IMG/VR virus record: IMGVR_UViG_3300003375_000001
Location: 128,001-192,000 of that record
Reading direction: 5' to 3' (one strand)
Length of the DNA stretch: 64,000 nucleotides
DNA from: a virus
Lineage: Duplodnaviria; Caudoviricetes
This document shows positions 1 to 64,000 of the stretch, in pieces. Made by a program: the position numbers and the translations under genes. Numbering within the stretch: the first letter of the stretch is position 1; every line of letters starts with the position of its first letter. A model generated the notes under the pieces. That model saw only the letters and a program-made list of their open reading frames with translations. It did not search any database and was not told the DNA's origin.

Positions 1-216
1 ATGGTATTCGACTACTTTGAGGCTGTGTTATCAAAGGGGTATGACAACGTGCCTAAGCTAGCGCCCTTTAAGGGGTACAGTGCGCGAGGCTCTTTATTTG
101 GCTCGGCGGCTAGTACCAGTAAGCAAAAAAGCATCTTTGACAGATATCATGCCATTCACGCAGTTTACGAAAAGTTTCATGGCGTGTCCTTAAAGACTGG
201 AAAGAAACTTGCATGA
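1..216 (+). CDS. 5'-truncated or small hypothetical protein
   Basis: ORF at the window edge; its stop overlaps the next ATG (ATGA). No recognisable motif. Confidence 0.5.
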   Translation: MVFDYFEAVLSKGYDNVPKLAPFKGYSARGSLFGSAASTSKQKSIFDRYHAIHAVYEKFHGVSLKTGKKLA

Positions 217-659
217 CCACTGACATAAGAATAAGGGGTAAGGCATACAAAGACGTAGGCGGTCTTGTATTCTTTCCTGACAAGCATAACAGGCAACTAT
301 GGGAAAGCGCCGGCTACTCAGTTTACCCCAGAATAGAATCTTGGATAACTGCTGGTTGCCCCGACAAGTCTGTTGTACATGACTACGCTGGGGTATTGGT
401 TGATACAAGCATACCCATTGTAGACTCTGTGTATAGACACGGTATATACCACAAGGTTCAGAACTTCGTCTACAAAGGGTTACCTGCAACAGTCTACTCC
501 ATTCGACCACTTGCTAAAGAGGCAAAGATGTACTCTAAGTTTGAAATGGAAATTCTTGACAATCACGGCGTCACCATGGTTGACGCAGAAGTATCCAAGG
601 CGTCTTCCGGTCATGGTAAGATGACACGGGGCGGTTCACACAGAAAGGCCAAGAAATGA
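213..659 (+). CDS. hypothetical protein (modification cluster)
   Basis: 148 aa ORF, translationally coupled on both sides. Confidence 0.6.
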   Translation: MTTDIRIRGKAYKDVGGLVFFPDKHNRQLWESAGYSVYPRIESWITAGCPDKSVVHDYAGVLVDTSIPIVDSVYRHGIYHKVQNFVYKGLPATVYSIRPLAKEAKMYSKFEMEILDNHGVTMVDAEVSKASSGHGKMTRGGSHRKAKK

Positions 660-1441
660 AAGTTTGCTTTGTCTTAAGAAATGCTCCCGATTGGCATGGC
701 CTGTCAAAATTATATGACAAGAACGGATACGTAGACCCTTCTTTATATCTTCCCCGTGACAAAGTCCCTTGTTTTCCTAAAAATGTTCCTCATTTTATAG
801 ACGTTTGGAACGACACCCTTCCTGTAAGTTACTTTAAGTTCAGGTCCGTCCTGTCCGACGTGTCTAGGGCCTATGTTAAGGCTACAGGCTGTCCTTCCTT
901 CTCTATAAGTTGCATACCCAACGACACAAATACGCTGGTTTACTTTCATGATGACGATGATCTTTTTTCATCAGAAATAACAGGCCTCACTCTACCTGAC
1001 GGTTATGACGTAACAGTAACGCCTCTCCTTCGTATAGACCCCAACAACTACTTCTTATTTTCGGCTGTACCTGTTACTTGTGGCATAGAGGTAAAGGCGA
1101 ATACCTATAGGTATAACACCAATAACTACGGAATACGGGCGTCCGTAATAGCGGATGCGCCAGGTCCTCGGGCCTACGAGGACCATATTAGAGCCTCTAC
1201 CTATGCTAAGACGGCTCTGTTAAAAGACAGTTGGTGTAACACAGTAGTTAGCGCAACCATCAAAACTCCAGCCAGCGCGTCTATCCTACCAAGAAGCTGT
1301 AAGTCACCAGAATCTCTTATAAAACAACTGTCTAAGTTTGACGTACTCTTAGGAAGTCTTTTGACTGAGCCTTTACATTCTAGCCTAGTCAAAAGTCTAA
1401 CCGAACTCCGAGTATTAACTTCGGATGCTCTTTCCAAGTAG
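656..1441 (+). CDS. putative GT-A fold glycosyltransferase
   Basis: Hydrophobic strand followed by an acidic DxD-type motif (LVYFHDDDDLF); sits in a sugar-modification operon. Confidence 0.5.
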   Translation: MKVCFVLRNAPDWHGLSKLYDKNGYVDPSLYLPRDKVPCFPKNVPHFIDVWNDTLPVSYFKFRSVLSDVSRAYVKATGCPSFSISCIPNDTNTLVYFHDDDDLFSSEITGLTLPDGYDVTVTPLLRIDPNNYFLFSAVPVTCGIEVKANTYRYNTNNYGIRASVIADAPGPRAYEDHIRASTYAKTALLKDSWCNTVVSATIKTPASASILPRSCKSPESLIKQLSKFDVLLGSLLTEPLHSSLVKSLTELRVLTSDALSK

Positions 1442-1447
1442 GTAACC

Positions 1448-2128
1448 ATGAAAAACATACTCATCCTGTCTATGCCTCGTACCCGTAGTACCTTGCTGTA
1501 TAAGGCTATATGTCAGAAAAATCCCGAGTACTACCGTTTCTACGAGCCAGGACTCGGGTATAACTGGGGTAAGTTACAGCCTAGAGAGGCTGCGGCTTTG
1601 AACGAAGCAGAAATGACGAACGTGGATAAGGCCCTAGCTTCGGGTAAGGGGACAATCGTTAAGCTCCTGCCCGCAGGTCCTTACTACCAGATATCACCAG
1701 GCCGTCTCCTAGAATGGAGTCAAGCATTCGACACCGTGTACGTCCTCAATCGGGACTTCAAGGACATTGCTAAGTCTTTTATCATAGCTAGCTCTACCAA
1801 TGTCTTTGTTGCCGATGAGGACAATCGAATAGCCCCTCGCACCACAGTGGCCTACAACCCCTTTGTTCATGAAAAGATTATATGGGAGCTGGCCTATGGC
1901 CGACAGAACCTCGACTACTGGGGAACAATTCTGACTGATAAACCACGCAACGGTAAGACCAAGTATGTAACGGAGATTGAGTATGACCATGTGTTACGCT
2001 ACATGGAGAGTCATGGTCTGAATACACAGGCTACCGAGGCTCAGACTGAGGTAAACTTTATAGACAGCGACGAGTTTACCTCACACGTTGCTTACGCCTC
2101 TAGGCTATACAACGAAAGCTTAGTATGA
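1448..2128 (+). CDS. PAPS-dependent sulfotransferase family protein
   Basis: N-terminal 5'-PSB loop ILILSMPRTRSTLL (cf. GxPRSGTT), downstream FYEP, and a 3'-PB-like VLNRDFKDIAKS segment. Confidence 0.75.
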   Translation: MKNILILSMPRTRSTLLYKAICQKNPEYYRFYEPGLGYNWGKLQPREAAALNEAEMTNVDKALASGKGTIVKLLPAGPYYQISPGRLLEWSQAFDTVYVLNRDFKDIAKSFIIASSTNVFVADEDNRIAPRTTVAYNPFVHEKIIWELAYGRQNLDYWGTILTDKPRNGKTKYVTEIEYDHVLRYMESHGLNTQATEAQTEVNFIDSDEFTSHVAYASRLYNESLV

Positions 2129-3219
2129 AACGAGTTCTATTCATAACGGCTACACCATTTACTCCGGCCAACCAAGGCAATTCTCAAAGAGCCTTGCAAA
2201 TGCTTGAGATATATAAGCAACTCGGTTACTCTGTTACCGTTCTATATCACGAAGCGGAAAGGCCCTTCGACTTTAACGATAGGGACGACACTAAGGACAC
2301 GGTAGACATTCTTAGAGTGGTTACTACAAATACAGACAAGTCCTCATTCCTTGATCCTATAACGCACCAGGCCAATCCGGATGACTGGTTTGACGGGTAT
2401 TTATTACTGAAGTCGGAAATCGAACTTCAAAGAAGCCTTTACCATTTTGACGTGGTGCACGTAAACTACGTTTGGTATTCTAAGGCGTTTGAATACTTTC
2501 CAAACTCCTTAAAGGTGATTGACACCCACGACGTGTTCTCCAATAGAGACAAGGTATTTACTAAAGCTGGACTGAAACCAGAATGGTTCTCTACTTCTAT
2601 AGACGCAGAGCGTGAGGCTCTTCTTAGAGCTGATATGGTGCTGGCTATATCTACGGAAGACGCACGCGAGTTTTTGTGTCTAGGTGTAGTACCTACCTAC
2701 CTGCCATACTACAGAGAGCCTTGCAGGAGAAAGCCAGAGGTAGGTTACATAGCAGCGGACAATGACTTTAATAGGCTCGCAGTTAGACACCTGTTGCTCT
2801 CTTTCTCGCAACTCACACACCGCAACTTTATTTTGAACATCGCAGGCTCTATCTGCAAGTATGCAGAGAGCCTACGGGTACTGGGTCTGGCTGACAATGA
2901 GGTTGTTTACTCCGGCTATGTGAAACACCTTGACGAGTTCTACTCTAGTATTGACCTTGCTGTTAATCCAGCTAAAGCAGGCACCGGTTTAAAGATAAAG
3001 ACCATAGAGGCTATGATGTATGGCGTGCCGGTTGTAACTACTAGCGCAGGTAGTACTTCAGCCTTAGATAATTGTCATTCCAGATCCGTTACTGTAGTTA
3101 AGGACACTGACGAACTAGTGAGAGCCTGCCAAAGCCGTTTCGAAATAGAGGGGATACGACCGTATGTGAACGACTACCTCAAGTCCCTTAGCTTTTTTCA
3201 AGCCCAACTAAAATCATGA
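2125..3219 (+). CDS. GT4 (GT-B) glycosyltransferase
   Basis: N-terminal TPFTPANQGNSQR, VIDTHDVFS, and C-terminal donor-binding motif GTGLKIKTIEAMMYGVPVVTT. Confidence 0.85.
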   Translation: MKRVLFITATPFTPANQGNSQRALQMLEIYKQLGYSVTVLYHEAERPFDFNDRDDTKDTVDILRVVTTNTDKSSFLDPITHQANPDDWFDGYLLLKSEIELQRSLYHFDVVHVNYVWYSKAFEYFPNSLKVIDTHDVFSNRDKVFTKAGLKPEWFSTSIDAEREALLRADMVLAISTEDAREFLCLGVVPTYLPYYREPCRRKPEVGYIAADNDFNRLAVRHLLLSFSQLTHRNFILNIAGSICKYAESLRVLGLADNEVVYSGYVKHLDEFYSSIDLAVNPAKAGTGLKIKTIEAMMYGVPVVTTSAGSTSALDNCHSRSVTVVKDTDELVRACQSRFEIEGIRPYVNDYLKSLSFFQAQLKS

Positions 3220-3920
3220 CCAAGACTATCAAAATCTACCAGATGGAGTCCACAAGTAAGTGCTCCGCTACGTGCTCCTTTTGTCCTCATCCTACTATGG
3301 AGAGAACGAAAGAGCATATGGACTTACACTTGTTCAAACGAGCTATCGATGTGATGGAGAACGACTATCTCGCTCTACATCACTTTGGTGAGCCTCTTCT
3401 GCACCCTAACCTACCAGACATGATATGGTATGCCAAAGAGAAAGGTAAACGTGTTGAATTCAGCACGAACGGGAAAGGTTTGAATAATCAGAAAGACGGC
3501 GACGACTACCTCCGTCGCGTTCTGGCTGCCGAACCTCATCGTATGCGTATTGCTTATGACTTCTTTCAACCGGATGAGTTTGTCAAAAAAGCTCTAACGC
3601 TTAACGTGTCAACCATTATTACTATGCACGCGGTAACGAAAGGCATACTCCTAGACTACAAGCCTCTCAACAACTGGGCTAATCAAATGCCTGAGCTTGG
3701 AGAGTCAGAGATAAAAGGTGAATGCTACTTCTTGAAGTACAACTACTACGCTGTAATGGCTAGTGGAAATGTAGTCCCCTGCTGCCAGGACTACGAAGGC
3801 AAACATGTGATTGGTCACATCGACGACTTGGATAACCTCAAGCCCCAAAAATCTTACACCCTGTGCAAAGGTTGCTCGGGCATGCAGTTTGCCAAGGACG
3901 GAGGCTGGGTTGCAGAATGA
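3216..3920 (+). CDS. radical SAM protein with SPASM/twitch domain
   Basis: CxxxCxxC (CSATCSFC), GEPLLHP, FSTNG, and C-terminal C...GNVVPCCQD...GHI...CKGC. Confidence 0.9.
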   Translation: MTKTIKIYQMESTSKCSATCSFCPHPTMERTKEHMDLHLFKRAIDVMENDYLALHHFGEPLLHPNLPDMIWYAKEKGKRVEFSTNGKGLNNQKDGDDYLRRVLAAEPHRMRIAYDFFQPDEFVKKALTLNVSTIITMHAVTKGILLDYKPLNNWANQMPELGESEIKGECYFLKYNYYAVMASGNVVPCCQDYEGKHVIGHIDDLDNLKPQKSYTLCKGCSGMQFAKDGGWVAE

Positions 3921-4636
3921 CTACAAAAACCTTTACCATAGTAGCACCTCACGTCGATGACGAGGTAATAGGATGCTATAGCCTTCTTGACGCTGGTCTA
4001 GTGTCTGAAGTAATATACCTGTATGAAGTAGACGAGGTGCGAAAGTCTGAGGCTCTTGCTTGCGCTAAGAGGTTCGGGTTTAAAGCTACCATAGCTGGCG
4101 TTGACTACCCCGAGTCGGAGTTACAGGCCTACTTAAGAAAAGACGTAGCGCGTAGTATAGTTTTGCCTTCAGCTTATGACAGCCATCCTGACCATAAGAA
4201 GGCGAATGCAAAGTTTAGGCCTATTGACGACTTTTCCTATACGTCTTACTACGGGGTGGACATGAGCACTCCTAATACTACGGTACTATCGGTTGAGACT
4301 CGTGACAAAAAGAGACATGACCTTTACACCCTCTTCCCCTCACAGGCCTCGTTGTTTAATAGCAGTGATAAGTATCATCTGTTCGAAGACATGAGGAACC
4401 ACGACTGCACTTTCTATAGAAATTATGGGTGGACTAATAGAAATAACACTAAGATCGTCCTGAGTAGCTTTGGTGAAAGGGGCTTCCCTCCTAGTCTCGA
4501 ATGGTGCTTCCATGCTATTGATAACGTTGGTGCTCACAACATAGAGCTAATAGCTGATCGTATCCGCTCCCTGTACCCTAAGCTAGGGGTTAAGGTGACT
4601 GTTAACGAGTCTCACTCTGTTAGTATACCTATCTAG
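3917..4636 (+). CDS. PIG-L/LmbE family N-acetyl sugar deacetylase
   Basis: APHVDDEVIG and HPDH metal-binding motifs. Start moved to ATG 3917 (ATGA overlap with the previous stop). Confidence 0.85.
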   Translation: MTTKTFTIVAPHVDDEVIGCYSLLDAGLVSEVIYLYEVDEVRKSEALACAKRFGFKATIAGVDYPESELQAYLRKDVARSIVLPSAYDSHPDHKKANAKFRPIDDFSYTSYYGVDMSTPNTTVLSVETRDKKRHDLYTLFPSQASLFNSSDKYHLFEDMRNHDCTFYRNYGWTNRNNTKIVLSSFGERGFPPSLEWCFHAIDNVGAHNIELIADRIRSLYPKLGVKVTVNESHSVSIPI

Positions 4637-4644
4637 GACACGTA

Positions 4645-4842
4645 ATGACTTTGAGCCAACAGCCCTCTGCGGAAGAATTACTGTCAATACTCTACCACTC
4701 GCTGCCAGACATTCTCCCTGCCGTTGTAGTAGACAGATTCAATAGAACAGGTGTCTGGGCTGAAGGCAGCCATTACGCTAAAAGAGGTTTTACCTCAAAG
4801 GTAGTATACCGACTTGACGATGATATTCACATAGTCCTGTAA
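4645..4842 (+). CDS. small hypothetical protein
   Basis: 65 aa ORF in operon context. Confidence 0.5.
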   Translation: MTLSQQPSAEELLSILYHSLPDILPAVVVDRFNRTGVWAEGSHYAKRGFTSKVVYRLDDDIHIVL

Positions 4843-4897
4843 GTCATGGATAGCGCAAACAAACTCTTCACACAGGCTAAGCCTAAGGAAACTCACC

Positions 4898-4975
4898 ATG
4901 AACCTAGTTAAACAGCCACTCCCCTTGTACCTTGTACCCTTGGAGCCTATAGCGTCTAAAATCTTGTACCGTTAG
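4898..4975 (+). pseudogene. orphaned 5' remnant of the downstream glycosyltransferase (MNLVKQPLPLYLVPLEPIAS-KILYR*)
   Basis: AAGGAA RBS and ATG at 4898; encodes LYLVPLEPIAS, matching LFLVTLEPIAS at the N-terminus of 5987..7147; stops soon after the repeat. Confidence 0.75.
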
Positions 4976-6040
4976 AACCTCTCATTTTTATTCAGGATAA
5001 ACTACACCTGACGAAAATGCCTAAAATCATATGGACTGACGAAAAGATTAAAACTGAATTTTACAGTGCTTGGAAAAATGCGTGTGTAATACTAAATAAG
5101 GGCACTAAGGGCAAGGCTTCCCGCTTAAAAATTAAGTGTACGCATCATGGTATATTTGAAAGCACTGTAACCAACGCTATTCGTAAAGGCTGCCCTCACT
5201 GCGCGGGCCTTACCAACTATTTATGGTCTGATGAAAGAAAACAAAAGGCCAGCCATAGACAAAAAGGTGAGCCTAAGCGTAAGGGGAGAAATAACCCCTT
5301 AACTCTTACTTTAGAAGAAGTTAAAAACAAGATAGTTAGTCTGCATGGTAATAGATACGACTTGTCTTTCATAAAAGACCCTTTCCCGCCTAATAACAAA
5401 TTTACCTTAGTATGTTCTACTCACGGTAAATTTGTCAAACATCGCACAGACATCCTGTATAACGCTAAAACAGGCTGTCCAAAATGTAAAGGTGGGAAGC
5501 TGTTAACGTCTATAGAGGTTAAGAAAAGGTTGAAGGCTACGCAGCCTAAATGGATAAGTTATTCAAAGCTAGAGTACAGTAGAGAAGGCTTTACCATAAC
5601 ATGCAAGCTCCACGGCGATAGCATAGTAAAGCCAAGTAGAATCTATTCTAAAGGCTACGTTTGCAAGCAGTGTAACGTTAAGAGAGTTAGAGACTTAAAG
5701 GTTGCAAGTGGTTTATACCTTGACCCGAAACTAAAATCAGCCTTTGCCGTATACAGGCAAGAAGTTAGAAGACTTTCCGATAAAACGTTTAAACTTCACT
5801 TCGATAAGGACACCCGGACTAAAGACGTTCACTTAGACCACGTATATTCTATAAGATCGGGATTTGACAATGAAGTCCCACCTGAGGTTATAGCTAGTTT
5901 ACCTAACCTTAGACTTCTGTCCAGAACAGATAACCAGAGTAAACGAGATAAGTGTGACATTTCACTAAAAACCTTGTATAAGTTATATGCAAAGACCAAA
6001 AACTAAACTTTTTCTAGTTACTCTTGAACCTATAGCGTCT
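4946..6040. repeat. 12-bp direct repeat CCTATAGCGTCT flanking the HNH cassette (4946-4957 and 6029-6040)
   Basis: Exact match read from the sequence; similarity extends upstream as mostly synonymous variation. Confidence 0.85.
5017..6006 (+). mobile_element. free-standing HNH homing endonuclease with repeated Cys/His zinc-binding modules
   Basis: Three C-x-x-H-G ... C-x-x-C modules (CTHHG/CPHC, CSTHG/CPKC, CKLHG/CKQC) and C-terminal HLDHVYS...NLRLLSRTDNQSK HNH core; AT- and Lys-rich; flanked by a direct repeat. Confidence 0.8.
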
Positions 6041-7147
6041 CGGTATACAGGTTCTTGGTACAAAAACTTTCCCCCAGCCTTTGAAGAGCTGGGGTTTGCC
6101 GTTACTGTGCTTGACGGTACGCCACTCACAGATACCATAAAAGTTGGTAGCTTTCTTGATATCAATTCCACGATAGCTTATAAGAACTCCCAAATGGGGA
6201 AGATAGCTGGCATGTTTCATAGAAAGGAAGTGCCTCAAGGCGCTCACTTCTATTTCATGGACATAGAATTCTGGGGAATTGAGTCGTTGCGCTTGATGGC
6301 TGACATGAACAACGTCAAGATTCATATATCCGGGTTCCTGCATGCGGCTTCTTACACAGTAGACGATGCGTTTTCTATTGCAGCTCCTTACCAGAGGTAT
6401 ACAGAGGTTGGCTGGATAGCGGCATTGGACTTGGTATTCGTTGGCTCGGAGTACCACAAGAGAGCACTAATAGACCGGCGTCTTACTCTACCAGGTCTAA
6501 GCGACTTGTCCAAGAAGGTAATCGTAACCGGCAACCCCTTGTTTCAATCTGATTATCCTGTTTATGGCTTGCCAAAGAAGAACCAGATAATACTGCCTAA
6601 TCGTATTGACTGGGGTAAGAGGCCTGACCTTAGTTTTGCTGTGGCTGCGTTGTTCAAGGCACAGAGACCTGATTGGAATGTAGTAGTAACAACAGGTAAA
6701 GAAACGTTGTCCAGTGATAAGCAATGGCTTAGTGACTATGCCTACTGGATGCAGAAGCTAGGAGTTCTTGAGATAAAAACCAACTGTACTAAGGAAGACT
6801 ACCATAAGACCTTAGCCGAAAGCAAGCTTATGATGTCATTCTCTATAGAGGAAAACTTCGGGTACTGTATAGCAGAAGCCATTATCTATAACGTACTGCC
6901 AATCCTTAGGTCAGGCTTGTCCCATGACGAATTTAGCCTTCCAGATGCCTGCTATTTTGATGACGAAGACGGAGCGTTAAAAACATTGTTGGCCCTTACG
7001 GATCTTAATAACTATAAGTATAAGCATAGAGTGACCATAGAGGATACCGTTAATACACTAAAGCACGGTAGCTGTAAGTATTTAGGCTACCCCGGTAACA
7101 ATACGTCTATACGGGAAATGGCTATTGAAATGAAGGCTCTGATATGA
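5987..7147 (+). CDS. phage GT-B fold glycosyltransferase
   Basis: LEPIASRYT N-terminus, GFLHAASY, ILPNRIDWGKRP and EENFGYCIAEA (GT4-like E-x7-E motif). Confidence 0.75.
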   Translation: MQRPKTKLFLVTLEPIASRYTGSWYKNFPPAFEELGFAVTVLDGTPLTDTIKVGSFLDINSTIAYKNSQMGKIAGMFHRKEVPQGAHFYFMDIEFWGIESLRLMADMNNVKIHISGFLHAASYTVDDAFSIAAPYQRYTEVGWIAALDLVFVGSEYHKRALIDRRLTLPGLSDLSKKVIVTGNPLFQSDYPVYGLPKKNQIILPNRIDWGKRPDLSFAVAALFKAQRPDWNVVVTTGKETLSSDKQWLSDYAYWMQKLGVLEIKTNCTKEDYHKTLAESKLMMSFSIEENFGYCIAEAIIYNVLPILRSGLSHDEFSLPDACYFDDEDGALKTLLALTDLNNYKYKHRVTIEDTVNTLKHGSCKYLGYPGNNTSIREMAIEMKALI

Positions 7148-7602
7148 GACAAGACCTTGTTGTGTTTGACATTGACGGCTGCGTTATTGACTCTGAACAT
7201 CGAGTTGATCTAATGCATCAAGGCAAGATAGATCAGTACCATGCAAAGTGGGTAGACGACAAACCTATTAAACAAGGTTTGGTTATTTACGATCTGATCA
7301 TGAAGACCAGTGACCTTAAGTGGGTGTTCGTAACCGGTCGCTTCGAATCGTGTAGAGAGTACACCCAAGCTCAACTGGAAGGTATGTTTGGTGAAGTTGT
7401 CAACTCGAAGAACCTTTTGATGCGGCCTGACGGAATGACCTCAAAGGTTAAAGAAGACGCGGAGCTGAAGCCATGGCTGCTTGAACGCGCCGGCTACTCG
7501 CTGGATAGAGTTTTTCTTGTGTTCGAAGACCGTAACAGCATGGTTAAGGCCTGGCGCAAACTAGGCAAAGTGGTCTATCAAACCGCAGAAGGGGATTTTT
7601 GA
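7144..7602 (+). CDS. HAD-family phosphatase (PseT/PNKP 3'-phosphatase-like)
   Basis: VFDIDG motif I, FVTGR motif II, LLMRP...K, and FEDR motif IV. Confidence 0.85.
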   Translation: MRQDLVVFDIDGCVIDSEHRVDLMHQGKIDQYHAKWVDDKPIKQGLVIYDLIMKTSDLKWVFVTGRFESCREYTQAQLEGMFGEVVNSKNLLMRPDGMTSKVKEDAELKPWLLERAGYSLDRVFLVFEDRNSMVKAWRKLGKVVYQTAEGDF

Positions 7603-8414
7603 TGACTATACCTATCGTCGTGCAGAATGCCGACATCAATTTGACCAAGAACTTCTTTAAGAACTTCAAAGAAGATGAGCTAGCTGTTCACGGTACATTT
7701 TACACAGTACAAGGTGAGGGGCCCTTAGCAGGTATTCCTGCCTGGTTCATTAGGCTGGCCGGTTGCAACTTCGGTGCCAAGGACATAGCTTGCAGTTTTT
7801 GCGATACGGCTTTTAGTGTTATGAAGTCTAAGGTAAGGACCATTCACGATCTGTGCAATGAGTTTTATTCCCTTTGCTACGGCTTAGGCTTTGTCCCAGT
7901 AGTGGTTATAACTGGAGGTGAACCCCTGCTCCAAGATAACGTAGAAGGGCTGGTTAGCGCCTTGCTGACTAAGACCAGTCTTTACTATGTGCCTAATACC
8001 AAGGTTCAGATAGAGACAAATGGTACACAGATACCCGTTGTTAAAAGGCTACTAAGAGACTGGGAAGACGAAGAAAATTTCGCTTTGGTAATAAGTCCAA
8101 AGACTGTTAAAGGTAGCTATGGGTTAGAAAAAGACTACGGGTATAAGACTGGATACTACTATAAGTTTGTAGTGTCCGCTGACCCTAACAACCCACATCA
8201 TGAGGTACCCAAATGGGCAGACAACATTATCACGTACGTTTCTCCTATGACAGTGTATAAAAAAGCGTACGAAGGTGAAGTGTCGAGCGTTTGGGACGGT
8301 GACCTCATAGACAGAGAAGCCACTAAAGCCAACTATGAATACGCGGCTAAGCTGGCTATGAAATACGGCTATAGGGTGTCTGTTCAAATGCACACCTTTC
8401 TTAATATCGCATAG
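7599..8414 (+). CDS. queE: 7-carboxy-7-deazaguanine synthase QueE
   Basis: FYTVQGEG...FIRLAGCN...CSFCDT, VITGGEP, IETNG, SPK, and YRVSVQMH. Confidence 0.92.
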   Translation: MMTIPIVVQNADINLTKNFFKNFKEDELAVHGTFYTVQGEGPLAGIPAWFIRLAGCNFGAKDIACSFCDTAFSVMKSKVRTIHDLCNEFYSLCYGLGFVPVVVITGGEPLLQDNVEGLVSALLTKTSLYYVPNTKVQIETNGTQIPVVKRLLRDWEDEENFALVISPKTVKGSYGLEKDYGYKTGYYYKFVVSADPNNPHHEVPKWADNIITYVSPMTVYKKAYEGEVSSVWDGDLIDREATKANYEYAAKLAMKYGYRVSVQMHTFLNIA

Positions 8415-8417
8415 ATC

Positions 8418-9269
8418 ATGAACCACATACACGAAAAGCATAGTCTTGAGTCCTCGATAAGAGGTATGTATCCTCAGGACGCAGAAACCCTTGTCGATCA
8501 CGCTGCTGACATTAAAACGGCTATAGCAAAGTATTGTAGTGACGAGGAGTCATTGTCCATGCTTGACGGTCAAGCGTCTGAGTCGGAGCTTGCAAACTTT
8601 GCAGACACACCTATTCGTGCGGCTAAGGCTTTGCAGGGAGTGCTTAAAGAAGTAGCACGCTTGGAAGAGGACACTTGTCAGCCTCTTTACCTTCATCGCG
8701 TGCTTAACGACAGAAAGACTCTTATAGACAGCCTAATGGCTAAGCCTAGATACTTCGCGGAAGTAAAGGAAATCATCGCTACAGGTTTTCCTACAGAGGA
8801 TGAGGACTGTGGCATTGTCACTCAAGGGCCCATTCATGCAAAAGGTCTATGCCCCCATCACTTCCTTCCGGTTTACTACACGGCCTTTATTGCTTACAAA
8901 CCCACAAAGGGTGGGTATGTACTTGGTCTAAGCAAACTGGCGCGCATTGTGATCGCCTTAGCCGCTCGCCCCGTTTTGCAAGAACAACTTACTGCCGATA
9001 TTGCCGACGTTCTATATAGGCACAAACAATCCAGTGTGCCTAGCGCGCAGGCTATTACAGTGAAGCCTACTGAGTCAAGACCTTGTATAGACAGCGATGG
9101 TTCAGCTCTACAGCTAATTGGTGAGCACACCTGCATGTCGTGCCGTGGCGTACGGTCTAACGCACGTACACTAACCACTGTTCTAAGAGGTGCATTCTCA
9201 AAAGACTTACACCTCAAAAGCGAGTTCTATTCCGCTATAGAAGCCATTAGACAGACGCGAAATGGCTAA
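8418..9269 (+). CDS. folE: GTP cyclohydrolase I FolE
   Basis: DTPIRAAKA, LCPHHFLP, LGLSKLARIV, QEQLT, and EHTCMSCRGV. Confidence 0.93.
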   Translation: MNHIHEKHSLESSIRGMYPQDAETLVDHAADIKTAIAKYCSDEESLSMLDGQASESELANFADTPIRAAKALQGVLKEVARLEEDTCQPLYLHRVLNDRKTLIDSLMAKPRYFAEVKEIIATGFPTEDEDCGIVTQGPIHAKGLCPHHFLPVYYTAFIAYKPTKGGYVLGLSKLARIVIALAARPVLQEQLTADIADVLYRHKQSSVPSAQAITVKPTESRPCIDSDGSALQLIGEHTCMSCRGVRSNARTLTTVLRGAFSKDLHLKSEFYSAIEAIRQTRNG

Positions 9270-9299
9270 TTTTCGCTAAAAAGTGTCGTTTTTACGTCG

Positions 9300-9374
9300 A
9301 AAATGGACAAAAATAGCGAAAAATCGGCATTTTTGTCCATTTTCTGCATTTTCTTGTTGAATTTTGTCCATTTT
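9300..9374. repeat. 15-bp perfect inverted repeat (9300-9314 / 9329-9343) plus a third TTTTGTCCATTTT copy (9362-9374)
   Basis: AAAATGGACAAAAAT and ATTTTTGTCCATTTT are exact reverse complements; the region is intergenic and AT-rich. Confidence 0.85.
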
Positions 9375-9385
9375 GGTGTTAAACT
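9357..9385 (+). promoter_or_regulatory. sigma70-type early promoter
   Basis: -35 TTGAAT (9357-9362), 17-bp spacer, extended -10 TGtTAAACT (9377-9385), upstream of an isolated gene with its own terminator. Confidence 0.65.
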
Positions 9386-9450
9386 GAAAGCACACAAACA
9401 GAGAAGCACTCACTCTGAAAACTGAGCGCAACTTTTGAAAGAGTCTCATC

Positions 9451-9882
9451 ATGCAACGCACTCACGTCAACCAATTCGTCAAGTTCAACCCTGAAGTCGC
9501 AGCCAACACGCGCTTTGTTCAGATCGATGGCCAGCGCAAAACGTTCTTCCGTGTCGTGGTCAAGGGCATTGGCGACAAGTTCATCATGCCAACAGACGAC
9601 GGTGTATTCCGCCCCTTCGCTTCGCCCCGCTCGGAGGCTCTTGAAGGCTTCGATGGCAAGACCGCCAAGGAAGTTTGGCTCAAGCTGGCCGAGTCGATTC
9701 GTCAGAATGGTGTGTTTCCTGAAGCTGGCCGCAAGACGAAGAAGGCCAAGGTTGTCGCAGTCAAGGCAACTAAGCCGGTCAAGGCTGCGAAGAAGGTTCA
9801 TGGCGAGATCGTGGGCAAGAGCCGGAAGGGAAAGGTTCGCGGCGAAGACTTTGACTTCGAACAGATGTCGGCAAACATGTGA
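9451..9882 (+). CDS. basic, GC-rich hypothetical protein (probable early/host-takeover protein)
   Basis: 143 aa with a Lys/Ala-rich C-terminus and GC-ending codons; own promoter and terminator. Confidence 0.8.
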   Translation: MQRTHVNQFVKFNPEVAANTRFVQIDGQRKTFFRVVVKGIGDKFIMPTDDGVFRPFASPRSEALEGFDGKTAKEVWLKLAESIRQNGVFPEAGRKTKKAKVVAVKATKPVKAAKKVHGEIVGKSRKGKVRGEDFDFEQMSANM

Positions 9883-9903
9883 GAACGTAAGCTCACATAA
9901 ACG

Positions 9904-9925
9904 AAAAGGGCCACTAGGCCCTTTT
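9904..9925 (+). terminator. Rho-independent terminator
   Basis: AAAAGGGCC-ACTA-GGCCCTTTT hairpin with T tract. Confidence 0.85.
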
Positions 9926-9954
9926 CCTATTTCTGCCTTTTTGCGAGGTGTCTC

Positions 9955-10434
9955 ATGAGAACCAAATTCTTAGTCCTGTTAACGAGAGAAGACGGACAGC
10001 AAAGGTATCTTAATAGCGCGACGGCCAAGCTGGAACGAGGCTATTACAAGGAGACGGGCGTAGCTATAAACAGGCTACTTGCGTTCGTGAAGAATCGGCC
10101 TACATGGAAAGGCTGTGTATACCAAGTTGGTCCTAGCTACCGACTCCTGGCCAGCCAAATAGTTTTCGCCACACTCAACCTAAGAAGTCAAACCATGAAA
10201 TTCAATCGAGAAGACGTCCAGCTGCGAGATACAGAGTCAGGAGACGTTACTACAACAACGATCTACTCCGCAGTATACGACAAAGACCTTTACGAGGTCA
10301 CAACGTTTCTAGGTACGCTGTTGTATAGAAAGAATGGTAGAGACTGGATGCCATATTCTGAGAGTCACGCCCACGCCTGGATAGTAGACCACTTCCAGTT
10401 GAAGAACACAGTAGCCCGGGAGGACTTACAGTGA
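9955..10434 (+). CDS. hypothetical protein
   Basis: 159 aa, GAGG RBS. Confidence 0.7.
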   Translation: MRTKFLVLLTREDGQQRYLNSATAKLERGYYKETGVAINRLLAFVKNRPTWKGCVYQVGPSYRLLASQIVFATLNLRSQTMKFNREDVQLRDTESGDVTTTTIYSAVYDKDLYEVTTFLGTLLYRKNGRDWMPYSESHAHAWIVDHFQLKNTVAREDLQ

Positions 10435-10613
10435 TAACGATTTATGTACTGATGGCGGTGTTCGCCATCTGCCTGGTCTACCTGTTTCTAACTGAGCCAA
10501 GTAGACTGGAGCGAGAGTTGAAACAAGCGAAGGCTTGGGAAGAAGCCGGGGTAAAGGTTTGCAGTCAAAGGCAAAAGCAAGCGAAACGACTAAGGTCGAG
10601 GCGTCACTGTTAA
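10431..10613 (+). CDS. small membrane protein
   Basis: N-terminal hydrophobic helix and basic tail. Confidence 0.65.
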   Translation: MITIYVLMAVFAICLVYLFLTEPSRLERELKQAKAWEEAGVKVCSQRQKQAKRLRSRRHC

Positions 10614-10614
10614 T
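10607..10614 (+). promoter_or_regulatory. CTGTTAAT candidate phage promoter element
   Basis: 40 nt upstream of ATG 10655; the same 8-mer lies upstream of four minus-strand genes. Confidence 0.4.
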
Positions 10615-10654
10615 AAGTAATGCAAAAGCACAACACCTCTATAAGGAGAGTTTC

Positions 10655-11020
10655 ATGCAACGTATTTCTTCAGATGACCTGCAACGCCAAACTGATCCTC
10701 AGAAAGCTCTGAACAAACAGGACTACAGAGGGCGGCTCACCCAGATGTTTCCGTGGTTGCCTAAGGATTTTTCTCTTCAGACAAATCCGGTTTCTGGTGT
10801 TGAGGACACAGACAAACTCTGTCAGCGGATAGAAAGAGTTTATAGAACTCACCTTACCTGCTCTGATCCTTCTTACCTGCGTAGAGAAGCATTCAGGGCA
10901 ATAGCCTTAGTTCGTTCCACAAAGAACGGCTGGCAAGCGGACTACGGGTCGCGTAACCATCGACCACAAACCGTGGTACATGCCTTTCCTCAAACAGCGT
11001 TTCCTTATAGCCGGCCTTGA
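10655..11020 (+). CDS. hypothetical protein
   Basis: Start set at ATG 10655 after AAGGAG. Confidence 0.65.
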   Translation: MQRISSDDLQRQTDPQKALNKQDYRGRLTQMFPWLPKDFSLQTNPVSGVEDTDKLCQRIERVYRTHLTCSDPSYLRREAFRAIALVRSTKNGWQADYGSRNHRPQTVVHAFPQTAFPYSRP

Positions 11021-11023
11021 GTC

Positions 11024-11248
11024 ATGTCAGACTCACCTCAGCCAACGGCGCAGCCTATCAAAAAGCTTACAGTAAAGAAATACTTTGAGCTGGAAAGCGA
11101 ATGGGTAAACGCGCAGGGTCGTAGACGAACATTCGGGCGATGGTTTCTTCAAACATACTTTCCAAACGTCACTGACGACGACTTGTATAACTGCAAGGAA
11201 ACCTATAGAGCTTCTTTAATCATTCTGGCCAAGTACATTCTACCTTAG
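11024..11248 (+). CDS. hypothetical protein
   Basis: 74 aa in a coupled gene run. Confidence 0.65.
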   Translation: MSDSPQPTAQPIKKLTVKKYFELESEWVNAQGRRRTFGRWFLQTYFPNVTDDDLYNCKETYRASLIILAKYILP

Positions 11249-11258
11249 GAGAATTGTC

Positions 11259-11846
11259 ATGTCTCTTTTGAAATTGGAAGTAGGTGTTACGTACCAAGTT
11301 ATTATGAATCCTCAGGCTCTGGTAGGAGATGAGTCGCCAGGCAAAAGTTTACCTGTGCCATACTCCTTAGTGTGTAGGGCAGATGTCGTATGGGAAGCCC
11401 GAATAATCGAATTACAGCAGACCATTGTTCGTGGAAGCACTGGACTATTCACGACAAAAGTAGTTTGGAGCTTGATGTCTAAAGAATACCCTCTACTGGT
11501 ATTGAGGGCCGTTCACTACGAACCTCTTGGCACGGAGCGTCTGTTCAAGTTGGTTTTGCCTTCGCAAACCTCTGTACCAGAATCGGCCAAGCCTCATGTG
11601 AGCGCAGAAGAGGTTAAGCAACCAAAAGCAGGTGAGGTTAAAACGTGGAGGTTAACCCCTGGGACAGACGGCGTTCTATTGACGACACCAGGTGAACACG
11701 ACGTACTGACTAAGAGGCTGACCGTGTTTGTTCCGGTCAGCACAGTCTTTAGCGAAGACGAAGACCAGCCGTTTTTATCCTGCATGGGAATCCTTGTGCG
11801 TGAAGGTGAGAGCGTTTTTATAAAGAGGCCGTCCTACGTATGCTAG
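11259..11846 (+). CDS. hypothetical protein
   Basis: AGGAG RBS, 195 aa. Confidence 0.7.
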   Translation: MSLLKLEVGVTYQVIMNPQALVGDESPGKSLPVPYSLVCRADVVWEARIIELQQTIVRGSTGLFTTKVVWSLMSKEYPLLVLRAVHYEPLGTERLFKLVLPSQTSVPESAKPHVSAEEVKQPKAGEVKTWRLTPGTDGVLLTTPGEHDVLTKRLTVFVPVSTVFSEDEDQPFLSCMGILVREGESVFIKRPSYVC

Positions 11847-12409
11847 TAGCGTCTAGTCCAGTGGTACAAGACCTTCAGCTAGGCTTTGACACAATGTTTG
11901 AGAGTCCTCGAAAGAGGTCAACTAACTATGAGTCTGACGCCTGGGTAGAACTAAGGCGAATTGTAGTGGCCTTGATCCGAGACTCAACTTCGTGGGTCCC
12001 ATCACGGCAGCTAACACAGAAGGTTTATGCTTACTTCCTGCCTGAAGGTATGCGTAAAGCAGAGACCATGAAACGCAAGACAGGCGAACTGCTTCCGCAC
12101 ATGGTGAAAGAAGGAACTCTGCTGATTCACTTGTCACGGTTATGCCAGGAAGAGGCTTCGGCACTAGTAAAGTCTAAGTATGCTTCCTATATGTGGTCAG
12201 GCACAGAGATTGAGGAGGACACAGACCTAGACGTAAGCCCAACCGCAGTAGAAGTATTATCCAAGCTATTCCCCGTTTTTGTGCCGGGTACTACGCACAG
12301 AACCACGTATGTCCTCAGTCCAAATCTTTGGTACCTTGATGACTATTTAGAACCAGACCAAACCATGGTATGCTACCCCAAACTTGTAGAAGAGGTTTTA
12401 TATGACTAA
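11840..12409 (+). CDS. hypothetical protein
   Basis: 189 aa, coupled. Confidence 0.65.
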   Translation: MLVASSPVVQDLQLGFDTMFESPRKRSTNYESDAWVELRRIVVALIRDSTSWVPSRQLTQKVYAYFLPEGMRKAETMKRKTGELLPHMVKEGTLLIHLSRLCQEEASALVKSKYASYMWSGTEIEEDTDLDVSPTAVEVLSKLFPVFVPGTTHRTTYVLSPNLWYLDDYLEPDQTMVCYPKLVEEVLYD

Positions 12410-12848
12410 CAAGAGGCATAGCCTTATAGAATTCGTGGCACCTGCTTTGATATCTAAAGTCAGGAAGTCAGCTACTCTTATAACGTACCCCTCGAGGATA
12501 CGTCCCCGGTCTTCAGACACTATGGTGCTCCTAGGCGACCCTTTAGTTAACGCGGTTAGAACTGCTCAGATGCAAGGCACCGCGCAAGGTCTTGTTCAAG
12601 AGGAGGACTTGACCGAGTTTATCAACACGGCTGTTAGTGCTACGATTAAAGAAATTCTTTCAGAGATTTCCTCTGTAGCCAACAACGCGCATAAGGAAGG
12701 TAAGTTTAGAGACGCTGCTATTCTCTTTAATCTTATTAAAGACCTGGACGAAAAATTCAAACCTCCACACCATGAAGCCTCTAGCCAGCCAAGCCTTATC
12801 GACAATGAATCTGGCAACCCTAGTGGAATCAGTAGCGAAGGCAATTAA
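12402..12848 (+). CDS. hypothetical protein
   Basis: GAGG RBS, 148 aa. Confidence 0.65.
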   Translation: MTNKRHSLIEFVAPALISKVRKSATLITYPSRIRPRSSDTMVLLGDPLVNAVRTAQMQGTAQGLVQEEDLTEFINTAVSATIKEILSEISSVANNAHKEGKFRDAAILFNLIKDLDEKFKPPHHEASSQPSLIDNESGNPSGISSEGN

Positions 12849-12949
12849 CATACAGGCCGAAGGGCATTCAAACTACTGGGTTGGCTACAGGCCTATGGCC
12901 GAAGCCGCACTTTATACAATAGACAGTTTGTTGCTGTCTAAGGAGAAAA

Positions 12950-13564
12950 ATGATGGTAAACAAGTTCCTTGAAATGGTCAAGTCTTTCTTTGCCCCATTG
13001 ATGTGGAAAAGCCCCCAGACCAACAAGCACGTAGACGACGAAGTGGATAAGCCCCTGGTAGAAAAACCGGCATTTGAGGGGTTGGTGGAAGTCACGTTTA
13101 ATACCCGTCTTTGTATTCACGTAACAGAGCCCTACCGTTTCCAAATGGACAACGATAGAGGAGCTATGTCCTCTGGGCGTGTCTATCAGGCAACGACTGT
13201 CTTTATTGCTAAGGAAATTGACGCAAAAACTCTTATGGCCGCCAAAGACTTTCTGGCCAGGGTAAAGGAGCTGGTAGCTTGTACCAGCTTAAAGGCCGCT
13301 TGTGACACGGCTTTCTCCATGTATATGACTGATACATTCTTGTCCGTCAAGACGGGGGAAAGTCTGGAGTGTTTTTCTTTAGCGGGGATTAGCCTTACAA
13401 CAATAACCCACGCTATTAGGGTTAGGGACGCATTTGGTAGCGATGAATCATTAACCACTGAGAAAGGGTTAGTAGTTCTTCAAGACCTTATAGACACTTG
13501 GTCTTCACACCTGAGTAAAGCACGGTCAGAGGTTTCAAAAGCTGAAGGTCAAAGCAATGCTTAA
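12950..13564 (+). CDS. hypothetical protein
   Basis: AAGGAG RBS, 204 aa. Confidence 0.7.
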   Translation: MMVNKFLEMVKSFFAPLMWKSPQTNKHVDDEVDKPLVEKPAFEGLVEVTFNTRLCIHVTEPYRFQMDNDRGAMSSGRVYQATTVFIAKEIDAKTLMAAKDFLARVKELVACTSLKAACDTAFSMYMTDTFLSVKTGESLECFSLAGISLTTITHAIRVRDAFGSDESLTTEKGLVVLQDLIDTWSSHLSKARSEVSKAEGQSNA

Positions 13565-14393
13565 GCAACTTAGCGACGAGACCGACTGGTTCTCTAGTGA
13601 CTTGCACCTCGGTCATAAGCCTATAGTAGAAGACCGCGGTTTCTCGTCCATAGAAGAAATGGACGAGGCAGTAATCCGGTCTATAAATAGCTCTGTGCAA
13701 CCTCTTGACCGTTTGTACCTCCTAGGTGACATATCTTTTCATAAGCAAGAGCGCACAGCAGAACTTCTAAACGAGATCCACTGCAAGAACATCATCCTTG
13801 TAAGGGGAAATCACGATAAGGTGTTGTCAAAGCCAAGCCTGCGTGAAAGGTTTTTTCATGTAGACGGCCTGTTGCGAAAGACGTTTAGACTGGTATATGA
13901 TCACGGAGAGTCCATATCGGTGCCAATGACTCTAAGTCATGATCCCCTGTACGTTTGGGACCGCATGCACCATGGAGCGTTTCAACTACACGGGCACAGT
14001 CACGGGTCATGCATATATCCTAGTGAGGCCCGCCAGTTAGACGTAGGCTGGGACATCTATTGTCGGCCACTATCTTTGATAGAGGTTTACTCCAAGTTGA
14101 TACACAAGCCTATTCCTATTCGTGACTGGCACATATATCCAGGTAGGACTGAGGCTAACGACTACAGGGAAATAAGGTCTTCGTTAGAAGCCATACAGAC
14201 TAAGATAACTCTGGCCCTAGCGGTTTCGCCTGACGTAACTCTAGTGCAGTCCCACTTTGAAACCATATTCGAATTGGGAGACATCCAGAACGTTCTGGTA
14301 AGCCTAGGTAACACGGTTAACAACCGAAAGATGGCGATAGAACGAGAGTTAGCGTCACTGGCTTTCGAACAGGAGAGATTCAAAAATGATTGA
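13557..14393 (+). CDS. calcineurin-like metallophosphoesterase with C-terminal helical extension
   Basis: SDLHLGH, LLGDIS, RGNHD, SHDP and LHGHSHG. Confidence 0.88.
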   Translation: MLKQLSDETDWFSSDLHLGHKPIVEDRGFSSIEEMDEAVIRSINSSVQPLDRLYLLGDISFHKQERTAELLNEIHCKNIILVRGNHDKVLSKPSLRERFFHVDGLLRKTFRLVYDHGESISVPMTLSHDPLYVWDRMHHGAFQLHGHSHGSCIYPSEARQLDVGWDIYCRPLSLIEVYSKLIHKPIPIRDWHIYPGRTEANDYREIRSSLEAIQTKITLALAVSPDVTLVQSHFETIFELGDIQNVLVSLGNTVNNRKMAIERELASLAFEQERFKND

Positions 14394-15093
14394 TGCCATA
14401 AAATACGGTGTATCCGTATATCTAAAGAGCGCCCGCCACCTTCTTGTCCAACGCGCCAAGTGCGTGGTCGGGCGCTCTTTCGTTTACGTCAACCCTGCAG
14501 ACACACGTGTCCGTGACCCTTTTGGCGCGTTGTTAACGCAAGGTGCTCTTAAAGCTATGCCTGGCATCATAGGCGCTAGCTCGTTAAGCGCCGAAGACTG
14601 GACAAAAGCTTTAGTACTATCCGGCATTGATCCCAGTGTGTTCTACGTCACGGAAGCGCTAGCTCGGTTATCTCACATTCACGATCAAGAGAGTGTAGCC
14701 ACGTGGGACTCCTGTATACGCTTACAGTTTCAGGAACTATTTCCTCCTGTTCCCTGGATGCCTGAAATGACCTCTTATGTTAGAGGTGGCGCTTTAGGCC
14801 CCTATGGTATGCCTCTTCTCCGACATGACGACTTAGGGTCTATTAAGCATGTAGACTTTGAGGAGGCTATGAACCGTCTCACTTTGGAAGCAGACCTTAG
14901 CGCAGGTAAGTTTGACTTCGAGTTACAAACACTGTATGGAAACCTAGGCAAAGAGGTTGTGAAGAGGTTTACGTCTCACAACAAATGTCCTGTAGATTCT
15001 ATACAGTTGAAGCGGGGCGCTATAAAAGAAGTCTTAGACCGCATCGATACCTTAACTAAGAAGCCGTGGGCTGGTGAAAATGATTACTCCTGA
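14386..15093 (+). CDS. hypothetical protein
   Basis: 235 aa, coupled. Confidence 0.7.
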   Translation: MIDAIKYGVSVYLKSARHLLVQRAKCVVGRSFVYVNPADTRVRDPFGALLTQGALKAMPGIIGASSLSAEDWTKALVLSGIDPSVFYVTEALARLSHIHDQESVATWDSCIRLQFQELFPPVPWMPEMTSYVRGGALGPYGMPLLRHDDLGSIKHVDFEEAMNRLTLEADLSAGKFDFELQTLYGNLGKEVVKRFTSHNKCPVDSIQLKRGAIKEVLDRIDTLTKKPWAGENDYS

Positions 15094-15577
15094 CAAAGAA
15101 CCACGTAGCATTGAAGACTCCCTTAAAGAGCTATTCGCTACTCATAGGTCTAACTTTACCAATAGCACAATATCTATAGCAAAGGCCCTTATTCTCCTGC
15201 TGGAGAAAGGCGACAACAAGCCTAGCCCTATTCTTAAACTTAAGGCTAGCATAAATTTCTCGGCCCCTATAGTATACAAGGCTATATCAGTAATGGAAGC
15301 CGGGGGCCTTGTAAACGTTATCCGAGCCGTGGAAGACCCCGAAGAACAAGGCGTCAGACGAAACTTTATATCCGTTAAGAATGGCTATGACCTGGACAGA
15401 TTTATAGCGTGTGTAGAACCCTTAGTAGCCAGCAAGCTGCAATCTACGAAAGGGCGGCCTGTCCGACTTGCTATTGAAGATGAACACATCGACTTGTCGT
15501 CTAACGATATTGTTAATATAGCAAAGACTACAGTTCCTAAGAGTGTCTTTGACCTGGGTAGTCTAATCAAATCTTAA
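15074..15577 (+). CDS. putative winged-helix DNA-binding protein (MarR-like)
   Basis: PILKLKASINFSAPIVYKAISVMEAGGLV followed by a wing with RR. Confidence 0.5.
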   Translation: MKMITPDKEPRSIEDSLKELFATHRSNFTNSTISIAKALILLLEKGDNKPSPILKLKASINFSAPIVYKAISVMEAGGLVNVIRAVEDPEEQGVRRNFISVKNGYDLDRFIACVEPLVASKLQSTKGRPVRLAIEDEHIDLSSNDIVNIAKTTVPKSVFDLGSLIKS

Positions 15578-15593
15578 CTATAGGCGACTATTT

Positions 15594-15893
15594 ATGAAGT
15601 CATTGCGCCCAAATGATTCCTTGACAAAAGACCTACTTCACAAGTCTTCTAGCCTCTTGTCATTTTTCAATGACACATGGATACCAGCCAATCAAGAGTT
15701 TGTCACCCGGCTTTCTTTTCACTTAAAGACACTAGGATTTGACTGGCAGTCAGAACAAGAATTTAGTACGATCATGGAAAGAGCTACAAGCCTTGGCCTT
15801 GTTCAAATCATGCCCGGCGAAAACGGTGTTGTCCTTGCAAAACGAGGATACTACTTCCATCAGGTTCACAAGGAGCCTCGTTGTGTCCAGTAG
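15594..15893 (+). CDS. hypothetical protein
   Basis: 99 aa. Confidence 0.6.
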   Translation: MKSLRPNDSLTKDLLHKSSSLLSFFNDTWIPANQEFVTRLSFHLKTLGFDWQSEQEFSTIMERATSLGLVQIMPGENGVVLAKRGYYFHQVHKEPRCVQ

Positions 15894-16380
15894 TAGTAGT
15901 AGCACCGAACCTAAAAGGTCTTACAAAGAGAAGACAGAAGACTATATGGTATCAATTGGTGCTGTTAAAGTATGGTCAGTTATAAAGAAGTCTCCTAGTC
16001 AGCCTATAAACTTTGCTTTGGGCAACCCTTATATAGTATGCACTAGTCCTGAGCTTGCGCACGCCTGGTTAGAACATGCGTTCGAAGATACTAGACAAGT
16101 TCACACCGTGCATGGACCTAGGTGGGCTATAGCCGTCGCCGGCGGTAACTATCATTTTATAAACGCAACCAAGATTCGAGTAACCTCCAAACAACCGGAG
16201 AAAACAGATGCTAGTCAAAGTAAGCATGACCGTGACGTATCACGACAGTCACCGTCACGTAAAGTCTCTAGAGAAGATTCTCTTCCAGGGTTCAACAATT
16301 CTGGATTACAGGATAACCAAGGCAACAGACATGAGCCTGCCGGAAATGACGATGATCCACCTTGGGCGGAAAGTGATTGA
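15883..16380 (+). CDS. hypothetical protein
   Basis: GTG 15883 after AAGGAG, in the frame of track ORF 15739..16380; acidic tail ending DDDPPW. Confidence 0.55.
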   Translation: MSSSSSSTEPKRSYKEKTEDYMVSIGAVKVWSVIKKSPSQPINFALGNPYIVCTSPELAHAWLEHAFEDTRQVHTVHGPRWAIAVAGGNYHFINATKIRVTSKQPEKTDASQSKHDRDVSRQSPSRKVSREDSLPGFNNSGLQDNQGNRHEPAGNDDDPPWAESD

Positions 16381-16639
16381 GCCTGCTTTTGTAGCCTCTT
16401 CTACTCTGGTAAGTGATTTGATCAAGCTTTCCTTGTCAGACAACCAGGCGTTCTTTCTTGATGCCATAATGAATGCTAGAATTGACGTACTTACCGTGGT
16501 CAATGGAGGTAAGTGGTCAAATACCAGTAAGCAGCGATACCGAGGTCATAATCCTGGTGACAATGAATCTATGACCCGCACAGTTACTACTCAGGTTACC
16601 TTTGACAAGTCCACAGCCCCAAGGATATCATTACCATGA
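16208..16639 (+). CDS. hypothetical protein
   Basis: 143 aa; overlaps the previous ORF, start uncertain. Confidence 0.5.
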   Translation: MLVKVSMTVTYHDSHRHVKSLEKILFQGSTILDYRITKATDMSLPEMTMIHLGRKVIEPAFVASSTLVSDLIKLSLSDNQAFFLDAIMNARIDVLTVVNGGKWSNTSKQRYRGHNPGDNESMTRTVTTQVTFDKSTAPRISLP

Positions 16640-17115
16640 CCCTCTTACTTAAAAGACGTGCCTTTTTAGTGGCAGGCTTAAGCACTTTGCTGTCGCCACT
16701 AGTATTGCCTGCTAATGCAAACTCCTTAAGTCCCTACAGCCCTTATGCAGAACCTGGGCCTACACTGTACGGTGACGGGGTACATGAAGATACAGAGGCA
16801 CTACAGGCTCTATTCGATGGTAAGGCTGTTTATGACGCACAAGGTAACAGACTCCTAAATAATCAGGAATTTCAAGGTAAGACATTTGTTGTCACCAGAC
16901 TGCTTGAAGTAGACCTGTCGAAAATTTCCCACAGGCTGTCTTTTGTAGACTCTAGATTCCACTACTTTATTGGAGACATAAACTCAAATCTTATGGAGAT
17001 GAAGGGCAAGTCAACAACAGGGATGCTGACTATGCAGAGGGTAACGTTTATTAACCGGGGATCACAGACGAGTGGTGTAAGTTTTGTAGGAGAGGCTAAT
17101 GGCAAACGATCCTAG
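16636..17115 (+). CDS. secreted protein with twin-arginine (Tat) signal peptide
   Basis: KRRAFL, hydrophobic stretch and ANA cleavage site, then GDGVHEDTEALQA (beta-helix/pectate-lyase-3 N-cap-like). Confidence 0.6.
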   Translation: MTLLLKRRAFLVAGLSTLLSPLVLPANANSLSPYSPYAEPGPTLYGDGVHEDTEALQALFDGKAVYDAQGNRLLNNQEFQGKTFVVTRLLEVDLSKISHRLSFVDSRFHYFIGDINSNLMEMKGKSTTGMLTMQRVTFINRGSQTSGVSFVGEANGKRS

Positions 17116-17764
17116 TAAGTTCAACACTATTAGCCTCGTCATGCGTTCATCCAAGGCTTTCGATTGGATGTCAGTCAACGAGTTTCTTAACTTCAAGGAA
17201 TACACCGTTGACAAAAGCTACCGTGTTGAGATACCAAGAAGCTACCAAGCTGTTCGTCTAGATCCTGCGTACCTTTACTTTGTGGTATATGGGTACCTGG
17301 AAATCATGTGCTACGGGCCTGATGGCTCAGGCGACGACACGGTGCAATACACAGTGCAAAACGGAGACCTGTTGTTTCTAGACTCAGTGTTGAATGACAA
17401 GCAAGGGCTAACCGACACAACGTTTTTGCGATGCAAGAATAAGTCGGCTACTCTAATAAAGATACCGAAGTCGGTTTATAGGGCAGCCATGTTTGACAGT
17501 ACAGGAAGCCGGGACTACTCTCTAAACATGATTCTTGACATGGTAAAAGAGCGGGCAGAGTTTCCTGCACGCCTTCTTACCCTCCCCGTTAGAGACCGCG
17601 TAATACTTGTATTGGCCAAGGAACTAGGTTCAAGACCTTTTCATTCTGCACGCAGGGTCAGTGGGCAAATACTGGCTAACAAAATAGGTGCTTCCCGAGA
17701 AATGGTATCTCGCGTACTAACGGCCATGCGCATAAACAAAGAACTTATCGAAGGAAAACTATGA
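17099..17764 (+). CDS. Crp/Fnr family transcriptional regulator
   Basis: cNMP-fold segment LYFVVYGYLEI...GDLL and C-terminal HTH LANKIGASREMVSRVL. Confidence 0.8.
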   Translation: MANDPSKFNTISLVMRSSKAFDWMSVNEFLNFKEYTVDKSYRVEIPRSYQAVRLDPAYLYFVVYGYLEIMCYGPDGSGDDTVQYTVQNGDLLFLDSVLNDKQGLTDTTFLRCKNKSATLIKIPKSVYRAAMFDSTGSRDYSLNMILDMVKERAEFPARLLTLPVRDRVILVLAKELGSRPFHSARRVSGQILANKIGASREMVSRVLTAMRINKELIEGKL

Positions 17765-18477
17765 GCATCCTTGGCGCCCTTAGTCTCAGTACCAAGCTGT
17801 CTGAATTCGAAGACTTTGACGATAGTCCTCCAGATAATGCTAACAGAGACATACCTAACGAACACTGGACTAACGCGCCAGAAGAGTTGGAGTTTGTTTC
17901 CACCTGGGTGCTGGAGAATACGTTTGTTAGAACGGTAACGGTTAAGTATGAGCAAGGTCTGCTTCATAAGTCTGCGTTGTTACTGCTGGCAGATCCTCTA
18001 AGTGAAGCAGGTGCTAGCGTAGAGGAGATAGATCACTTGCGTGGACCTGTTGAGGGCTTCTTATCCGGTAACAATCTTATTGCATCCGCAGACATATCTG
18101 GTAGCAAGGTAACCGTTATAGCTCAGTTTGAGTCTTCAGCGTTAGGTCTTAAGCTAGCAAAGCTTCTTGGATATGCTTTGTCTATAGGAAACACTAGCCT
18201 TAATGCCGTAAACGAAAAGTCTCTTCAAGAACTGGTAGAGGCTTTCAAAGCAGAAGTACCTGAAGACTACATACAAGAAACGGCCATGGCCCGCCGGCTT
18301 GAACACTTCCTTGAGGCCAATTCTGTAGCACCTGCGTTGCGCGTTGCCTTGCGAAGAGAGGTAAATTCTGACTTTGAACTAGGTGGCAAAATGCTTGAGA
18401 ATAGGCATGACCTTCAGTTACAAAACGCCGTAGCAGCAAAGAGGCTTGGTCATGACCCCAGTAATCCTTCTACCTAG
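17761..18477 (+). CDS. hypothetical protein
   Basis: 238 aa, ATGA coupled. Confidence 0.7.
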   Translation: MSILGALSLSTKLSEFEDFDDSPPDNANRDIPNEHWTNAPEELEFVSTWVLENTFVRTVTVKYEQGLLHKSALLLLADPLSEAGASVEEIDHLRGPVEGFLSGNNLIASADISGSKVTVIAQFESSALGLKLAKLLGYALSIGNTSLNAVNEKSLQELVEAFKAEVPEDYIQETAMARRLEHFLEANSVAPALRVALRREVNSDFELGGKMLENRHDLQLQNAVAAKRLGHDPSNPST

Positions 18478-18817
18478 TGTGCCAGACAAGAGTCTATGCT
18501 TGCCCTTTGAGCCTAAGCTAACTCTAGAGTCTTTTATAGCCTTGTCCCGATGTCTTGGTCTACCGTGCACCCACTTTTTCTGTGGACCTTACGGACTTGA
18601 CATACTGACAAAAGCTATAATAAAGGACAAGCTCCTGTACGAGGCAATACTTACTACTCCTGATTCTGAGTTTCACACTATCTCTATAAATGGAATAGCA
18701 ATCGTAGAGCCTAAGCCTGAGTATCCTTACGGTAAGTCCATTGCGTTTGCATGCGTTAAAGGCAAAGACGTATACCCACTATCCGTCCTTCAAGTAAATT
18801 GGAACCCAACAAAATGA
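18446..18817 (+). CDS. hypothetical protein
   Basis: 123 aa, start uncertain. Confidence 0.5.
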   Translation: MVMTPVILLPSVPDKSLCLPFEPKLTLESFIALSRCLGLPCTHFFCGPYGLDILTKAIIKDKLLYEAILTTPDSEFHTISINGIAIVEPKPEYPYGKSIAFACVKGKDVYPLSVLQVNWNPTK

Positions 18818-19334
18818 CTGACATAACCACCTTCGATCCTAATGCCCTAAAAAGAGGGTTGAAGAACACATCATCAATAACTTCGGGATGATGATCCCAC
18901 CTGGGGAGTTTGAAAAGATGATCAACAGGGAGATATCCGCTTTCTTTAATGAAGAGAAGGAGTGGAATCTTTCTGAGGACAGGGGCGGCTACAACTGTAC
19001 CAAATATACTATAAGTGCAAGGGTATCACCTTTCCGACAACTTGTATGGAACCAAGTTAGAGGCCTTGTTAACGAAAGACTTGTCCATCACTTCGACACT
19101 GAGGGGAACGCTAGACTGAAGGCTCAAGTGGACGAGTGGCTTAACCTTAAAGAAGTTAAGCAAGATGAATTGCTTACAGCTCAAGGCATGATGCTGGCCA
19201 TGGCTGCCGAAATGTTTGCTTCAGCCTTTGCTGCGCATGGAGACAAGGTCAAATTCGGGTTAGCCAATTCACTCAGAGAAAGAGGCATGCCAGATATAGG
19301 CTACGCCATAGTTAATGCCAACATTAGGATCTAG
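18814..19334 (+). CDS. hypothetical protein with apparent -1 frameshift in the A5 run at 18849-18853
   Basis: ATGA-coupled start MTDITTFDPNAL continues as KKRVEEHIINNFGMMIPP only if one extra A is read. Confidence 0.55.
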
Positions 19335-19336
19335 TC

Positions 19337-19735
19337 TTGATTCCTGTTAAACAGACAATAGAGGGACGCGAAGGTAACTGCTTTTCAGCTACACTCGCGT
19401 CCCTCTTGCATTTGCCTATAGAAACTATACCTACGTTCAACGAGTCTACGTGGCAAGCTGACGTTAATGAATTTCTTAGGCCGTTTGGTTTAGCTTTCAT
19501 ACTGCTTGTATATAACGAGGAGATGTTTAAGGTTCATGACCTGCGTGGCCTATATCATGAGGTAGGTGTTGAATCCGGAGTAGAAAACTTAGGGCACTCA
19601 TGTGTGGGCTTAGACGGTGAAGTAGTATTCGATCCGGCGAAGCTAACCCGAGCTTCTTACAACGTGGACACAGTTGGTGTGTTCGTTCTACTAAAACCTT
19701 GGAAATTCCTGGAGAAGAAAAATGGAACCAGATGA
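19337..19735 (+). CDS. phage protein with possible Cys/His dyad (GNCFSATLAS...HSCV)
   Basis: 132 aa, TTG start. Confidence 0.6.
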   Translation: MIPVKQTIEGREGNCFSATLASLLHLPIETIPTFNESTWQADVNEFLRPFGLAFILLVYNEEMFKVHDLRGLYHEVGVESGVENLGHSCVGLDGEVVFDPAKLTRASYNVDTVGVFVLLKPWKFLEKKNGTR

Positions 19736-20117
19736 AGTTATACACGCTCCTGTCTCTAAAGCCTTGGCGTTTGTTAACGCCGCGTGTGCAGGTGAAGTAG
19801 ACTCTAGGCCTAAAGCTTACGCCGCTATGCGATGGGTAGAGGCTAAGCTAGCACAAGGTAAACTTGAAGACGTTATAGAGTTTGTTAGAGGCCTGGATGC
19901 CAGTACTGCGCATCCCGGCGTTATCGGCAGTGTGTTTCGTATAACCAAGAGAGTATATGAACGAGAGAAGGCGATGTTCTCTGACTGGCCAGACCTCCAC
20001 AACGGGGCTCGTAATAGTTACATGGCCAGTGAGAACTCTGTTTTCGCTTCTATTGCTAACGCTCTTTTCTTCCACAACGTAAAGGGATCTACCGATGCTG
20101 ATTCAAAACCTGCCTAA
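19722..20117 (+). CDS. hypothetical protein
   Basis: 131 aa, GGAG RBS. Confidence 0.65.
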   Translation: MEPDEVIHAPVSKALAFVNAACAGEVDSRPKAYAAMRWVEAKLAQGKLEDVIEFVRGLDASTAHPGVIGSVFRITKRVYEREKAMFSDWPDLHNGARNSYMASENSVFASIANALFFHNVKGSTDADSKPA

Positions 20118-20958
20118 CCCTCTGTCTACATGGAGGCACCATAACGGAAACGAGTACCTAGTACTATTTCTAACAAACCTAATGTCTAATGACCACTTGC
20201 GTTATCCCATTGAGGTAATTTACGCAAGTGTTAATTCACCTGGGGTATGGTCTAGAAAGGCCGATGACTGGCACCGGTCCATGACGCTCATTGAAGACTA
20301 TAAGCCTACTATTGAATCAGGTAAAGAACCCCTCGCCTCTGATCTGCTGGCCCACTTAAGTTACCTATGCTTCACACTACGCGAAGTTTCTGACAAAGGT
20401 TTTGTTCATCAAGTCCTTGACACGATATTCGGCAAAATAGCTAGCCTTGAAGCCTTGGTCGATAACACCTCAGGCGTCCTTAATAGTCTGTATCGCCATT
20501 CTGACTATACGGTCACCAAAGCGCACGACATGGCAAAAGCTAATCCTACTCGTGCGACTATGGGCCACTATGACGAAAATGCGTTTAGTCACGTTATAGG
20601 ATGGGTCAAAGAGCTTAAAAAGGAATTGCCTGCTCGTACTTTAGTAACGACCAGAGAAGACAAAGCCGAATACACGGAGTCCAACGTTCCTGAGTCAATG
20701 AAGCTGCCGATGTGCCCGGTGTGTGGTAGCCGTACCAAGATGTACGACTACGTGCGCCCTACTGACGGTGTAGCGAAAGTGGTAATGTGTGATAACGGAG
20801 ACCTGTTAGGCGATGAGTCTCACGACATAACGTGCCCCTTATACTTTCCTCCATACGAACTCTACGCGGCGACACAACGAGAGGCTTTGACAAACTTTAT
20901 TAACTACGCGGACATCATATTAGAAACAAGGAAAAGGAATCATGATAGACCTGCCTGA
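20095..20958 (+). CDS. multi-module protein: DUF1653-like N-terminus and CxxC zinc-ribbon C-terminus
   Basis: WRHHNGNEYLV...VIY...WSR and CPVCGS...C...C. Confidence 0.55.
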   Translation: MLIQNLPNPLSTWRHHNGNEYLVLFLTNLMSNDHLRYPIEVIYASVNSPGVWSRKADDWHRSMTLIEDYKPTIESGKEPLASDLLAHLSYLCFTLREVSDKGFVHQVLDTIFGKIASLEALVDNTSGVLNSLYRHSDYTVTKAHDMAKANPTRATMGHYDENAFSHVIGWVKELKKELPARTLVTTREDKAEYTESNVPESMKLPMCPVCGSRTKMYDYVRPTDGVAKVVMCDNGDLLGDESHDITCPLYFPPYELYAATQREALTNFINYADIILETRKRNHDRPA

Positions 20959-21568
20959 GGTAAAGATGATTGGGTATTTCTCAGACTGTGTTAGGCCTAT
21001 ATACAAGGGTAAAAACCTTGCTTATCACAACTGGGATCATGTGACCAAAGTTATGCGTAACGCCAGTTATCTTTATGACTACGGGTCTTCCACAGAGCTG
21101 GAACTTATACTAGCCATTTTATACCATGACGTTATATATGTCCCAGGTGCTTATACCGACTACAACGAGACCATGTCGGCAGGCCTGTTCAAAAGGGACT
21201 ATGATAGCTGGGTTACTTGTTTAGACAACGGGGTAGCTGTTAATTCAGAGTACGTGCAAGAGTTGATAAAAGCTACTGTTGTAGGTAACCACATTAGTGT
21301 TGATCACTCTCCGAAGTCTGTATGGGAAGCCATAATTCTAGACGCAGACCTTTCGTCGCTTGCCGATCCTTATCCTGATTTTGTTGTTCATCAGGAAAAC
21401 ATAGCAAAGGAACATGACTACGTACCCTACGAAACGGCTATTGAAAAAGGAAAGAGCTTTCTTACCAAGTTTCTTGATCCTCAACGAAAGTCAATATATC
21501 ACACGCCTGCCGCATTAGAGCTTTGGGAAGACAAGGCTCGAATCAACATCCAACTTTATACAAGGTAA
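20942..21568 (+). CDS. HD-domain phosphohydrolase
   Basis: YHNWDHV, AILYHDVIY and ILDADLSSL. Confidence 0.85.
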   Translation: MIDLPEVKMIGYFSDCVRPIYKGKNLAYHNWDHVTKVMRNASYLYDYGSSTELELILAILYHDVIYVPGAYTDYNETMSAGLFKRDYDSWVTCLDNGVAVNSEYVQELIKATVVGNHISVDHSPKSVWEAIILDADLSSLADPYPDFVVHQENIAKEHDYVPYETAIEKGKSFLTKFLDPQRKSIYHTPAALELWEDKARINIQLYTR

Positions 21569-21575
21569 AATCATT

Positions 21576-21782
21576 ATGAAAACAGTCAACCCTTTTGGCA
21601 ACTTTTTCGCTAACGGCGTCACCTCTTACACGCCCTCCTGGCACGATAAGAAAGTTCACGCCGCCAAGGTTACGGTATCCAAGGAGATCGCAGCTTGGAA
21701 CTACGCCGTGGATGAAAAGCGAAAGGCGAAGCAGGCTCGCAAGCTGCCGCGCTTCGGTAATCCGCAGCGGTCTAACCCTTGA
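21576..21782 (+). CDS. small basic protein, GC-rich codons
   Basis: 68 aa, Lys/Arg-rich tail. Confidence 0.6.
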   Translation: MKTVNPFGNFFANGVTSYTPSWHDKKVHAAKVTVSKEIAAWNYAVDEKRKAKQARKLPRFGNPQRSNP

Positions 21783-22176
21783 TCAGGCACAGAGGCTTGC
21801 ACTGGCAACCCTTACGCATGCTTTTCAGGATGCGCTTGTCAAGGGTTGTGTAGAAGATAGAAACTACGTTGGACTAGCCAAGCTTCTTTCTCAACGAATA
21901 GCCTCAGAGTTTGAAGTTGATATAGTAAACGAAATGGAACACATGGAGTTTACTCAAGACAAGGCCGCACGAGTTAGAGACCAGCTTGCTAACGTGATAG
22001 TTGCTTGGGAATACCGTAAGTATGAGCGTGCGTCAGATACCGTGACCTTTCATTTTACACGTAACGAGTCTGAGGCTAAGGCTAGCGATCAGTATGCTAT
22101 GGCTCTTACTTATCTGGACAGGTCAGTGTTCGAACCCACCAGAAACAACCCTTCCTTAATCGTTAGAATGCGATAA
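21595..22176 (+). CDS. hypothetical protein (start unresolved)
   Basis: Open frame overlaps the previous gene; no in-frame ATG/GTG/TTG between 21782 and about 21930. Confidence 0.45.
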   Translation: MATFSLTASPLTRPPGTIRKFTPPRLRYPRRSQLGTTPWMKSERRSRLASCRASVIRSGLTLDQAQRLALATLTHAFQDALVKGCVEDRNYVGLAKLLSQRIASEFEVDIVNEMEHMEFTQDKAARVRDQLANVIVAWEYRKYERASDTVTFHFTRNESEAKASDQYAMALTYLDRSVFEPTRNNPSLIVRMR

Positions 22177-22178
22177 CA

Positions 22179-23474
22179 ATGATTGACTTAACCTCCATAA
22201 AAACTTTGGGCATAGGTGGTGTTGCTGTAGCTGTTGCCACTGGCTGGACAACAGTCAAGGCCTGGCTTAACAACCTATCAGCTTACCTCATCATTCACCT
22301 TGAAGCAGACAACCTGACGGCACAACCTATCAAAAAGCTACTTAGAACTGAGTGGAGCACTGTTCCGTCTGGCATACACAAGGTATTCTCTACACAGCTT
22401 AAGCATAGGGACGGTAAGACACGACTTACGCCTTTCCGCATTCTAGGGTTGACTTCTATATTCTACTCTTGGAAACGCAAGGCCGTAGTCGTAGTAACGT
22501 TTTCGCAGTACGGGCCCTACGGATCTGTTAGCATGTGGACTCTACGCGGCATGCTAAAGTACTCGGACTTCATTCGAGAAGCTATCACCAAGCATGCTAG
22601 TGAGAACATAATCGAGGATCGTTTTAGGATAAGTGAGATTAGAGGGCACGCGGGTTCCTTTCTCTTTAGTAAGAACCGCAATGGTGATCATAATAAAGAC
22701 TCTGTTCAGCCTGAAGGCGCCACTACGCTGTCCGATAGCACCATAAATGAGATAGACGTATACTTGGATGAGTCTCTACTGTTCAACAGGTCAGACTTCT
22801 TATTGGATAAGACGGATGACCCACTAAAAGCTCTGTTCTACCCTGAGACGGTTCTTACCAATCTTAACGATGCAACAAAGTGGTATGCGTCTAAAGACTG
22901 GTACGCTAGACACTCTATCCCCTGGCGTAGAGGTTGGTTGTTGTATGGACCTGGAGGTACTGGTAAAAGCAGTCTTGCTGTAGCCACAGCAAAGACACTA
23001 CGCATACCTCTTATAAGCTTTGCTCTCGCAACCTTTACAGACGAGGAGTTCATTGACAGGTGGCGTACACTACCTACTCCGTGCGTCGTTTTGTTTGAAG
23101 ACATTGACACCGTGTTTGAAGGCCGTGTCAGTATGACCGAGCATAAGTCACTAACATTTGAGTGCATACTAAATCAGCTAAGTGGAGTCAACACCCAGCC
23201 AGGTGTGTTTCTCATTGTTACCACAAACCGAATCGAAACTATAGACCCCGCGCTAGGTGCTATGGATGAGAATGGGTTGTCTTCACGCCCAGGTCGTATA
23301 GACCGACTCATATACGTTGGAGTAGCTGACGAGGACTGTCGCATGAAGTATATAAAGTATGTACTAGCCGACTGGCCTGACACTTGGGAAGAGGTTCTCA
23401 AGCAGACGGAAGGTATGACAATGGTGAAGGTTCAAGAGACCTGCGTTCAAATTGCGTATGCGAGGCTGCAATAA
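22179..23474 (+). CDS. BCS1-like AAA+ ATPase with N-terminal membrane anchor
   Basis: WRRGWLLYGPGGTGKSS Walker A, VVLFEDID Walker B, VTTN sensor 1, and RPGRIDR arginine finger. Confidence 0.88.
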   Translation: MIDLTSIKTLGIGGVAVAVATGWTTVKAWLNNLSAYLIIHLEADNLTAQPIKKLLRTEWSTVPSGIHKVFSTQLKHRDGKTRLTPFRILGLTSIFYSWKRKAVVVVTFSQYGPYGSVSMWTLRGMLKYSDFIREAITKHASENIIEDRFRISEIRGHAGSFLFSKNRNGDHNKDSVQPEGATTLSDSTINEIDVYLDESLLFNRSDFLLDKTDDPLKALFYPETVLTNLNDATKWYASKDWYARHSIPWRRGWLLYGPGGTGKSSLAVATAKTLRIPLISFALATFTDEEFIDRWRTLPTPCVVLFEDIDTVFEGRVSMTEHKSLTFECILNQLSGVNTQPGVFLIVTTNRIETIDPALGAMDENGLSSRPGRIDRLIYVGVADEDCRMKYIKYVLADWPDTWEEVLKQTEGMTMVKVQETCVQIAYARLQ

Positions 23475-23534
23475 TAACCAAGTAGTAGACTTTTCCATAG
23501 TTGCCAATGACAAATCCTTAACTGAGATCCCCTT

Positions 23535-23861
23535 ATGCTGTTATCCAAAAATGAATCCCTTATAGCCGAAGTAGAAAAGGCCTGGAAGTATACGGAAGAC
23601 TACGGACAGTCCTATACACAGTGCATGTCTAGACAAGAAAAGGCCATTCATGTCTTACAGGTAGTGGACACGCACTTGGCTAACGGTAAGGTAACAGAGC
23701 TTACGCCGTGCCTCCAGTGTAAGGAAGCAAACGACCTTATATCTGAATTCGTCGAGGCTCTTCTAGCCAACAACGTTGAGCAAGGCAAGGAAGTGGTTAA
23801 GAAAATTACCACGTATGCTTTTGATAAGAGACTTGTGCTTCCATTATCCGAAAGACAATAA
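23535..23861 (+). CDS. hypothetical protein
   Basis: 108 aa. Confidence 0.6.
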   Translation: MLLSKNESLIAEVEKAWKYTEDYGQSYTQCMSRQEKAIHVLQVVDTHLANGKVTELTPCLQCKEANDLISEFVEALLANNVEQGKEVVKKITTYAFDKRLVLPLSERQ

Positions 23862-24143
23862 ATGACTTCTAGCTTAAGTACCCCAACGTCTGGCCTAGAA
23901 GCCGAGTTATTCTCGGCCATTAGAGAGCTTGGCTATACAACGTCAGCTCAGACACACACCGTGGTTGATGCAGTCCTGGCTAAGCTCCAGTATATGATGG
24001 CTGAAGCACCTCACGTGGGTGAGATTGTTAGGTCTTTTTCAGACCCCTCAGGAATTGACGTAAAACTTACAGGTAGCTTGACATCAGATATCCCCGGAAT
24101 AGTTGGAAGCAAGCTATACCTGAAACTAGATATACGGAGTTGA
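23862..24143 (+). CDS. hypothetical protein
   Basis: 93 aa, abutting. Confidence 0.6.
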   Translation: MTSSLSTPTSGLEAELFSAIRELGYTTSAQTHTVVDAVLAKLQYMMAEAPHVGEIVRSFSDPSGIDVKLTGSLTSDIPGIVGSKLYLKLDIRS

Positions 24144-24144
24144 C

Positions 24145-24399
24145 GTGGTCTCTAAGAACACCAAGTATAAACCTAAGCTTACCCGGCCGCACTTGTATGA
24201 CAAAAAGCGTGGCATAGGTCGTGAAGTTTGGGTGGCTTTGGTACGTATTAGGTATCCAAACGCCATCATCCGACAGGACAAGGACAATAAGGAAGACTAC
24301 GTGGCGGAGTTATACTCAGGAGAAAACGTAGGCACATACACAGACTTCAAAGGCGGTAGTGTTAAACCTGTTAAACCTGTTAAAGCGAGTCAATCATGA
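24145..24399 (+). CDS. hypothetical protein
   Basis: 84 aa, GTG start after GGAG. Confidence 0.55.
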   Translation: MVSKNTKYKPKLTRPHLYDKKRGIGREVWVALVRIRYPNAIIRQDKDNKEDYVAELYSGENVGTYTDFKGGSVKPVKPVKASQS

Positions 24400-24695
24400 A
24401 AGACCCCAACTCTAAGTATAACGCTCAGGTTATAGAAAGAGCCTTTGCTATTATCAACGTCCTGAAAGACGGTAGAGAAATTGCTCTTAAAGACCTCGCA
24501 GTCCTAGCCAACATCAATCCTAGTACAACCCATAGAATACTAGCTGACCTAGTCACCTCAGGTATGGTTATGACTAAAGGAAAGTGGATTGGCGTCTACT
24601 CAATAAACCCATATTACTTTACTTCGTTTATAAAACACCCAGAAGCACCAGCTAACGTAGGACAGGAGTCTGTATGCAAACCAACGGAAGACTGA
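24396..24695 (+). CDS. stand-alone IclR-type HTH protein
   Basis: VIERAFAIINVL...LKDLAVLANINPSTTHRILADLVTSGMV; no effector domain. Confidence 0.8.
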   Translation: MKDPNSKYNAQVIERAFAIINVLKDGREIALKDLAVLANINPSTTHRILADLVTSGMVMTKGKWIGVYSINPYYFTSFIKHPEAPANVGQESVCKPTED

Positions 24696-24961
24696 CTTCG
24701 TTTACCAAATCAGACTTTCCAGTAAGCACACTCGCTCGCCTTACCTACAGCCCCGCGCTCAATAGTCCTAACCTTGGAGCCATAGTAGCTATATTAGGCT
24801 ATGACTCTCGACCTACTAACCTGATCCAGATAGTTAAGGCTGATAGTACGTGTTTAATAGGCTTAGAAAACGTTCCAGGTGGAATAGCCTATGCTAGGCC
24901 TGAATGGCTGGAACCCGTTACTACTGAGGAGTATCATGAAAGTCGTAAAAAGCACCCCTAG
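24674..24961 (+). CDS. hypothetical protein
   Basis: 95 aa, AGGAG RBS. Confidence 0.6.
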   Translation: MQTNGRLTSFTKSDFPVSTLARLTYSPALNSPNLGAIVAILGYDSRPTNLIQIVKADSTCLIGLENVPGGIAYARPEWLEPVTTEEYHESRKKHP

Positions 24962-25139
24962 GCCTGATGGTAAGGTTAGAGTTACCATCGACCTAGATCC
25001 TGAGGAAGAGGTAACGGTAATTAAAGAGGATAGGCACTATAAGTTACCTTATCCTTTAGACGACGTAGTTCTTGACGGTCGTCACCTAAAAGAGGCTACT
25101 CCTGTGCACTGGTGTGTCCTCGAACAGAAATGGATTTGA
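24936..25139 (+). CDS. hypothetical protein
   Basis: ATG 24936 after GAGGAG. Confidence 0.6.
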   Translation: MKVVKSTPRPDGKVRVTIDLDPEEEVTVIKEDRHYKLPYPLDDVVLDGRHLKEATPVHWCVLEQKWI

Positions 25140-25140
25140 T

Positions 25141-25413
25141 ATGTTCCTATCAAACAAGCCTGACGCGTTAACCGACGTCGTGTACGGGGTAAAAGTTTAC
25201 GTGTCTGAAGACCTACCTAAAAAGACGCTCTCCGAAGAGGTTATACCTGGGGTTGTGCCTTGGCCGCCTGGCTTCAAGGAAGAGATAGATGCCTGGATGA
25301 TAAGTTTCTTTGGCACGTATAACAACGTTAAAGACGGCGAGATAATAAAAACGGTATATGGACTTCATATGAATCCCCGCACGCGAGAGAAAGTTAGGGA
25401 AGCTATAAGATAG
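25141..25413 (+). CDS. hypothetical protein
   Basis: Start set to ATG 25141. Confidence 0.6.
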   Translation: MFLSNKPDALTDVVYGVKVYVSEDLPKKTLSEEVIPGVVPWPPGFKEEIDAWMISFFGTYNNVKDGEIIKTVYGLHMNPRTREKVREAIR

Positions 25414-25424
25414 CAGCAAAAGTC

Positions 25425-26048
25425 ATGAGGGGCTACTTTTTATTCTTAGGTGGACCGGCTGACGGTGATTGGATCAGTGCAGACGACAACAGGGAACACT
25501 GGCGGGTTACTGATGTAGGTGACAAGCCTTCTATGTCCTACACGACAGTAATATATACTAGAACGCACCTCGCAGAAAAGAAAGACGACTGCTTTGACCC
25601 GCGATTCTTTACCGTCTACCTGACGGGCTATACAGAAAAGCCTGACCCTATAAGCCGTCTGTTAAACGGATACCAGGGCGTAGGTAGGTTACACACTATT
25701 AAAGGCGAGTGTTTGTTTATAGGCGGCGAGCACGCGGACGAGTGGATCTCCGTTGACCTTGACAGCCCCTACATTCAGATAAACTACCTTGACAGCCCTC
25801 TCATAAGATACGGCTATGTCCAGTTCTGTACTTTACCTGACACTAAACCTACTCGGACTGTAAGTGTACCTAATGGAGATACTGTATACGCCGTTCCTGA
25901 ACCCGAATTTGTGTTCCCTAGCCGTGTGTATAAGCGACTCGTCATGAAAGAGAATGACAAGACTTTTACCGTGTACGTGTGCGTGAAAGAATTCCCTACC
26001 ACGTTCGTCACCGACGTACTAATAACTGGATACAGAAAGGTTAAATAA
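25425..26048 (+). CDS. hypothetical protein with internal duplication
   Basis: LFLGGPADGDWIS and LFIGGEHADEWIS open two similar halves, each ending in VY...GY. Confidence 0.7.
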   Translation: MRGYFLFLGGPADGDWISADDNREHWRVTDVGDKPSMSYTTVIYTRTHLAEKKDDCFDPRFFTVYLTGYTEKPDPISRLLNGYQGVGRLHTIKGECLFIGGEHADEWISVDLDSPYIQINYLDSPLIRYGYVQFCTLPDTKPTRTVSVPNGDTVYAVPEPEFVFPSRVYKRLVMKENDKTFTVYVCVKEFPTTFVTDVLITGYRKVK

Positions 26049-26179
26049 TGCACTACTTTTGGTTTTGGTTCTTTAGGCCCATAGGTACATTCCTTGGCGA
26101 CCTGTTCCTAGTTCTTTTGCTAGCCGCAATCTTTGTAGCTTGGATCTTGTGGAGAACTCGCAAGTACTCCCGTAAATGA
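26048..26179 (+). CDS. small membrane protein (43 aa, not in ORF track)
   Basis: MHYFWFWFFRPIGTFLGDLFLVLLLAAIFVAWILWRTRKYSRK; TAATG overlap. Confidence 0.55.
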   Translation: MHYFWFWFFRPIGTFLGDLFLVLLLAAIFVAWILWRTRKYSRK

Positions 26180-26203
26180 TGCAGTCACGTTTGACCACTA
26201 AAC

Positions 26204-26244
26204 AAAAAGGCCCGCTAACTCATCTGTAGTTAGCGGGCCTTTTT
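26204..26244. terminator. bidirectional Rho-independent terminator at the convergence point
   Basis: AAAAAGGCCCGCTAACT-CATCTGT-AGTTAGCGGGCCTTTTT perfect stem. Confidence 0.92.
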
Positions 26245-26930
26245 CATTCTTCACTGCTTTTATGAATAAGGTACTGTAGCTCGAATTCGTCAGCCCCTAG
26301 TTCCTCTATAGCTTTCTCTATACCTATCTCCTTAGCCTTTATAGCGTGCTCTCGAAGCTTGGTAGCAAACTCGTTTCTTAGCAAAACGTCTAACGCGTTT
26401 ATTCCTGTAGTGGGAACCTTGCTAGTCTTCCCACTTAAGTAATTCCATACAGCCTTTTGTAGCTTAGACCTAGCGTCCTTGTCTGCAACCCTGTAGAACA
26501 AGGTGTGGCATCTTTGTACCACAGACGTATCCGTCACGTATATGCCTTTAACGTTCGCCATGTTATCAGTTAGCCTAGCAAACATAGGCGCGGCAGTTAG
26601 CAAGTTATCAAAGGATAGAACGTCTTGCTTGTCTACGTCGTCCTTAGCCCATACCGGTAGCTGGGCTTCCTCTAACAATAGAGGGTTACCTGCAACGAAT
26701 ACACAGTATCGGAAGCCCGACCGTATAAGTCTTTCCTGCACTCCAAAGAAGGCGTACGCATCTTGACACAGTACCAATCGTGTAGCTGTGAACATGCGTT
26801 TCTTACTAGGCTTAGTGACTTTACACTCGCCTTGTGTAGAAACAAACAGGAACGAAGCACCTAATGCTTCGAACATAAAGGTCCAGTGTAGTTTTGTTGC
26901 ACCTGGACACCCAAACACTCCAACTATCAT
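26244..26930 (-). CDS. hypothetical protein (replication module)
   Basis: 228 aa, coupled to SbcC. Confidence 0.65.
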   Translation of the reverse strand: MIVGVFGCPGATKLHWTFMFEALGASFLFVSTQGECKVTKPSKKRMFTATRLVLCQDAYAFFGVQERLIRSGFRYCVFVAGNPLLLEEAQLPVWAKDDVDKQDVLSFDNLLTAAPMFARLTDNMANVKGIYVTDTSVVQRCHTLFYRVADKDARSKLQKAVWNYLSGKTSKVPTTGINALDVLLRNEFATKLREHAIKAKEIGIEKAIEELGADEFELQYLIHKSSEE

Positions 26931-29095
26931 GCAGCCTTCTTTCTGGACACTGGCGCTGTCCTGTGCTTACCTGGAACTATCTTGCTTTCTGACCCTTGCT
27001 TTATAACGGTATAGTATTTAACTTGATCTCCGTAGTTGTCTTCCGTTCTAGGCGTGATGATAACTATGTGAGGAATGACCTGGTTGAGTGTAGGTAAGAA
27101 CCTAACGAAGCTACTAGTCATCTCCGCACTGAAGTTTGCGTTAAACTCGTCCAGGATAAGTATGTTAGGTCTCTTAGCTGGAGGAACAAACGTTAGCAGG
27201 CTCATAGTCAGCACTAGGTTAAAACAGGAAGCTTCAGCACCTGATAACTTTCGCACGTCCGACGCTATAGCTTTACCTCCGACATTACGGGACACCGTTA
27301 TGGAGAACTGGGTCTGTAGGTCGAACGTGAAGTCATAGTCTTCTGGCAACAATAACTTGCTATACTTATTAACCTGTTCTTCCAACTTGCTACACAGGCC
27401 CTGGATGATTATCTGCTTGATGCTACCTGCGCGATCACCGGAGAACGCTTTCTCCATCACGTCTAAAACCTCAAGCTCGTCTAGCTCTACACTCAAGGCT
27501 TTAATGCGTGCGCTTAACTCTGAACCTTCTTTGTTCAAGGCCTCTGCGCGCATGAGGTCAGATTCAAGCTTTGAGACTACCTCTGTCGCTTTGGTAGCGT
27601 CTCGGAGAGCCTCTTCATATTCGCCTTCTCTAAGAGGTTGAAAGTTATCCTCTTTGATAACATCGCTGAATCCCGACTGAGCCACTGTCTCAATGGCTCT
27701 TAGAATGGTCCTTATCTTGCTCTGCCGTTCGTGTAGGCTTTCAACGTCTATGCCTGGGGGTAGAGCCTTTAGCCCCTCTGGTCTAGTCACCTTCTCGGGT
27801 TCCTTTGGACCATTAGACAAAAGGTCTATCTTAGCCTGTAGCCTAGCCAGCTTCTTTGAAGGTTCCGGCATGACAGGTTTTTCCCCAACGTCAATACCGG
27901 CTATGGCTTCTTCCAACTCTGCTACTTCTGCCTTAAGGTCGGCGCGCTCTTTGTTGTAGTGTTTGTTGGTAACTGGCTGCCCGCATTTAGAACAGTCACC
28001 TTCCCGTTTTAGCGAATTTAGGCTATTTCTAACCTTTTCTAGTTTAGCCTCAAAATCGGCCTTTTTCGACACTCTTTGGTCATAGCTGCGCAATTCATCA
28101 TAATGCGCTTTTTCTGCTTGTTTAATAGTCCCCAGAAGGCTCTGAACACCCTTCTTTGCCTCTTCGGCATCGAAGTCAGTTAACTCATTCTCGGATAAGT
28201 AGTTTTGATACGCTTCAAGTCTTTTCCCGTATAAGGCGCATTCAGCCTTATACTCGTTAATGGCAGAGGCCATTGTCAGCCAGGCTTTAACCTGACGGAG
28301 TTCCTTACGTAGCTTGTCCGCTGTGGAGTCATACTTGCGAAACAGTTTAACGGACAGCTCGTTGGCTTCTATAAAAGAAGATACTTGGTCGATGCGTCGA
28401 AGGTCTTCAAGCCTCGCCATCGTACCTTGAGCTTTGGCATTAGCATCCAGCAAGGCTAGACGAATAGCCTTTGCGTCCAACCCTGCCTTCTGCTCTTTCA
28501 ATACGGACATGCGAGACTTTAGCTCCTCAAACACCAGGGCCTTGGCTCTAAGCTCGTCCTTGTCTTTCTTTACCAGTTTCTTTATCTCATCTGCCGCCGC
28601 CAGATCGAAGAAGCCTGTAAAGAACTTGCGCCTTACCGCAGTATCCCCTGTGCGGATTAGATGAGTCTTTGTGTTGTCCAAGTACATAAGCAGAGACAGC
28701 ACATCGGTAGAGTAACCACCTATGATTCTCTCAGCGTAGTCACGCGCGTCGGACAAGGTATGTATGTCTAACTTCACTCCATTCTTGGCAATAAGAAGTT
28801 TCTCAGGCGACTTATACACCCGACGAATCTTGTACTCTGTACTACCTACCTTAACACCTACTTCAGTGAAGCCTGTTCTTAGTCTGTCCTTTGGGTTAGT
28901 GAACTCCCGGCTAGGAGCTACGGTCTCCATGATCTGAGAAAAGAACAGAGACTTGCCTACGAAATTTGTATTGCCGGTCTTACCACTGTTAGTGTTAAGA
29001 CCCAAAATAGCAGAAATCCCTTTCTGCGACAGATCAAACTTCTGATCCTTGAAGAAAGGGATTCCTTTGACATGAATATACTGGTACTCGCGCAT
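26927..29095 (-). CDS. sbcC: SbcC/Rad50-like SMC ATPase (gp46-like)
   Basis: NFVGKS Walker A, coiled coils, CSKC zinc hook, LSGAE signature, and LILDE Walker B. Confidence 0.92.
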   Translation of the reverse strand: MREYQYIHVKGIPFFKDQKFDLSQKGISAILGLNTNSGKTGNTNFVGKSLFFSQIMETVAPSREFTNPKDRLRTGFTEVGVKVGSTEYKIRRVYKSPEKLLIAKNGVKLDIHTLSDARDYAERIIGGYSTDVLSLLMYLDNTKTHLIRTGDTAVRRKFFTGFFDLAAADEIKKLVKKDKDELRAKALVFEELKSRMSVLKEQKAGLDAKAIRLALLDANAKAQGTMARLEDLRRIDQVSSFIEANELSVKLFRKYDSTADKLRKELRQVKAWLTMASAINEYKAECALYGKRLEAYQNYLSENELTDFDAEEAKKGVQSLLGTIKQAEKAHYDELRSYDQRVSKKADFEAKLEKVRNSLNSLKREGDCSKCGQPVTNKHYNKERADLKAEVAELEEAIAGIDVGEKPVMPEPSKKLARLQAKIDLLSNGPKEPEKVTRPEGLKALPPGIDVESLHERQSKIRTILRAIETVAQSGFSDVIKEDNFQPLREGEYEEALRDATKATEVVSKLESDLMRAEALNKEGSELSARIKALSVELDELEVLDVMEKAFSGDRAGSIKQIIIQGLCSKLEEQVNKYSKLLLPEDYDFTFDLQTQFSITVSRNVGGKAIASDVRKLSGAEASCFNLVLTMSLLTFVPPAKRPNILILDEFNANFSAEMTSSFVRFLPTLNQVIPHIVIITPRTEDNYGDQVKYYTVIKQGSESKIVPGKHRTAPVSRKKAA

Positions 29096-29098
29096 GCG

Positions 29099-29716
29099 TT
29101 ACTCTGGACAAAGTTCTCTTAGATCATCAGCCTTTAGTGGTGTCATTACTTTTACGTTGAACACCTGATAGTGAACGTCCTCAGACCAGATTGTTTCACT
29201 AAGAGCCTTATGAACAGCCAAAGTAAAGTTACCATTCACGTCAACCTCAACACCTTGATCTGGTACTAGGACGCTGACTACACGTTGGTCAACGTCAGTG
29301 TAGGATACCTTATAAACAAAGCTGTCATAGTGCTTACCTATGGTTACACTAACAACAGGTTTACCGTCAACATACATTCGGTAGTCGGTGTTGGACCACG
29401 GAATGTTGTCAAACAACGTATTCAGTCTGACCGGGGGCAGTTGTACCTGCAAAGTCAGAATACATTCCGCCAGGTATCCTGAAGCGTGTCTTATCAAGGC
29501 ATTGGTACACGCCCAGTCTCCTGAAGGCACTGACAAAAGTTCCTGTTGAGGTACAACGTAGTTAAGCCCTCCCGCCGATAGGCAGACTACACCTTCTTTA
29601 GCTATCTCACGCGCAAAGGGGTAACGACTAGGTTCGAAAGTAAAAAGGTCAGCCTTCGTTACGAGGTAACCGTTAGCCAGCACTGTGTGGGTCTGCAAGA
29701 ACTTCATTAGCTTCAT
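29099..29716 (-). CDS. hypothetical protein
   Basis: 205 aa. Confidence 0.65.
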   Translation of the reverse strand: MKLMKFLQTHTVLANGYLVTKADLFTFEPSRYPFAREIAKEGVVCLSAGGLNYVVPQQELLSVPSGDWACTNALIRHASGYLAECILTLQVQLPPVRLNTLFDNIPWSNTDYRMYVDGKPVVSVTIGKHYDSFVYKVSYTDVDQRVVSVLVPDQGVEVDVNGNFTLAVHKALSETIWSEDVHYQVFNVKVMTPLKADDLRELCPE

Positions 29717-29718
29717 GA

Positions 29719-30849
29719 TCAGGCTACCTTTAAGATAGACTTAAGAGCTTCGATGGTATCAAAGCTAAATGTGCTAACAGCCATCTGTTCAGGAATAGCA
29801 AACGTTTGAACCTGAGACTGAAGACGCGCTATAGCCGATTGAACAAAACCGAATGCGCGCATGCGCACAGTAACGTCTTCCGCTTCAAGCAAAGTTGCTA
29901 CTTGAGCCTTCAGAGCATAGGACGACTTATTACCCCACACCTTGGGGTGCTTTGCGCCTTTCAGCACCGCGTCGTTCAGTAGGAACCAGTTAAGGTAACT
30001 AAGCTTGCGCACGAAACCAAACCCGTCTTCTATGTCAAGAATAGTGCGTTGAGCCGCACCAAACTTTTTCGCATACACGGCAATAAGAAGTTTCACAGCA
30101 GCCGCGTCGTCGTTAGAACTTGCAGCCGCTATAGCAGCCTCAACTGCGTCACCTGATATCTTGTCTGGCTTGTCTTCAAGCCCGTTATAGTATGCGGCTA
30201 CGCCTTCAATGAGGTTGGCCAGTGTCCTCATCTCCTTGTTAGACTGCTCCACTATTTTGTCGCGTAGTTCTTTGGTAAAGAAAGTGAAACCTTCACCCTT
30301 TATGATACGCCCAGCTTGTTTTTTCAGGTCATCCTCAGATGGCGGTTTCAGATGGAATTGCATACTGCGGTTAAGCATAGCAACACCGTTTTTGTTGGTC
30401 GAGAACTTATCCGGGTCCATACTACCCAGTATCCAAGTAGTAGACTTTGGCGGTTCTTCCAGGGGCTTCAGCAGTGCAGCCGCGGCTTGAGGATTACTAA
30501 GTATGCCTTGAGCTTCATCGGCCATAACAAAGCGTCGGATCTTGCTAACAGGCCTCAGCTTTGAAATGCCGATCATGTTACGGACGTCTTCTATGGTCTT
30601 GTTGTCTGTACCATTCAGCTCGAACCAATCGGGGTTGCCGTCTTCTACTGGCTTACCCAAAACCGTAGATGCGAACGCACGAGCTAGCGTGGTCTTGCCT
30701 ACGGAAGACGGGCCGAAGAAGGCAATAGCTGAAGGATACTTGCCAGAAGCTATGATACCCTTCAACTTGCTTACGGCTTGTTCGTGACCGACCACGTCGT
30801 CAAGGGTTAGAGGACGATACTTTAAGTGAAGTGCAGAATGATCAGACAT
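29719..30849 (-). CDS. dnaX: clamp loader AAA+ subunit (DnaX gamma/tau-like)
   Basis: LKYRPLTLDDVVGHE, GPSSVGKTT, DEAQ, and LLKPLEEPP. Confidence 0.9.
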   Translation of the reverse strand: MSDHSALHLKYRPLTLDDVVGHEQAVSKLKGIIASGKYPSAIAFFGPSSVGKTTLARAFASTVLGKPVEDGNPDWFELNGTDNKTIEDVRNMIGISKLRPVSKIRRFVMADEAQGILSNPQAAAALLKPLEEPPKSTTWILGSMDPDKFSTNKNGVAMLNRSMQFHLKPPSEDDLKKQAGRIIKGEGFTFFTKELRDKIVEQSNKEMRTLANLIEGVAAYYNGLEDKPDKISGDAVEAAIAAASSNDDAAAVKLLIAVYAKKFGAAQRTILDIEDGFGFVRKLSYLNWFLLNDAVLKGAKHPKVWGNKSSYALKAQVATLLEAEDVTVRMRAFGFVQSAIARLQSQVQTFAIPEQMAVSTFSFDTIEALKSILKVA

Positions 30850-30868
30850 GTCGTGTAAGGAAGTAGGG

Positions 30869-31120
30869 TTAGAAAAACTTGGCTAGTTCATCTGGAGTAA
30901 ACGAGTCAGGTGAGTGTAACGAGTAGCCTTCGCTAGTGTGCTCAGTAGGATTGCCATCGAGCCTGAACTTGTAGTTTACACCAGTCGGCGGATGCCGGAC
31001 TACTACGCGCTCTCCATTGACTTGCTCAATCTTAACGCTTAACAGTCCATTGAACTTGGTCTTAACTACAGCCCGGTTGAGGCTAGCCCAGTCTGTTTTA
31101 GCTACCACTTGCTTACTCAT
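30869..31120 (-). CDS. hypothetical protein
   Basis: 83 aa. Confidence 0.6.
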   Translation of the reverse strand: MSKQVVAKTDWASLNRAVVKTKFNGLLSVKIEQVNGERVVVRHPPTGVNYKFRLDGNPTEHTSEGYSLHSPDSFTPDELAKFF

Positions 31121-32166
31121 GCGGATACCTTCTCTTGATAGAGTTTGAACTTTGCCTTCACTCTTTCGGCTAGGGCTTTAGAGACCTTGTTATTCGTCAG
31201 CCAGTCTGACAGAATCTCATCGTGTCTTATAAGAACTTCAGAGCTAACATCATCCAAAACAAGTTCCTCAATGATCAAAGCTTTCAATTCTTCCTTGTTA
31301 GCGAAGTAGTTGGTCTTGACAACGTTAGGCTTACCGTTGAAAGCTCCGTTAGGTAATATCACCGACTTCTTGACAAATACCTTGTAAAGTACGTAAGGAT
31401 CGTCTTCCAGCTCATCTATCTCACTAGCCTTTGATATTACCTTGTTGACTAAAGTATACGTTGGCTTGTGAGGAACTAGTTCAACAGAGGACGTCTTAAT
31501 ATTCCCTGTCCACTTAATGTGATGAAAGAACTTTTCTTGAGGCTCACCAAATGATACCTGGTAAGTCGTACCGGAGAAGTGAGAGTTGCGAACTGACTGT
31601 GCCTTGTGTACGTGGCCAACAACACACAAGTGGTTAGTCAAGAAGCCTCCGGTTACCTGTCTACCTGTCTCCCACGTTGTTCCTGCAGCCTCTGTGTGCA
31701 TAACGTTGAGACAGTCCTTACGTGTTTCTTTCGCAGGCCAGGGCAGAAGGTTAACAGGAGTGGCTGTGTCTTCAAATAGCACCTCTGGCTTCAAGGCTAC
31801 GTGAAGGTTAGGTATGGCTTTATTGTCACTTAGAAACTTCAAGTAGTCAAGGCTACAATTCTCAGAGTCCATAACATCGTGGTTGCCTTTGATGATAATG
31901 AACTCTATGTGAGGGTTGCTTAAAAAGACTTCAGTCAGTCGGATGTGAGCATCCGCAGACATTACAGGCCCGTCACATATGTCACCATACAGGATAACAG
32001 TGGACACACCTTTCTTGTCTGCGTAGCGTATAATCTTTTTAACTTCGCCTATGATTACAGCATTGCAGTCGGGTATATACTTGGCAAGCTTACCATCAAG
32101 GTGAAGGTCTCCTATGCCAATCGCTTGAAGGGTCATCTTAGTTTGCGTCTTTTGAATACATGTCAT
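31117..32166 (-). CDS. sbcD: SbcD/Mre11-like nuclease (gp47-like)
   Basis: GDLHLD, YGDICD, GNHD and GHVH; near the SbcC homolog. Confidence 0.9.
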   Translation of the reverse strand: MTCIQKTQTKMTLQAIGIGDLHLDGKLAKYIPDCNAVIIGEVKKIIRYADKKGVSTVILYGDICDGPVMSADAHIRLTEVFLSNPHIEFIIIKGNHDVMDSENCSLDYLKFLSDNKAIPNLHVALKPEVLFEDTATPVNLLPWPAKETRKDCLNVMHTEAAGTTWETGRQVTGGFLTNHLCVVGHVHKAQSVRNSHFSGTTYQVSFGEPQEKFFHHIKWTGNIKTSSVELVPHKPTYTLVNKVISKASEIDELEDDPYVLYKVFVKKSVILPNGAFNGKPNVVKTNYFANKEELKALIIEELVLDDVSSEVLIRHDEILSDWLTNNKVSKALAERVKAKFKLYQEKVSA

Positions 32167-32984
32167 GCTCCTGCGAGTTTCATCGCGTGGTTATCGACCT
32201 TGAATTTAGACATAGGTAGCTTGGCTTTAACCTGAGCTACCAAAGGCTTGAGTTTAGGATTCTTCAAGATGCCAGTGTAAACAATGGCAAGGATAAGGTT
32301 GTAAGAGTTGCTGCCAAGCCAGTTACACATGGACAAGGAACCGCCCGTGGCAAAGTTTGCACAAAGCAATGCCAAGCTTGCGAGTCCAGTAGCAGACAGG
32401 AACATGTCTTCAATGGAATACGTTCCATGCAGTGCATTAACAATGTCGGACATGTCCAAGTCGATGTCAGGGTGGCCGGTGAAAGAGCTGTTCATCCAAA
32501 CTATAAACAGAATACCTGCCAACGCAGGACCTGCAATTTTCTTTAAGTTAGGATACCTGGCTAGCACTTCGTCTATAGAAGCCGCGCCGGCTTTTATCTC
32601 ATCCAGCAGACCTGATTTAAGAATGACTTCGAATACTGTGATGAAGGTAGTCTTTAGCAGTCGTGTTGCCTCGACCACGGCCTTCAACAGCTTGGCGAGG
32701 TTGAATCCGATAGCTTTGAATAGAGCATATATGTCCTTGTGGGACAATGCCAAAGCGATCTCCTGCACACCAAGTTTTGTATGGTTAGACACGTCAGTGA
32801 CGAACTGCTTTATGTCACCTAGAAAGTGCTCTACTACCTCAAAGGCGGGATTGGTTTTGACCTTCTCAATAAGGTCTTCAATGAACTTAGGCGCAGCCGT
32901 CTCATCATACGTGGCAGTAAGAGCCGTGCACCAGAGGTTATAGTCGATAACCTTTTCATAAACGTTAAGTCTGTTTTGGTTCAT
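32163..32984 (-). CDS. hypothetical protein with hydrophobic segments
   Basis: 273 aa; candidate TM stretches ALAGILFIVWM and LILAIVY. Confidence 0.65.
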   Translation of the reverse strand: MNQNRLNVYEKVIDYNLWCTALTATYDETAAPKFIEDLIEKVKTNPAFEVVEHFLGDIKQFVTDVSNHTKLGVQEIALALSHKDIYALFKAIGFNLAKLLKAVVEATRLLKTTFITVFEVILKSGLLDEIKAGAASIDEVLARYPNLKKIAGPALAGILFIVWMNSSFTGHPDIDLDMSDIVNALHGTYSIEDMFLSATGLASLALLCANFATGGSLSMCNWLGSNSYNLILAIVYTGILKNPKLKPLVAQVKAKLPMSKFKVDNHAMKLAGA

Positions 32985-33562
32985 TTTACTAACTCGATTC
33001 TTACATTATGCATGGGTGGTGCATACTTGAATATAGTGTAAGCTTGACCTGGCGTTAAACCTAACTTACCAAAGTCCTTCTGGGCCACTACATACAAGGG
33101 TGTACGTTTGTACTTCCCTAGCCGGCAGCCCCCGGTCTCCCACATAAAGAAGTTGTTCAAGGTGTACTGAGCGGTTCTACGAATTCTAACGTCCCTCAAA
33201 AACCAGTCAGGGATAAACCACATGTTCTTAGGATCAAAGGCATTTACGCTCATTACCATAGAAGCACTACCGTCTAAGAACATGTCAAAGTCTAACGGGT
33301 CTACGTTTATTACCCTCTTTTGACTGGGGTTGGCTTCTCCCCAGTCAATGAGTTGCATACCTTTTGTACCTACCCCAGAAGGCCAGTCTATAGCCTTTAC
33401 TTTCTTAGGCTCTGAAGAATATGAGAAGGTAGAACCAGGTGGGCTTACTATATCGTTACCCCATACTACTGTCCCTACGGGGTTAAGACTAAGGTCATGC
33501 ACCTTCTTGGTTAGATACACTATGTTACCGTCTTTCGTGTAGGGGCTAGGCGTGTCAGTCAT
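32981..33562 (-). CDS. hypothetical protein
   Basis: Start set to ATG 33562 (MTDTPS). Confidence 0.6.
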   Translation of the reverse strand: MTDTPSPYTKDGNIVYLTKKVHDLSLNPVGTVVWGNDIVSPPGSTFSYSSEPKKVKAIDWPSGVGTKGMQLIDWGEANPSQKRVINVDPLDFDMFLDGSASMVMSVNAFDPKNMWFIPDWFLRDVRIRRTAQYTLNNFFMWETGGCRLGKYKRTPLYVVAQKDFGKLGLTPGQAYTIFKYAPPMHNVRIELVK

Positions 33563-34946
33563 CGGGATCTTCCTTCTTAGTCTTAAGGCGAGACCTATGC
33601 GTTGCAATGTATAGCTGTTCGGCGATGCCTTTGCGAATCTGATTAACGCAGCCTGCCCTAAGGTTAACTGGCTTCAGTCCAATCTTTTTGAAGGTATCAA
33701 CTGAGCCTTTAGGGTCCAACACCATCTTCTTAAACTCAAGCCAAGTAACGGCCTTTGTAGCTTCACCAAGTTTGTGAATGTTTAACTTTATCTGATGGCG
33801 CTTACCTGAGACCTGACCTGTTTGCTCAAGGAAAAAGAACAAGTCCCACACCGGGTCATAGCCTCTAGCTTCCCCGTTAGCGTCAGAAACCCATAGGCGT
33901 AGCCAAGTCTCTCTACCAGGAATAGCCAGTTTGTTTTTGTGAGCACGAACGTGAATGTATCGGTATACGTCTTCACCTTCATCAGTAACGCTAGCTTCTT
34001 TTTCAATTTGGCCTTCACCCTTAGGGTTATAAGGAACACCAGATAGAGCACGAGGGAAGTTACGCAAACGTGTATCGGAGAAGAACTTTAAGGCTTGGCC
34101 ACCGGGCTCCGTCTCGGGATTACCGAATCTAGCCATAGGGTTTAGGCGCAACTGATTGATTCCTAAGAACACAATACGTTTAGCTCTAAGCGCACCCTTG
34201 ATACGGGGTAACTGCTTTGAGAACATGCGTGCTTGCACCGCAATAGAGTTATCACCTTCTTCTTCGTCCATAGAAGACGGGACAAGAGAAGGGAACGAGT
34301 CCAGCAAAATTATGAGCTGAGCCCGTCCGTCTTCTGCTGGTACCCATATGCCTTCATTCTTAGAAGTCATACGCTTGTCCGCGTAGGCCTTAACGCGTTC
34401 TACAGCCTTCTTGTTCTTTTCATCGTATACATACCACCACTGGCCTTCGTCATACCGTTTTTCGGGTAGACGTTTCTCGACAGCGTGTAGCCAGTTAAAG
34501 AACTTTTCGGATTGATAGTCGTCACGGTACAGGACTAGAGGAACTTCGCCTTTCTTTTCATCTCCCTGAAAGATGTCTTCGACCGTAGCCTTGACACCAT
34601 TGGTTTGAAAGATGTTTGCCACGTAGTCTGTGGACGAGCCAGTAGAGTTCTCGGCGTCCCATAGAACTCGCATGTCGACCTCTTGGCTTACAGAAGCCCC
34701 CATCATAGTGATGGCGCCTGTCGTCTTTGCCGATTGTTCTGGACCAAAGATAACGTGCATACCAGGAGCAAGGCCGCCTCCATATATAAGGTCCAGACAT
34801 AATAGGCCTGTGTTGAGACGATCTTCCGCAGTCAGACTAATTGCGGAAATCTTAACTATGCTGTTGACTTCATCAATGATGCCAGCTATTTCAGCTTTGC
34901 GATAGGCATTTTTTGCAGGTGTTTCAGACGCGGTTGCTTTGGCCAT
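33555..34946 (-). CDS. recA: RecA/UvsX recombinase
   Basis: GPEQSAKTT, DAE, ILLDSFPSL, GINQLR, and GGQALKFFSDTR. Start set to MAKATA. Confidence 0.92.
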   Translation of the reverse strand: MAKATASETPAKNAYRKAEIAGIIDEVNSIVKISAISLTAEDRLNTGLLCLDLIYGGGLAPGMHVIFGPEQSAKTTGAITMMGASVSQEVDMRVLWDAENSTGSSTDYVANIFQTNGVKATVEDIFQGDEKKGEVPLVLYRDDYQSEKFFNWLHAVEKRLPEKRYDEGQWWYVYDEKNKKAVERVKAYADKRMTSKNEGIWVPAEDGRAQLIILLDSFPSLVPSSMDEEEGDNSIAVQARMFSKQLPRIKGALRAKRIVFLGINQLRLNPMARFGNPETEPGGQALKFFSDTRLRNFPRALSGVPYNPKGEGQIEKEASVTDEGEDVYRYIHVRAHKNKLAIPGRETWLRLWVSDANGEARGYDPVWDLFFFLEQTGQVSGKRHQIKLNIHKLGEATKAVTWLEFKKMVLDPKGSVDTFKKIGLKPVNLRAGCVNQIRKGIAEQLYIATHRSRLKTKKEDPDD

Positions 34947-34971
34947 TTGTAAAATGAGTTGGAGAAAGGGA

Positions 34972-34995
34972 AAGAGGAGCACTGAGGCTCCTCTT
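34972..34995 (-). terminator. hairpin/terminator between the SSB-like gene and recA
   Basis: AAGAGGAGC-ACTGAG-GCTCCTCTT, followed on the minus strand by TCCCTTT. Confidence 0.6.
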
Positions 34996-35016
34996 GGTTT
35001 GCACGTCAGTCAGACA

Positions 35017-35625
35017 TTACAGATCGTCATCTTCATCATCAACGGGCTTCTTTTTAACAGGCTTCTTAAAGGCCTTCTTAGGAGGCTCATCGTCCTCGTC
35101 TTCATCTTCGTCGAGATCCTCGTCTTCATCGACAGGCTTCTTCTTTACCGCTTTCTTGGCAGGAGCCTTCTTCTTTGGAGGCTCGTCTTCGTCGTCTTCG
35201 TCGTCTTCATCTTCATCTTCATCTTCGTCAAAGTCTTCTACCTTCTTTTTGGCAGGAGCCTTCTTTGCGGGGCGCTTAGGCTCATCGTCCAAGTCGTCGT
35301 CAAAGTCGTCGTCAGCTGGCTTCTTCTTTGCCGACTTCTTCTTTGGAGGCTCGTCGTCTTCATCCTCGTCGAGATCCTCGTCTTCATCGACAGGCTTCTT
35401 CTTTACTGCTTTCTTCTTTGGCGGTTCATCGTCCTCGTCTTCATCCTCGTCAAAGTCTTCTACCTTCTTTTTGGCAGGAGCCTTCTTCTTTGGAGGAGTA
35501 TCGTCTTCGTCGAGGTCATCGTCCTCGTCGTCAAAGTCTTCTACCTTCTTTTTGGCAGGAGCCTTCTTCTTTGGAGGAGTATCGTCTTCGTCGTCCTCGT
35601 CAGAGTCTTTCTTCTTGGTGGCCTT
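35017..35625 (-). repeat. coding low-complexity repeats (PPKKKAPAKKKVEDFDED units)
   Basis: GTCAAAGTCTTCTACCTTCTTTTTGGCAGGAGCCTTCTT recurs three times (about 35228, 35449, 35530). Confidence 0.9.
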
Positions 35626-36426
35626 CAAGCCCATCTTCGGCGCCCACTTATCGTATTCCACTTGCACTTCTTCAGTAGTTGGATATTCAGCAAGGTCGCT
35701 AAGGTCCCATACCAAGTATCGGCCTTCTGATTCTGTAATAGGGGAGTGTTCACCCTTTTGAACCGAGTACATTTGAGCAGCAGGCTTGGACTTGTCTTTC
35801 ATGATGGACACGTCACAGCCGTTGTCAGCGTGCAATACGCTAAATGCCTTGGTATCTCCGTTGTCGTCGTCATGCGTGTTGAGTTGCTTCAAGTCCTTCA
35901 TAGCCCGAATGACGCTATTGGTAGCACGAACAGCGACAACGGGAGTCCAAGTATCTGACTCTTTGTCCTTGTACCCTGACGCCTTCTCTTCAGGTGTAGC
36001 CTTAGTCGCGTCAGCAGGCTTACCGGCCTTTTGCTTACCACGAAGAATAGCGTTAAAGAAGTAGTCCTGTGAGAACCTGGACAACGCCGCGTCGTTTTCT
36101 ACCCCTTCAGCCTTCGCCTTAGCCTCATAGGTACAGAATGCACAATGACCTACGCCGTTACCACCTAGACGTTGAGAAGTCTCTGCATCCCAGGCAGAAC
36201 AGCCGATGTAGAAGGAGCCCTTAGACTTGTCCTTCTTAATTGTCTTTACCCAGTGACCACCGATAGCTGCAATCTGACCGAACGGTCGCAAACGCGCGTA
36301 CTTGCCATCGGGTAGTTGATAAATTTCGATTGTGTCGGACGGCTTACGACGATTGTTATCTCCGCCGCCTGTGGGGACGTCATCGATATCACGAAGGTTT
36401 GATTTTGGTTTTGGTTTAGTGGCCAT
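35017..36426 (-). CDS. probable single-stranded DNA-binding protein with long Asp/Glu- and Lys-block tail
   Basis: AAGGAG RBS; position next to recA; gp32-like layout (folded N-terminal part with H...C...HC..C, acidic disordered tail). The fold itself is inferred. Confidence 0.65.
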   Translation of the reverse strand: MATKPKPKSNLRDIDDVPTGGGDNNRRKPSDTIEIYQLPDGKYARLRPFGQIAAIGGHWVKTIKKDKSKGSFYIGCSAWDAETSQRLGGNGVGHCAFCTYEAKAKAEGVENDAALSRFSQDYFFNAILRGKQKAGKPADATKATPEEKASGYKDKESDTWTPVVAVRATNSVIRAMKDLKQLNTHDDDNGDTKAFSVLHADNGCDVSIMKDKSKPAAQMYSVQKGEHSPITESEGRYLVWDLSDLAEYPTTEEVQVEYDKWAPKMGLKATKKKDSDEDDEDDTPPKKKAPAKKKVEDFDDEDDDLDEDDTPPKKKAPAKKKVEDFDEDEDEDDEPPKKKAVKKKPVDEDEDLDEDEDDEPPKKKSAKKKPADDDFDDDLDDEPKRPAKKAPAKKKVEDFDEDEDEDEDDEDDEDEPPKKKAPAKKAVKKKPVDEDEDLDEDEDEDDEPPKKAFKKPVKKKPVDDEDDDL

Positions 36427-36464
36427 GGATGGCTACTCCTTGTTGACGAAAGTGTAGATGAGCT

Positions 36465-36472
36465 ATTAACAG
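36465..36472 (-). promoter_or_regulatory. CTGTTAAT candidate phage promoter element
   Basis: 38 nt upstream of the SSB-like ATG. Confidence 0.45.
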
Positions 36473-36473
36473 A

Positions 36474-37085
36474 TCACAGGCCTTTAGCCTCTTTAATAAG
36501 CAGGCTCAGACAAACCTTGCTCCAGTTCTCAAGACGGTTAAACTCGTCTAGTGTAAACTCTGATGGTTTACGGAAAAAGCCTTTTTCAATCACACCTTCT
36601 TCTGCCTGAAGCTTTTGCTTGTTGGGAACTACAAACACACTTCGAATGCCCAGATGTACACGGCCAACAGGGTTAGTTACGTCGTATATTAGGTGAGTGA
36701 AGGATACTGACCCGATGGGATCAAGAACGGAGAGGCCTACTTCCTCTCGAATTTCCCGGGCGCACTCATTCTTGAGGTGGTGTTCCAGTTTGAAGTAAGG
36801 AGGTACTTCACTGTCCACGTGACCGCCAAGTCCTATGCTAAGGTTGCCATGCAAACGAGACTCTTCCCCAGAGCCTCCTCTGTAATAGCAGTATACTTCT
36901 CCGTCTTCGTTGAGAAGGTTTAGATAAGGCAATAGCTGAAGCTTGGTTTCATCCAGTTCAAGACCATCAGGCCCGTTTCGGTCACCAATGGCCGTTGGGA
37001 GCGTTTCGAAAAACAAAGGAGGAATCACGAGGGCATGAGGCTGATCTGTGAACAACGAAGCCTTAACGTAGAGTGCTGGTTTCAT
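36474..37085 (-). CDS. NUDIX-family phosphoesterase
   Basis: SIGLGGHVD...ECAREIREEVG, VGRVHLG, and LENWS. Confidence 0.82.
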   Translation of the reverse strand: MKPALYVKASLFTDQPHALVIPPLFFETLPTAIGDRNGPDGLELDETKLQLLPYLNLLNEDGEVYCYYRGGSGEESRLHGNLSIGLGGHVDSEVPPYFKLEHHLKNECAREIREEVGLSVLDPIGSVSFTHLIYDVTNPVGRVHLGIRSVFVVPNKQKLQAEEGVIEKGFFRKPSEFTLDEFNRLENWSKVCLSLLIKEAKGL

Positions 37086-37450
37086 TTGGACTTGTTAGGT
37101 TTGAGGTTGATAACAACAGAGCCCTTGGCGCTAGTCTTAGCAGACACAACGGTTGGGGCCTGTGGGTTGGACGCTAAGCCTTTGTAGAAGCGCGTTATGC
37201 TAGTAGACTTAGAAAGGTAAGACAGGCAATTTGCACCTTGGGCGTCTGTTGGAGAAGAATATATGTATGACCAGTTCTTACCGTCAAATCGAGAGAAGCC
37301 TTGGTGAGGAGCAACCAGCCCTTCTACTTTACAGAAATAGACACCTGGAAACGCTGGTGGGGTTTCACTTGCGTCAATGAAGTCAGTAAGACCGTAGTCT
37401 TTGGCTAACTTCTTGCTGTAGTCAGGAGCAAAATCAGGTAGATGTGCCAT
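37082..37450 (-). CDS. hypothetical protein
   Basis: Start set to ATG 37450 (MAHLPDF) to avoid a long overlap. Confidence 0.55.
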   Translation of the reverse strand: MAHLPDFAPDYSKKLAKDYGLTDFIDASETPPAFPGVYFCKVEGLVAPHQGFSRFDGKNWSYIYSSPTDAQGANCLSYLSKSTSITRFYKGLASNPQAPTVVSAKTSAKGSVVINLKPNKSK

Positions 37451-38063
37451 TGTTTGCCTGTTCAAGCATAACGTCGATGAGGGCTGCGCGACGTTCAAGG
37501 AACAGGCCTGCGTAGCCAATGATATCAACAAAAGTATCATCAAAGTCGTCATCACCTGCGGTATTAAGAACTTCCCCCGCAAGGTACTTAGGCACTAGAG
37601 TAGCAAGACGGTCGGTCTTACGAACAAAGCTAAAGAACGCCCCTTGACCACCACGTTTAGACCAGCTCTCACCGTAGTTGGCATTCTTTACCTTTATTGT
37701 TTCAACGATGCTAGTAAGCAGACGTTGTTCCGTAGTGTCTACAGTGGCAGACTCTGGTGTGCGGTTCTTGTTAGATAGGTAAGCTGTGCAAAGACACACA
37801 AGAGAACCTAGCAAGCCCTCAATAAGAGTATTGATGCCCTGTTGATCAATGGACGCCCTTAAGTTTTCTTTATCAGAGCTTGCCTCTCTAGCAACAGCCT
37901 TTACCTTGAGAATGTCATACCCTATTTGAGACAACACACCTTCAAGGGTGTTAGCTGTCATCAGTAGGTACTTAAACTCGGGATCAGGTTCTACCGGCTG
38001 CAATGCCTTTTCGATAAGCAGTCGAAGCATACGTTGGTAGTCGGTCTTTGGCGTGGTGGTCAT
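37434..38063 (-). CDS. nucleotide-modification-associated domain protein (DUF1599/MazG-like all-alpha NTP pyrophosphatase)
   Basis: KNANYGESW...RKTDRL...DDTFVDIIGYA. Confidence 0.7.
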   Translation of the reverse strand: MTTTPKTDYQRMLRLLIEKALQPVEPDPEFKYLLMTANTLEGVLSQIGYDILKVKAVAREASSDKENLRASIDQQGINTLIEGLLGSLVCLCTAYLSNKNRTPESATVDTTEQRLLTSIVETIKVKNANYGESWSKRGGQGAFFSFVRKTDRLATLVPKYLAGEVLNTAGDDDFDDTFVDIIGYAGLFLERRAALIDVMLEQANNGTST

Positions 38064-38100
38064 TTTACAAGGTCTCGTGTAGGGAAGTTAGCTTAACTTG

Positions 38101-38108
38101 ATTAACAG
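38101..38108 (-). promoter_or_regulatory. CTGTTAAT candidate phage promoter element
   Basis: Intergenic, 37 nt upstream of ATG 38063. Confidence 0.45.
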
Positions 38109-38113
38109 ATGGA

Positions 38114-38521
38114 CTAAAAGTCAATGGTCATTTTGCATTCCAGCTTACCATTGACCTTCTTTAGCGTAATGGTAACGTCTTCATTATTGAATGACACGCC
38201 TTTATCGCCTGGCGACTTTATGATTCCGTAGCCTAGAGCCTTAAGCTTCGAAGCCAAGGTAGCGGAAGGTGTCTTAGGGTCTATAGCTGACTTGGTTTCG
38301 GGGTGAGCTAGATCAAGATGAAACACCGCAGATATAATTCGGCAGTCTACCTCGTCTATAGCCACGTATAGAAACTTGAAGCCTATTGACTCGGTTACCT
38401 GATGAATCTTTCTAACCTTGGCTATGTCTTCCTCAAAAAGCTTTTCTCTGGTTTCAATCTTGACTTCAGACTCTCGGAGTCGTTTGCGTACCTTCTCGGC
38501 TTGTTGATCTAGGTAGTCCAT
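38114..38521 (-). CDS. hypothetical protein
   Basis: 135 aa, GAGG RBS. Confidence 0.65.
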   Translation of the reverse strand: MDYLDQQAEKVRKRLRESEVKIETREKLFEEDIAKVRKIHQVTESIGFKFLYVAIDEVDCRIISAVFHLDLAHPETKSAIDPKTPSATLASKLKALGYGIIKSPGDKGVSFNNEDVTITLKKVNGKLECKMTIDF

Positions 38522-39485
38522 TGCTGATATCCTCTTTTAACGTGAAGGTTTCGATAACGGATCTAGTCTCTAGTATCCCCAGCATTACACGGCCAGAGCC
38601 TACAGGGTCCATCATCCTTGCAATTATTCTAACGTGCTCAATCTCTTCTTCCCTAACCATGGCGTCTACCATAGACTCGGCTTCAGTATCAGGAGCTTCG
38701 TTAGATGCAGACTCTGGTATATAGTCAGCCCTAGCATTCTTTGTAAGATGCGTTCTGGCTGTAAGAAACCAGTTTTGTATGTGTGAGGTTAAGACTCCTT
38801 GCCTGAAGTCGCATTTGTCTATAGCCCTAGAAGCCATCACCACATAGCTCTGAACTATGTCGTCGAGTGGTACAGACATTTCAAAGTGACGAACGTAGTC
38901 CGTTTGCGCCGTGGTTAGGCACATACGAATGTACTTCTCCAAAACGGCAGTCTTGAAAGAGTCAGCCTCTTGAATCCAGTACTGTACTTCTTGCATAACA
39001 GGGAGGAGTGACGAGGTAGTGTTTACTGCGTTCTCTACTCGCTTTTTATAGACTAGCATTTCGGTTAATGGGACAACGACGCCCCCACGTTTTAGCTCAC
39101 AATTGCACGCGGCCTCATAGTCTGCGTGCTGGCGTAAAAACGTTCTACAGAATTCGTATATGGCTATACGATCAAGCTTCAAAGATGAAAGCTTTTGCAC
39201 CTTCATCCACTTAGGGTATAGGAGCCAAGCTACAGCTATACCAGCGAAGGCTTGCTTGTCCACAAGACTGACCTTGCGTTTGTTATTCTTCTCCTGCCAG
39301 CCTATTAGACTACACAGGTATGTTTCAAATAGATTGGTGTGTTCTACTATAGGTGCCAGGCTGCGATACAGTAGAGTATCCAGTAGCTGAAGATACTGAC
39401 CTGAGGTTAGGTTAGTACCTATTTGTTCCCTGACGCGCTTTAGGATAGCGAAAGACTTTGAATGAGTGTACTGCCCGGTGCTCAC
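38466..39485 (-). CDS. divergent sigma70-family factor
   Basis: LDDIVQSYVVMASRAIDKCDFRQGVLTSHIQNWF resembles region 2.2-2.3 (DLIQEG..GL..AV.KFD...G..FSTYA.WW). Confidence 0.65.
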   Translation of the reverse strand: MSTGQYTHSKSFAILKRVREQIGTNLTSGQYLQLLDTLLYRSLAPIVEHTNLFETYLCSLIGWQEKNNKRKVSLVDKQAFAGIAVAWLLYPKWMKVQKLSSLKLDRIAIYEFCRTFLRQHADYEAACNCELKRGGVVVPLTEMLVYKKRVENAVNTTSSLLPVMQEVQYWIQEADSFKTAVLEKYIRMCLTTAQTDYVRHFEMSVPLDDIVQSYVVMASRAIDKCDFRQGVLTSHIQNWFLTARTHLTKNARADYIPESASNEAPDTEAESMVDAMVREEEIEHVRIIARMMDPVGSGRVMLGILETRSVIETFTLKEDISNGLPRSTSREGTQTTPRV

Positions 39486-39500
39486 GACTATGTCTCCCCG

Positions 39501-40523
39501 TTACGGCTTGTTCTTTTTCTTGATTGACTGAGGGATCCATCTGTAGGATGAATCAATATGATTAGTTTGCTTCAACACCTGAGCCATCTTAACAATGTGT
39601 TTGCAATTATGAACAACAAAGCCGTTAGCCGTAAAGTGAGGAGTATTAGCAACCGTCAAATCATAAACACGTTTAGTATGAGTTTTCTTAACTTCCTTTA
39701 CCTTAACATATCGTATATCAGGTTCAATAAGGCGAGATACCAGACTACTGATACCTGATAGATCCTTTTCCATAGGCGCGTACCCTCTCTCACCCCCTTC
39801 AGATATCAAGTAGCCTAAAACCACGGCTTCTGGTATTAATTTTCCTAATGGGTTTGTATTAGTATCAACTAGCTCCACCAGGAAGTCTCCTGTTTTTATG
39901 TTCCGCGCTTCTGTCCATTTAGGTAGCTCTCCGTCTCTAACCGTCATAACCTTATGGTCAGGAGTGACGGTTAGTGTTCTACCCAATTGTTTTAGAGATA
40001 TGGTTAAGGTGGCAGTATTTTCTCGGGTAAGTGCGGAGTCTGTAACCTTTTCGTATCCGTTAAGAGTTAAAACACGATCTCCTACTTTTACGTCCTCTAC
40101 TGGAATTTGTCCACGCTTTGTCTGAATAAATTCGCCTTCGGCTATGCAACACCCCGCCATTTGTCTGTGGTTACGCTCGTTAGGAGGCTCTCCATTACAA
40201 TAATGTATTTCTGAAGCACCCTTTGCGTGTAGGGCGTACTCAAAGGTAGCCCAGAAGTCAGGACAAGAGCAAGATACCTTTACGTAGCCTTTGGGTGATA
40301 TAAAGTCTATCGTGGTTACATAGTCGTCGTATCCTGTAAGCGTGTGATTGGGAGTCTTAGTCTTACATATGGAACGAACTATGTAACCGCCGTGGCCGTC
40401 TATTATAGACTTGGAATAGCCGACCCTAAGTGACGTGGCACGCACATAAGGTATCCCTGCTATTCTAGTACCGTTAGGATCAAAACGGTAGAGATTCTGT
40501 ATGATGGTGCCAAGCGTCAACAT
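39501..40523 (-). CDS. SWIM zinc-finger protein containing an intein
   Basis: CSC...CKH after removal of residues 126-306. Confidence 0.8.
   Translation of the reverse strand: MLTLGTIIQNLYRFDPNGTRIAGIPYVRATSLRVGYSKSIIDGHGGYIVRSICKTKTPNHTLTGYDDYVTTIDFISPKGYVKVSCSCPDFWATFEYALHAKGASEIHYCNGEPPNERNHRQMAGCCIAEGEFIQTKRGQIPVEDVKVGDRVLTLNGYEKVTDSALTRENTATLTISLKQLGRTLTVTPDHKVMTVRDGELPKWTEARNIKTGDFLVELVDTNTNPLGKLIPEAVVLGYLISEGGERGYAPMEKDLSGISSLVSRLIEPDIRYVKVKEVKKTHTKRVYDLTVANTPHFTANGFVVHNCKHIVKMAQVLKQTNHIDSSYRWIPQSIKKKNKP
39606..40148 (-). mobile_element. mini-intein (181 aa)
   Basis: Block A CIAEGE, block B TPDH, block F VYDLTV and block G VVHN|C. Confidence 0.92.
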
Positions 40524-40532
40524 ACGTTAGCC

Positions 40533-41402
40533 TTAGACAGACGGTGTTGAGACAGGTGTAGTGTCTGGAGCAACAGGTGTAGTGTCTGGAGCAACAGGTG
40601 TAGTGTCTGGAGCAACAGGTGTAGTGTCTGGCTCTACCGCTGGCGTGTCCGTTGTGCCTGCCGTATCAGGTGCAGGTGCCTCAGGGACTTCTACAGACGG
40701 CTCCGAAGAGTCAGCGGCTGCTGGAATATCCTTTGCTTCCACATCGGTAATGGTATTAGCGTTCTGTGCGTCCGCAAGGGCTTGAGCCTTATTAGCCTCT
40801 TCCTGAGCGGCAGCTTGAGCCTTATCTCGCTGTTCCTGAACCAAAGGTTGCAAGACGTTGTAGAAGTGTTGTGCGATGCTTTGGCCTGACTTGATTACGT
40901 CTGCTGCGTCCGTAGAGTCTAGGCGGATGTCAATACCAGGAAAGTCCTTGTTACCATTAGCGTTAGACTTAGCCACCAGAGCAACACGGTCCTCGACTTC
41001 CGATGCGTATAGAACGTCAATCAGGTTGTAGGATACGCCTATGTCTGCTGCAAACTCTCTAAGCTGATACTCGTTTTCAAAGTTTCCGTCGATAACAACG
41101 GTCAGAAAGTTGCTAGCCGCTCTGAGAACTATGTCTGACAGACGTTCCATAGCCTTTGACTTAACATCATCCGGAATGCCAATTTGAAATACCTGTTGAC
41201 CAAACAAGCCTGGTGCTAGTTGTGCAATACCATTACTAGCGAGGACGCGAACCTTCTCGTTTGAACAACGAACAAGGAAGATGTTGCACATAAGGGTCTT
41301 GTTCAACAAGGCTAACCTCACGTTGTCGGTATACCGTGTAATAACAAGGTCTTGCTCAGGTGCTTGTGTGTCAGGTGTGGTTTGAGTTTGTTCGGTAGTC
41401 AT
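40533..41402 (-). CDS. hypothetical protein with Pro/Thr-rich repeat tail
   Basis: 289 aa; (APDTTPV)n tail. Confidence 0.7.
   Translation of the reverse strand: MTTEQTQTTPDTQAPEQDLVITRYTDNVRLALLNKTLMCNIFLVRCSNEKVRVLASNGIAQLAPGLFGQQVFQIGIPDDVKSKAMERLSDIVLRAASNFLTVVIDGNFENEYQLREFAADIGVSYNLIDVLYASEVEDRVALVAKSNANGNKDFPGIDIRLDSTDAADVIKSGQSIAQHFYNVLQPLVQEQRDKAQAAAQEEANKAQALADAQNANTITDVEAKDIPAAADSSEPSVEVPEAPAPDTAGTTDTPAVEPDTTPVAPDTTPVAPDTTPVAPDTTPVSTPSV
40552..40631. repeat. 21-bp tandem repeat x3.8 (ACAGGTGTAGTGTCTGGAGCA)
   Basis: Exact copies; coding. Confidence 0.92.
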
Positions 41403-42434
41403 TTAAGCGTACTCTTTGAAGTTGATTTTAGCAAGGGTGAAAGACTTATCGACTAGTGTTTCTACAAAGTCGGGGAGTTGTTTTCCTACTAGATTATAGG
41501 AAACAGATTCAGCAAAAAGCTCATGTACGTTTTTTGTGGCGTACTCGGTTACTAACGGCGTAGGCTTTTGGGTTTTAAGGTCTACACCGATCTTGGGCCA
41601 AAGACGCACAATCTCATCTTTATTGCCTGTAGCTATTAAGGTATTTAACTCAGGCACGGAGAGTCCTCGAACGTGCCTTAAATAGTACAAAGCGTACTTG
41701 GCGGGGTCTTTGAGTTCTTCATCAAGACTAGACAGCCACTCTTTAACGGTATCTACTTCAGAGCCTGCGAAGGAATGTACCAATACCTTGTTGTCTTCCT
41801 TAGATATAGACTTGGTAGCTATAGACCCGTTATACGCTTTGATCCAAGAGGCATGGGCTTTCTGGTTTTGACGCACTAGCAAGAAGTCCATTGCGTGCGC
41901 TTCCTCGTGGGCTACCAGATACGTGTAGTCCTCTGTAGGCGTTGTAGGCTTGGGGCAATATTCTATCTTACTAAACCTCTTACTCAAGTCTTTTGAATGA
42001 GAGTAGGAGCCTAAGTATTTGGGCAGAGGTGCATGGACCTCTCTATTTACAGGAAGCTTAGAAAGGTCAATGCCACGCTTTTTGTAAGCCTTGTATCCGT
42101 TAGCCAGGGCATCAAACAGAATCTCGCGTTGCTCTTTCTTCATGCGCGTGAAGAAAAAGATTTCACCTAGGTCAGGATGTTCTTTGCTACCAAGGTACAA
42201 ACGATCAAGGTGAAACCCATATACGACACCTGGGTGCGGTTTAGCTCCCAAGTTCATTATGATGGTTTCACCTTTAACTTCAACCTGAGTATTCTTTGTG
42301 TGAGGCTCAACCTGAAGTACGCCAAAAACAAAACCCTCTTTGTTTACACTTCTTACCTTAATAAGAGCATCTATGTCTTTTCCGCTTGCGTTGCGGTTAC
42401 GCGATATAACGTAGTCACCAGGTTGAGCATTCAT
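41403..42434 (-). CDS. zinc metallopeptidase (HEXXH gluzincin-type)
   Basis: VAHEEAHAMD and downstream EYATKNVHELFAE. Start set to MNAQ. Confidence 0.75.
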   Translation of the reverse strand: MNAQPGDYVISRNRNASGKDIDALIKVRSVNKEGFVFGVLQVEPHTKNTQVEVKGETIIMNLGAKPHPGVVYGFHLDRLYLGSKEHPDLGEIFFFTRMKKEQREILFDALANGYKAYKKRGIDLSKLPVNREVHAPLPKYLGSYSHSKDLSKRFSKIEYCPKPTTPTEDYTYLVAHEEAHAMDFLLVRQNQKAHASWIKAYNGSIATKSISKEDNKVLVHSFAGSEVDTVKEWLSSLDEELKDPAKYALYYLRHVRGLSVPELNTLIATGNKDEIVRLWPKIGVDLKTQKPTPLVTEYATKNVHELFAESVSYNLVGKQLPDFVETLVDKSFTLAKINFKEYA

Positions 42435-42441
42435 GGTAGGT

Positions 42442-42801
42442 CTATAGTGTATGTGAAGGGAACTCAGGAAGCGGAACTGTTCGCCCACTTAGAGAATGAG
42501 AAGAGTCGCTGTGAAATTGAATGAATCCGGCGTTTATGTTGTAATGACAGACATGAACTGGAATATTTTCAGAGGGGTCGTCTGGGTCTATGTAAGGACC
42601 AACGCGTATGTGCATACTAGGTCTAAAGGTCGGAGTCGTAACGTTACCGTCCCATGACCATATCGCACCGTTATAGTTAGGTTTAGTTAGGTTGAACAAA
42701 TGGACTTCACTACAGCCAGGACACCAGTGAGCTATCTGCTTACCATACGGACCGTCTTCACCAGTTATCAACTTAATAAAGGGGCTTAGAATAACACTCA
42801 T
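42442..42801 (-). CDS. DUF6527-like small Cys/His protein
   Basis: HWCPGC...H...W.WDG....PTFRPS...CH. Confidence 0.65.
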   Translation of the reverse strand: MSVILSPFIKLITGEDGPYGKQIAHWCPGCSEVHLFNLTKPNYNGAIWSWDGNVTTPTFRPSMHIRVGPYIDPDDPSENIPVHVCHYNINAGFIQFHSDSSHSLSGRTVPLPEFPSHTL

Positions 42802-43319
42802 GTGTTACCTGACCACTGATTGAATTGCGTGTCATCAGGCTGACCAAGCAACCTAGTAACGTCATCCCACTGAGCCGAGTTAACTAGTTCTTGGAAGCCG
42901 GGGTGTAAAGGCTTAGGCATGTTATCGATACGGAACCATCCACTAGACTGCGTTTCGCTTAAGTCTAACTGCGGCTCTATCTCGCGCTGAACAACTGCCA
43001 TAAACGTAAAGAAGGGGAAGCGACCATTGCGGTTAGTAGCATACAGTAGAGTTAAGTCGTGAGGTAACACGTTGATGCTACATTCTTCCGCATGTTCTCT
43101 AACGGCAGTCTCGAAGGGGTGCTCACCTTCTTCACTAGTGCCACCGAAAGGCGCCCAGGTTCCGGGCTCAGGCGACATAGCACTGCGTTTACCTAAGAGA
43201 ACTGTCTGAGTGTGTGGGCATAGAAGCAGAATACCTGCGCCATAGGCACCCCTAATCGCGCAGGTCTCCTTTAGCTTTTCTGCAGCCTCCACACTTAACG
43301 TCTTTACTTGATAAGTCAT
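42798..43319 (-). CDS. NUDIX hydrolase
   Basis: Nudix box GGTSEEGEHPFETAVREHAEEC. Confidence 0.9.
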   Translation of the reverse strand: MTYQVKTLSVEAAEKLKETCAIRGAYGAGILLLCPHTQTVLLGKRSAMSPEPGTWAPFGGTSEEGEHPFETAVREHAEECSINVLPHDLTLLYATNRNGRFPFFTFMAVVQREIEPQLDLSETQSSGWFRIDNMPKPLHPGFQELVNSAQWDDVTRLLGQPDDTQFNQWSGNT

Positions 43320-43509
43320 ATTTACAATCCTTAGACATTAGGTCTGGAATTTCTTTTATCTTGAATACCCTGACAGGTACTAAACACCCATCTCCATTCG
43401 AAACATTAACCAGGTCATTTAGGCGCAAGTGGTCAATAACGCCGTCGAGAACAGAGTAGGAATGAGAGCGAATACTATTATGGCATCCGTATACTGCTTG
43501 GTTACTCAT
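43252..43509 (-). CDS. small hypothetical protein
   Basis: 85 aa frame with CxxC; its 3' end overlaps the next gene, so uncertain. Confidence 0.45.
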   Translation of the reverse strand: MSNQAVYGCHNSIRSHSYSVLDGVIDHLRLNDLVNVSNGDGCLVPVRVFKIKEIPDLMSKDCKYDLSSKDVKCGGCRKAKGDLRD

Positions 43510-44200
43510 AGTCTTCAGTTTCTTCTAGGCTGTTATAGGACTCAAAGGCCTCACCAGACAGCAGTCTAACGTAGCAAAGTTTGCGGGTGTCTAGCGCCTT
43601 AATCATCAAGACAGTAGCCTCTTTTTTACGCCCTACCATCCAGGTTCGTGCTATGTCATAAGCCTTAGACGTTTGCAGCAGGCTTCTACGCTGATTGACC
43701 TTTCCAATCATCTTACCGTACGCGTCTATGTCAAACTGGTTTGGGTCAACCGTTACCAAGTATAGGTACAGAATCTCTATCATGCCAGCCTTAGACGCCT
43801 TGAGTACTGTGTCCAATACGTTAGCATCGCCGTTACGCCTATCCGGATGGTACCTAGACACCAACTTTCTAGTATACTTGGCTATAGTGGTTTGGTCCAC
43901 TTTAGACGTTACGGTTGTCCTATCATTTATAAGAGAGGTCAAAGAATAGGTAGCTTCCGTTATGTTAACTCTGACACCCTCAGTAGCTCTAGTTAACAGC
44001 AGTTGTTCATAGTCATTGGCTAGAACAGCTATGTCTGTCACAAGACTCTTTATTACCTCAGAGGTCCTTGTTATCTCCTGAAGGATTCTTTCAATCCCAG
44101 AAGCAAAGTTAGTAAGCCCCTGTGTCGCAGCCGTCAGTATCTCCAGTTTGCTCGTTAGGGTTACGTCCCTGTACCGAACCAATGCGTACTGGTTGTGCAT
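43502..44200 (-). CDS. J-domain (DnaJ-like) protein
   Basis: YTRKLVSRYHPDR with HPD motif after a coiled-coil N-terminus. Confidence 0.65.
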   Translation of the reverse strand: MHNQYALVRYRDVTLTSKLEILTAATQGLTNFASGIERILQEITRTSEVIKSLVTDIAVLANDYEQLLLTRATEGVRVNITEATYSLTSLINDRTTVTSKVDQTTIAKYTRKLVSRYHPDRRNGDANVLDTVLKASKAGMIEILYLYLVTVDPNQFDIDAYGKMIGKVNQRRSLLQTSKAYDIARTWMVGRKKEATVLMIKALDTRKLCYVRLLSGEAFESYNSLEETEDYE

Positions 44201-44576
44201 GTATCTTCTTTCTGTAGAAGTGACTTTTTGAAGGGAAGAAATAAAGCCGAATAACTCCGCGTGCGTACACTTCAGCAGCAGGGTCCCTGATAGGTTGCAA
44301 TATGTCTACCAGAACACGAAAGTTAGTAGGGTCATGTAGTAACGGCATGTTAGTACAGGTGACCCTAGAACTCATCTTTATCATCCAGAATATCTTTCTA
44401 TCGAAATGGTCTACAACCAAGTCGCGTAGAGCCTGGAACAGAGCACTTGCGTTCTCGAAGCGTGTCTTTGGCGGAAACCTAAATTCGATGTATCGAGAGT
44501 TCAGGTCTTGGGCTTCCATTACGGATACGCTAAGAACTTCTGTATCGTCATCCGTATCGTTCTGTGAGGTGGGCAT
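44109..44576 (-). CDS. hypothetical protein
   Basis: 155 aa; 3' end overlaps the next gene. Confidence 0.55.
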   Translation of the reverse strand: MPTSQNDTDDDTEVLSVSVMEAQDLNSRYIEFRFPPKTRFENASALFQALRDLVVDHFDRKIFWMIKMSSRVTCTNMPLLHDPTNFRVLVDILQPIRDPAAEVYARGVIRLYFFPSKSHFYRKKIHAQPVRIGSVQGRNPNEQTGDTDGCDTGAY

Positions 44577-44582
44577 GGTTAG

Positions 44583-44897
44583 TCACTTTAAAGGATTTCC
44601 ATTCTCGTCCAACCTAAAAGCCTTTTGAACTACCGTGGACAGAGCCTTAAAGTAAGCAGCACAGTCCACGTATATAGTTGTCCACGCTTCATAGTTGGAC
44701 TTTACGTCGTCAGGTGACTTGCCTTCGATGAGAGGAAGAGGTTTCTTACAGTGATCAAATAGCTTAGGGTCAATCACTATAGACTTGGTGTCTGCTGTTG
44801 CCACGGCAGACACGTCCTTGGTAATAGCATCCGTGTTTGCGCACCCGACGCATAAAAATGTTGACAATACCAAGGTAGACATAAGATTCGTTTTCAT
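44583..44897 (-). CDS. o-spanin (Rz1-like lipoprotein)
   Basis: Signal peptide with lipobox CVGC and a CKKPLPL segment; follows an i-spanin-like gene. Confidence 0.7.
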   Translation of the reverse strand: MKTNLMSTLVLSTFLCVGCANTDAITKDVSAVATADTKSIVIDPKLFDHCKKPLPLIEGKSPDDVKSNYEAWTTIYVDCAAYFKALSTVVQKAFRLDENGNPLK

Positions 44898-45334
44898 TTA
44901 GTTTCCTTCGTCTGCAAAGCCTGGTTTGCGCTAGTAATAAGGTTGTTGAGATCCGATATAAACGCGTCGGTAAACTGAGGTACTACCACAGATGGAGAAG
45001 ATGCCGTGGAGCTTACTGAAGGGACTGGACACTGGATAGCCACGTACTTTATCTTTACTGGCTGACTGGCCACGGTTGTTTCTTGCGTATGAACTGCGTC
45101 AGACGCTTTGACGCCTGCTACTGCTGCCGTGGTTTGAACACTAGCTACTGCCGTGTCTTTATTGGCTTTCAGCTTAGCCAGGTCACTGTCACATATTTTT
45201 CTAGCGTCGTCATAGCCTTCTTGATAATGAACGCTTAACTGGTGTTCGTATAAGAAGTAAACACCTATTAGGGCTGCGGCTGACAGACCTACTTTTATTA
45301 AGGCTGAATAGGGATTGAGGTCGCTTACATTCAT
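44894..45334 (-). CDS. i-spanin (Rz-like)
   Basis: N-terminal TM helix, YQEGY, helical periplasmic region and C-terminal Cys/Pro segment. Confidence 0.65.
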   Translation of the reverse strand: MNVSDLNPYSALIKVGLSAAALIGVYFLYEHQLSVHYQEGYDDARKICDSDLAKLKANKDTAVASVQTTAAVAGVKASDAVHTQETTVASQPVKIKYVAIQCPVPSVSSTASSPSVVVPQFTDAFISDLNNLITSANQALQTKETK

Positions 45335-46338
45335 ACAATTAACTTTCTTAGCTTGTTGAGGAGGGGGAATGGCATCTTGCAGGGGTCGTAGTCACCTTCG
45401 TACTCCCATAGCTTGAATACCTTAACTTCGTCTACCGCTTCAGGGAGAGGTACAGCTACACGAATTACCTCTCCCTGATTGTTAACCCTATTACCTGTTA
45501 CCATTAAGTCTGCTGCGGCTTTACCTGCGTCATCGCCGTCAGTACACAGTACAAATCTTTCTGCTCCATGCTGCTGAAGAAGGAATATCTTTTCTGACGA
45601 CCAGGACTGTGTTCCTAGTATTGCGATAGCTGGTATACCAGCGAGCAACAAACGTAAGGCGTCTCTAGGTCCTTCTACTAGCACTACGGTTTTCAAGCCT
45701 CGGTCTCTCATAAGCTTAGACGACTGATCAAACATCAGTAAGCCTTTATTCTTAGACCAGAAACCAGGGGCATTTAGGTATGACGGATAGGATCTATCAA
45801 CTGACTTTTGGGGGTACGCCTTGACGTAGCCTACTAACTGATGGTTTACGTTGACAGGTATCCATACAAAGTATCGTTCCTTGTCCTTATGATAGGCTAT
45901 CTTACAGCCTAGTTTAGCTAGGAACGTCAGCTTAAAACCCCGCCACCTGTCTTCAAGGCCCAGCATATAGGCGTTAGTCAGAAGGTCGTAGTACTTTAGG
46001 GGTTCTGTACCTAGCTCTACAGCAGTATCTTCTAGGAGGTCTGCATCATAAAGGTCAAAGCTAGTCGACGGTATCTTGTCCGACTTCTTGTTATCGAAAC
46101 CTTGAAGGCCTGTCGTACTAGCATACTCGTTCCAGGGCTCATTGGCCCCGCAGGCATAGCACTTAGTCCAACCTATCGATCCTGGATAGCGTAGGTTATG
46201 GCTAACACGCAAACTAGGACTATTGTCAGAATGCCAAGGACACTTAACCATTGTGTAAGATGACCCATGACGAGCTCCAGTAACTTTACGAAGTTGATCC
46301 TTTACGAACGCAACCTTTTCCTCAGGGTCTTGACTCAT
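45331..46338 (-). CDS. dnaG: DNA primase
   Basis: Zn finger CPWH.D..PS...CYAC and TOPRIM LVEGPRD / TDGDDAG. Confidence 0.9.
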   Translation of the reverse strand: MSQDPEEKVAFVKDQLRKVTGARHGSSYTMVKCPWHSDNSPSLRVSHNLRYPGSIGWTKCYACGANEPWNEYASTTGLQGFDNKKSDKIPSTSFDLYDADLLEDTAVELGTEPLKYYDLLTNAYMLGLEDRWRGFKLTFLAKLGCKIAYHKDKERYFVWIPVNVNHQLVGYVKAYPQKSVDRSYPSYLNAPGFWSKNKGLLMFDQSSKLMRDRGLKTVVLVEGPRDALRLLLAGIPAIAILGTQSWSSEKIFLLQQHGAERFVLCTDGDDAGKAAADLMVTGNRVNNQGEVIRVAVPLPEAVDEVKVFKLWEYEGDYDPCKMPFPLLNKLRKLIV

Positions 46339-46855
46339 AGCTATTCAGACTAAATAGGTTGGCTTCCAATGCAGCAAACCTCTTTCCTGTTTCCATGCCT
46401 GACCACTTAACCCACTTGGCAGTTAGACGTGCAGGCATTAGTTTTACCGAGAAGGCTTGCATAGGTTTGAACCTGTAAGCCCACCAGTCATTACGGCAAG
46501 AGGCCTGAACAAAAGTGTCCATATCCGCTATATTAGTTATAGCGAGTAAAGCGTTGTTACCACTATAAAAACCGTACAAGTAGGTAGGCAGGCCTACTAC
46601 TTCAAAGGATATAGATTCCTCGTCTGCGGTATAGGATACGCCTAAGCTGTTCCATTCAACTCCCTGGCCTTCTCCTCCTAGATGTTCAACTGGCGAGTTG
46701 GTATACATGTGAACAGCGGTAGGGCCGCGGCTCCACTTGTTCGTGGTAATGTAGTGAGCGTGGGCATTATCACCAACAATAGACCTTGACGCGGGAAGTA
46801 CAAACGGTTTGTCAGTATACAGGGTTAGATAAAATAAGAAGGTGTTGTCAGGCAT
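46322..46855 (-). CDS. hypothetical protein
   Basis: Start set to ATG 46855 (MPDNTF) after AGAAAGG. Confidence 0.6.
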   Translation of the reverse strand: MPDNTFLFYLTLYTDKPFVLPASRSIVGDNAHAHYITTNKWSRGPTAVHMYTNSPVEHLGGEGQGVEWNSLGVSYTADEESISFEVVGLPTYLYGFYSGNNALLAITNIADMDTFVQASCRNDWWAYRFKPMQAFSVKLMPARLTAKWVKWSGMETGKRFAALEANLFSLNSYESRP

Positions 46856-49800
46856 ACTTTGTAGCCTTTCTATAGCTCTTGTCATTAACAGCATCATTGG
46901 ACTCGGGGAGCTTGTACTTGGCAGCGAGCTTAATAAGTCTACGTTCTACCTCTTTGTCCTTAACTGCTAACAGGGGATAATTGTCAATAAGGTATCTTCG
47001 TTTTTCTGGGTCGTTAAGTGGAGCAAAGATAGTGGCAAGAACTTTAGCTCTATGCTTGGCGGGTAGAATATTTAGCTTGATCTGATCGTCAACGGCTGCT
47101 TCTATTACTGCGCCTAAGCTACTATCAGGTGACTTGCTATCTTCCAGAGCTTTAGCCGTACGTTGCTGAATTACTTGCCAGTCCCATTTGTGAGAGTTGT
47201 CTTCCGAAGCCGATACTTCCAGTTCGATTTCAGGCTCTATATTCATCTTCCATCCGAACTCTTCCTCATAGTACTGAGCAAGCCCATGTGTGGCCATATG
47301 GCTCTTTATAAGGAGAGAAGGAATCACCAAGTAGTAAGGCTGTAGGTAGTAGTTAGCATCATGGACTGGTTTTTGGTAGTGAGGCCATAGCTTAGGGTTT
47401 TCCAAGTCGTAGCCAAACTGCCTCATATACTTGTCTATCTCTCTGAGCACAAGGTAACCCGAGGTAGAGCCTGCTTCAGATGCGATACCTTGAATAGGAG
47501 AGTTCTTAGCCCGACGACTAGCGTCAGCAACGAACTTAGGCTTCTCGGTAATGACCCGCCATATATTGCGACGCCGGCCTAGGTTTGATATCAACCACTG
47601 CTTCTCTTCTACCGAGTCAACGCAATAGTCAATGAACTCCTTGCCCTTGCTGAAAGCCTCAAACATTTTGTCGATGATCTCTTGAGCATATTCCTTATCC
47701 TTCTTCAGGTCACGAGCAAGTGTGGCTGAAGATTTTCCGTATAAAACCCCGAATATTATTTGCTTAATGGAATCTCGTAAAGGATCAGACTTCTCAATCC
47801 ACTTACCAAAAAACCGGAAGACGTTCTGAATGTGAAGGTCACCTTTTGTCTTAAGCTGCTTAACTAGTTCCTCTATAGTGGAAGCGACAGCCACCAGAAG
47901 TTCTTTTCTCAGGGCCTGACCTGCTCTGAAACTCTCAGCTAGAGCAGGGTCATTAGCCATTAGTCCCCAAAACCTTACTTCGTTAGCGGAGAAGTCCCAC
48001 TTAACTTGGAGATAGCCTAGAGGCGCCGTAAACATGCGCTTAATGTACTTGGCTGAAGGCCCACGAGAGGGCACCTGCTGTAGTGAAGGTTTAAATGAAT
48101 TTAGACGACCAGTAACTACATTGAAGAAACCAAAAGATGGACGAAGACAATGGTCCAAAGCAGAGTCAACGCTCTTAACGATCTGGTTGTACCACCCCTT
48201 AACGTAGGTAGATAAGAGCTTGGCAGCTTTACCTCGTTCTTCATAAAGCTTGACTTCAGGGTAATTATCAGAATAGGTCTTAAGGAATAGTTTGTCAATA
48301 GCAGGTTTGCCTGTAGACGTAGTAGACACGGGGTCTAGGCCCATCACAGTAAAGAACAGCATGGCCTTGTGGTCAGGCTTGTTAGGCTCGAATACAAACT
48401 GTGTCTTACCAAACAGCGAACTACCCTGAACGTTCTTTTCCTTTAGTAGCCTCTTGTTAGCCTCTATGACGTTAGGGGACTTCTTTAGTTCTGCGTCAAC
48501 ATCTTGAATCACCTTCAAAAGAGGTGATTCCTTACTCATAAGAAATTGCAAGTAGTCGGTGTCAAGATGAGAGCCTGACTGATGGTTATGGCTGATACCT
48601 AATACGGTATTCGACATCTGCTTAGAAACATGCCGATAGTAAAACTTTTCATAAGTCTTACCTGGAGATAACTTGATTCGTCTAGCCCTAGCCAGTTGTT
48701 GCCGACGAATACCTAGTACGGACTGGGTATCTGCAACACAGTAGTTTTGCGCGGGTACGTCTTTAAGGATATCAACGTGCCCGATTGTGCTCCGTTGTTC
48801 TTTTGAAAACGAGGCCGTGTAATAGTAGTCGTTACCGTAGTGACAGAAAAGATTACGTAGGTTACCCATCGTCGTCTTTTCACGAACTCCACCTCCAGTG
48901 TCAAACTTGAAGCGGTCCATTAGACCCACGTTTTCATCCAGAAGTACTTCACCAGCAGTCACGTCCCATACCTTGTGGTATAGATAGGGTATCTTAAGCT
49001 TAGCCCGGATAACGCGAGTGTCAAAGGCTAGGTTAGTACCAACAAACTCCTTGACCTTCTTGTTTGTGGCAAAGAACTTGCGGAGCTTACCTTCTATGTA
49101 CTCTAACTCTTCCTCGTTGAAACACGTCTTAGGATGACGCCAAGGAAGTAGAAAACCTTCTGTCTCGTCAAAGGAAAACTGAGCAGTGTAGATTGTGTTA
49201 TGCTCACTTTCAAGATTCTCTGTTTCTAAGTCAAAGCCTATTGGTTCCTCTGTTTTGACCAATCTACTAAATAGTACGTCAAACTTTTCGATGGTATCAA
49301 CTACCGTACACTTAGGCTTTATGTGAGATAAGTCGTGAAGGTGTTTGCCGGCAAAGGCATTCATCAGGTTACGGGCAACGAAGTACAGTAAGTCGGCTGC
49401 TCCTGACACGTCGTCAAAGTCTGATTCGTCATCGTCTATAGTAGCACCGCCCGGATTATACAAACTCTCAAGGTCGAGAGTAGTAGTTACCTTGGCCTCT
49501 GTTTCGCCGAAGGTACAAGTGTGTACCCAGCCTCTCTTATACTGAAAGTTGTCTACTTGATGGCCTATAAGATTGCTAGCAGCCGCGTCACCCATAATGA
49601 TGACATCCGTCGGCTTTAGCCTATCTATTATTTGAGTTACGCGCTTTGAGCACGCACGTTCTGCGTTCAGCCTGTCCGTACCTTTCTTGTGGTAGAACTT
49701 AGCTGCGTTAAAGTTAACGACGGCGATGGAAGCCTCAAAGTCTTTAGGCTCCTTAAAGTATTCTTGGAGAAGACCCCAGGCTGCTTGATTCACGTTGGTA

Positions 49801-50033
49801 AACGTGGGAATCATTGCGTTTGCTTCGTGGTTCTTTATTTTGAGGCTATGGAACAACTCACCATTCTTTATGTCAATAGAATCCATAGACTCAAGGACAT
49901 AAAGAATACGGCGTTTTGCCGTTTTCCAAGTAGAGTGAACTTTGGGAACAATCTCGTATCCGTCTTCAATTGCGAGACGGCTAAATGACTCTACAGGTGT
50001 TAGCTGACTAACGAGGCGTTTGAAGGAAGGCAT
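46848..50033 (-). CDS. polA: family A DNA polymerase with N-terminal uracil-DNA-glycosylase-like domain
   Basis: Exo I FDLETE; motif A WDFSANEVR, motif B RDSIKQIIFGVLYG, NSPIQG, motif C VHDA. N-terminal ...LKPTDVIIMGD resembles a UDG-like fold. Start set to MPSF. Confidence 0.92.
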   Translation of the reverse strand: MPSFKRLVSQLTPVESFSRLAIEDGYEIVPKVHSTWKTAKRRILYVLESMDSIDIKNGELFHSLKIKNHEANAMIPTFTNVNQAAWGLLQEYFKEPKDFEASIAVVNFNAAKFYHKKGTDRLNAERACSKRVTQIIDRLKPTDVIIMGDAAASNLIGHQVDNFQYKRGWVHTCTFGETEAKVTTTLDLESLYNPGGATIDDDESDFDDVSGAADLLYFVARNLMNAFAGKHLHDLSHIKPKCTVVDTIEKFDVLFSRLVKTEEPIGFDLETENLESEHNTIYTAQFSFDETEGFLLPWRHPKTCFNEEELEYIEGKLRKFFATNKKVKEFVGTNLAFDTRVIRAKLKIPYLYHKVWDVTAGEVLLDENVGLMDRFKFDTGGGVREKTTMGNLRNLFCHYGNDYYYTASFSKEQRSTIGHVDILKDVPAQNYCVADTQSVLGIRRQQLARARRIKLSPGKTYEKFYYRHVSKQMSNTVLGISHNHQSGSHLDTDYLQFLMSKESPLLKVIQDVDAELKKSPNVIEANKRLLKEKNVQGSSLFGKTQFVFEPNKPDHKAMLFFTVMGLDPVSTTSTGKPAIDKLFLKTYSDNYPEVKLYEERGKAAKLLSTYVKGWYNQIVKSVDSALDHCLRPSFGFFNVVTGRLNSFKPSLQQVPSRGPSAKYIKRMFTAPLGYLQVKWDFSANEVRFWGLMANDPALAESFRAGQALRKELLVAVASTIEELVKQLKTKGDLHIQNVFRFFGKWIEKSDPLRDSIKQIIFGVLYGKSSATLARDLKKDKEYAQEIIDKMFEAFSKGKEFIDYCVDSVEEKQWLISNLGRRRNIWRVITEKPKFVADASRRAKNSPIQGIASEAGSTSGYLVLREIDKYMRQFGYDLENPKLWPHYQKPVHDANYYLQPYYLVIPSLLIKSHMATHGLAQYYEEEFGWKMNIEPEIELEVSASEDNSHKWDWQVIQQRTAKALEDSKSPDSSLGAVIEAAVDDQIKLNILPAKHRAKVLATIFAPLNDPEKRRYLIDNYPLLAVKDKEVERRLIKLAAKYKLPESNDAVNDKSYRKATKYA
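46884..46891 (-). promoter_or_regulatory. CTGTTAAT candidate phage promoter element
   Basis: 28 nt upstream of ATG 46855. Confidence 0.35.
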
Positions 50034-50066
50034 ATGGATGTAAGGGAGAAGCCTGCTGATACTGCG

Positions 50067-50074
50067 ATTAACAG
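50067..50074 (-). promoter_or_regulatory. CTGTTAAT candidate phage promoter element
   Basis: 33 nt upstream of polymerase ATG 50033. Confidence 0.45.
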
Positions 50075-50091
50075 TAGGAGCAGGCTTCAGG

Positions 50092-50478
50092 TTAGGCAAA
50101 GGACATAGTTACAGTGGCAGGGCTAGTACCTGTAAATGTGAACCTTACCGCAGTGGGCACTTGCAGAGCAGGGTCTTGCGCAGGTGTATCGGCTGTCATA
50201 CTGGCTAAGGCCGTACGCCAGTGATACTGAGCTGGACCGCCTTCAGAGTCTTGGAGAATACGATCTGCGTTTAGAGCAGACTGGGTAATCTCTATCTTGA
50301 CATTTGCAGCACCAGCACCGTATGACATAAAGGTGGGGACGCGTTCTAGCGGACGAACCATGCTAGTAACAGGTACTACTACGATGGAGCCTGTAGAGGC
50401 TGTACCGTCATACCCGATATCTATCATTTGACTTCCAGAAGGACGGGCCCTGGAAGTACGTTTAACGATTATGGACAT
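50092..50478 (-). CDS. hypothetical protein (beta-rich, possibly virion)
   Basis: 128 aa. Confidence 0.6.
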   Translation of the reverse strand: MSIIVKRTSRARPSGSQMIDIGYDGTASTGSIVVVPVTSMVRPLERVPTFMSYGAGAANVKIEITQSALNADRILQDSEGGPAQYHWRTALASMTADTPAQDPALQVPTAVRFTFTGTSPATVTMSFA

Positions 50479-50481
50479 AGG

Positions 50482-51081
50482 TTAGACTGCAGGTGTAGGC
50501 GTAGGGGTGTCTGTTGGAGGAGTAGCCGTAGCAGTTGTGTCTGTTGGAGGCGTCGTTGTAGCCGCCGCATCTGTAGATGGTGTCGTTTCTGTTGGAGGCG
50601 TAGCCGTAGCAGTTGTGTCTGTAGTAGTGTCAACTGGTGGTGCAGGTGAGTCAATAACCGGAGGCACTGTAGCGTCAGTTAGAGGCACGATAGTGTCTAA
50701 CACGGGGTCGGCGGGGTGACCTTCTTGCGCGTCTATGGCTATAGAATCTGCTTCCAAGGAGGCCTCTACTTCTGCAAACTTTTCAGTATCAGCTGGTGGC
50801 ACGTACAAAGCGGCGATATCAACGTTACCCGTTGTAGCTGCTTGGATTGCGTCAATACTAACTTTAACGAACCCTTCATCCTGTAGCATAGCTATAACGG
50901 CATCCGGAAGAATATCCAAGTTTTCGATGGACATGGCGGCTGTTTCTCTGCTGATACCACCATAGTAATTAAGGATACCTGCGTAAGAAACGAAGTCCTG
51001 TGCTGTTAGCTGTTCGGTAAGCTCTGGGGAAGTGGTCGCGTTCAAACGAATCAGAGCGTTTTTAATGATGATGGCTGACAT
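50482..51081 (-). CDS. acidic hypothetical protein with Thr/Pro repeat tail
   Basis: TDTTATATPP twice; 23-bp repeat at 50522-50544 and 50600-50622. Confidence 0.65.
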   Translation of the reverse strand: MSAIIIKNALIRLNATTSPELTEQLTAQDFVSYAGILNYYGGISRETAAMSIENLDILPDAVIAMLQDEGFVKVSIDAIQAATTGNVDIAALYVPPADTEKFAEVEASLEADSIAIDAQEGHPADPVLDTIVPLTDATVPPVIDSPAPPVDTTTDTTATATPPTETTPSTDAAATTTPPTDTTATATPPTDTPTPTPAV

Positions 51082-51144
51082 AGTAGTCCTTTGCTAGGTA
51101 AATGCTAGGTGATGTCTGTTTGAATACCACCTAGCGGTTTGTGA

Positions 51145-54100
51145 TTACTTGAGCTGAATGCCCGTATACAACTGAGGAGATACCTTTTGAAGTCGCTTAC
51201 GTTCCTTCTTGAGGTCTTCAATGTTAGTGATGACAAACCCTTTCTTTATCATCAGAGCCAAGTGATGGTCTAGTTTAGCCAAGTTAGACACCGTACCGTA
51301 AAGTTGATTTTTGGTGTCGGCCTTGTAGAAACGAACACCTGGAACCTTAACCTTGTTGATAGCCTTCATTGTTGCAGGGTGACCTAACAACGGCATAGCC
51401 ACATATACTTGATCTTCGTATATCAGTGGATAAGGGAACAGCAGAGACATGTCAGCATTGGCCTTGTGCTGCATTTGGAAGAACGACCTTACAGTAGCAT
51501 CTGTTGCCATGCCAAACTGGTGCACCGCGTTCTTTCTTTGCTTCATCCAACGCTGATAAACGTTCTTACAAGCATTGTTAGACTTGGCATCGAAAGTAAA
51601 CCCCGCGTCTGTCCAAGCCTTGAACAGCTTGAACATATGCTGAGGCGTCTTCATGACAGCGTACATATAAGGCTGAGGCTGGGTGAAGCCGATACCTTCA
51701 AGAGCGCGAGCACCACCCGGGTTCTTTTCAACGCCATCAAACTCTAGGTTTATGAAGTCATTGACCACTGTAATTTCCAGAGCAACGTGGATGCGCTCGT
51801 CTGTGTCTTCAGCCTTCTTCTTGGGGATAACAACCTCGGTTGCGTTCTTTACCTGGATGTCATATGGAACATCGAAAGGGATGTCACCTGACTCTTTGAG
51901 AATCAGTGTACGCATGTCACCGTGGTTAGTCTGCGCTCTATTGATAACGAAAGCGGCAAGCTTGTTAACTACGACCTTGTTACCACTAGACAATTCGATG
52001 CGTAAGGCCCTCTTACTTAGGCCCACGATCTGACCATCGCCATACTCCGTGTGAACCCAGAAGTTAGAGACCTTGTTGAATTCTGCGCGACTAAGCTCTT
52101 TCTGCGCAATGGACTCTTTTTCTTCTCCTTCGTCCTCGTCATCCTCTTCAGAGTCGTCCAAGTCCTGCATAAGAAACTGATCGTAACGAACAAGCCCCAA
52201 CTCCTCAGCCTTGTATATGTCAAGACCTGGCACATAAGGGACTCTATACATCAGCTTAGAATTAGGCAAGTTGGGTGCGCGCACAATTGGGGTCATGCGG
52301 CAGGAGCCGTCTTCGTTCATGTCTTCCGGATGTTGCTCCCGATACGCGGCGTAGTCCTTGAACTGAGCTACGTGCATTGCCGTGTATGCTTCAAATGCAG
52401 GGCGCAGCTCATCGGCAGTAGTTTCGTTCGACCTAGCAATAACGTCTAGAGTCATCGGAAACAGGTCAGGGCTAGGAACGTTCTCATCACTGTATAGAGG
52501 GTTACCCGCTTCCTCGAACTTAGTGATAACAACCTTCTTAGATACCAGGTAGGCTAGCTTGGTAACGTCGATTGTTCCAGCTGCGATGACCCAGTCTATG
52601 TATATGAACTTGCGCTCTTCCTTGACCTTGATGTTAGGTCTGCCAATACGGGAGTTACCTTGTTCAAGAGCACCAGGCGTCCAAACGGAATCAACACGAA
52701 TTAGCCTAGAGCAATTGTGAACTAGAACTGGTATAGCAACGTCAGCTTTACCTTCTGTAGTGCCACACGCAAAGAAGTTATGGTTTCCTTCTACTTCAAG
52801 GTCATACTTATAGTCACCAATGACTTTAGCACTATGCAAAGGTGTGATAGCATTAACGGTAAGATAGTGGTTGTTTATAAAGGAATCCAGTCTAGCGTGA
52901 ACTTTCTCTAGACCTTCGCTATCGTAACAGGCATCAGCTTCTATAATAAGACACTCTATACCCTTGTCAGCATAGGCTTTTATTAGCTTACGATCATGTA
53001 CTTTACCTCTCTTTGTATATTGGCGAGCACCAATAACCTCAACGACACGCAAAGAACGACCCTTGGAGCTAGTGTGCTCGGTAGAAATAAAGTCTGGATT
53101 TTTAACTACGCGTTGTCCGTCGATTTCAAGGGAAACGAAGTACTGACCGTCGCCCACGTACTTCAAGCCAGGTATTTCAAGCGAAATTACATTACGCTCA
53201 GGCTTATTAGGAAGTGTTCCTTGAGCCTTTAGCATGGCGCGTACGCCTTTGGCTGTAAAAGAAGGATCTGTGGCGTGACGGGCCTTTACTATAGAACTAC
53301 GGAGCTTACGTGACGCAGGCTTCAGACACGCGTCCGATATAGCATTACCCCAGTCAACGTCTTCGCCTGTTTCACGTTTGGCTTCCCAAATACCTTTTGA
53401 TACAACACTCCGGGCCTCTCGATTTTCTTGGATTTCCCAGTAGGCATTTCTGCGTTTGGAAATAAGTTCTCGATAAGCAGCGTCTTTCCAATTAGCTTTA
53501 GACCTCTTAGACATAGCCTTACGGGCTTCATCTGTAGAGCAAGCTTTTGCTATGGCTGCACCTACAACCTTCTTATAAACGTCGTCTGCCCAAAGTGCTC
53601 TTAGTCTATTACTGTGGGCTGCGCGGCGCACAGGATCTTTCCATGCTTTTTTGCCCCCTTCCGTTGTTCTCTTACGCGCAGCCTTACCTGCGGGCATGGT
53701 CTCAAACGCTTTACGCTTGGCTACGATTAGTTCCCTGTAAGTATCGTCCTCCCAACGCGTGGTAGCATGAAACACTTGAGTTTGCTTATAGTTTGCAAAT
53801 TTCTCTGTATCAATACCATGCACGGTTGCTCTGTGCTTGTTTAATCCAGGACCTGGGCGGAAAATATAGCCGCACTCTGCGCACGCCACGTTCTTTACCT
53901 GACCTCTTGGGATAAACGAGCCGTCTGCGTCCAGTTTGAGCTGATCAAATTTACGGCCGTAAGTAATAAGCTGGTCACCTACTTTAAGGTCTTTGGCTTG
54001 AACTTCCTTACCGCCTTTCAAAAAGAAAGTATGGTTGTCCGTACACTTTACCTGTGCCCGTTCACCTGACTTATTGTCCTGTGTGGACACGCTAACAAAC

Positions 54101-57100
54101 TTGTCCTTATCACGTACTTTGGTACGGATCTTTCGAAGAATCTTACGAGGTTCTATCTTCTTAGTTTCCAAGTCATAAGACAGAACTTCTGTGATGGCGT
54201 CGTTCTCGTAAATATCCTTAATAGGCAATGACGTTTTACGATCAATCAGAACAGGTGTGTCCGCTGTGAAGCAGAATTGAAGGTTCAAGCCCGTGTTCAT
54301 AGAAACTTCAACACCCACCATAATTTTCTTGTTGGGGTTGGTTTCAAACTCGGCTCCGCACTCAGCCTTGTTAGAAGCCGTATACAGAATTGCTTGGGCT
54401 TTAAGCTCTGGAGGTAAGCACTCGAAGATAGTCTGAGCCGACTGATTGTAGTTACAGAAAATCAGTACCTTACCTGGCGTATTACTATCCAGGTGCTTCT
54501 TAACCAGTTCAATTACTTTAAGAACCTTAGGGCTGACTCGGTCTTCACCTTCCAGCATAACTGTAGCCAGAGGGTCGGCGGCTGGAGATATAACGTAGCG
54601 TTCTAGTCGTTGCAGATAGGGCTTGAGCAGGCTATCGATGTCAAGATCGTCTGCATTGGACTCCTCGTCTTCACCGTCCTCTGATTGCCCCGTAAGCAAG
54701 AACCTCAGTGCCTTATTCTTAGACATCTCCTCTTGAATAAGCAAGGTTACTTCTTCAAGAATAGACTTGTAGACGTGTTGTTGTTTAGGTGTCAAAGACA
54801 CCATGTGCGTATTTTCTTTCAGCAGAGGCAAGAAGGCAGCCCACTCTTTACGTTTAGCGTTAACCACTACCACGCTAGACTTAAGACGAGACATAATGTC
54901 GTTTTCCGCACCTGGCTTCCACGACATGACCTTGTTGCCACGAACGTCATCGGCATACTTATTGATGAAGTCTGCTTGACTACCAAAGATGGAAGGATCA
55001 AACAAACTCACCTGCTTAACCAAGTCCATCAGGCTGTTAGGCGTAACGGTACCAGAGGCTAAACGTTTGTAAGGGATATCGGAGATAAGACGAGCTACCG
55101 CGTTCTGACGGCCTGTTGTGCCCTTCAAGTAATGGGACTCATCGCAAGCCACGTAGTCAAACTTGAACTTGCGCAGCATTTCGACAACAGGAAACACATT
55201 GGTAGGAGCTACGCCATAACCAATCGGCGTCTTTTTACTCTTACCATTACCAATGTTATAGTCTGTCACAACCACAGTATTAACGGGGGCTGTGCGGATC
55301 ATCTGTTCCAGACCACTCAGGCCATGGCGACGAGGACTCATAGTATAGCTATTCACCGCGATCACGTTAACGCGACCTTCAGTGAAGTACACGAACTCCT
55401 TGACGTACTGGCCTACAAGGTGTGAAGGGCACATGATAAGGACACGGTGTACGTGACCTAACTTCATTTCCTTCAGCGCGTCTGTCAGAATCATTGTGGT
55501 CTTACCACCACCTGCGCTAACTGCTAAGATAGCAAACTCTGGAGAATTCCTAAGAACGTTTTGAGCACGAACTTGGTGAGGCATTAAGCCTTTGCCTTCA
55601 CCCACAAAAGGAATAGACTCGCCTTGGTAGTTGGCATCTACACCTTGGTGCTCATACTTTTTACGAGCCTCACGGTCTGTCGAAAACGTAGTTTCGATAT
55701 CCTTTCCGTACAGCTCTGCTATCTTAGTTACCGCCACAACGCTACACACGGTTTGAACCGTGTAGGCTATGCACAATGTCTCAAACGAGGTGGCAGCCAG
55801 TTCGTTAACAAGAGCGATAGCTTCCCAAATAGCCTTCTTACTATTGAGGTTAGTCTCCACAGTGAGAATGTCGGCGAAGGTGATATCACTGGGTTCTGTC
55901 TCAGCCTCGTCGTCTCTAGCCCTAATCGTTTCTACCATTACGGGCAAAAGCGTTTTCAGGTCTGGCATAGGAGTTTTCACATTGCCATTGCCTGTTGACA
56001 CTGATCGCAATAGAGTATAGGCATTGCCTCCGCGTTCACCGTTCACTGGCTGACGAAGCAGGCGGGCCGCGTGAGTTGCATTAACCGGATACGAGCGATC
56101 AAGAGACTTGACCATCAACTTACCATCACGGTTAGAATAGGCAAACTTCAGGTTAACCCAGTCGGTAAATATAGGCTGTGACGGTGGAAACTGCTTACGT
56201 TCCGTAGTCTTGTCAAGAGGTATGGCACATAGCACACCGTCTGCCTGAGACAAGGCAGCTCTAAGCTCCGAGTCATACTTACCTACGTTGTTTGACTCTT
56301 GAGGTATGTACCATAGATCCGCGTTTTCGTCTATGAGAATACCGTGTTCATTCGCGCGAGACTCACCCTTTACGCCTTGAATAGACTGAGCTATAGACGA
56401 TAAGGGGAGTGCAAACTTTGGAGGGTCACGGAAGTAGCCTAGGCGGCCGTCAATCCATTCACGGATAAGACCATAGAAGTCAATTGGTCGAATCTGCATC
56501 CAAGGTGTCTGACACAAGTATTCTGCTTGCATTGACGTTACTTCGAACGTCAAAAAGGTTGTGACCTGTTCGCCTACAACTGCTATGGACACTTGACCGT
56601 TGTTCAAACCCTTAAGTGCCGCAAGATAAGCAGTCTTGAAGATACCTCCAGTATCGCGGAGAGACTCGACGGACTGGGTATGCGTTACTTGGATAGTCAC
56701 AGTTTCGTTAGGGAACTGAGGTGTCAACGAAACCGCTGGATCAGTATATAGACCTTCTGGCTGGTCATTACCACAGAATATTTGCTTCAGTTTTTCTGTC
56801 CAGGTGCTGGCCCCTTCAAGAGGCATAGTGAACACAGGAACAGACACTTCAAACGTGTTGTTGAGCTTCTTTACCTTTACAAGGCTAGACGCAGCGGAAT
56901 CAGTCCAGAACTCTGCTAGCTGATTGATAGCCTTGTTGTACTGCGCGCGATCACGACCAGAAGGTGGACGTTGAACCAGTTGAGGATATAGGACAGCCGT
57001 AGTGAAAGCAGCCCAAGACCAGCGAGAATTCTTGATCCTGTTGTTATACAGGAACATGAACCCCGTTTTCATGTCTAAGGCACGCACGAAGGCAGGGTTA

Positions 57101-57240
57101 GAGAACGCGGGGTCTGCCTTCAGCGTAGAAACAGGCCGTTCAGACGAAGCCTTGACAACATAGTTGCGTGCTATCTGACGTGCCATTTCCATGACACGGT
57201 CTGACCGCGCCACGGACTGAGGTTTGATTAGGATTTTCAT
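51145..57240 (-). CDS. SNF2/SF2 helicase-like protein containing an intein
   Basis: SAGGGKTT, CDESH, SGT, GLNLQF|C and QGNSRIGRP; intein at residues 990-1509. Confidence 0.92.
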   Translation of the reverse strand: MKILIKPQSVARSDRVMEMARQIARNYVVKASSERPVSTLKADPAFSNPAFVRALDMKTGFMFLYNNRIKNSRWSWAAFTTAVLYPQLVQRPPSGRDRAQYNKAINQLAEFWTDSAASSLVKVKKLNNTFEVSVPVFTMPLEGASTWTEKLKQIFCGNDQPEGLYTDPAVSLTPQFPNETVTIQVTHTQSVESLRDTGGIFKTAYLAALKGLNNGQVSIAVVGEQVTTFLTFEVTSMQAEYLCQTPWMQIRPIDFYGLIREWIDGRLGYFRDPPKFALPLSSIAQSIQGVKGESRANEHGILIDENADLWYIPQESNNVGKYDSELRAALSQADGVLCAIPLDKTTERKQFPPSQPIFTDWVNLKFAYSNRDGKLMVKSLDRSYPVNATHAARLLRQPVNGERGGNAYTLLRSVSTGNGNVKTPMPDLKTLLPVMVETIRARDDEAETEPSDITFADILTVETNLNSKKAIWEAIALVNELAATSFETLCIAYTVQTVCSVVAVTKIAELYGKDIETTFSTDREARKKYEHQGVDANYQGESIPFVGEGKGLMPHQVRAQNVLRNSPEFAILAVSAGGGKTTMILTDALKEMKLGHVHRVLIMCPSHLVGQYVKEFVYFTEGRVNVIAVNSYTMSPRRHGLSGLEQMIRTAPVNTVVVTDYNIGNGKSKKTPIGYGVAPTNVFPVVEMLRKFKFDYVACDESHYLKGTTGRQNAVARLISDIPYKRLASGTVTPNSLMDLVKQVSLFDPSIFGSQADFINKYADDVRGNKVMSWKPGAENDIMSRLKSSVVVVNAKRKEWAAFLPLLKENTHMVSLTPKQQHVYKSILEEVTLLIQEEMSKNKALRFLLTGQSEDGEDEESNADDLDIDSLLKPYLQRLERYVISPAADPLATVMLEGEDRVSPKVLKVIELVKKHLDSNTPGKVLIFCNYNQSAQTIFECLPPELKAQAILYTASNKAECGAEFETNPNKKIMVGVEVSMNTGLNLQFCFTADTPVLIDRKTSLPIKDIYENDAITEVLSYDLETKKIEPRKILRKIRTKVRDKDKFVSVSTQDNKSGERAQVKCTDNHTFFLKGGKEVQAKDLKVGDQLITYGRKFDQLKLDADGSFIPRGQVKNVACAECGYIFRPGPGLNKHRATVHGIDTEKFANYKQTQVFHATTRWEDDTYRELIVAKRKAFETMPAGKAARKRTTEGGKKAWKDPVRRAAHSNRLRALWADDVYKKVVGAAIAKACSTDEARKAMSKRSKANWKDAAYRELISKRRNAYWEIQENREARSVVSKGIWEAKRETGEDVDWGNAISDACLKPASRKLRSSIVKARHATDPSFTAKGVRAMLKAQGTLPNKPERNVISLEIPGLKYVGDGQYFVSLEIDGQRVVKNPDFISTEHTSSKGRSLRVVEVIGARQYTKRGKVHDRKLIKAYADKGIECLIIEADACYDSEGLEKVHARLDSFINNHYLTVNAITPLHSAKVIGDYKYDLEVEGNHNFFACGTTEGKADVAIPVLVHNCSRLIRVDSVWTPGALEQGNSRIGRPNIKVKEERKFIYIDWVIAAGTIDVTKLAYLVSKKVVITKFEEAGNPLYSDENVPSPDLFPMTLDVIARSNETTADELRPAFEAYTAMHVAQFKDYAAYREQHPEDMNEDGSCRMTPIVRAPNLPNSKLMYRVPYVPGLDIYKAEELGLVRYDQFLMQDLDDSEEDDEDEGEEKESIAQKELSRAEFNKVSNFWVHTEYGDGQIVGLSKRALRIELSSGNKVVVNKLAAFVINRAQTNHGDMRTLILKESGDIPFDVPYDIQVKNATEVVIPKKKAEDTDERIHVALEITVVNDFINLEFDGVEKNPGGARALEGIGFTQPQPYMYAVMKTPQHMFKLFKAWTDAGFTFDAKSNNACKNVYQRWMKQRKNAVHQFGMATDATVRSFFQMQHKANADMSLLFPYPLIYEDQVYVAMPLLGHPATMKAINKVKVPGVRFYKADTKNQLYGTVSNLAKLDHHLALMIKKGFVITNIEDLKKERKRLQKVSPQLYTGIQLK
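52714..54273 (-). mobile_element. intein (520 aa) with non-LAGLIDADG endonuclease insert
   Basis: CFTADT, CTDNH, YDLEVEGNHNFF, LVHN|C; insert has CAEC...H...H, basic helical repeats and NPDF...VVEVIG...GIECLIIEA. Confidence 0.92.
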
Positions 57241-57249
57241 TTGTATGAA

Positions 57250-57969
57250 TCAGCTAAGGGATTTAACAACACTGTCAGATACTTCTTTATACTGGGTCTG
57301 GATATAGTTTGCAAGACCTGATTTGATCTCTAGCATTTCGGTGCTGAATACCTGGTAATCGTCCTTCTCCATACGAGGTCTAGCACTTGCTTCTAGCCTT
57401 GACAAGGCAGTAACGATTTGCACAGCTATATCCATAAAGGCAGGGCGCACATGTCTCTCAACTATGTGCTGCCCTAACATACCTTTGTCCCGTACTGCCT
57501 GAACGTCAGCTATCAATTCTCGCATTTGAGACACGGTCATGTTGAAACCGTGTATTCCTCTAGCGCCGTGTGACGTACGGACAGGGTGCTCCACAACAGG
57601 GAGAATCGATACCATCATCTGCAAGAGCGAGCGCAGTATCAGAGTAACGGCACCGTCGTCTTCTCCAAGCTCCAGCATCTGAAGAATTACATCGCTCTTT
57701 TCGCCAAACTTAGACTTAAGTGCCTGTTCGATTTCAGCGTCGCTAGCGGGCGTTGAAACTACAGGCATATCTTTATAGGGCTGGACTATAGCTAAAGCCG
57801 TAGTAGAAGACTTAGATTTTTTCTTGATCTTCGTCGTTGTGACTATGGCTTCAGGTTCGTCATCCACTGAAAAGGCCGAAGCCCGTCTGCGAGACTTGTC
57901 GTTATTAACAGGTTGGCTGACGGGCTTCGAAGGTGGCTTTTTTGTAGTAGGGAAGGACTGTAGTTTCAC
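57250..57969 (-). CDS. hypothetical protein
   Basis: 239 aa, GTG start. Confidence 0.65.
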   Translation of the reverse strand: MKLQSFPTTKKPPSKPVSQPVNNDKSRRRASAFSVDDEPEAIVTTTKIKKKSKSSTTALAIVQPYKDMPVVSTPASDAEIEQALKSKFGEKSDVILQMLELGEDDGAVTLILRSLLQMMVSILPVVEHPVRTSHGARGIHGFNMTVSQMRELIADVQAVRDKGMLGQHIVERHVRPAFMDIAVQIVTALSRLEASARPRMEKDDYQVFSTEMLEIKSGLANYIQTQYKEVSDSVVKSLS

Positions 57970-57983
57970 TTAGAACCTATGGA

Positions 57984-58778
57984 TTACAGAGCAGACATTT
58001 CACGGACTTGCTGCAACACAAGGTTCATATACTCCGGGCTGTAAGAATACTGTAGCTTCCAGTATTCTTCTGGCGTCAATTTTGCATCCATAGCAGAAGC
58101 CGCTTTAACCTTGTTGCGAATAGAAGGAATGTTCTTAGTGTCCAACTCGGCAATAGACACGATGACATCGGATGGCACAGCCACTGCTTTCTTGATCGAG
58201 TTAGCAACCACAATGGCGTCACCTTGATCATTGTGACCAATGCACACACCGTAGTCCATGTCAGCGCCATAGCGTGCGGCATTGACGAAAGCAACAAAGT
58301 AAGAGGTCTCGGACGTTGAAGGTGCTACCTTAGCCTGTTGCACAAAAGAGATACGAGGTGTAGAACCACGAGGACTAACACGAGCGCTCTCCAGCAAGTG
58401 AGCAAGGTCATCAACACCTTGACGGGCTAAGTACTTACCGCTGTGACCTTCTTTCATTTCCCAACGAGTTTGATCCTTCTCGTCCATGTATATGTTTGCA
58501 GCTACTTCACGGAAGCCAGCAACAACAGGACCATCAACCGATCGAACTTCGCGGTTGGGCACAACAAAGCCAACAGCGTAGTTCTTACGCTCGTCTAACC
58601 AACGGAAGCTGTCTTTGACAGGACGCGCTTGGTTATTCAGGGCCAGAGAGATTTCATCGAACAAAGTATCCTTGTCTTTAACGCCACCCACAATGGTAGC
58701 GGTAACAAAAGCCAGCTTGGCTTCAGGAGCGCTAGCGACAATACGGTACTCGTTGATAGTAGCAAGATTTGAAGGCAT
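57984..58778 (-). CDS. hypothetical protein (probable virion)
   Basis: AGGAAA RBS, 264 aa. Confidence 0.7.
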   Translation of the reverse strand: MPSNLATINEYRIVASAPEAKLAFVTATIVGGVKDKDTLFDEISLALNNQARPVKDSFRWLDERKNYAVGFVVPNREVRSVDGPVVAGFREVAANIYMDEKDQTRWEMKEGHSGKYLARQGVDDLAHLLESARVSPRGSTPRISFVQQAKVAPSTSETSYFVAFVNAARYGADMDYGVCIGHNDQGDAIVVANSIKKAVAVPSDVIVSIAELDTKNIPSIRNKVKAASAMDAKLTPEEYWKLQYSYSPEYMNLVLQQVREMSAL

Positions 58779-58834
58779 GGTGTTTTCCTATTTCAGTTTG
58801 AAGAGTATGATTGTAAGGGATGGCTCAACGTCAC

Positions 58835-59458
58835 TTAAGCACCGTTGGCTTCTTTTCGCGTGGGGTCGGAGATTCCGTCATCAGTAAATTCGTCGATTTC
58901 GTCATCGTCGTCTTCACCGTCAGTAGTAAGTTCGTCTACCAGTTCGTCGTCACTGGTATCGATTTCCTTATCCACTTCTGTATGTGTGTCTTCTGCGTCG
59001 GCTTGTTCAACAAAGAACTCCATCGGTTCTTCTATTGCCAAACCGTTGTCTTCCATGTATTGCTTACCACGGGCTCGGATTTCGTCTTCGGTGAATAGAA
59101 CTGCGCGTTCTACCGCTGACAGAAGGTCTGTCTGAAGAATAGGGCCTGCTGAGGCTATTCCTGGATTGACGCTTTGCACGTCACCGAAGTTGTCATCAGC
59201 AACTATCATGGAATTGATGAGAGGCCATAAATCGGTTTCAGGTATACCGATAGCCATAGCAAGAGCTGCCACTTGAACAGGCGTGGGGGCAGGAACTAGT
59301 TCCATGTACGAGTCCAGCACCATCAATAGGTGTTCGGAGACAGGTTCAGGAGACAAGGTTTCTTGGACAAGCTCTGGCTCGGATGTTATGTCCAGAATGT
59401 CGTCTTCACCTATGGTAATTTCGTTTTCGAAAGGCATGATTGAGTTCTCCTGTCCCAT
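58835..59458 (-). CDS. highly acidic hypothetical protein
   Basis: 207 aa, Asp/Glu-rich. Confidence 0.7.
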   Translation of the reverse strand: MGQENSIMPFENEITIGEDDILDITSEPELVQETLSPEPVSEHLLMVLDSYMELVPAPTPVQVAALAMAIGIPETDLWPLINSMIVADDNFGDVQSVNPGIASAGPILQTDLLSAVERAVLFTEDEIRARGKQYMEDNGLAIEEPMEFFVEQADAEDTHTEVDKEIDTSDDELVDELTTDGEDDDDEIDEFTDDGISDPTRKEANGA

Positions 59459-59491
59459 AAAAATGAGTCAAGTGGCATAGAGCGTAAAAGA

Positions 59492-59773
59492 CTAAAGGTG
59501 TGAATGCCTCTTGCCGTGACACCTATCGCAAAGTGTCAGAAGATTGGCTTTAGACGTGGTTCCACCTCTAGAAAGACGAATAGCATGATGAGTGTCCAGT
59601 TTGACCTTTGATCCGTCATGGCGAATAGTACCGCCAACGGCTTTACAGGACATACAGGTTTTGTCATCACGCTGCTGCACTTCATTAACAGTGGTGTACC
59701 ATTTAGGCCCGTAGGTATCGCGCCTGATTTTTGCTACACCACTGCCTTTTGCATATCGAGCACGCGGTCTCAC
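59492..59773 (-). CDS. small HNH endonuclease
   Basis: RDDKTCMSC...HH...SRGG....NLLTLCDRCH. Confidence 0.88.
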   Translation of the reverse strand: MRPRARYAKGSGVAKIRRDTYGPKWYTTVNEVQQRDDKTCMSCKAVGGTIRHDGSKVKLDTHHAIRLSRGGTTSKANLLTLCDRCHGKRHSHL

Positions 59774-59812
59774 TTGTGTTTGTCCTTTGGCTTAGTAGAA
59801 GGAATCCACCAG

Positions 59813-60616
59813 TTAAAAATGCGAAGGTAGTACCCCAGCAGTAGTCCTTGAATCATAGCTGTCCATTCGTTCGCCCGATATAGCGTTTATAATTGGCACC
59901 TTTTTAAGGATAGCAACGGCCCCGCTAGCCATACCTTGCCAGTAAGAGTCGTAACCCTTGGCTAGCAAGGACTTAAAGAATTCGCTGGTTTCTTCGCCGT
60001 ACCATTCGTCCTGCTCGTCTTCAGTAGGTATATAAAGCTTGCGTACGTCTATGTAGCAAGCCCATACTTTTCCTGAGCCATTACCTGTGTACTCGTCTTT
60101 AGCATACTGAATGTCTTCAGCAAACCACAAGCCGTTGGAGGGAATCCTGAATTGCATATTCCCTGTATGTGGTGTACCATGAAACATAATCCTAGGTAGC
60201 TTCGAACTCTTGAAAGGGTTCTCTATTACGTGATTTGGCCAAAAGTCAAACTTGGTCATAAGACTATTTATAGCGGAGTCAGACGTAGACGCTGGTCCTG
60301 GAATCCTAGTGGCTGTTTCCAGCCTGGCCTGAATCTGTTCGAGGTGCTTATCGATAGTGCTAACGACACTAGCGTGTACCATCTTCTGAAAGATGTCTGT
60401 AACGTAGGCAAAGTTGTCGCCTTTACCTTGTTTAGCTGCAGCCTTCTTAGCTTCGTTCCATTTCTTTTCAAGCTCAGAGACGGAACCTTTACCTTCAGAC
60501 GCTAACTTCTTTATGTAAGGTGTTGGCATTGCAGTTTCCTCATTACGGTCGTTACCTAGGCCTTGACGCCTTTCCTTTAGCCGTCGTAGCCATCTATCAA
60601 TTTTCTCTTCCATCAC
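59813..60616 (-). CDS. protein with C-terminal ADP-ribosyltransferase-like (ART-PolyVal-type) domain
   Basis: MFHGT...F......GLWFAED...A..Y...KVWACYI; helical N-terminal module. Alternative start at 60529. Confidence 0.55.
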   Translation of the reverse strand: MMEEKIDRWLRRLKERRQGLGNDRNEETAMPTPYIKKLASEGKGSVSELEKKWNEAKKAAAKQGKGDNFAYVTDIFQKMVHASVVSTIDKHLEQIQARLETATRIPGPASTSDSAINSLMTKFDFWPNHVIENPFKSSKLPRIMFHGTPHTGNMQFRIPSNGLWFAEDIQYAKDEYTGNGSGKVWACYIDVRKLYIPTEDEQDEWYGEETSEFFKSLLAKGYDSYWQGMASGAVAILKKVPIINAISGERMDSYDSRTTAGVLPSHF

Positions 60617-62103
60617 CAGTACCTCCTGTAGCCATAGCCTGGAGATACAGCGTTTAAGCCAATACCAATAGCACCCATAGCCCCTATCTGACCAGAAGCG
60701 TTATCCAGGTCTCCATCACCAGAGGTAACTGCCATGATCTTCAGGTTCTGCTTGAACGGTTTCATTTCTGCGTCAAGACGTTGCTGCAAGGTGTCAGCTA
60801 AACCTTGGTAATACTGGGTCTTGTCTGTGTTCAAGGAAATAGCTTGACCTTGAAACTCGAAAGCCTTTTCACCTTCAGCTAGGTATTGCGCACGAAGCAT
60901 GGCTACTTCCGCGTAAGACAGCCAGTACTCTCTAATACCTCCGGACGCATTGGTCATGTCAAAAGACGTTATCATGCCTGAAGCAGCATTGAACATATCT
61001 TTAGCTCTACGTAGCCATGCGATAATAGTAGTGGTATCAAACAGCGTATCGGGGAAGCCTAGCATTGTTGTTCTAGCCTTCATCACTAACTGGCGCACAT
61101 CTTCTATAGCATTCAGCATAGAACTGTTTACCACGTATAGCCTGCCGGTTTCTCGATTGTTAGGCCCAGAACCGTCGTTGTATTTCCAGCTTAGATTGAA
61201 GGGCTCTAAGCTTGCTTTCAACACTGAAGTGTCTATCTGAGTTGAGTAGTACCAACCGCCGGATACCCTAGACTTAGTGTTTACTACCGAGTAATGAACA
61301 ACCAGGTTGTTGCCTTGATAGACTTCGATTCCTACGCTTGCGTATAGGCGATCAAGGACTAGCCCCGGTTGTGCGAGGTCACCGTACATTTCAACAGGGC
61401 TATCAGGACCTAGAGGTACAGACGACTGGCCCAGAACGGTGACGCCTTCTGACATCACCTGGACGTTCGTTGGGTTTGTTGGGTCTAGGTGAAGTTCCCA
61501 ACGAATCTGATAGCGTTGAGCTTCCAGTGTAGGAGGTGTCTCTGAGGGTACGTTAACAACGGCCAACGCGGTAACGTCAGTGGACATAGAGCCGTTGTTG
61601 ATTGTATAGCTATAGGCATTACCTGTAGAGTATAAGGTACCTAGGCTATCAATCAACGACCATTTTACAAATCCCTGAGAAACATCAGTTCCTGCGGGAA
61701 GCATAAAGAATGCTGTTCCCACAGACGCGTCGCCCGCTTGGATACTATCAACGAGAGCTTGGAAGGCGTTTGGGCTTTTGGTAGAGTAAGGCACACTGAG
61801 ATCGATGTCAACTAGAACCGCAATGGTCACAGTCAACGTTCGAGCTCCCGAGGTCGTTACTTGCAGTTGAGTGCCGTAAGTTGTACCTAGTACTCCACTG
61901 TTAGCAGGGAGAGTGAAAGTTGTCGAGGACGTAGGAACTACAGGAGTTCCGTACGTCAACATAGGTGTAGTCGCCGGTATGGTTTGAACAATTGTTACCG
62001 ACGTTACTGTCTCGCCTGTTAGAAGCAGGGGTGTAACGTCTACAGTAAAGGACGAAGCCTGGTCGTCCTTAAAGTAAACAAGAGGTTGAATATTGTTTGA
62101 CAT
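60613..62103 (-). CDS. probable virion neck/head-tail adaptor protein
   Basis: Beta-rich N-terminal domains plus a helical C-terminal domain; structural-region context. The function is inferred. Confidence 0.45.
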   Translation of the reverse strand: MSNNIQPLVYFKDDQASSFTVDVTPLLLTGETVTSVTIVQTIPATTPMLTYGTPVVPTSSTTFTLPANSGVLGTTYGTQLQVTTSGARTLTVTIAVLVDIDLSVPYSTKSPNAFQALVDSIQAGDASVGTAFFMLPAGTDVSQGFVKWSLIDSLGTLYSTGNAYSYTINNGSMSTDVTALAVVNVPSETPPTLEAQRYQIRWELHLDPTNPTNVQVMSEGVTVLGQSSVPLGPDSPVEMYGDLAQPGLVLDRLYASVGIEVYQGNNLVVHYSVVNTKSRVSGGWYYSTQIDTSVLKASLEPFNLSWKYNDGSGPNNRETGRLYVVNSSMLNAIEDVRQLVMKARTTMLGFPDTLFDTTTIIAWLRRAKDMFNAASGMITSFDMTNASGGIREYWLSYAEVAMLRAQYLAEGEKAFEFQGQAISLNTDKTQYYQGLADTLQQRLDAEMKPFKQNLKIMAVTSGDGDLDNASGQIGAMGAIGIGLNAVSPGYGYRRYW

Positions 62104-62111
62104 CAGGTTCC

Positions 62112-63248
62112 TTAGTCTCTGTCTTCAGTTGTATAGTAAACAGGCTTACCTACTGCGGTAGTTAACTCAGGGCTAGCTGGTATGTAGCCACTCGATGGAG
62201 ACGTCCTAAATATGTAGTAGGTACCAAAACCTCCTGGCCCCGTTTCCCATCGACCTTTGTTCTTTAGTATTTCTACTATGGCGTTGAAGGCTTCAGGTAG
62301 CAACTTACGGGTGAATGGACCAAAGTTGTGATCTGTGCCCTCTACGTGTGTCTTCAGATTTTTATCCCGAGCCTTGTTTATTTTATCTAGGAGTACTTTG
62401 ACTGCGTGGTTAAGAGGCATAGACTTAGGAAACGATAACTCTCCGTCATCAACTCCTAGCCTGGCCCAAGAAAACCGTCCACCGTCTTTAGTGAGTTTGT
62501 ACGCAGGCGCGAGCATGTACTCGTCTTTAATACCCTCGTAACTAACTATCTTTATTTCCCTCAGGCCTTCGGGGTCAGTGGCTACATAGTCAAAGAGCCC
62601 CTTGTTATAACCGTAAGGCCTCTTTTCTACAGTCCATCTCGGCAAAGCTGTCTTCAATTCTTTAAGTACACTTTCGGGAGAAGTATCTGTTACCATCTGC
62701 CCAGACTTCTGCTCCTCTTCTAGCTCAGAGGTTAGCGAGTTCAGGATAAAAGGCCAGGAACCTTTAAGCTTGGGCAAGTATTCGTCATTGGCTACTTGCT
62801 CAACAACATCTTCCCCCTCAGGTGTTAGCTCCGCTTTCAGAAGTTCTAGTTTGCGTAAGCTATCACTTATAACCTTAAAGCAAGCAGAGCCTTTTAATTT
62901 ATCTGTACCTAGTGGGCCAAAAGGTCTTTCTATAGCATGAGCAACCTTATGCAAACGTGTGGAAGTATCCTCTTCCACAGCGTACGATAGAATGAAAGTA
63001 ATGGACTCTAGGGCATGTGTAAGAGTAGTGAAAGGTAAGTAAGCCTTATTGTAGTAGTAGTCACTATGAACATTACCTTTTTTGCCCCTTGCTTTATTAA
63101 GGCACTTATCAAACCTCATCCTAGAACACAAAGATTTTATCTTTGGTAAGACCTGCTCAGCTAAAATAGCAACCTGCTCAGGCGTGAACGGTTGAGCTGA
63201 GGTCACCTTAAGACGGGCGGCTATCTCTCTAACGTGCTTGGCAATCAT
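62112..63248 (-). CDS. hypothetical protein (probable virion internal protein)
   Basis: 378 aa; N-terminal KHVREIAARL motif. Confidence 0.65.
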   Translation of the reverse strand: MIAKHVREIAARLKVTSAQPFTPEQVAILAEQVLPKIKSLCSRMRFDKCLNKARGKKGNVHSDYYYNKAYLPFTTLTHALESITFILSYAVEEDTSTRLHKVAHAIERPFGPLGTDKLKGSACFKVISDSLRKLELLKAELTPEGEDVVEQVANDEYLPKLKGSWPFILNSLTSELEEEQKSGQMVTDTSPESVLKELKTALPRWTVEKRPYGYNKGLFDYVATDPEGLREIKIVSYEGIKDEYMLAPAYKLTKDGGRFSWARLGVDDGELSFPKSMPLNHAVKVLLDKINKARDKNLKTHVEGTDHNFGPFTRKLLPEAFNAIVEILKNKGRWETGPGGFGTYYIFRTSPSSGYIPASPELTTAVGKPVYYTTEDRD

Positions 63249-63820
63249 GAGTTGTTTCCTTCATATAAAGTCTTGAGCTTGTCCTGAGCCATATGCAAAC
63301 GGTGCTTGGCTGCTGGATCGAGATTCTTACCTGCGCGGTTGATGTAGAAGTTCAAGGAACCCATAGCAGAGGTCAGGCTTGGGTGAGCCGCCTTGAGACC
63401 ATGAGCTATCTTGTCAGGAGTCTGCTTGAAGAAACCTTCTGGAGGAGACCAGCTCGTCTCTACGTTGTCGGTCCAGGCTTTCTCACTAAGCAAGACGGAA
63501 GCCCTGTGGTCTTTAGCCGACCACTTCTTCAGCACTACCTTGTGAGCCTTAGCCTCATCACCTTGCCACTTACCAGCGTTTATAAGAAAGTAAGCTACCT
63601 GCATTGCAACGCCAGGAACTCCGTATTCGTCAAAAGCCTGTTCCATAGACCGTGCGTAAGCCCGTGCTGAAGGGTCTGCCAAGCTTGGACCCACGGCTAC
63701 CACGGCTAGGATAGAAGCAATGACAGGCTCTGGTACGTTAGCCTTACGCAGTTTAGTTGCAAGGTCTTCTACTAAAGCTTGCGTAATAAGTCTGTCGGCT
63801 ATCTCTTGGATGTGACTCAT
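63245..63820 (-). CDS. two-module protein with C-terminal DUF3175-like domain
   Basis: WSPPEGFF...SAMGSLNFYINRAGKNL. Start set to ATG 63820 (ATGA overlap). Confidence 0.65.
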   Translation of the reverse strand: MSHIQEIADRLITQALVEDLATKLRKANVPEPVIASILAVVAVGPSLADPSARAYARSMEQAFDEYGVPGVAMQVAYFLINAGKWQGDEAKAHKVVLKKWSAKDHRASVLLSEKAWTDNVETSWSPPEGFFKQTPDKIAHGLKAAHPSLTSAMGSLNFYINRAGKNLDPAAKHRLHMAQDKLKTLYEGNNS

Positions 63821-63999
63821 TGCAATTGCACCCAGCCTTTCTCTATAGCGTACTTGCGCGCGCTTTCCGTGCAGTCTTCCATCCACTGTAAGGGGATATC
63901 CTCAGACGACTCGCTAGCAACCAGGCAGCACGGACAGCCTTCCATAGCTCGAAGACCTGCGTGTTCTAGAACGTGGTTAGTGATGTTCCACATAGAACC
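63817..63999 (-). CDS. partial hypothetical protein running off the window edge
   Basis: Open frame ...MWNITNHVLEH...GWVQLQ*, stop overlapping ATG 63820. Confidence 0.5.
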   Translation of the reverse strand, partial: GSMWNITNHVLEHAGLRAMEGCPCCLVASESSEDIPLQWMEDCTESARKYAIEKGWVQLQ

Positions 64000-64000
64000 T

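What the first reader, a model, noticed from the sequence alone, without database searches (positions are those of the whole stretch)
656..9269. 7-deazaguanine genes coupled to a glycosyl-transfer / deacetylation / radical SAM / sulfation toolkit: candidate new DNA hypermodification pathway
Seen: one tightly coupled run encodes a DxD GT-like protein, a sulfotransferase, a GT4, a radical SAM-SPASM enzyme, a PIG-L deacetylase, a second GT-B, a HAD phosphatase, QueE and FolE. Established: FolE+QueD+QueE make CDG, which phages route (via QueC and DpdA) into DNA as dPreQ0, dADG, dG+, dPreQ1 and related bases. GT4 + PIG-L deacetylase + twitch radical SAM is the BtrM/BtrD/BtrN logic of butirosin synthesis, and deacetylation followed by sulfation is the heparan NDST logic. 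Inference: the phage may build a glycosylated and possibly sulfated amino-sugar on a deazaguanine or other base, as an anti-restriction/anti-CRISPR shield. I know of no described sulfated-sugar phage base, but could not search. The alternative target is virion or host-surface glycosylation.
Basis: partly seen in the sequence, partly recalled or inferred. Interest (0 to 1): 0.88.

Follow-up and report, generated by a model that had tools for sequence, protein, structure and literature searches.

The report
Sugar-and-sulfate toolkit inside phage deazaguanine genes
A complete 238-kb phage genome carries the known genes for swapping guanine in its DNA for 7-deazaguanine. Wired into them are three sugar-adding enzymes, a sugar deacetylase, a BtrN-like radical enzyme and sulfate-handling genes, which points to an undescribed sugar-bearing, perhaps sulfated, purine in DNA.

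Summary
Window 213-9269 is one co-directional, mostly overlapping gene run. Its true start is 2.8 kb upstream of the window, at QueD, followed by an APS-kinase-family gene, DpdL and a DpdA/TGT-family gene.

The sugar genes are not bystanders:
- In 80 IMG/VR loci holding a homolog of the 386-aa GT4-type transferase, DpdL lies within 10 kb in 72, FolE in 61 and QueE in 52.
- The PIG-L/LmbE-like gene is fused to DpdL in one ORF in 20 loci.
- Homologs of the BtrN-like radical SAM enzyme lie near PTPS-family (QueD- or DpdL-like) genes in 5 of 5 contexts read.
- Sulfation is backed by a Pfam APS_kinase hit, a sulfotransferase-fold protein, and a Pfam Sulfotransfer_2 gene in the same slot of the closest relative.

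The GT-A / sulfotransferase-like / second GT4 trio occurs only in this lineage.

No chemistry was shown. The attachment site, and whether decoration comes before or after insertion into DNA, are inferred. I found no paper describing a glycosylated deazaguanine in DNA. This scan has already found the GT-DpdL pairing on other genomes. New here are the PIG-L::DpdL fusions, the BtrN-like partner and the sulfate genes.

The parts
1..216 (+). 3' end of the 466-aa DpdA/TGT-family transglycosylase gene (genome 126816-128216). Upstream of the window, in the same run: QueD (genome 125182-125841), an APS-kinase-family P-loop gene (125848-126399) and DpdL (126401-126835).
   Evidence: DpdA-like: tblastn hits to phage 'tRNA guanine transglycosylase' and 'TGT domain' genes; Atlas score 0.96 to viral TGT clusters and TM 0.54-0.62 to archaeal TGT; DSGGFQ at 123 and CxCxxC at 326. 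The Pfam TGT and DpdA models do not hit. QueD: PTPS 2e-22 with CxxxHGH. DpdL: LRNEHRHMF matches LxxxHRHxF, 29% identity to phiST DpdL and 47% to ACP17. P-loop gene: Pfam APS_kinase 1.5e-13, 51.5 bits against a cut-off of 21.1.
213..659 (+). 148-aa unknown protein that follows DpdA in relatives
   Evidence: Homologs lie directly after the DpdA-like gene in BCSR5, L007, L008 and L011. No Pfam, PHROG or NCBIfam hit.
656..1441 (+). GT-A fold (GT2-like) glycosyltransferase with a DDDD motif
   Evidence: 78 homolog clusters. Invariant D99-D102. AF2 pLDDT 95. VIA-align Z 11.3 WrtF, 11.0 SpsA, 9.7 TarS. Absent from 80 related deazaguanine loci. One homolog sits with Sulfotransfer_3 and a GT4 on a short contig that shows no que genes.
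1448..2128 (+). Sulfotransferase-fold protein (candidate PAPS-dependent sugar sulfotransferase)
   Evidence: Atlas: all ten best family-bearing hits are sulfotransferase families (Stf0, Sulfotransfer_1/3); TM 0.62-0.66. PRTRST loop at 10-15 and R102-x7-S110. No Pfam, PDB or sequence homologs.
2125..3219 (+). Second GT-B glycosyltransferase (GT4 family), specific to this lineage
   Evidence: Pfam Glyco_trans_1_4 3.4e-17 and Glycos_transf_1 1.5e-7. No homolog in isolated phages or in the 80 related loci.
3216..3920 (+). BtrN-like 'twitch' radical SAM enzyme
   Evidence: Radical_SAM 1.2e-8 and SPASM 6e-4. C16xxxC20xxC23 plus C170, C189, C190, C217, C220. Family profile against PDB: BtrN 3.7e-15 over the full length; next hit 3.7e-6. 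Homologs of 47-68% identity lie near PTPS-family genes (QueD- or DpdL-like) in 5 of 5 contexts, with QueE and/or FolE in three of them, and occur in 6 of 80 GT-B loci.
3917..4636 (+). PIG-L/LmbE-like metal-dependent deacetylase
   Evidence: Pfam PIG-L 4.2e-5, below the cut-off. APHVDDEVIGC and DSHPDH are conserved across 7 phage homologs. ATG 3917 overlaps the radical SAM stop codon. The PIG-L core is present in 35 of 80 GT-B loci and fused to DpdL in a single ORF in 20.
4645..4842 (+). 65-aa ORF of unknown function
   Evidence: ORF list. No homolog in relatives.
4899..6006 (+). HNH/DUF723 homing-endonuclease island (ORF 5017-6006) with a stranded old 5' end of the GT-B gene (4899-4976)
   Evidence: DUF723 1.3e-7; PHROG endonuclease 2.2e-18. 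The minigene reads ...LYLVPLEPIAS then stops, while the intact GT-B starts ...LFLVTLEPIAS. L011 has an HNH at the same position.
5987..7147 (+). Conserved deazaguanine-associated GT4-type glycosyltransferase (GT-B fold)
   Evidence: AF2 pLDDT 85. Foldseek top hits: glycogen synthase, GlgM, BshA, MshA, E 1e-11 to 1e-12, mostly TM 0.65-0.72. Invariant E289-x7-E297 and R206/K211. At least 314 homologs. DpdL lies within 10 kb in 72 of 80 loci. Adjacent to DpdA and DpdL in BCSR5, X1 and ACP17, and to DpdL in PA5oct, Phosso and BUCT-ZZ01; co-present in BUDD.
7144..7602 (+). HAD phosphatase of the PNKP-phosphatase type (not a conserved member of the module)
   Evidence: Pfam HAD_PNKP 3e-14; PHROG polynucleotide kinase 8e-21. 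A homolog lies near the BCSR5 cluster, but in only 1 of 80 loci.
7599..8414 (+). QueE (7-carboxy-7-deazaguanine synthase)
   Evidence: Radical_SAM 6e-10; PHROG QueE-like 1.5e-36. 41-45% identity to the QueE genes of BCSR5 and Motura.
8418..9269 (+). FolE (GTP cyclohydrolase I) with an N-terminal extension
   Evidence: Pfam GTP_cyclohydroI 7.5e-30; PHROG 1.6e-30.

Best explanation
This is an elaborated DpdL-type 7-deazaguanine DNA-modification operon of about 12 kb, running from QueD to FolE.

Established chemistry: FolE, QueD and QueE make 7-carboxy-7-deazaguanine (CDG) from GTP.

Proposed in the literature: with no QueC, DpdL takes CDG towards 7-deazaguanine, and the DpdA-family transglycosylase swaps the base for guanine in phage DNA.

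Inferred here:
1. The conserved GT4-type enzyme (5987-7147) transfers an N-acetylhexosamine onto the deazaguanine moiety.
2. The LmbE/PIG-L-like enzyme removes the acetyl group to expose an amine. This is the BshA/BshB, MshA/MshB and BtrM/BtrD logic.
3. The BtrN-like radical SAM enzyme oxidises a sugar C-OH next to that amine.
4. In this lineage the GT-A enzyme and a second GT4 extend the glycan.
5. The sulfotransferase-fold protein sulfates it, using PAPS topped up by the APS-kinase-family protein.

The expected end product is a bulky, charged purine in virion DNA that blocks restriction and other DNA-targeting defences. Because PIG-L is often fused to DpdL, a small-molecule T-fold enzyme, at least the first sugar steps probably act on the free base before DpdA inserts it. 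The attachment atom is unknown. N2 has a natural-product precedent in huimycin; C7 or C8 are alternatives.
For: - Pathway genes and the absence of QueC in a complete DTR genome.
- DpdL motif and homology to phiST and ACP17 DpdL; PMC10516641.
- DpdA hallmarks.
- GT-B with DpdL in 72 of 80 IMG/VR loci; FolE 61, QueE 52, QueD 50.
- GT-B next to or in the same genome as DpdL in isolates BCSR5, X1, BUDD, ACP17, PA5oct, Phosso and BUCT-ZZ01.
- PIG-L::DpdL single-ORF fusions in 20 loci.
- GT-B is a GT4 fold closest to BshA, MshA and glycogen synthase, with an invariant EX7E.
- PIG-L motifs.
- Radical SAM family best matches BtrN and sits beside PTPS-family genes (QueD- or DpdL-like), with QueE and/or FolE in three of the five contexts.
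- APS_kinase above the Pfam cut-off, and all 21 PDB hits are APS kinases.
- Sulfotransferase fold and motifs.
- The closest relative, L011 (DpdA 54% identity), has a Pfam Sulfotransfer_2 gene between the 148-aa gene and the radical SAM gene.
- Only one thymidylate-synthase-like gene in the genome, and it is a true ThyA, so no hydroxymethyl-pyrimidine acceptor is evident.
- PA5oct, which has GT-B and DpdL, has DNA that resists enzymes with G in their sites: PMC12191111.
- A GT4-type enzyme, HuiG, is described as the UDP-GlcNAc-using glycosyltransferase that acts on an O-methylated preQ0 (7-deazapurine) intermediate in huimycin biosynthesis: bioRxiv 10.64898/2026.04.15.718813.
Against: - No chemistry: nothing shows a sugar or sulfate on DNA.
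- 7-Deazaguanine has no hydroxyl, so the acceptor atom would be unusual for a retaining GT4.
- phiST makes plain dDG with DpdL and no GT, so the GT is an add-on, not a requirement.
- The GT-A / sulfotransferase-like / GT4 trio is absent from all 80 related loci, and a homolog of the GT-A occurs on a short contig with no que genes. It could serve another target.
- The sulfotransferase call rests on language-model and structure likeness plus short motifs only.
- The APS-kinase-like protein aligns only over residues 25-125 and has NAD where the aligned APS kinase has DGD.
- DpdL's decarboxylase activity is itself unproven.
Confidence: 0.5

Rival explanations
1. Split function. The conserved GT-B, PIG-L and radical SAM genes belong to the deazaguanine pathway. 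The lineage-specific GT-A / sulfotransferase-like / 364-aa GT4 trio, and perhaps the APS-kinase-like gene, is an acquired cassette that makes a sulfated glycan on another target, such as virion proteins, the host envelope or a small molecule. On this view it merely landed in a permissive spot of the operon.
For: The trio is absent from 80 related loci and from isolated phages. A GT-A homolog sits with Sulfotransfer_3 and a GT4 on a 5-kb contig without que genes. P-loop genes of unrelated families also follow DpdL in phiST (AAA_18) and BCSR5 (AAA_28), so a P-loop gene there need not mean PAPS supply.
Against: The trio is translationally coupled inside the run, between the 148-aa DpdA partner and the radical SAM gene. 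The closest relative has a different sulfotransferase family in exactly that slot, so sulfation recurs at this position. The P-loop gene is specifically of the APS_kinase family.
Confidence: 0.25
2. The sugar is a transient handle or the GT-B is a co-factor of base synthesis. GT-B (with PIG-L) is needed to make or deliver the 7-deazaguanine base, and the final DNA base is plain dDG or dCDG.
For: DpdL plus DpdA from ACP17 alone gave no dDG in E. coli (PMC10516641), and in ACP17 the GT-B homolog lies between those two genes and was not reported as included. PIG-L::DpdL fusions point to free-base chemistry.
Against: phiST reaches full dDG replacement without a GT-B, and its DpdL plus DpdA also failed in E. 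coli. Extra GTs, a BtrN-like oxidase and sulfate genes make little sense for a handle that is later removed.
Confidence: 0.12
3. The cluster makes a free glycosylated 7-deazapurine metabolite, in the style of huimycin or dapiramicin, that acts on the host or on competitors and does not enter DNA.
For: N-glycosylated 7-deazapurine natural products made with GT4-type enzymes exist. Base-level chemistry is suggested by the fusions.
Against: A TGT/DpdA-family gene is embedded in the cluster here and in the close relatives. A second candidate transglycosylase family follows GT-B in 42 further loci. The clusters sit among replication genes. PA5oct DNA behaves as G-modified.
Confidence: 0.08
4. The genes modify tRNA (a queuosine- or archaeosine-like base, possibly glycosylated as in animal tRNA) rather than DNA.
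For: The transglycosylase is of the TGT superfamily. Glycosylated queuosine exists in animal tRNAs (recalled, not tested here).
Against: Phage transglycosylases co-encoded with FolE, QueD and QueE are assigned in the literature to DNA modification; modified DNA was measured in several phages, though direct DpdA3/DpdA4 assays failed. There is no QueC, QueF, QueA or QueG route to queuosine.
Confidence: 0.05

Closest known systems
DpdL/DpdA3-type 7-deazaguanine (dDG) system of Cellulophaga phage phiST; also predicted in Acidovorax phage ACP17 (Cui, Hutinet et al., NAR 2023, PMC10516641)
   Same: FolE, QueD and QueE are present, with no QueC. DpdL carries LxxxHRHxF (29% identity to phiST, 47% to ACP17). 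A TGT-superfamily transglycosylase is present. The cluster sits among DNA-metabolism genes.
   Different: phiST has no glycosyltransferase, deacetylase, BtrN-like enzyme or sulfate genes. The transglycosylase here is a different, 466-aa subfamily that did not hit phiST DpdA3. The product here is predicted to be decorated, not plain dDG.
BshA/BshB (bacillithiol) and MshA/MshB (mycothiol): a GT4 GlcNAc transferase followed by an LmbE/PIG-L deacetylase
   Same: The GT-B model is structurally closest to BshA and MshA among others, with an EX7E motif. It is paired with an LmbE-type protein carrying the AHxDD and HPDH motifs.
   Different: Sequence identity is only 12-16%. The acceptor here is presumably a 7-deazapurine, not malate or inositol phosphate. 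There is no cysteine ligase. The deacetylase is often fused to DpdL.
Butirosin BtrM (GT4), BtrD (PIG-L-type deacetylase) and BtrN (twitch radical SAM dehydrogenase)
   Same: All three enzyme types are present. BtrN is by far the best solved-structure match of the radical SAM family (3.7e-15, full length).
   Different: There are no 2-deoxystreptamine genes. The enzymes are embedded in a nucleobase pathway. The radical SAM protein is shorter (about 225-235 aa), and its substrate is unknown. The BtrM and BtrD roles are recalled from the literature, not tested here.
Huimycin/dapiramicin 7-deazapurine N-glycosides (HuiG, a GT4-type enzyme using UDP-GlcNAc; bioRxiv 10.64898/2026.04.15.718813)
   Same: A GT4-type transferase puts GlcNAc on a 7-deazaguanine-derived base made by FolE, QueD and QueE.
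   Different: Those are actinomycete secondary metabolites built from preQ0, with QueC and no transglycosylase. I could not compare HuiG with the phage enzyme directly.
Glycosylated hydroxymethyl-pyrimidines of phage DNA (T4 glucosyl-hmC and related systems)
   Same: Phage-encoded GT-B or GT-A enzymes decorate DNA bases as an anti-restriction measure.
   Different: Those act on pyrimidine hydroxymethyl groups. Here the only ThyA-like gene is a true thymidylate synthase, and the GT is tied to purine (deazaguanine) genes.

Membership tests
DpdL-type 7-deazaguanine DNA modification system (phiST type) | FolE, QueD and QueE encoded together | tested here: met
   Pfam and PHROG hits. QueD has CxxxHGH.
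DpdL-type 7-deazaguanine DNA modification system (phiST type) | No QueC in the genome | tested here: met
   PF06508 finds nothing in the complete 238.5-kb DTR genome; the controls give a match in 14 of 14 genomes.
DpdL-type 7-deazaguanine DNA modification system (phiST type) | DpdL: a QueD paralog with LxxxHRHxF in place of CxxxHGH | tested here: met
   LRNEHRHMF at residues 33-41. tblastn hits phiST gp040 (29%) and ACP17 (47%).
DpdL-type 7-deazaguanine DNA modification system (phiST type) | DpdA (TGT-superfamily DNA transglycosylase) | tested here: met
   DSGGFQ and CxCxxC motifs. Atlas score 0.96 and TM 0.54-0.62 to TGT. tblastn hits annotated phage TGTs. Caveat: Pfam TGT (PF01702) and DpdA (PF23859) give no hit, and the subfamily (DpdA1-4) was not assigned.
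DpdL-type 7-deazaguanine DNA modification system (phiST type) | dDG replaces dG in virion DNA | not testable with these tools
   Needs LC-MS/MS of virion DNA.
GT4 retaining glycosyltransferases (386-aa protein) | GT-B two-Rossmann fold with an EX7E motif and a diphosphate-binding R/K | tested here: met
   AF2 pLDDT 85. Foldseek E 1e-11 to 1e-12 to BshA, MshA and GlgA. E289-x7-E297, R206 and K211 are invariant in 26 sequences.
GT4 retaining glycosyltransferases (386-aa protein) | Pfam Glycos_transf_1 above the gathering score | tested here: inconclusive
   24.6 bits against 26.4 for this copy. Most homologs carry PF00534 in the precomputed table.
PIG-L/LmbE deacetylases | N-terminal (A/P)HxDD(E) metal/base motif and HPDH motif | tested here: met
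   APHVDDEVIGC and DSHPDH are conserved in 7 phage homologs.
PIG-L/LmbE deacetylases | Pfam PIG-L above the gathering score; third metal ligand (HxxH) | tested here: inconclusive
   24.5 bits against 28.2. No separate conserved HxxH motif beyond the HPDH motif was seen in the alignment.
BtrN-type twitch radical SAM dehydrogenases | CxxxCxxC plus one C-terminal auxiliary-cluster Cys set in a short (about 230-270 aa) protein | tested here: met
   C16, C20, C23 plus C170, C189, C190, C217, C220. Profile against PDB: BtrN 3.7e-15 over positions 5-215 of 225.
BtrN-type twitch radical SAM dehydrogenases | Oxidises a secondary alcohol of an amino-sugar or aminocyclitol | not testable with these tools
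   Needs an anaerobic enzyme assay.
PAPS-dependent sulfotransferases (226-aa protein) | 5'-PSB loop and 3'-PB (R-x7-S) motif on a P-loop-like fold | tested here: met
   PRTRST at 10-15 and R102-x7-S110. Atlas structural TM 0.62-0.66 to sulfotransferase clusters. The motifs are short and could arise by chance.
PAPS-dependent sulfotransferases (226-aa protein) | Significant match to a sulfotransferase sequence family | tested here: not met
   No Pfam hit even at E 10. No PDB, phage or 5.8-billion-protein hit.
APS kinase (183-aa protein upstream of the window) | Pfam APS_kinase above the gathering score | tested here: met
   51.5 bits against 21.1, E 1.5e-13. All 21 PDB hits are APS kinases.
APS kinase (183-aa protein upstream of the window) | Full-length match including the C-terminal region; DGD motif | tested here: not met
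   Only residues 25-125 align (profile positions 4-105 of 152). NAD stands where the aligned APS kinase has DGD. NCBIfam scores are below the equivalog cut-offs.
GT-A (GT2-like) glycosyltransferases (261-aa protein) | GT-A fold with a DxD motif | tested here: met
   AF2 pLDDT 95. The top 24 VIA-align rows are all GT-A transferases (Z 11.3-7.1). DDDD is invariant. No Pfam hit for this copy; 3 of 33 homologs hit Glycos_transf_2 weakly.

The most novel reading that the evidence does not exclude
Virion DNA of this phage lineage carries a 7-deazaguanine bearing an amino-sugar glycan that is further oxidised or extended and O- or N-sulfated. That would be the first glycosylated purine and the first sulfated base described in any DNA. 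The decorated base would be assembled at the free-base level and inserted by a DpdA that accepts a very bulky substrate.
Probability: 0.3. Interest if true: 0.93.

Novelty: new variant of a known kind. Interest (0 to 1): 0.8.

Why it matters
Known phage purine modifications are small, such as the preQ0, preQ1, ADG, G+, dDG and CDG derivatives. Bulky glycans are known only on pyrimidines.

A dedicated GT4 enzyme travels with DpdL in at least 72 uncultured phage loci and in cultured phages including PA5oct, ACP17, X1 and BCSR5. That predicts a whole class of sugar-bearing deazaguanines. It would also explain why DpdL plus DpdA alone could not be reconstituted, and why PA5oct DNA looks G-modified.

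This window adds the richest version seen here: a deacetylase, a BtrN-like oxidase, two more transferases and sulfate activation and transfer. It therefore defines concrete masses to look for.

Such DNA would bear on restriction, CRISPR and glycosylase-based defences, on sequencing and cloning of phage DNA, and on enzyme tools for site-specific DNA glycosylation.

Tried and rejected
- Megablast of the region against 50,697 phage records found nothing.
- Single-sequence scans of IMG/VR for the radical SAM and the sulfotransferase-like protein found nothing. tblastn of the 364-aa GT4 and the sulfotransferase-like protein against phages found nothing. The word-indexed search for the sulfotransferase-like protein found only itself.
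- Campylobacter phage 'BtrN protein' homologs (27% identity) sit in an uninformative context.
- My first iterated PIG-L profile was contaminated by the fusion proteins and wrongly gave 76 of 80 loci. I rebuilt it on the PIG-L core only, which gives 35 of 80. Likewise, the radical SAM and QueE profiles cross-hit and had to be separated by score.
- The PAPS_reduct-like PP-loop gene and a 143-aa family, common in one subtype (X1, BCSR5, L006-L008), are absent from this genome. An 'amide ligation by PP-loop enzyme' step therefore cannot be claimed here.
- Hydroxymethyl-pyrimidine as the sugar acceptor was considered and set aside: the only ThyA-like gene is a true thymidylate synthase.
- Co-folding of the PIG-L-like protein with DpdL gave no verdict (score 0.00). 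This is no evidence either way.
- Promoter and terminator scans were at chance level.
- Foldseek alone gave only weak GT-A/RmlA-like matches for the 261-aa protein (TM about 0.3). The exhaustive VIA search resolved it.

Full report
WHAT IS THERE

The window is bases 128001-192000 of a complete 238,517-bp phage genome with direct terminal repeats.
- 213-659: a 148-aa unknown protein.
- 656-1441: a 261-aa protein.
- 1448-2128: a 226-aa protein.
- 2125-3219: a GT4 transferase (Glyco_trans_1_4, 3.4e-17).
- 3216-3920: a Radical_SAM plus SPASM enzyme.
- 3917-4636: a PIG-L-like protein.
- 4645-4842: a 65-aa ORF.
- 5017-6006: an HNH/DUF723 endonuclease.
- 5987-7147: a 386-aa GT-B protein.
- 7144-7602: a PNKP-type HAD phosphatase.
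- 7599-8414: QueE.
- 8418-9269: FolE.

Most junctions overlap by 4 nt. The PIG-L start is best placed at ATG 3917, which overlaps the radical SAM stop codon.

THE RUN STARTS OUTSIDE THE WINDOW

Upstream, in the same orientation, lie:
- QueD (PTPS 2e-22, with the CxxxHGH motif).
- A 183-aa P-loop protein.
- A second T-fold protein.
- A 466-aa protein whose last 216 bases open the window.

The second T-fold protein carries LRNEHRHMF. That is the LxxxHRHxF signature that Cui, Hutinet et al. used to define DpdL, the proposed CDG decarboxylase (PMC10516641). It hits phiST DpdL at 29% identity and the ACP17 protein at 47%.

The 466-aa protein gets no hit from the Pfam TGT or DpdA models. The other evidence nonetheless places it in the TGT/DpdA family:
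- It has DSGGFQ and CxCxxC.
- It matches phage genes annotated as tRNA-guanine transglycosylase.
- It falls with viral TGT clusters and archaeal TGT structures in the ESM Atlas.

QueC is absent from the whole genome. This is therefore the DpdL-type system, not the QueC-to-preQ0 route.

WHAT THE UNNAMED PROTEINS ARE

The 261-aa protein is a GT-A glycosyltransferase:
- It has 78 homolog clusters and an invariant DDDD motif.
- The AF2 model has pLDDT 95.
- The top 24 rows of an exhaustive structural search are all GT-A transferases, with Z 11.3 for WrtF and 11.0 for SpsA.

The 386-aa protein is a GT4-type GT-B enzyme:
- The AF2 model has pLDDT 85.
- The best solved matches are glycogen synthase, GlgM, BshA and MshA.
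- E289-x7-E297 and R206/K211 are invariant.

The PIG-L-like protein keeps APHVDDEVIGC and DSHPDH across seven phage homologs.

The radical SAM family has CxxxCxxC plus five C-terminal cysteines. Its profile matches BtrN at 3.7e-15 over its full length, nine orders of magnitude ahead of the next structure.

The 183-aa P-loop protein belongs to Pfam APS_kinase (51.5 bits against a cut-off of 21.1), and all 21 of its PDB hits are APS kinases. However, only residues 25-125 align, and NAD stands where the aligned APS kinase has DGD.

The 226-aa protein has no sequence relatives at all. The Atlas puts it among sulfotransferase clusters by features (0.96) and by structure (TM 0.62-0.66). It also has a PRTRST loop and an R-x7-S motif. 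I treat 'sulfotransferase' as likely, not shown.

ARE THE SUGAR GENES PART OF THE DEAZAGUANINE PATHWAY?

Among isolates:
- The GT-B homolog lies next to the DpdA-like and DpdL genes in Burkholderia phage BCSR5, Xanthomonas phage X1 and Acidovorax phage ACP17.
- It lies next to DpdL in the PA5oct group, Sinorhizobium phage Phosso and Synechococcus phage BUCT-ZZ01.
- It occurs in the same genome as DpdL in Xanthomonas phage BUDD.
- Achromobacter phage Motura is of the QueC type and has DpdA-QueE-FolE in the same order but no sugar genes.

A profile scan of IMG/VR returned 80 loci with a GT-B homolog at 23-56% identity. Within 10 kb of the GT-B gene:
- DpdL is present in 72 loci.
- FolE is present in 61.
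- QueE is present in 52.
- QueD is present in 50.
- The PIG-L core is present in 35.

In 20 loci PIG-L and DpdL are a single ORF, with PIG-L at the N-terminus and DpdL at the C-terminus. This is classical gene-fusion evidence that the two act in one pathway.

The DpdA subfamily of this phage is found in 19 loci. A different 332-aa family follows GT-B in 42 more. It aligns weakly to the DpdA profile through a DSGAHSF/DSGGFQ match (hhalign E 8e-4, probability only 25%), so I call it a candidate only.

Homologs of the radical SAM enzyme (47-68% identity) were looked up in five genomic contexts. All five lie near PTPS-family (QueD- or DpdL-like) genes, three of them with QueE and/or FolE, two also with GT-B and DpdL. 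Six of the 80 GT-B loci also hold one.

THE CLOSEST RELATIVE AND THE SULFATE THEME

Locus L011 (DpdA 54%, radical SAM 68%, GT-B 51% identity) has this order: DpdL, an R2K ATP-grasp gene, DpdA, the 148-aa gene, a Pfam Sulfotransfer_2 protein (2e-15), the radical SAM gene, PIG-L, HNH, GT-B, FolE, ThyA. A sulfotransferase of a different family thus occupies the slot where this phage has the GT-A, the sulfotransferase-like protein and the GT4.

Together with the APS_kinase-family gene, this makes sulfation a recurring feature of this sub-lineage.

Against that, the GT-A / sulfotransferase-like / GT4 trio itself occurs in none of the 80 loci nor in any isolate. A GT-A homolog sits with Sulfotransfer_3 and a GT4 on a short contig without que genes. 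The trio therefore looks like an imported glycan-sulfation cassette. Its target is inferred from operon position alone.

P-loop genes of unrelated families also follow DpdL in phiST (AAA_18) and BCSR5 (AAA_28). That weakens the PAPS-supply reading slightly.

The HAD phosphatase is not a conserved member of the module (1 of 80 loci).

HOW IT MOST LIKELY WORKS

Established chemistry:
- FolE, QueD and QueE convert GTP to CDG.

Proposed by others:
- DpdL converts CDG to 7-deazaguanine.
- DpdA exchanges it for guanine in DNA.

Inferred here:
1. The conserved GT4 enzyme adds an N-acetylhexosamine to the deazaguanine moiety.
2. The LmbE-type enzyme deacetylates it.
3. The BtrN-like enzyme oxidises a neighbouring C-OH.
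4. The GT-A and the second GT4 extend the glycan.
5. The sulfotransferase-fold protein sulfates it with PAPS.

The pairing of a GT4 with an LmbE/PIG-L deacetylase is the logic of BshA/BshB, MshA/MshB and BtrM/BtrD. This comparison comes from established knowledge of those pathways; only the fold and the motifs were tested here.

T-fold enzymes work on free pterins and purines, and PIG-L is so often fused to DpdL. I therefore favour assembly of at least the first sugar on the free base, followed by insertion by a DpdA that tolerates a bulky substituent. Decoration after insertion is not excluded.

The attachment atom is open. 7-Deazaguanine offers no hydroxyl. Huimycin biosynthesis uses a GT4-type enzyme, HuiG, with UDP-GlcNAc on a 7-deazapurine acceptor; as I recall, the sugar is attached at the 2-amino group. 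C7 or C8 of the electron-rich pyrrole ring are alternatives.

No hydroxymethyl-pyrimidine route is evident. The single ThyA-like gene is a genuine thymidylate synthase.

WHAT IS KNOWN ELSEWHERE

I found no paper that reports a glycosylated or sulfated deazaguanine in DNA, or that links a glycosyltransferase to DpdL.

Two published observations fit the model:
- DpdL plus DpdA of ACP17 gave no dDG in E. coli. ACP17 has the GT-B homolog between those two genes.
- PA5oct DNA resists enzymes with G in their sites, and the modification is chemically unidentified.

Within this scan, several follow-ups on other genomes already reported the GT-DpdL pairing. I re-derived it independently here. What this window adds is the PIG-L::DpdL fusions, the BtrN-like partner, the sulfate genes and two further transferases.

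VERDICT

- The system is a new, heavily elaborated variant of the known phage 7-deazaguanine DNA-modification kind.
- Confidence in a sugar-bearing deazaguanine in DNA is about 0.5. Confidence in the sulfated version is about 0.3.

Noticed in passing
window 4899-6040: The HNH/DUF723 endonuclease gene sits inside the 5' end of the GT-B gene. A stranded minigene (4899-4976) reads MNLVKQPLPLYLVPLEPIAS and then stops. The intact GT-B restarts inside the HNH 3' end with ...LFLVTLEPIAS-RYTG. The relative L011 has an HNH (34% identity) at the same position.
   Followed up: partly
L045:166-1536 and 24 other GT-B loci: A separate 456-aa radical SAM family (Pfam Radical_SAM 3.6e-9) recurs within 7 kb of the deazaguanine-associated GT-B in 25 of 80 loci. 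It is not the BtrN-like enzyme and not QueE, and it is absent from this window.
   Followed up: no
L083:11028-12026 and 41 other loci; L013:8892-9830; L015:10934-11857: A 332-aa family with no Pfam hit directly follows GT-B in 42 loci. It aligns weakly to the DpdA profile (DSGAHSF against DSGGFQ; hhalign E 8e-4, probability 25%). It may be an unrecognised DNA transglycosylase subfamily.
   Followed up: partly
L010:8350-8883, L007:8292-8969, L008:309-941, L004:10988-11635; L010:9531-9962: One subtype of the module (X1, BCSR5, L006-L008 and others) carries a small PAPS_reduct-family PP-loop protein (26 of 80 loci) and a conserved 143-aa unknown protein (MKIGxExEGRLKG..., 21 of 80) between DpdL/PIG-L and GT-B. 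Both are absent from this genome. The PP-loop enzyme could be a QueC-like carboxylate activator.
   Followed up: partly
L011:5738-6628: The closest relative has an R2K-type ATP-grasp ligase right after DpdL, where this phage has the APS-kinase-like gene before DpdL. phiST has an AAA_18 P-loop gene and BCSR5 an AAA_28 gene next to DpdL. An ATP-using enzyme beside DpdL is a recurring but non-homologous feature.
   Followed up: partly
L013, L014, L015, L016: Phage contigs of about 36-80 kb that carry the BtrN-like radical SAM enzyme encode a UDG-PolA fusion polymerase. Recent papers tie that type to phages with T-modified genomes. L013 also has a UDP-GlcNAc 2-epimerase gene next to the polymerase.
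   Followed up: no
window 9903-9926: A perfect 10-bp G+C-rich hairpin (GAAAAGGGCC ACTA GGCCCTTTTC) lies about 0.6 kb after FolE. It is the first strong terminator-like structure downstream of the run.
   Followed up: no
genome 119248-119919 (8 kb upstream of the window): A PspA/IM30-family protein (Pfam 4.1e-9) is encoded by the phage, followed by a TPR protein.
   Followed up: no
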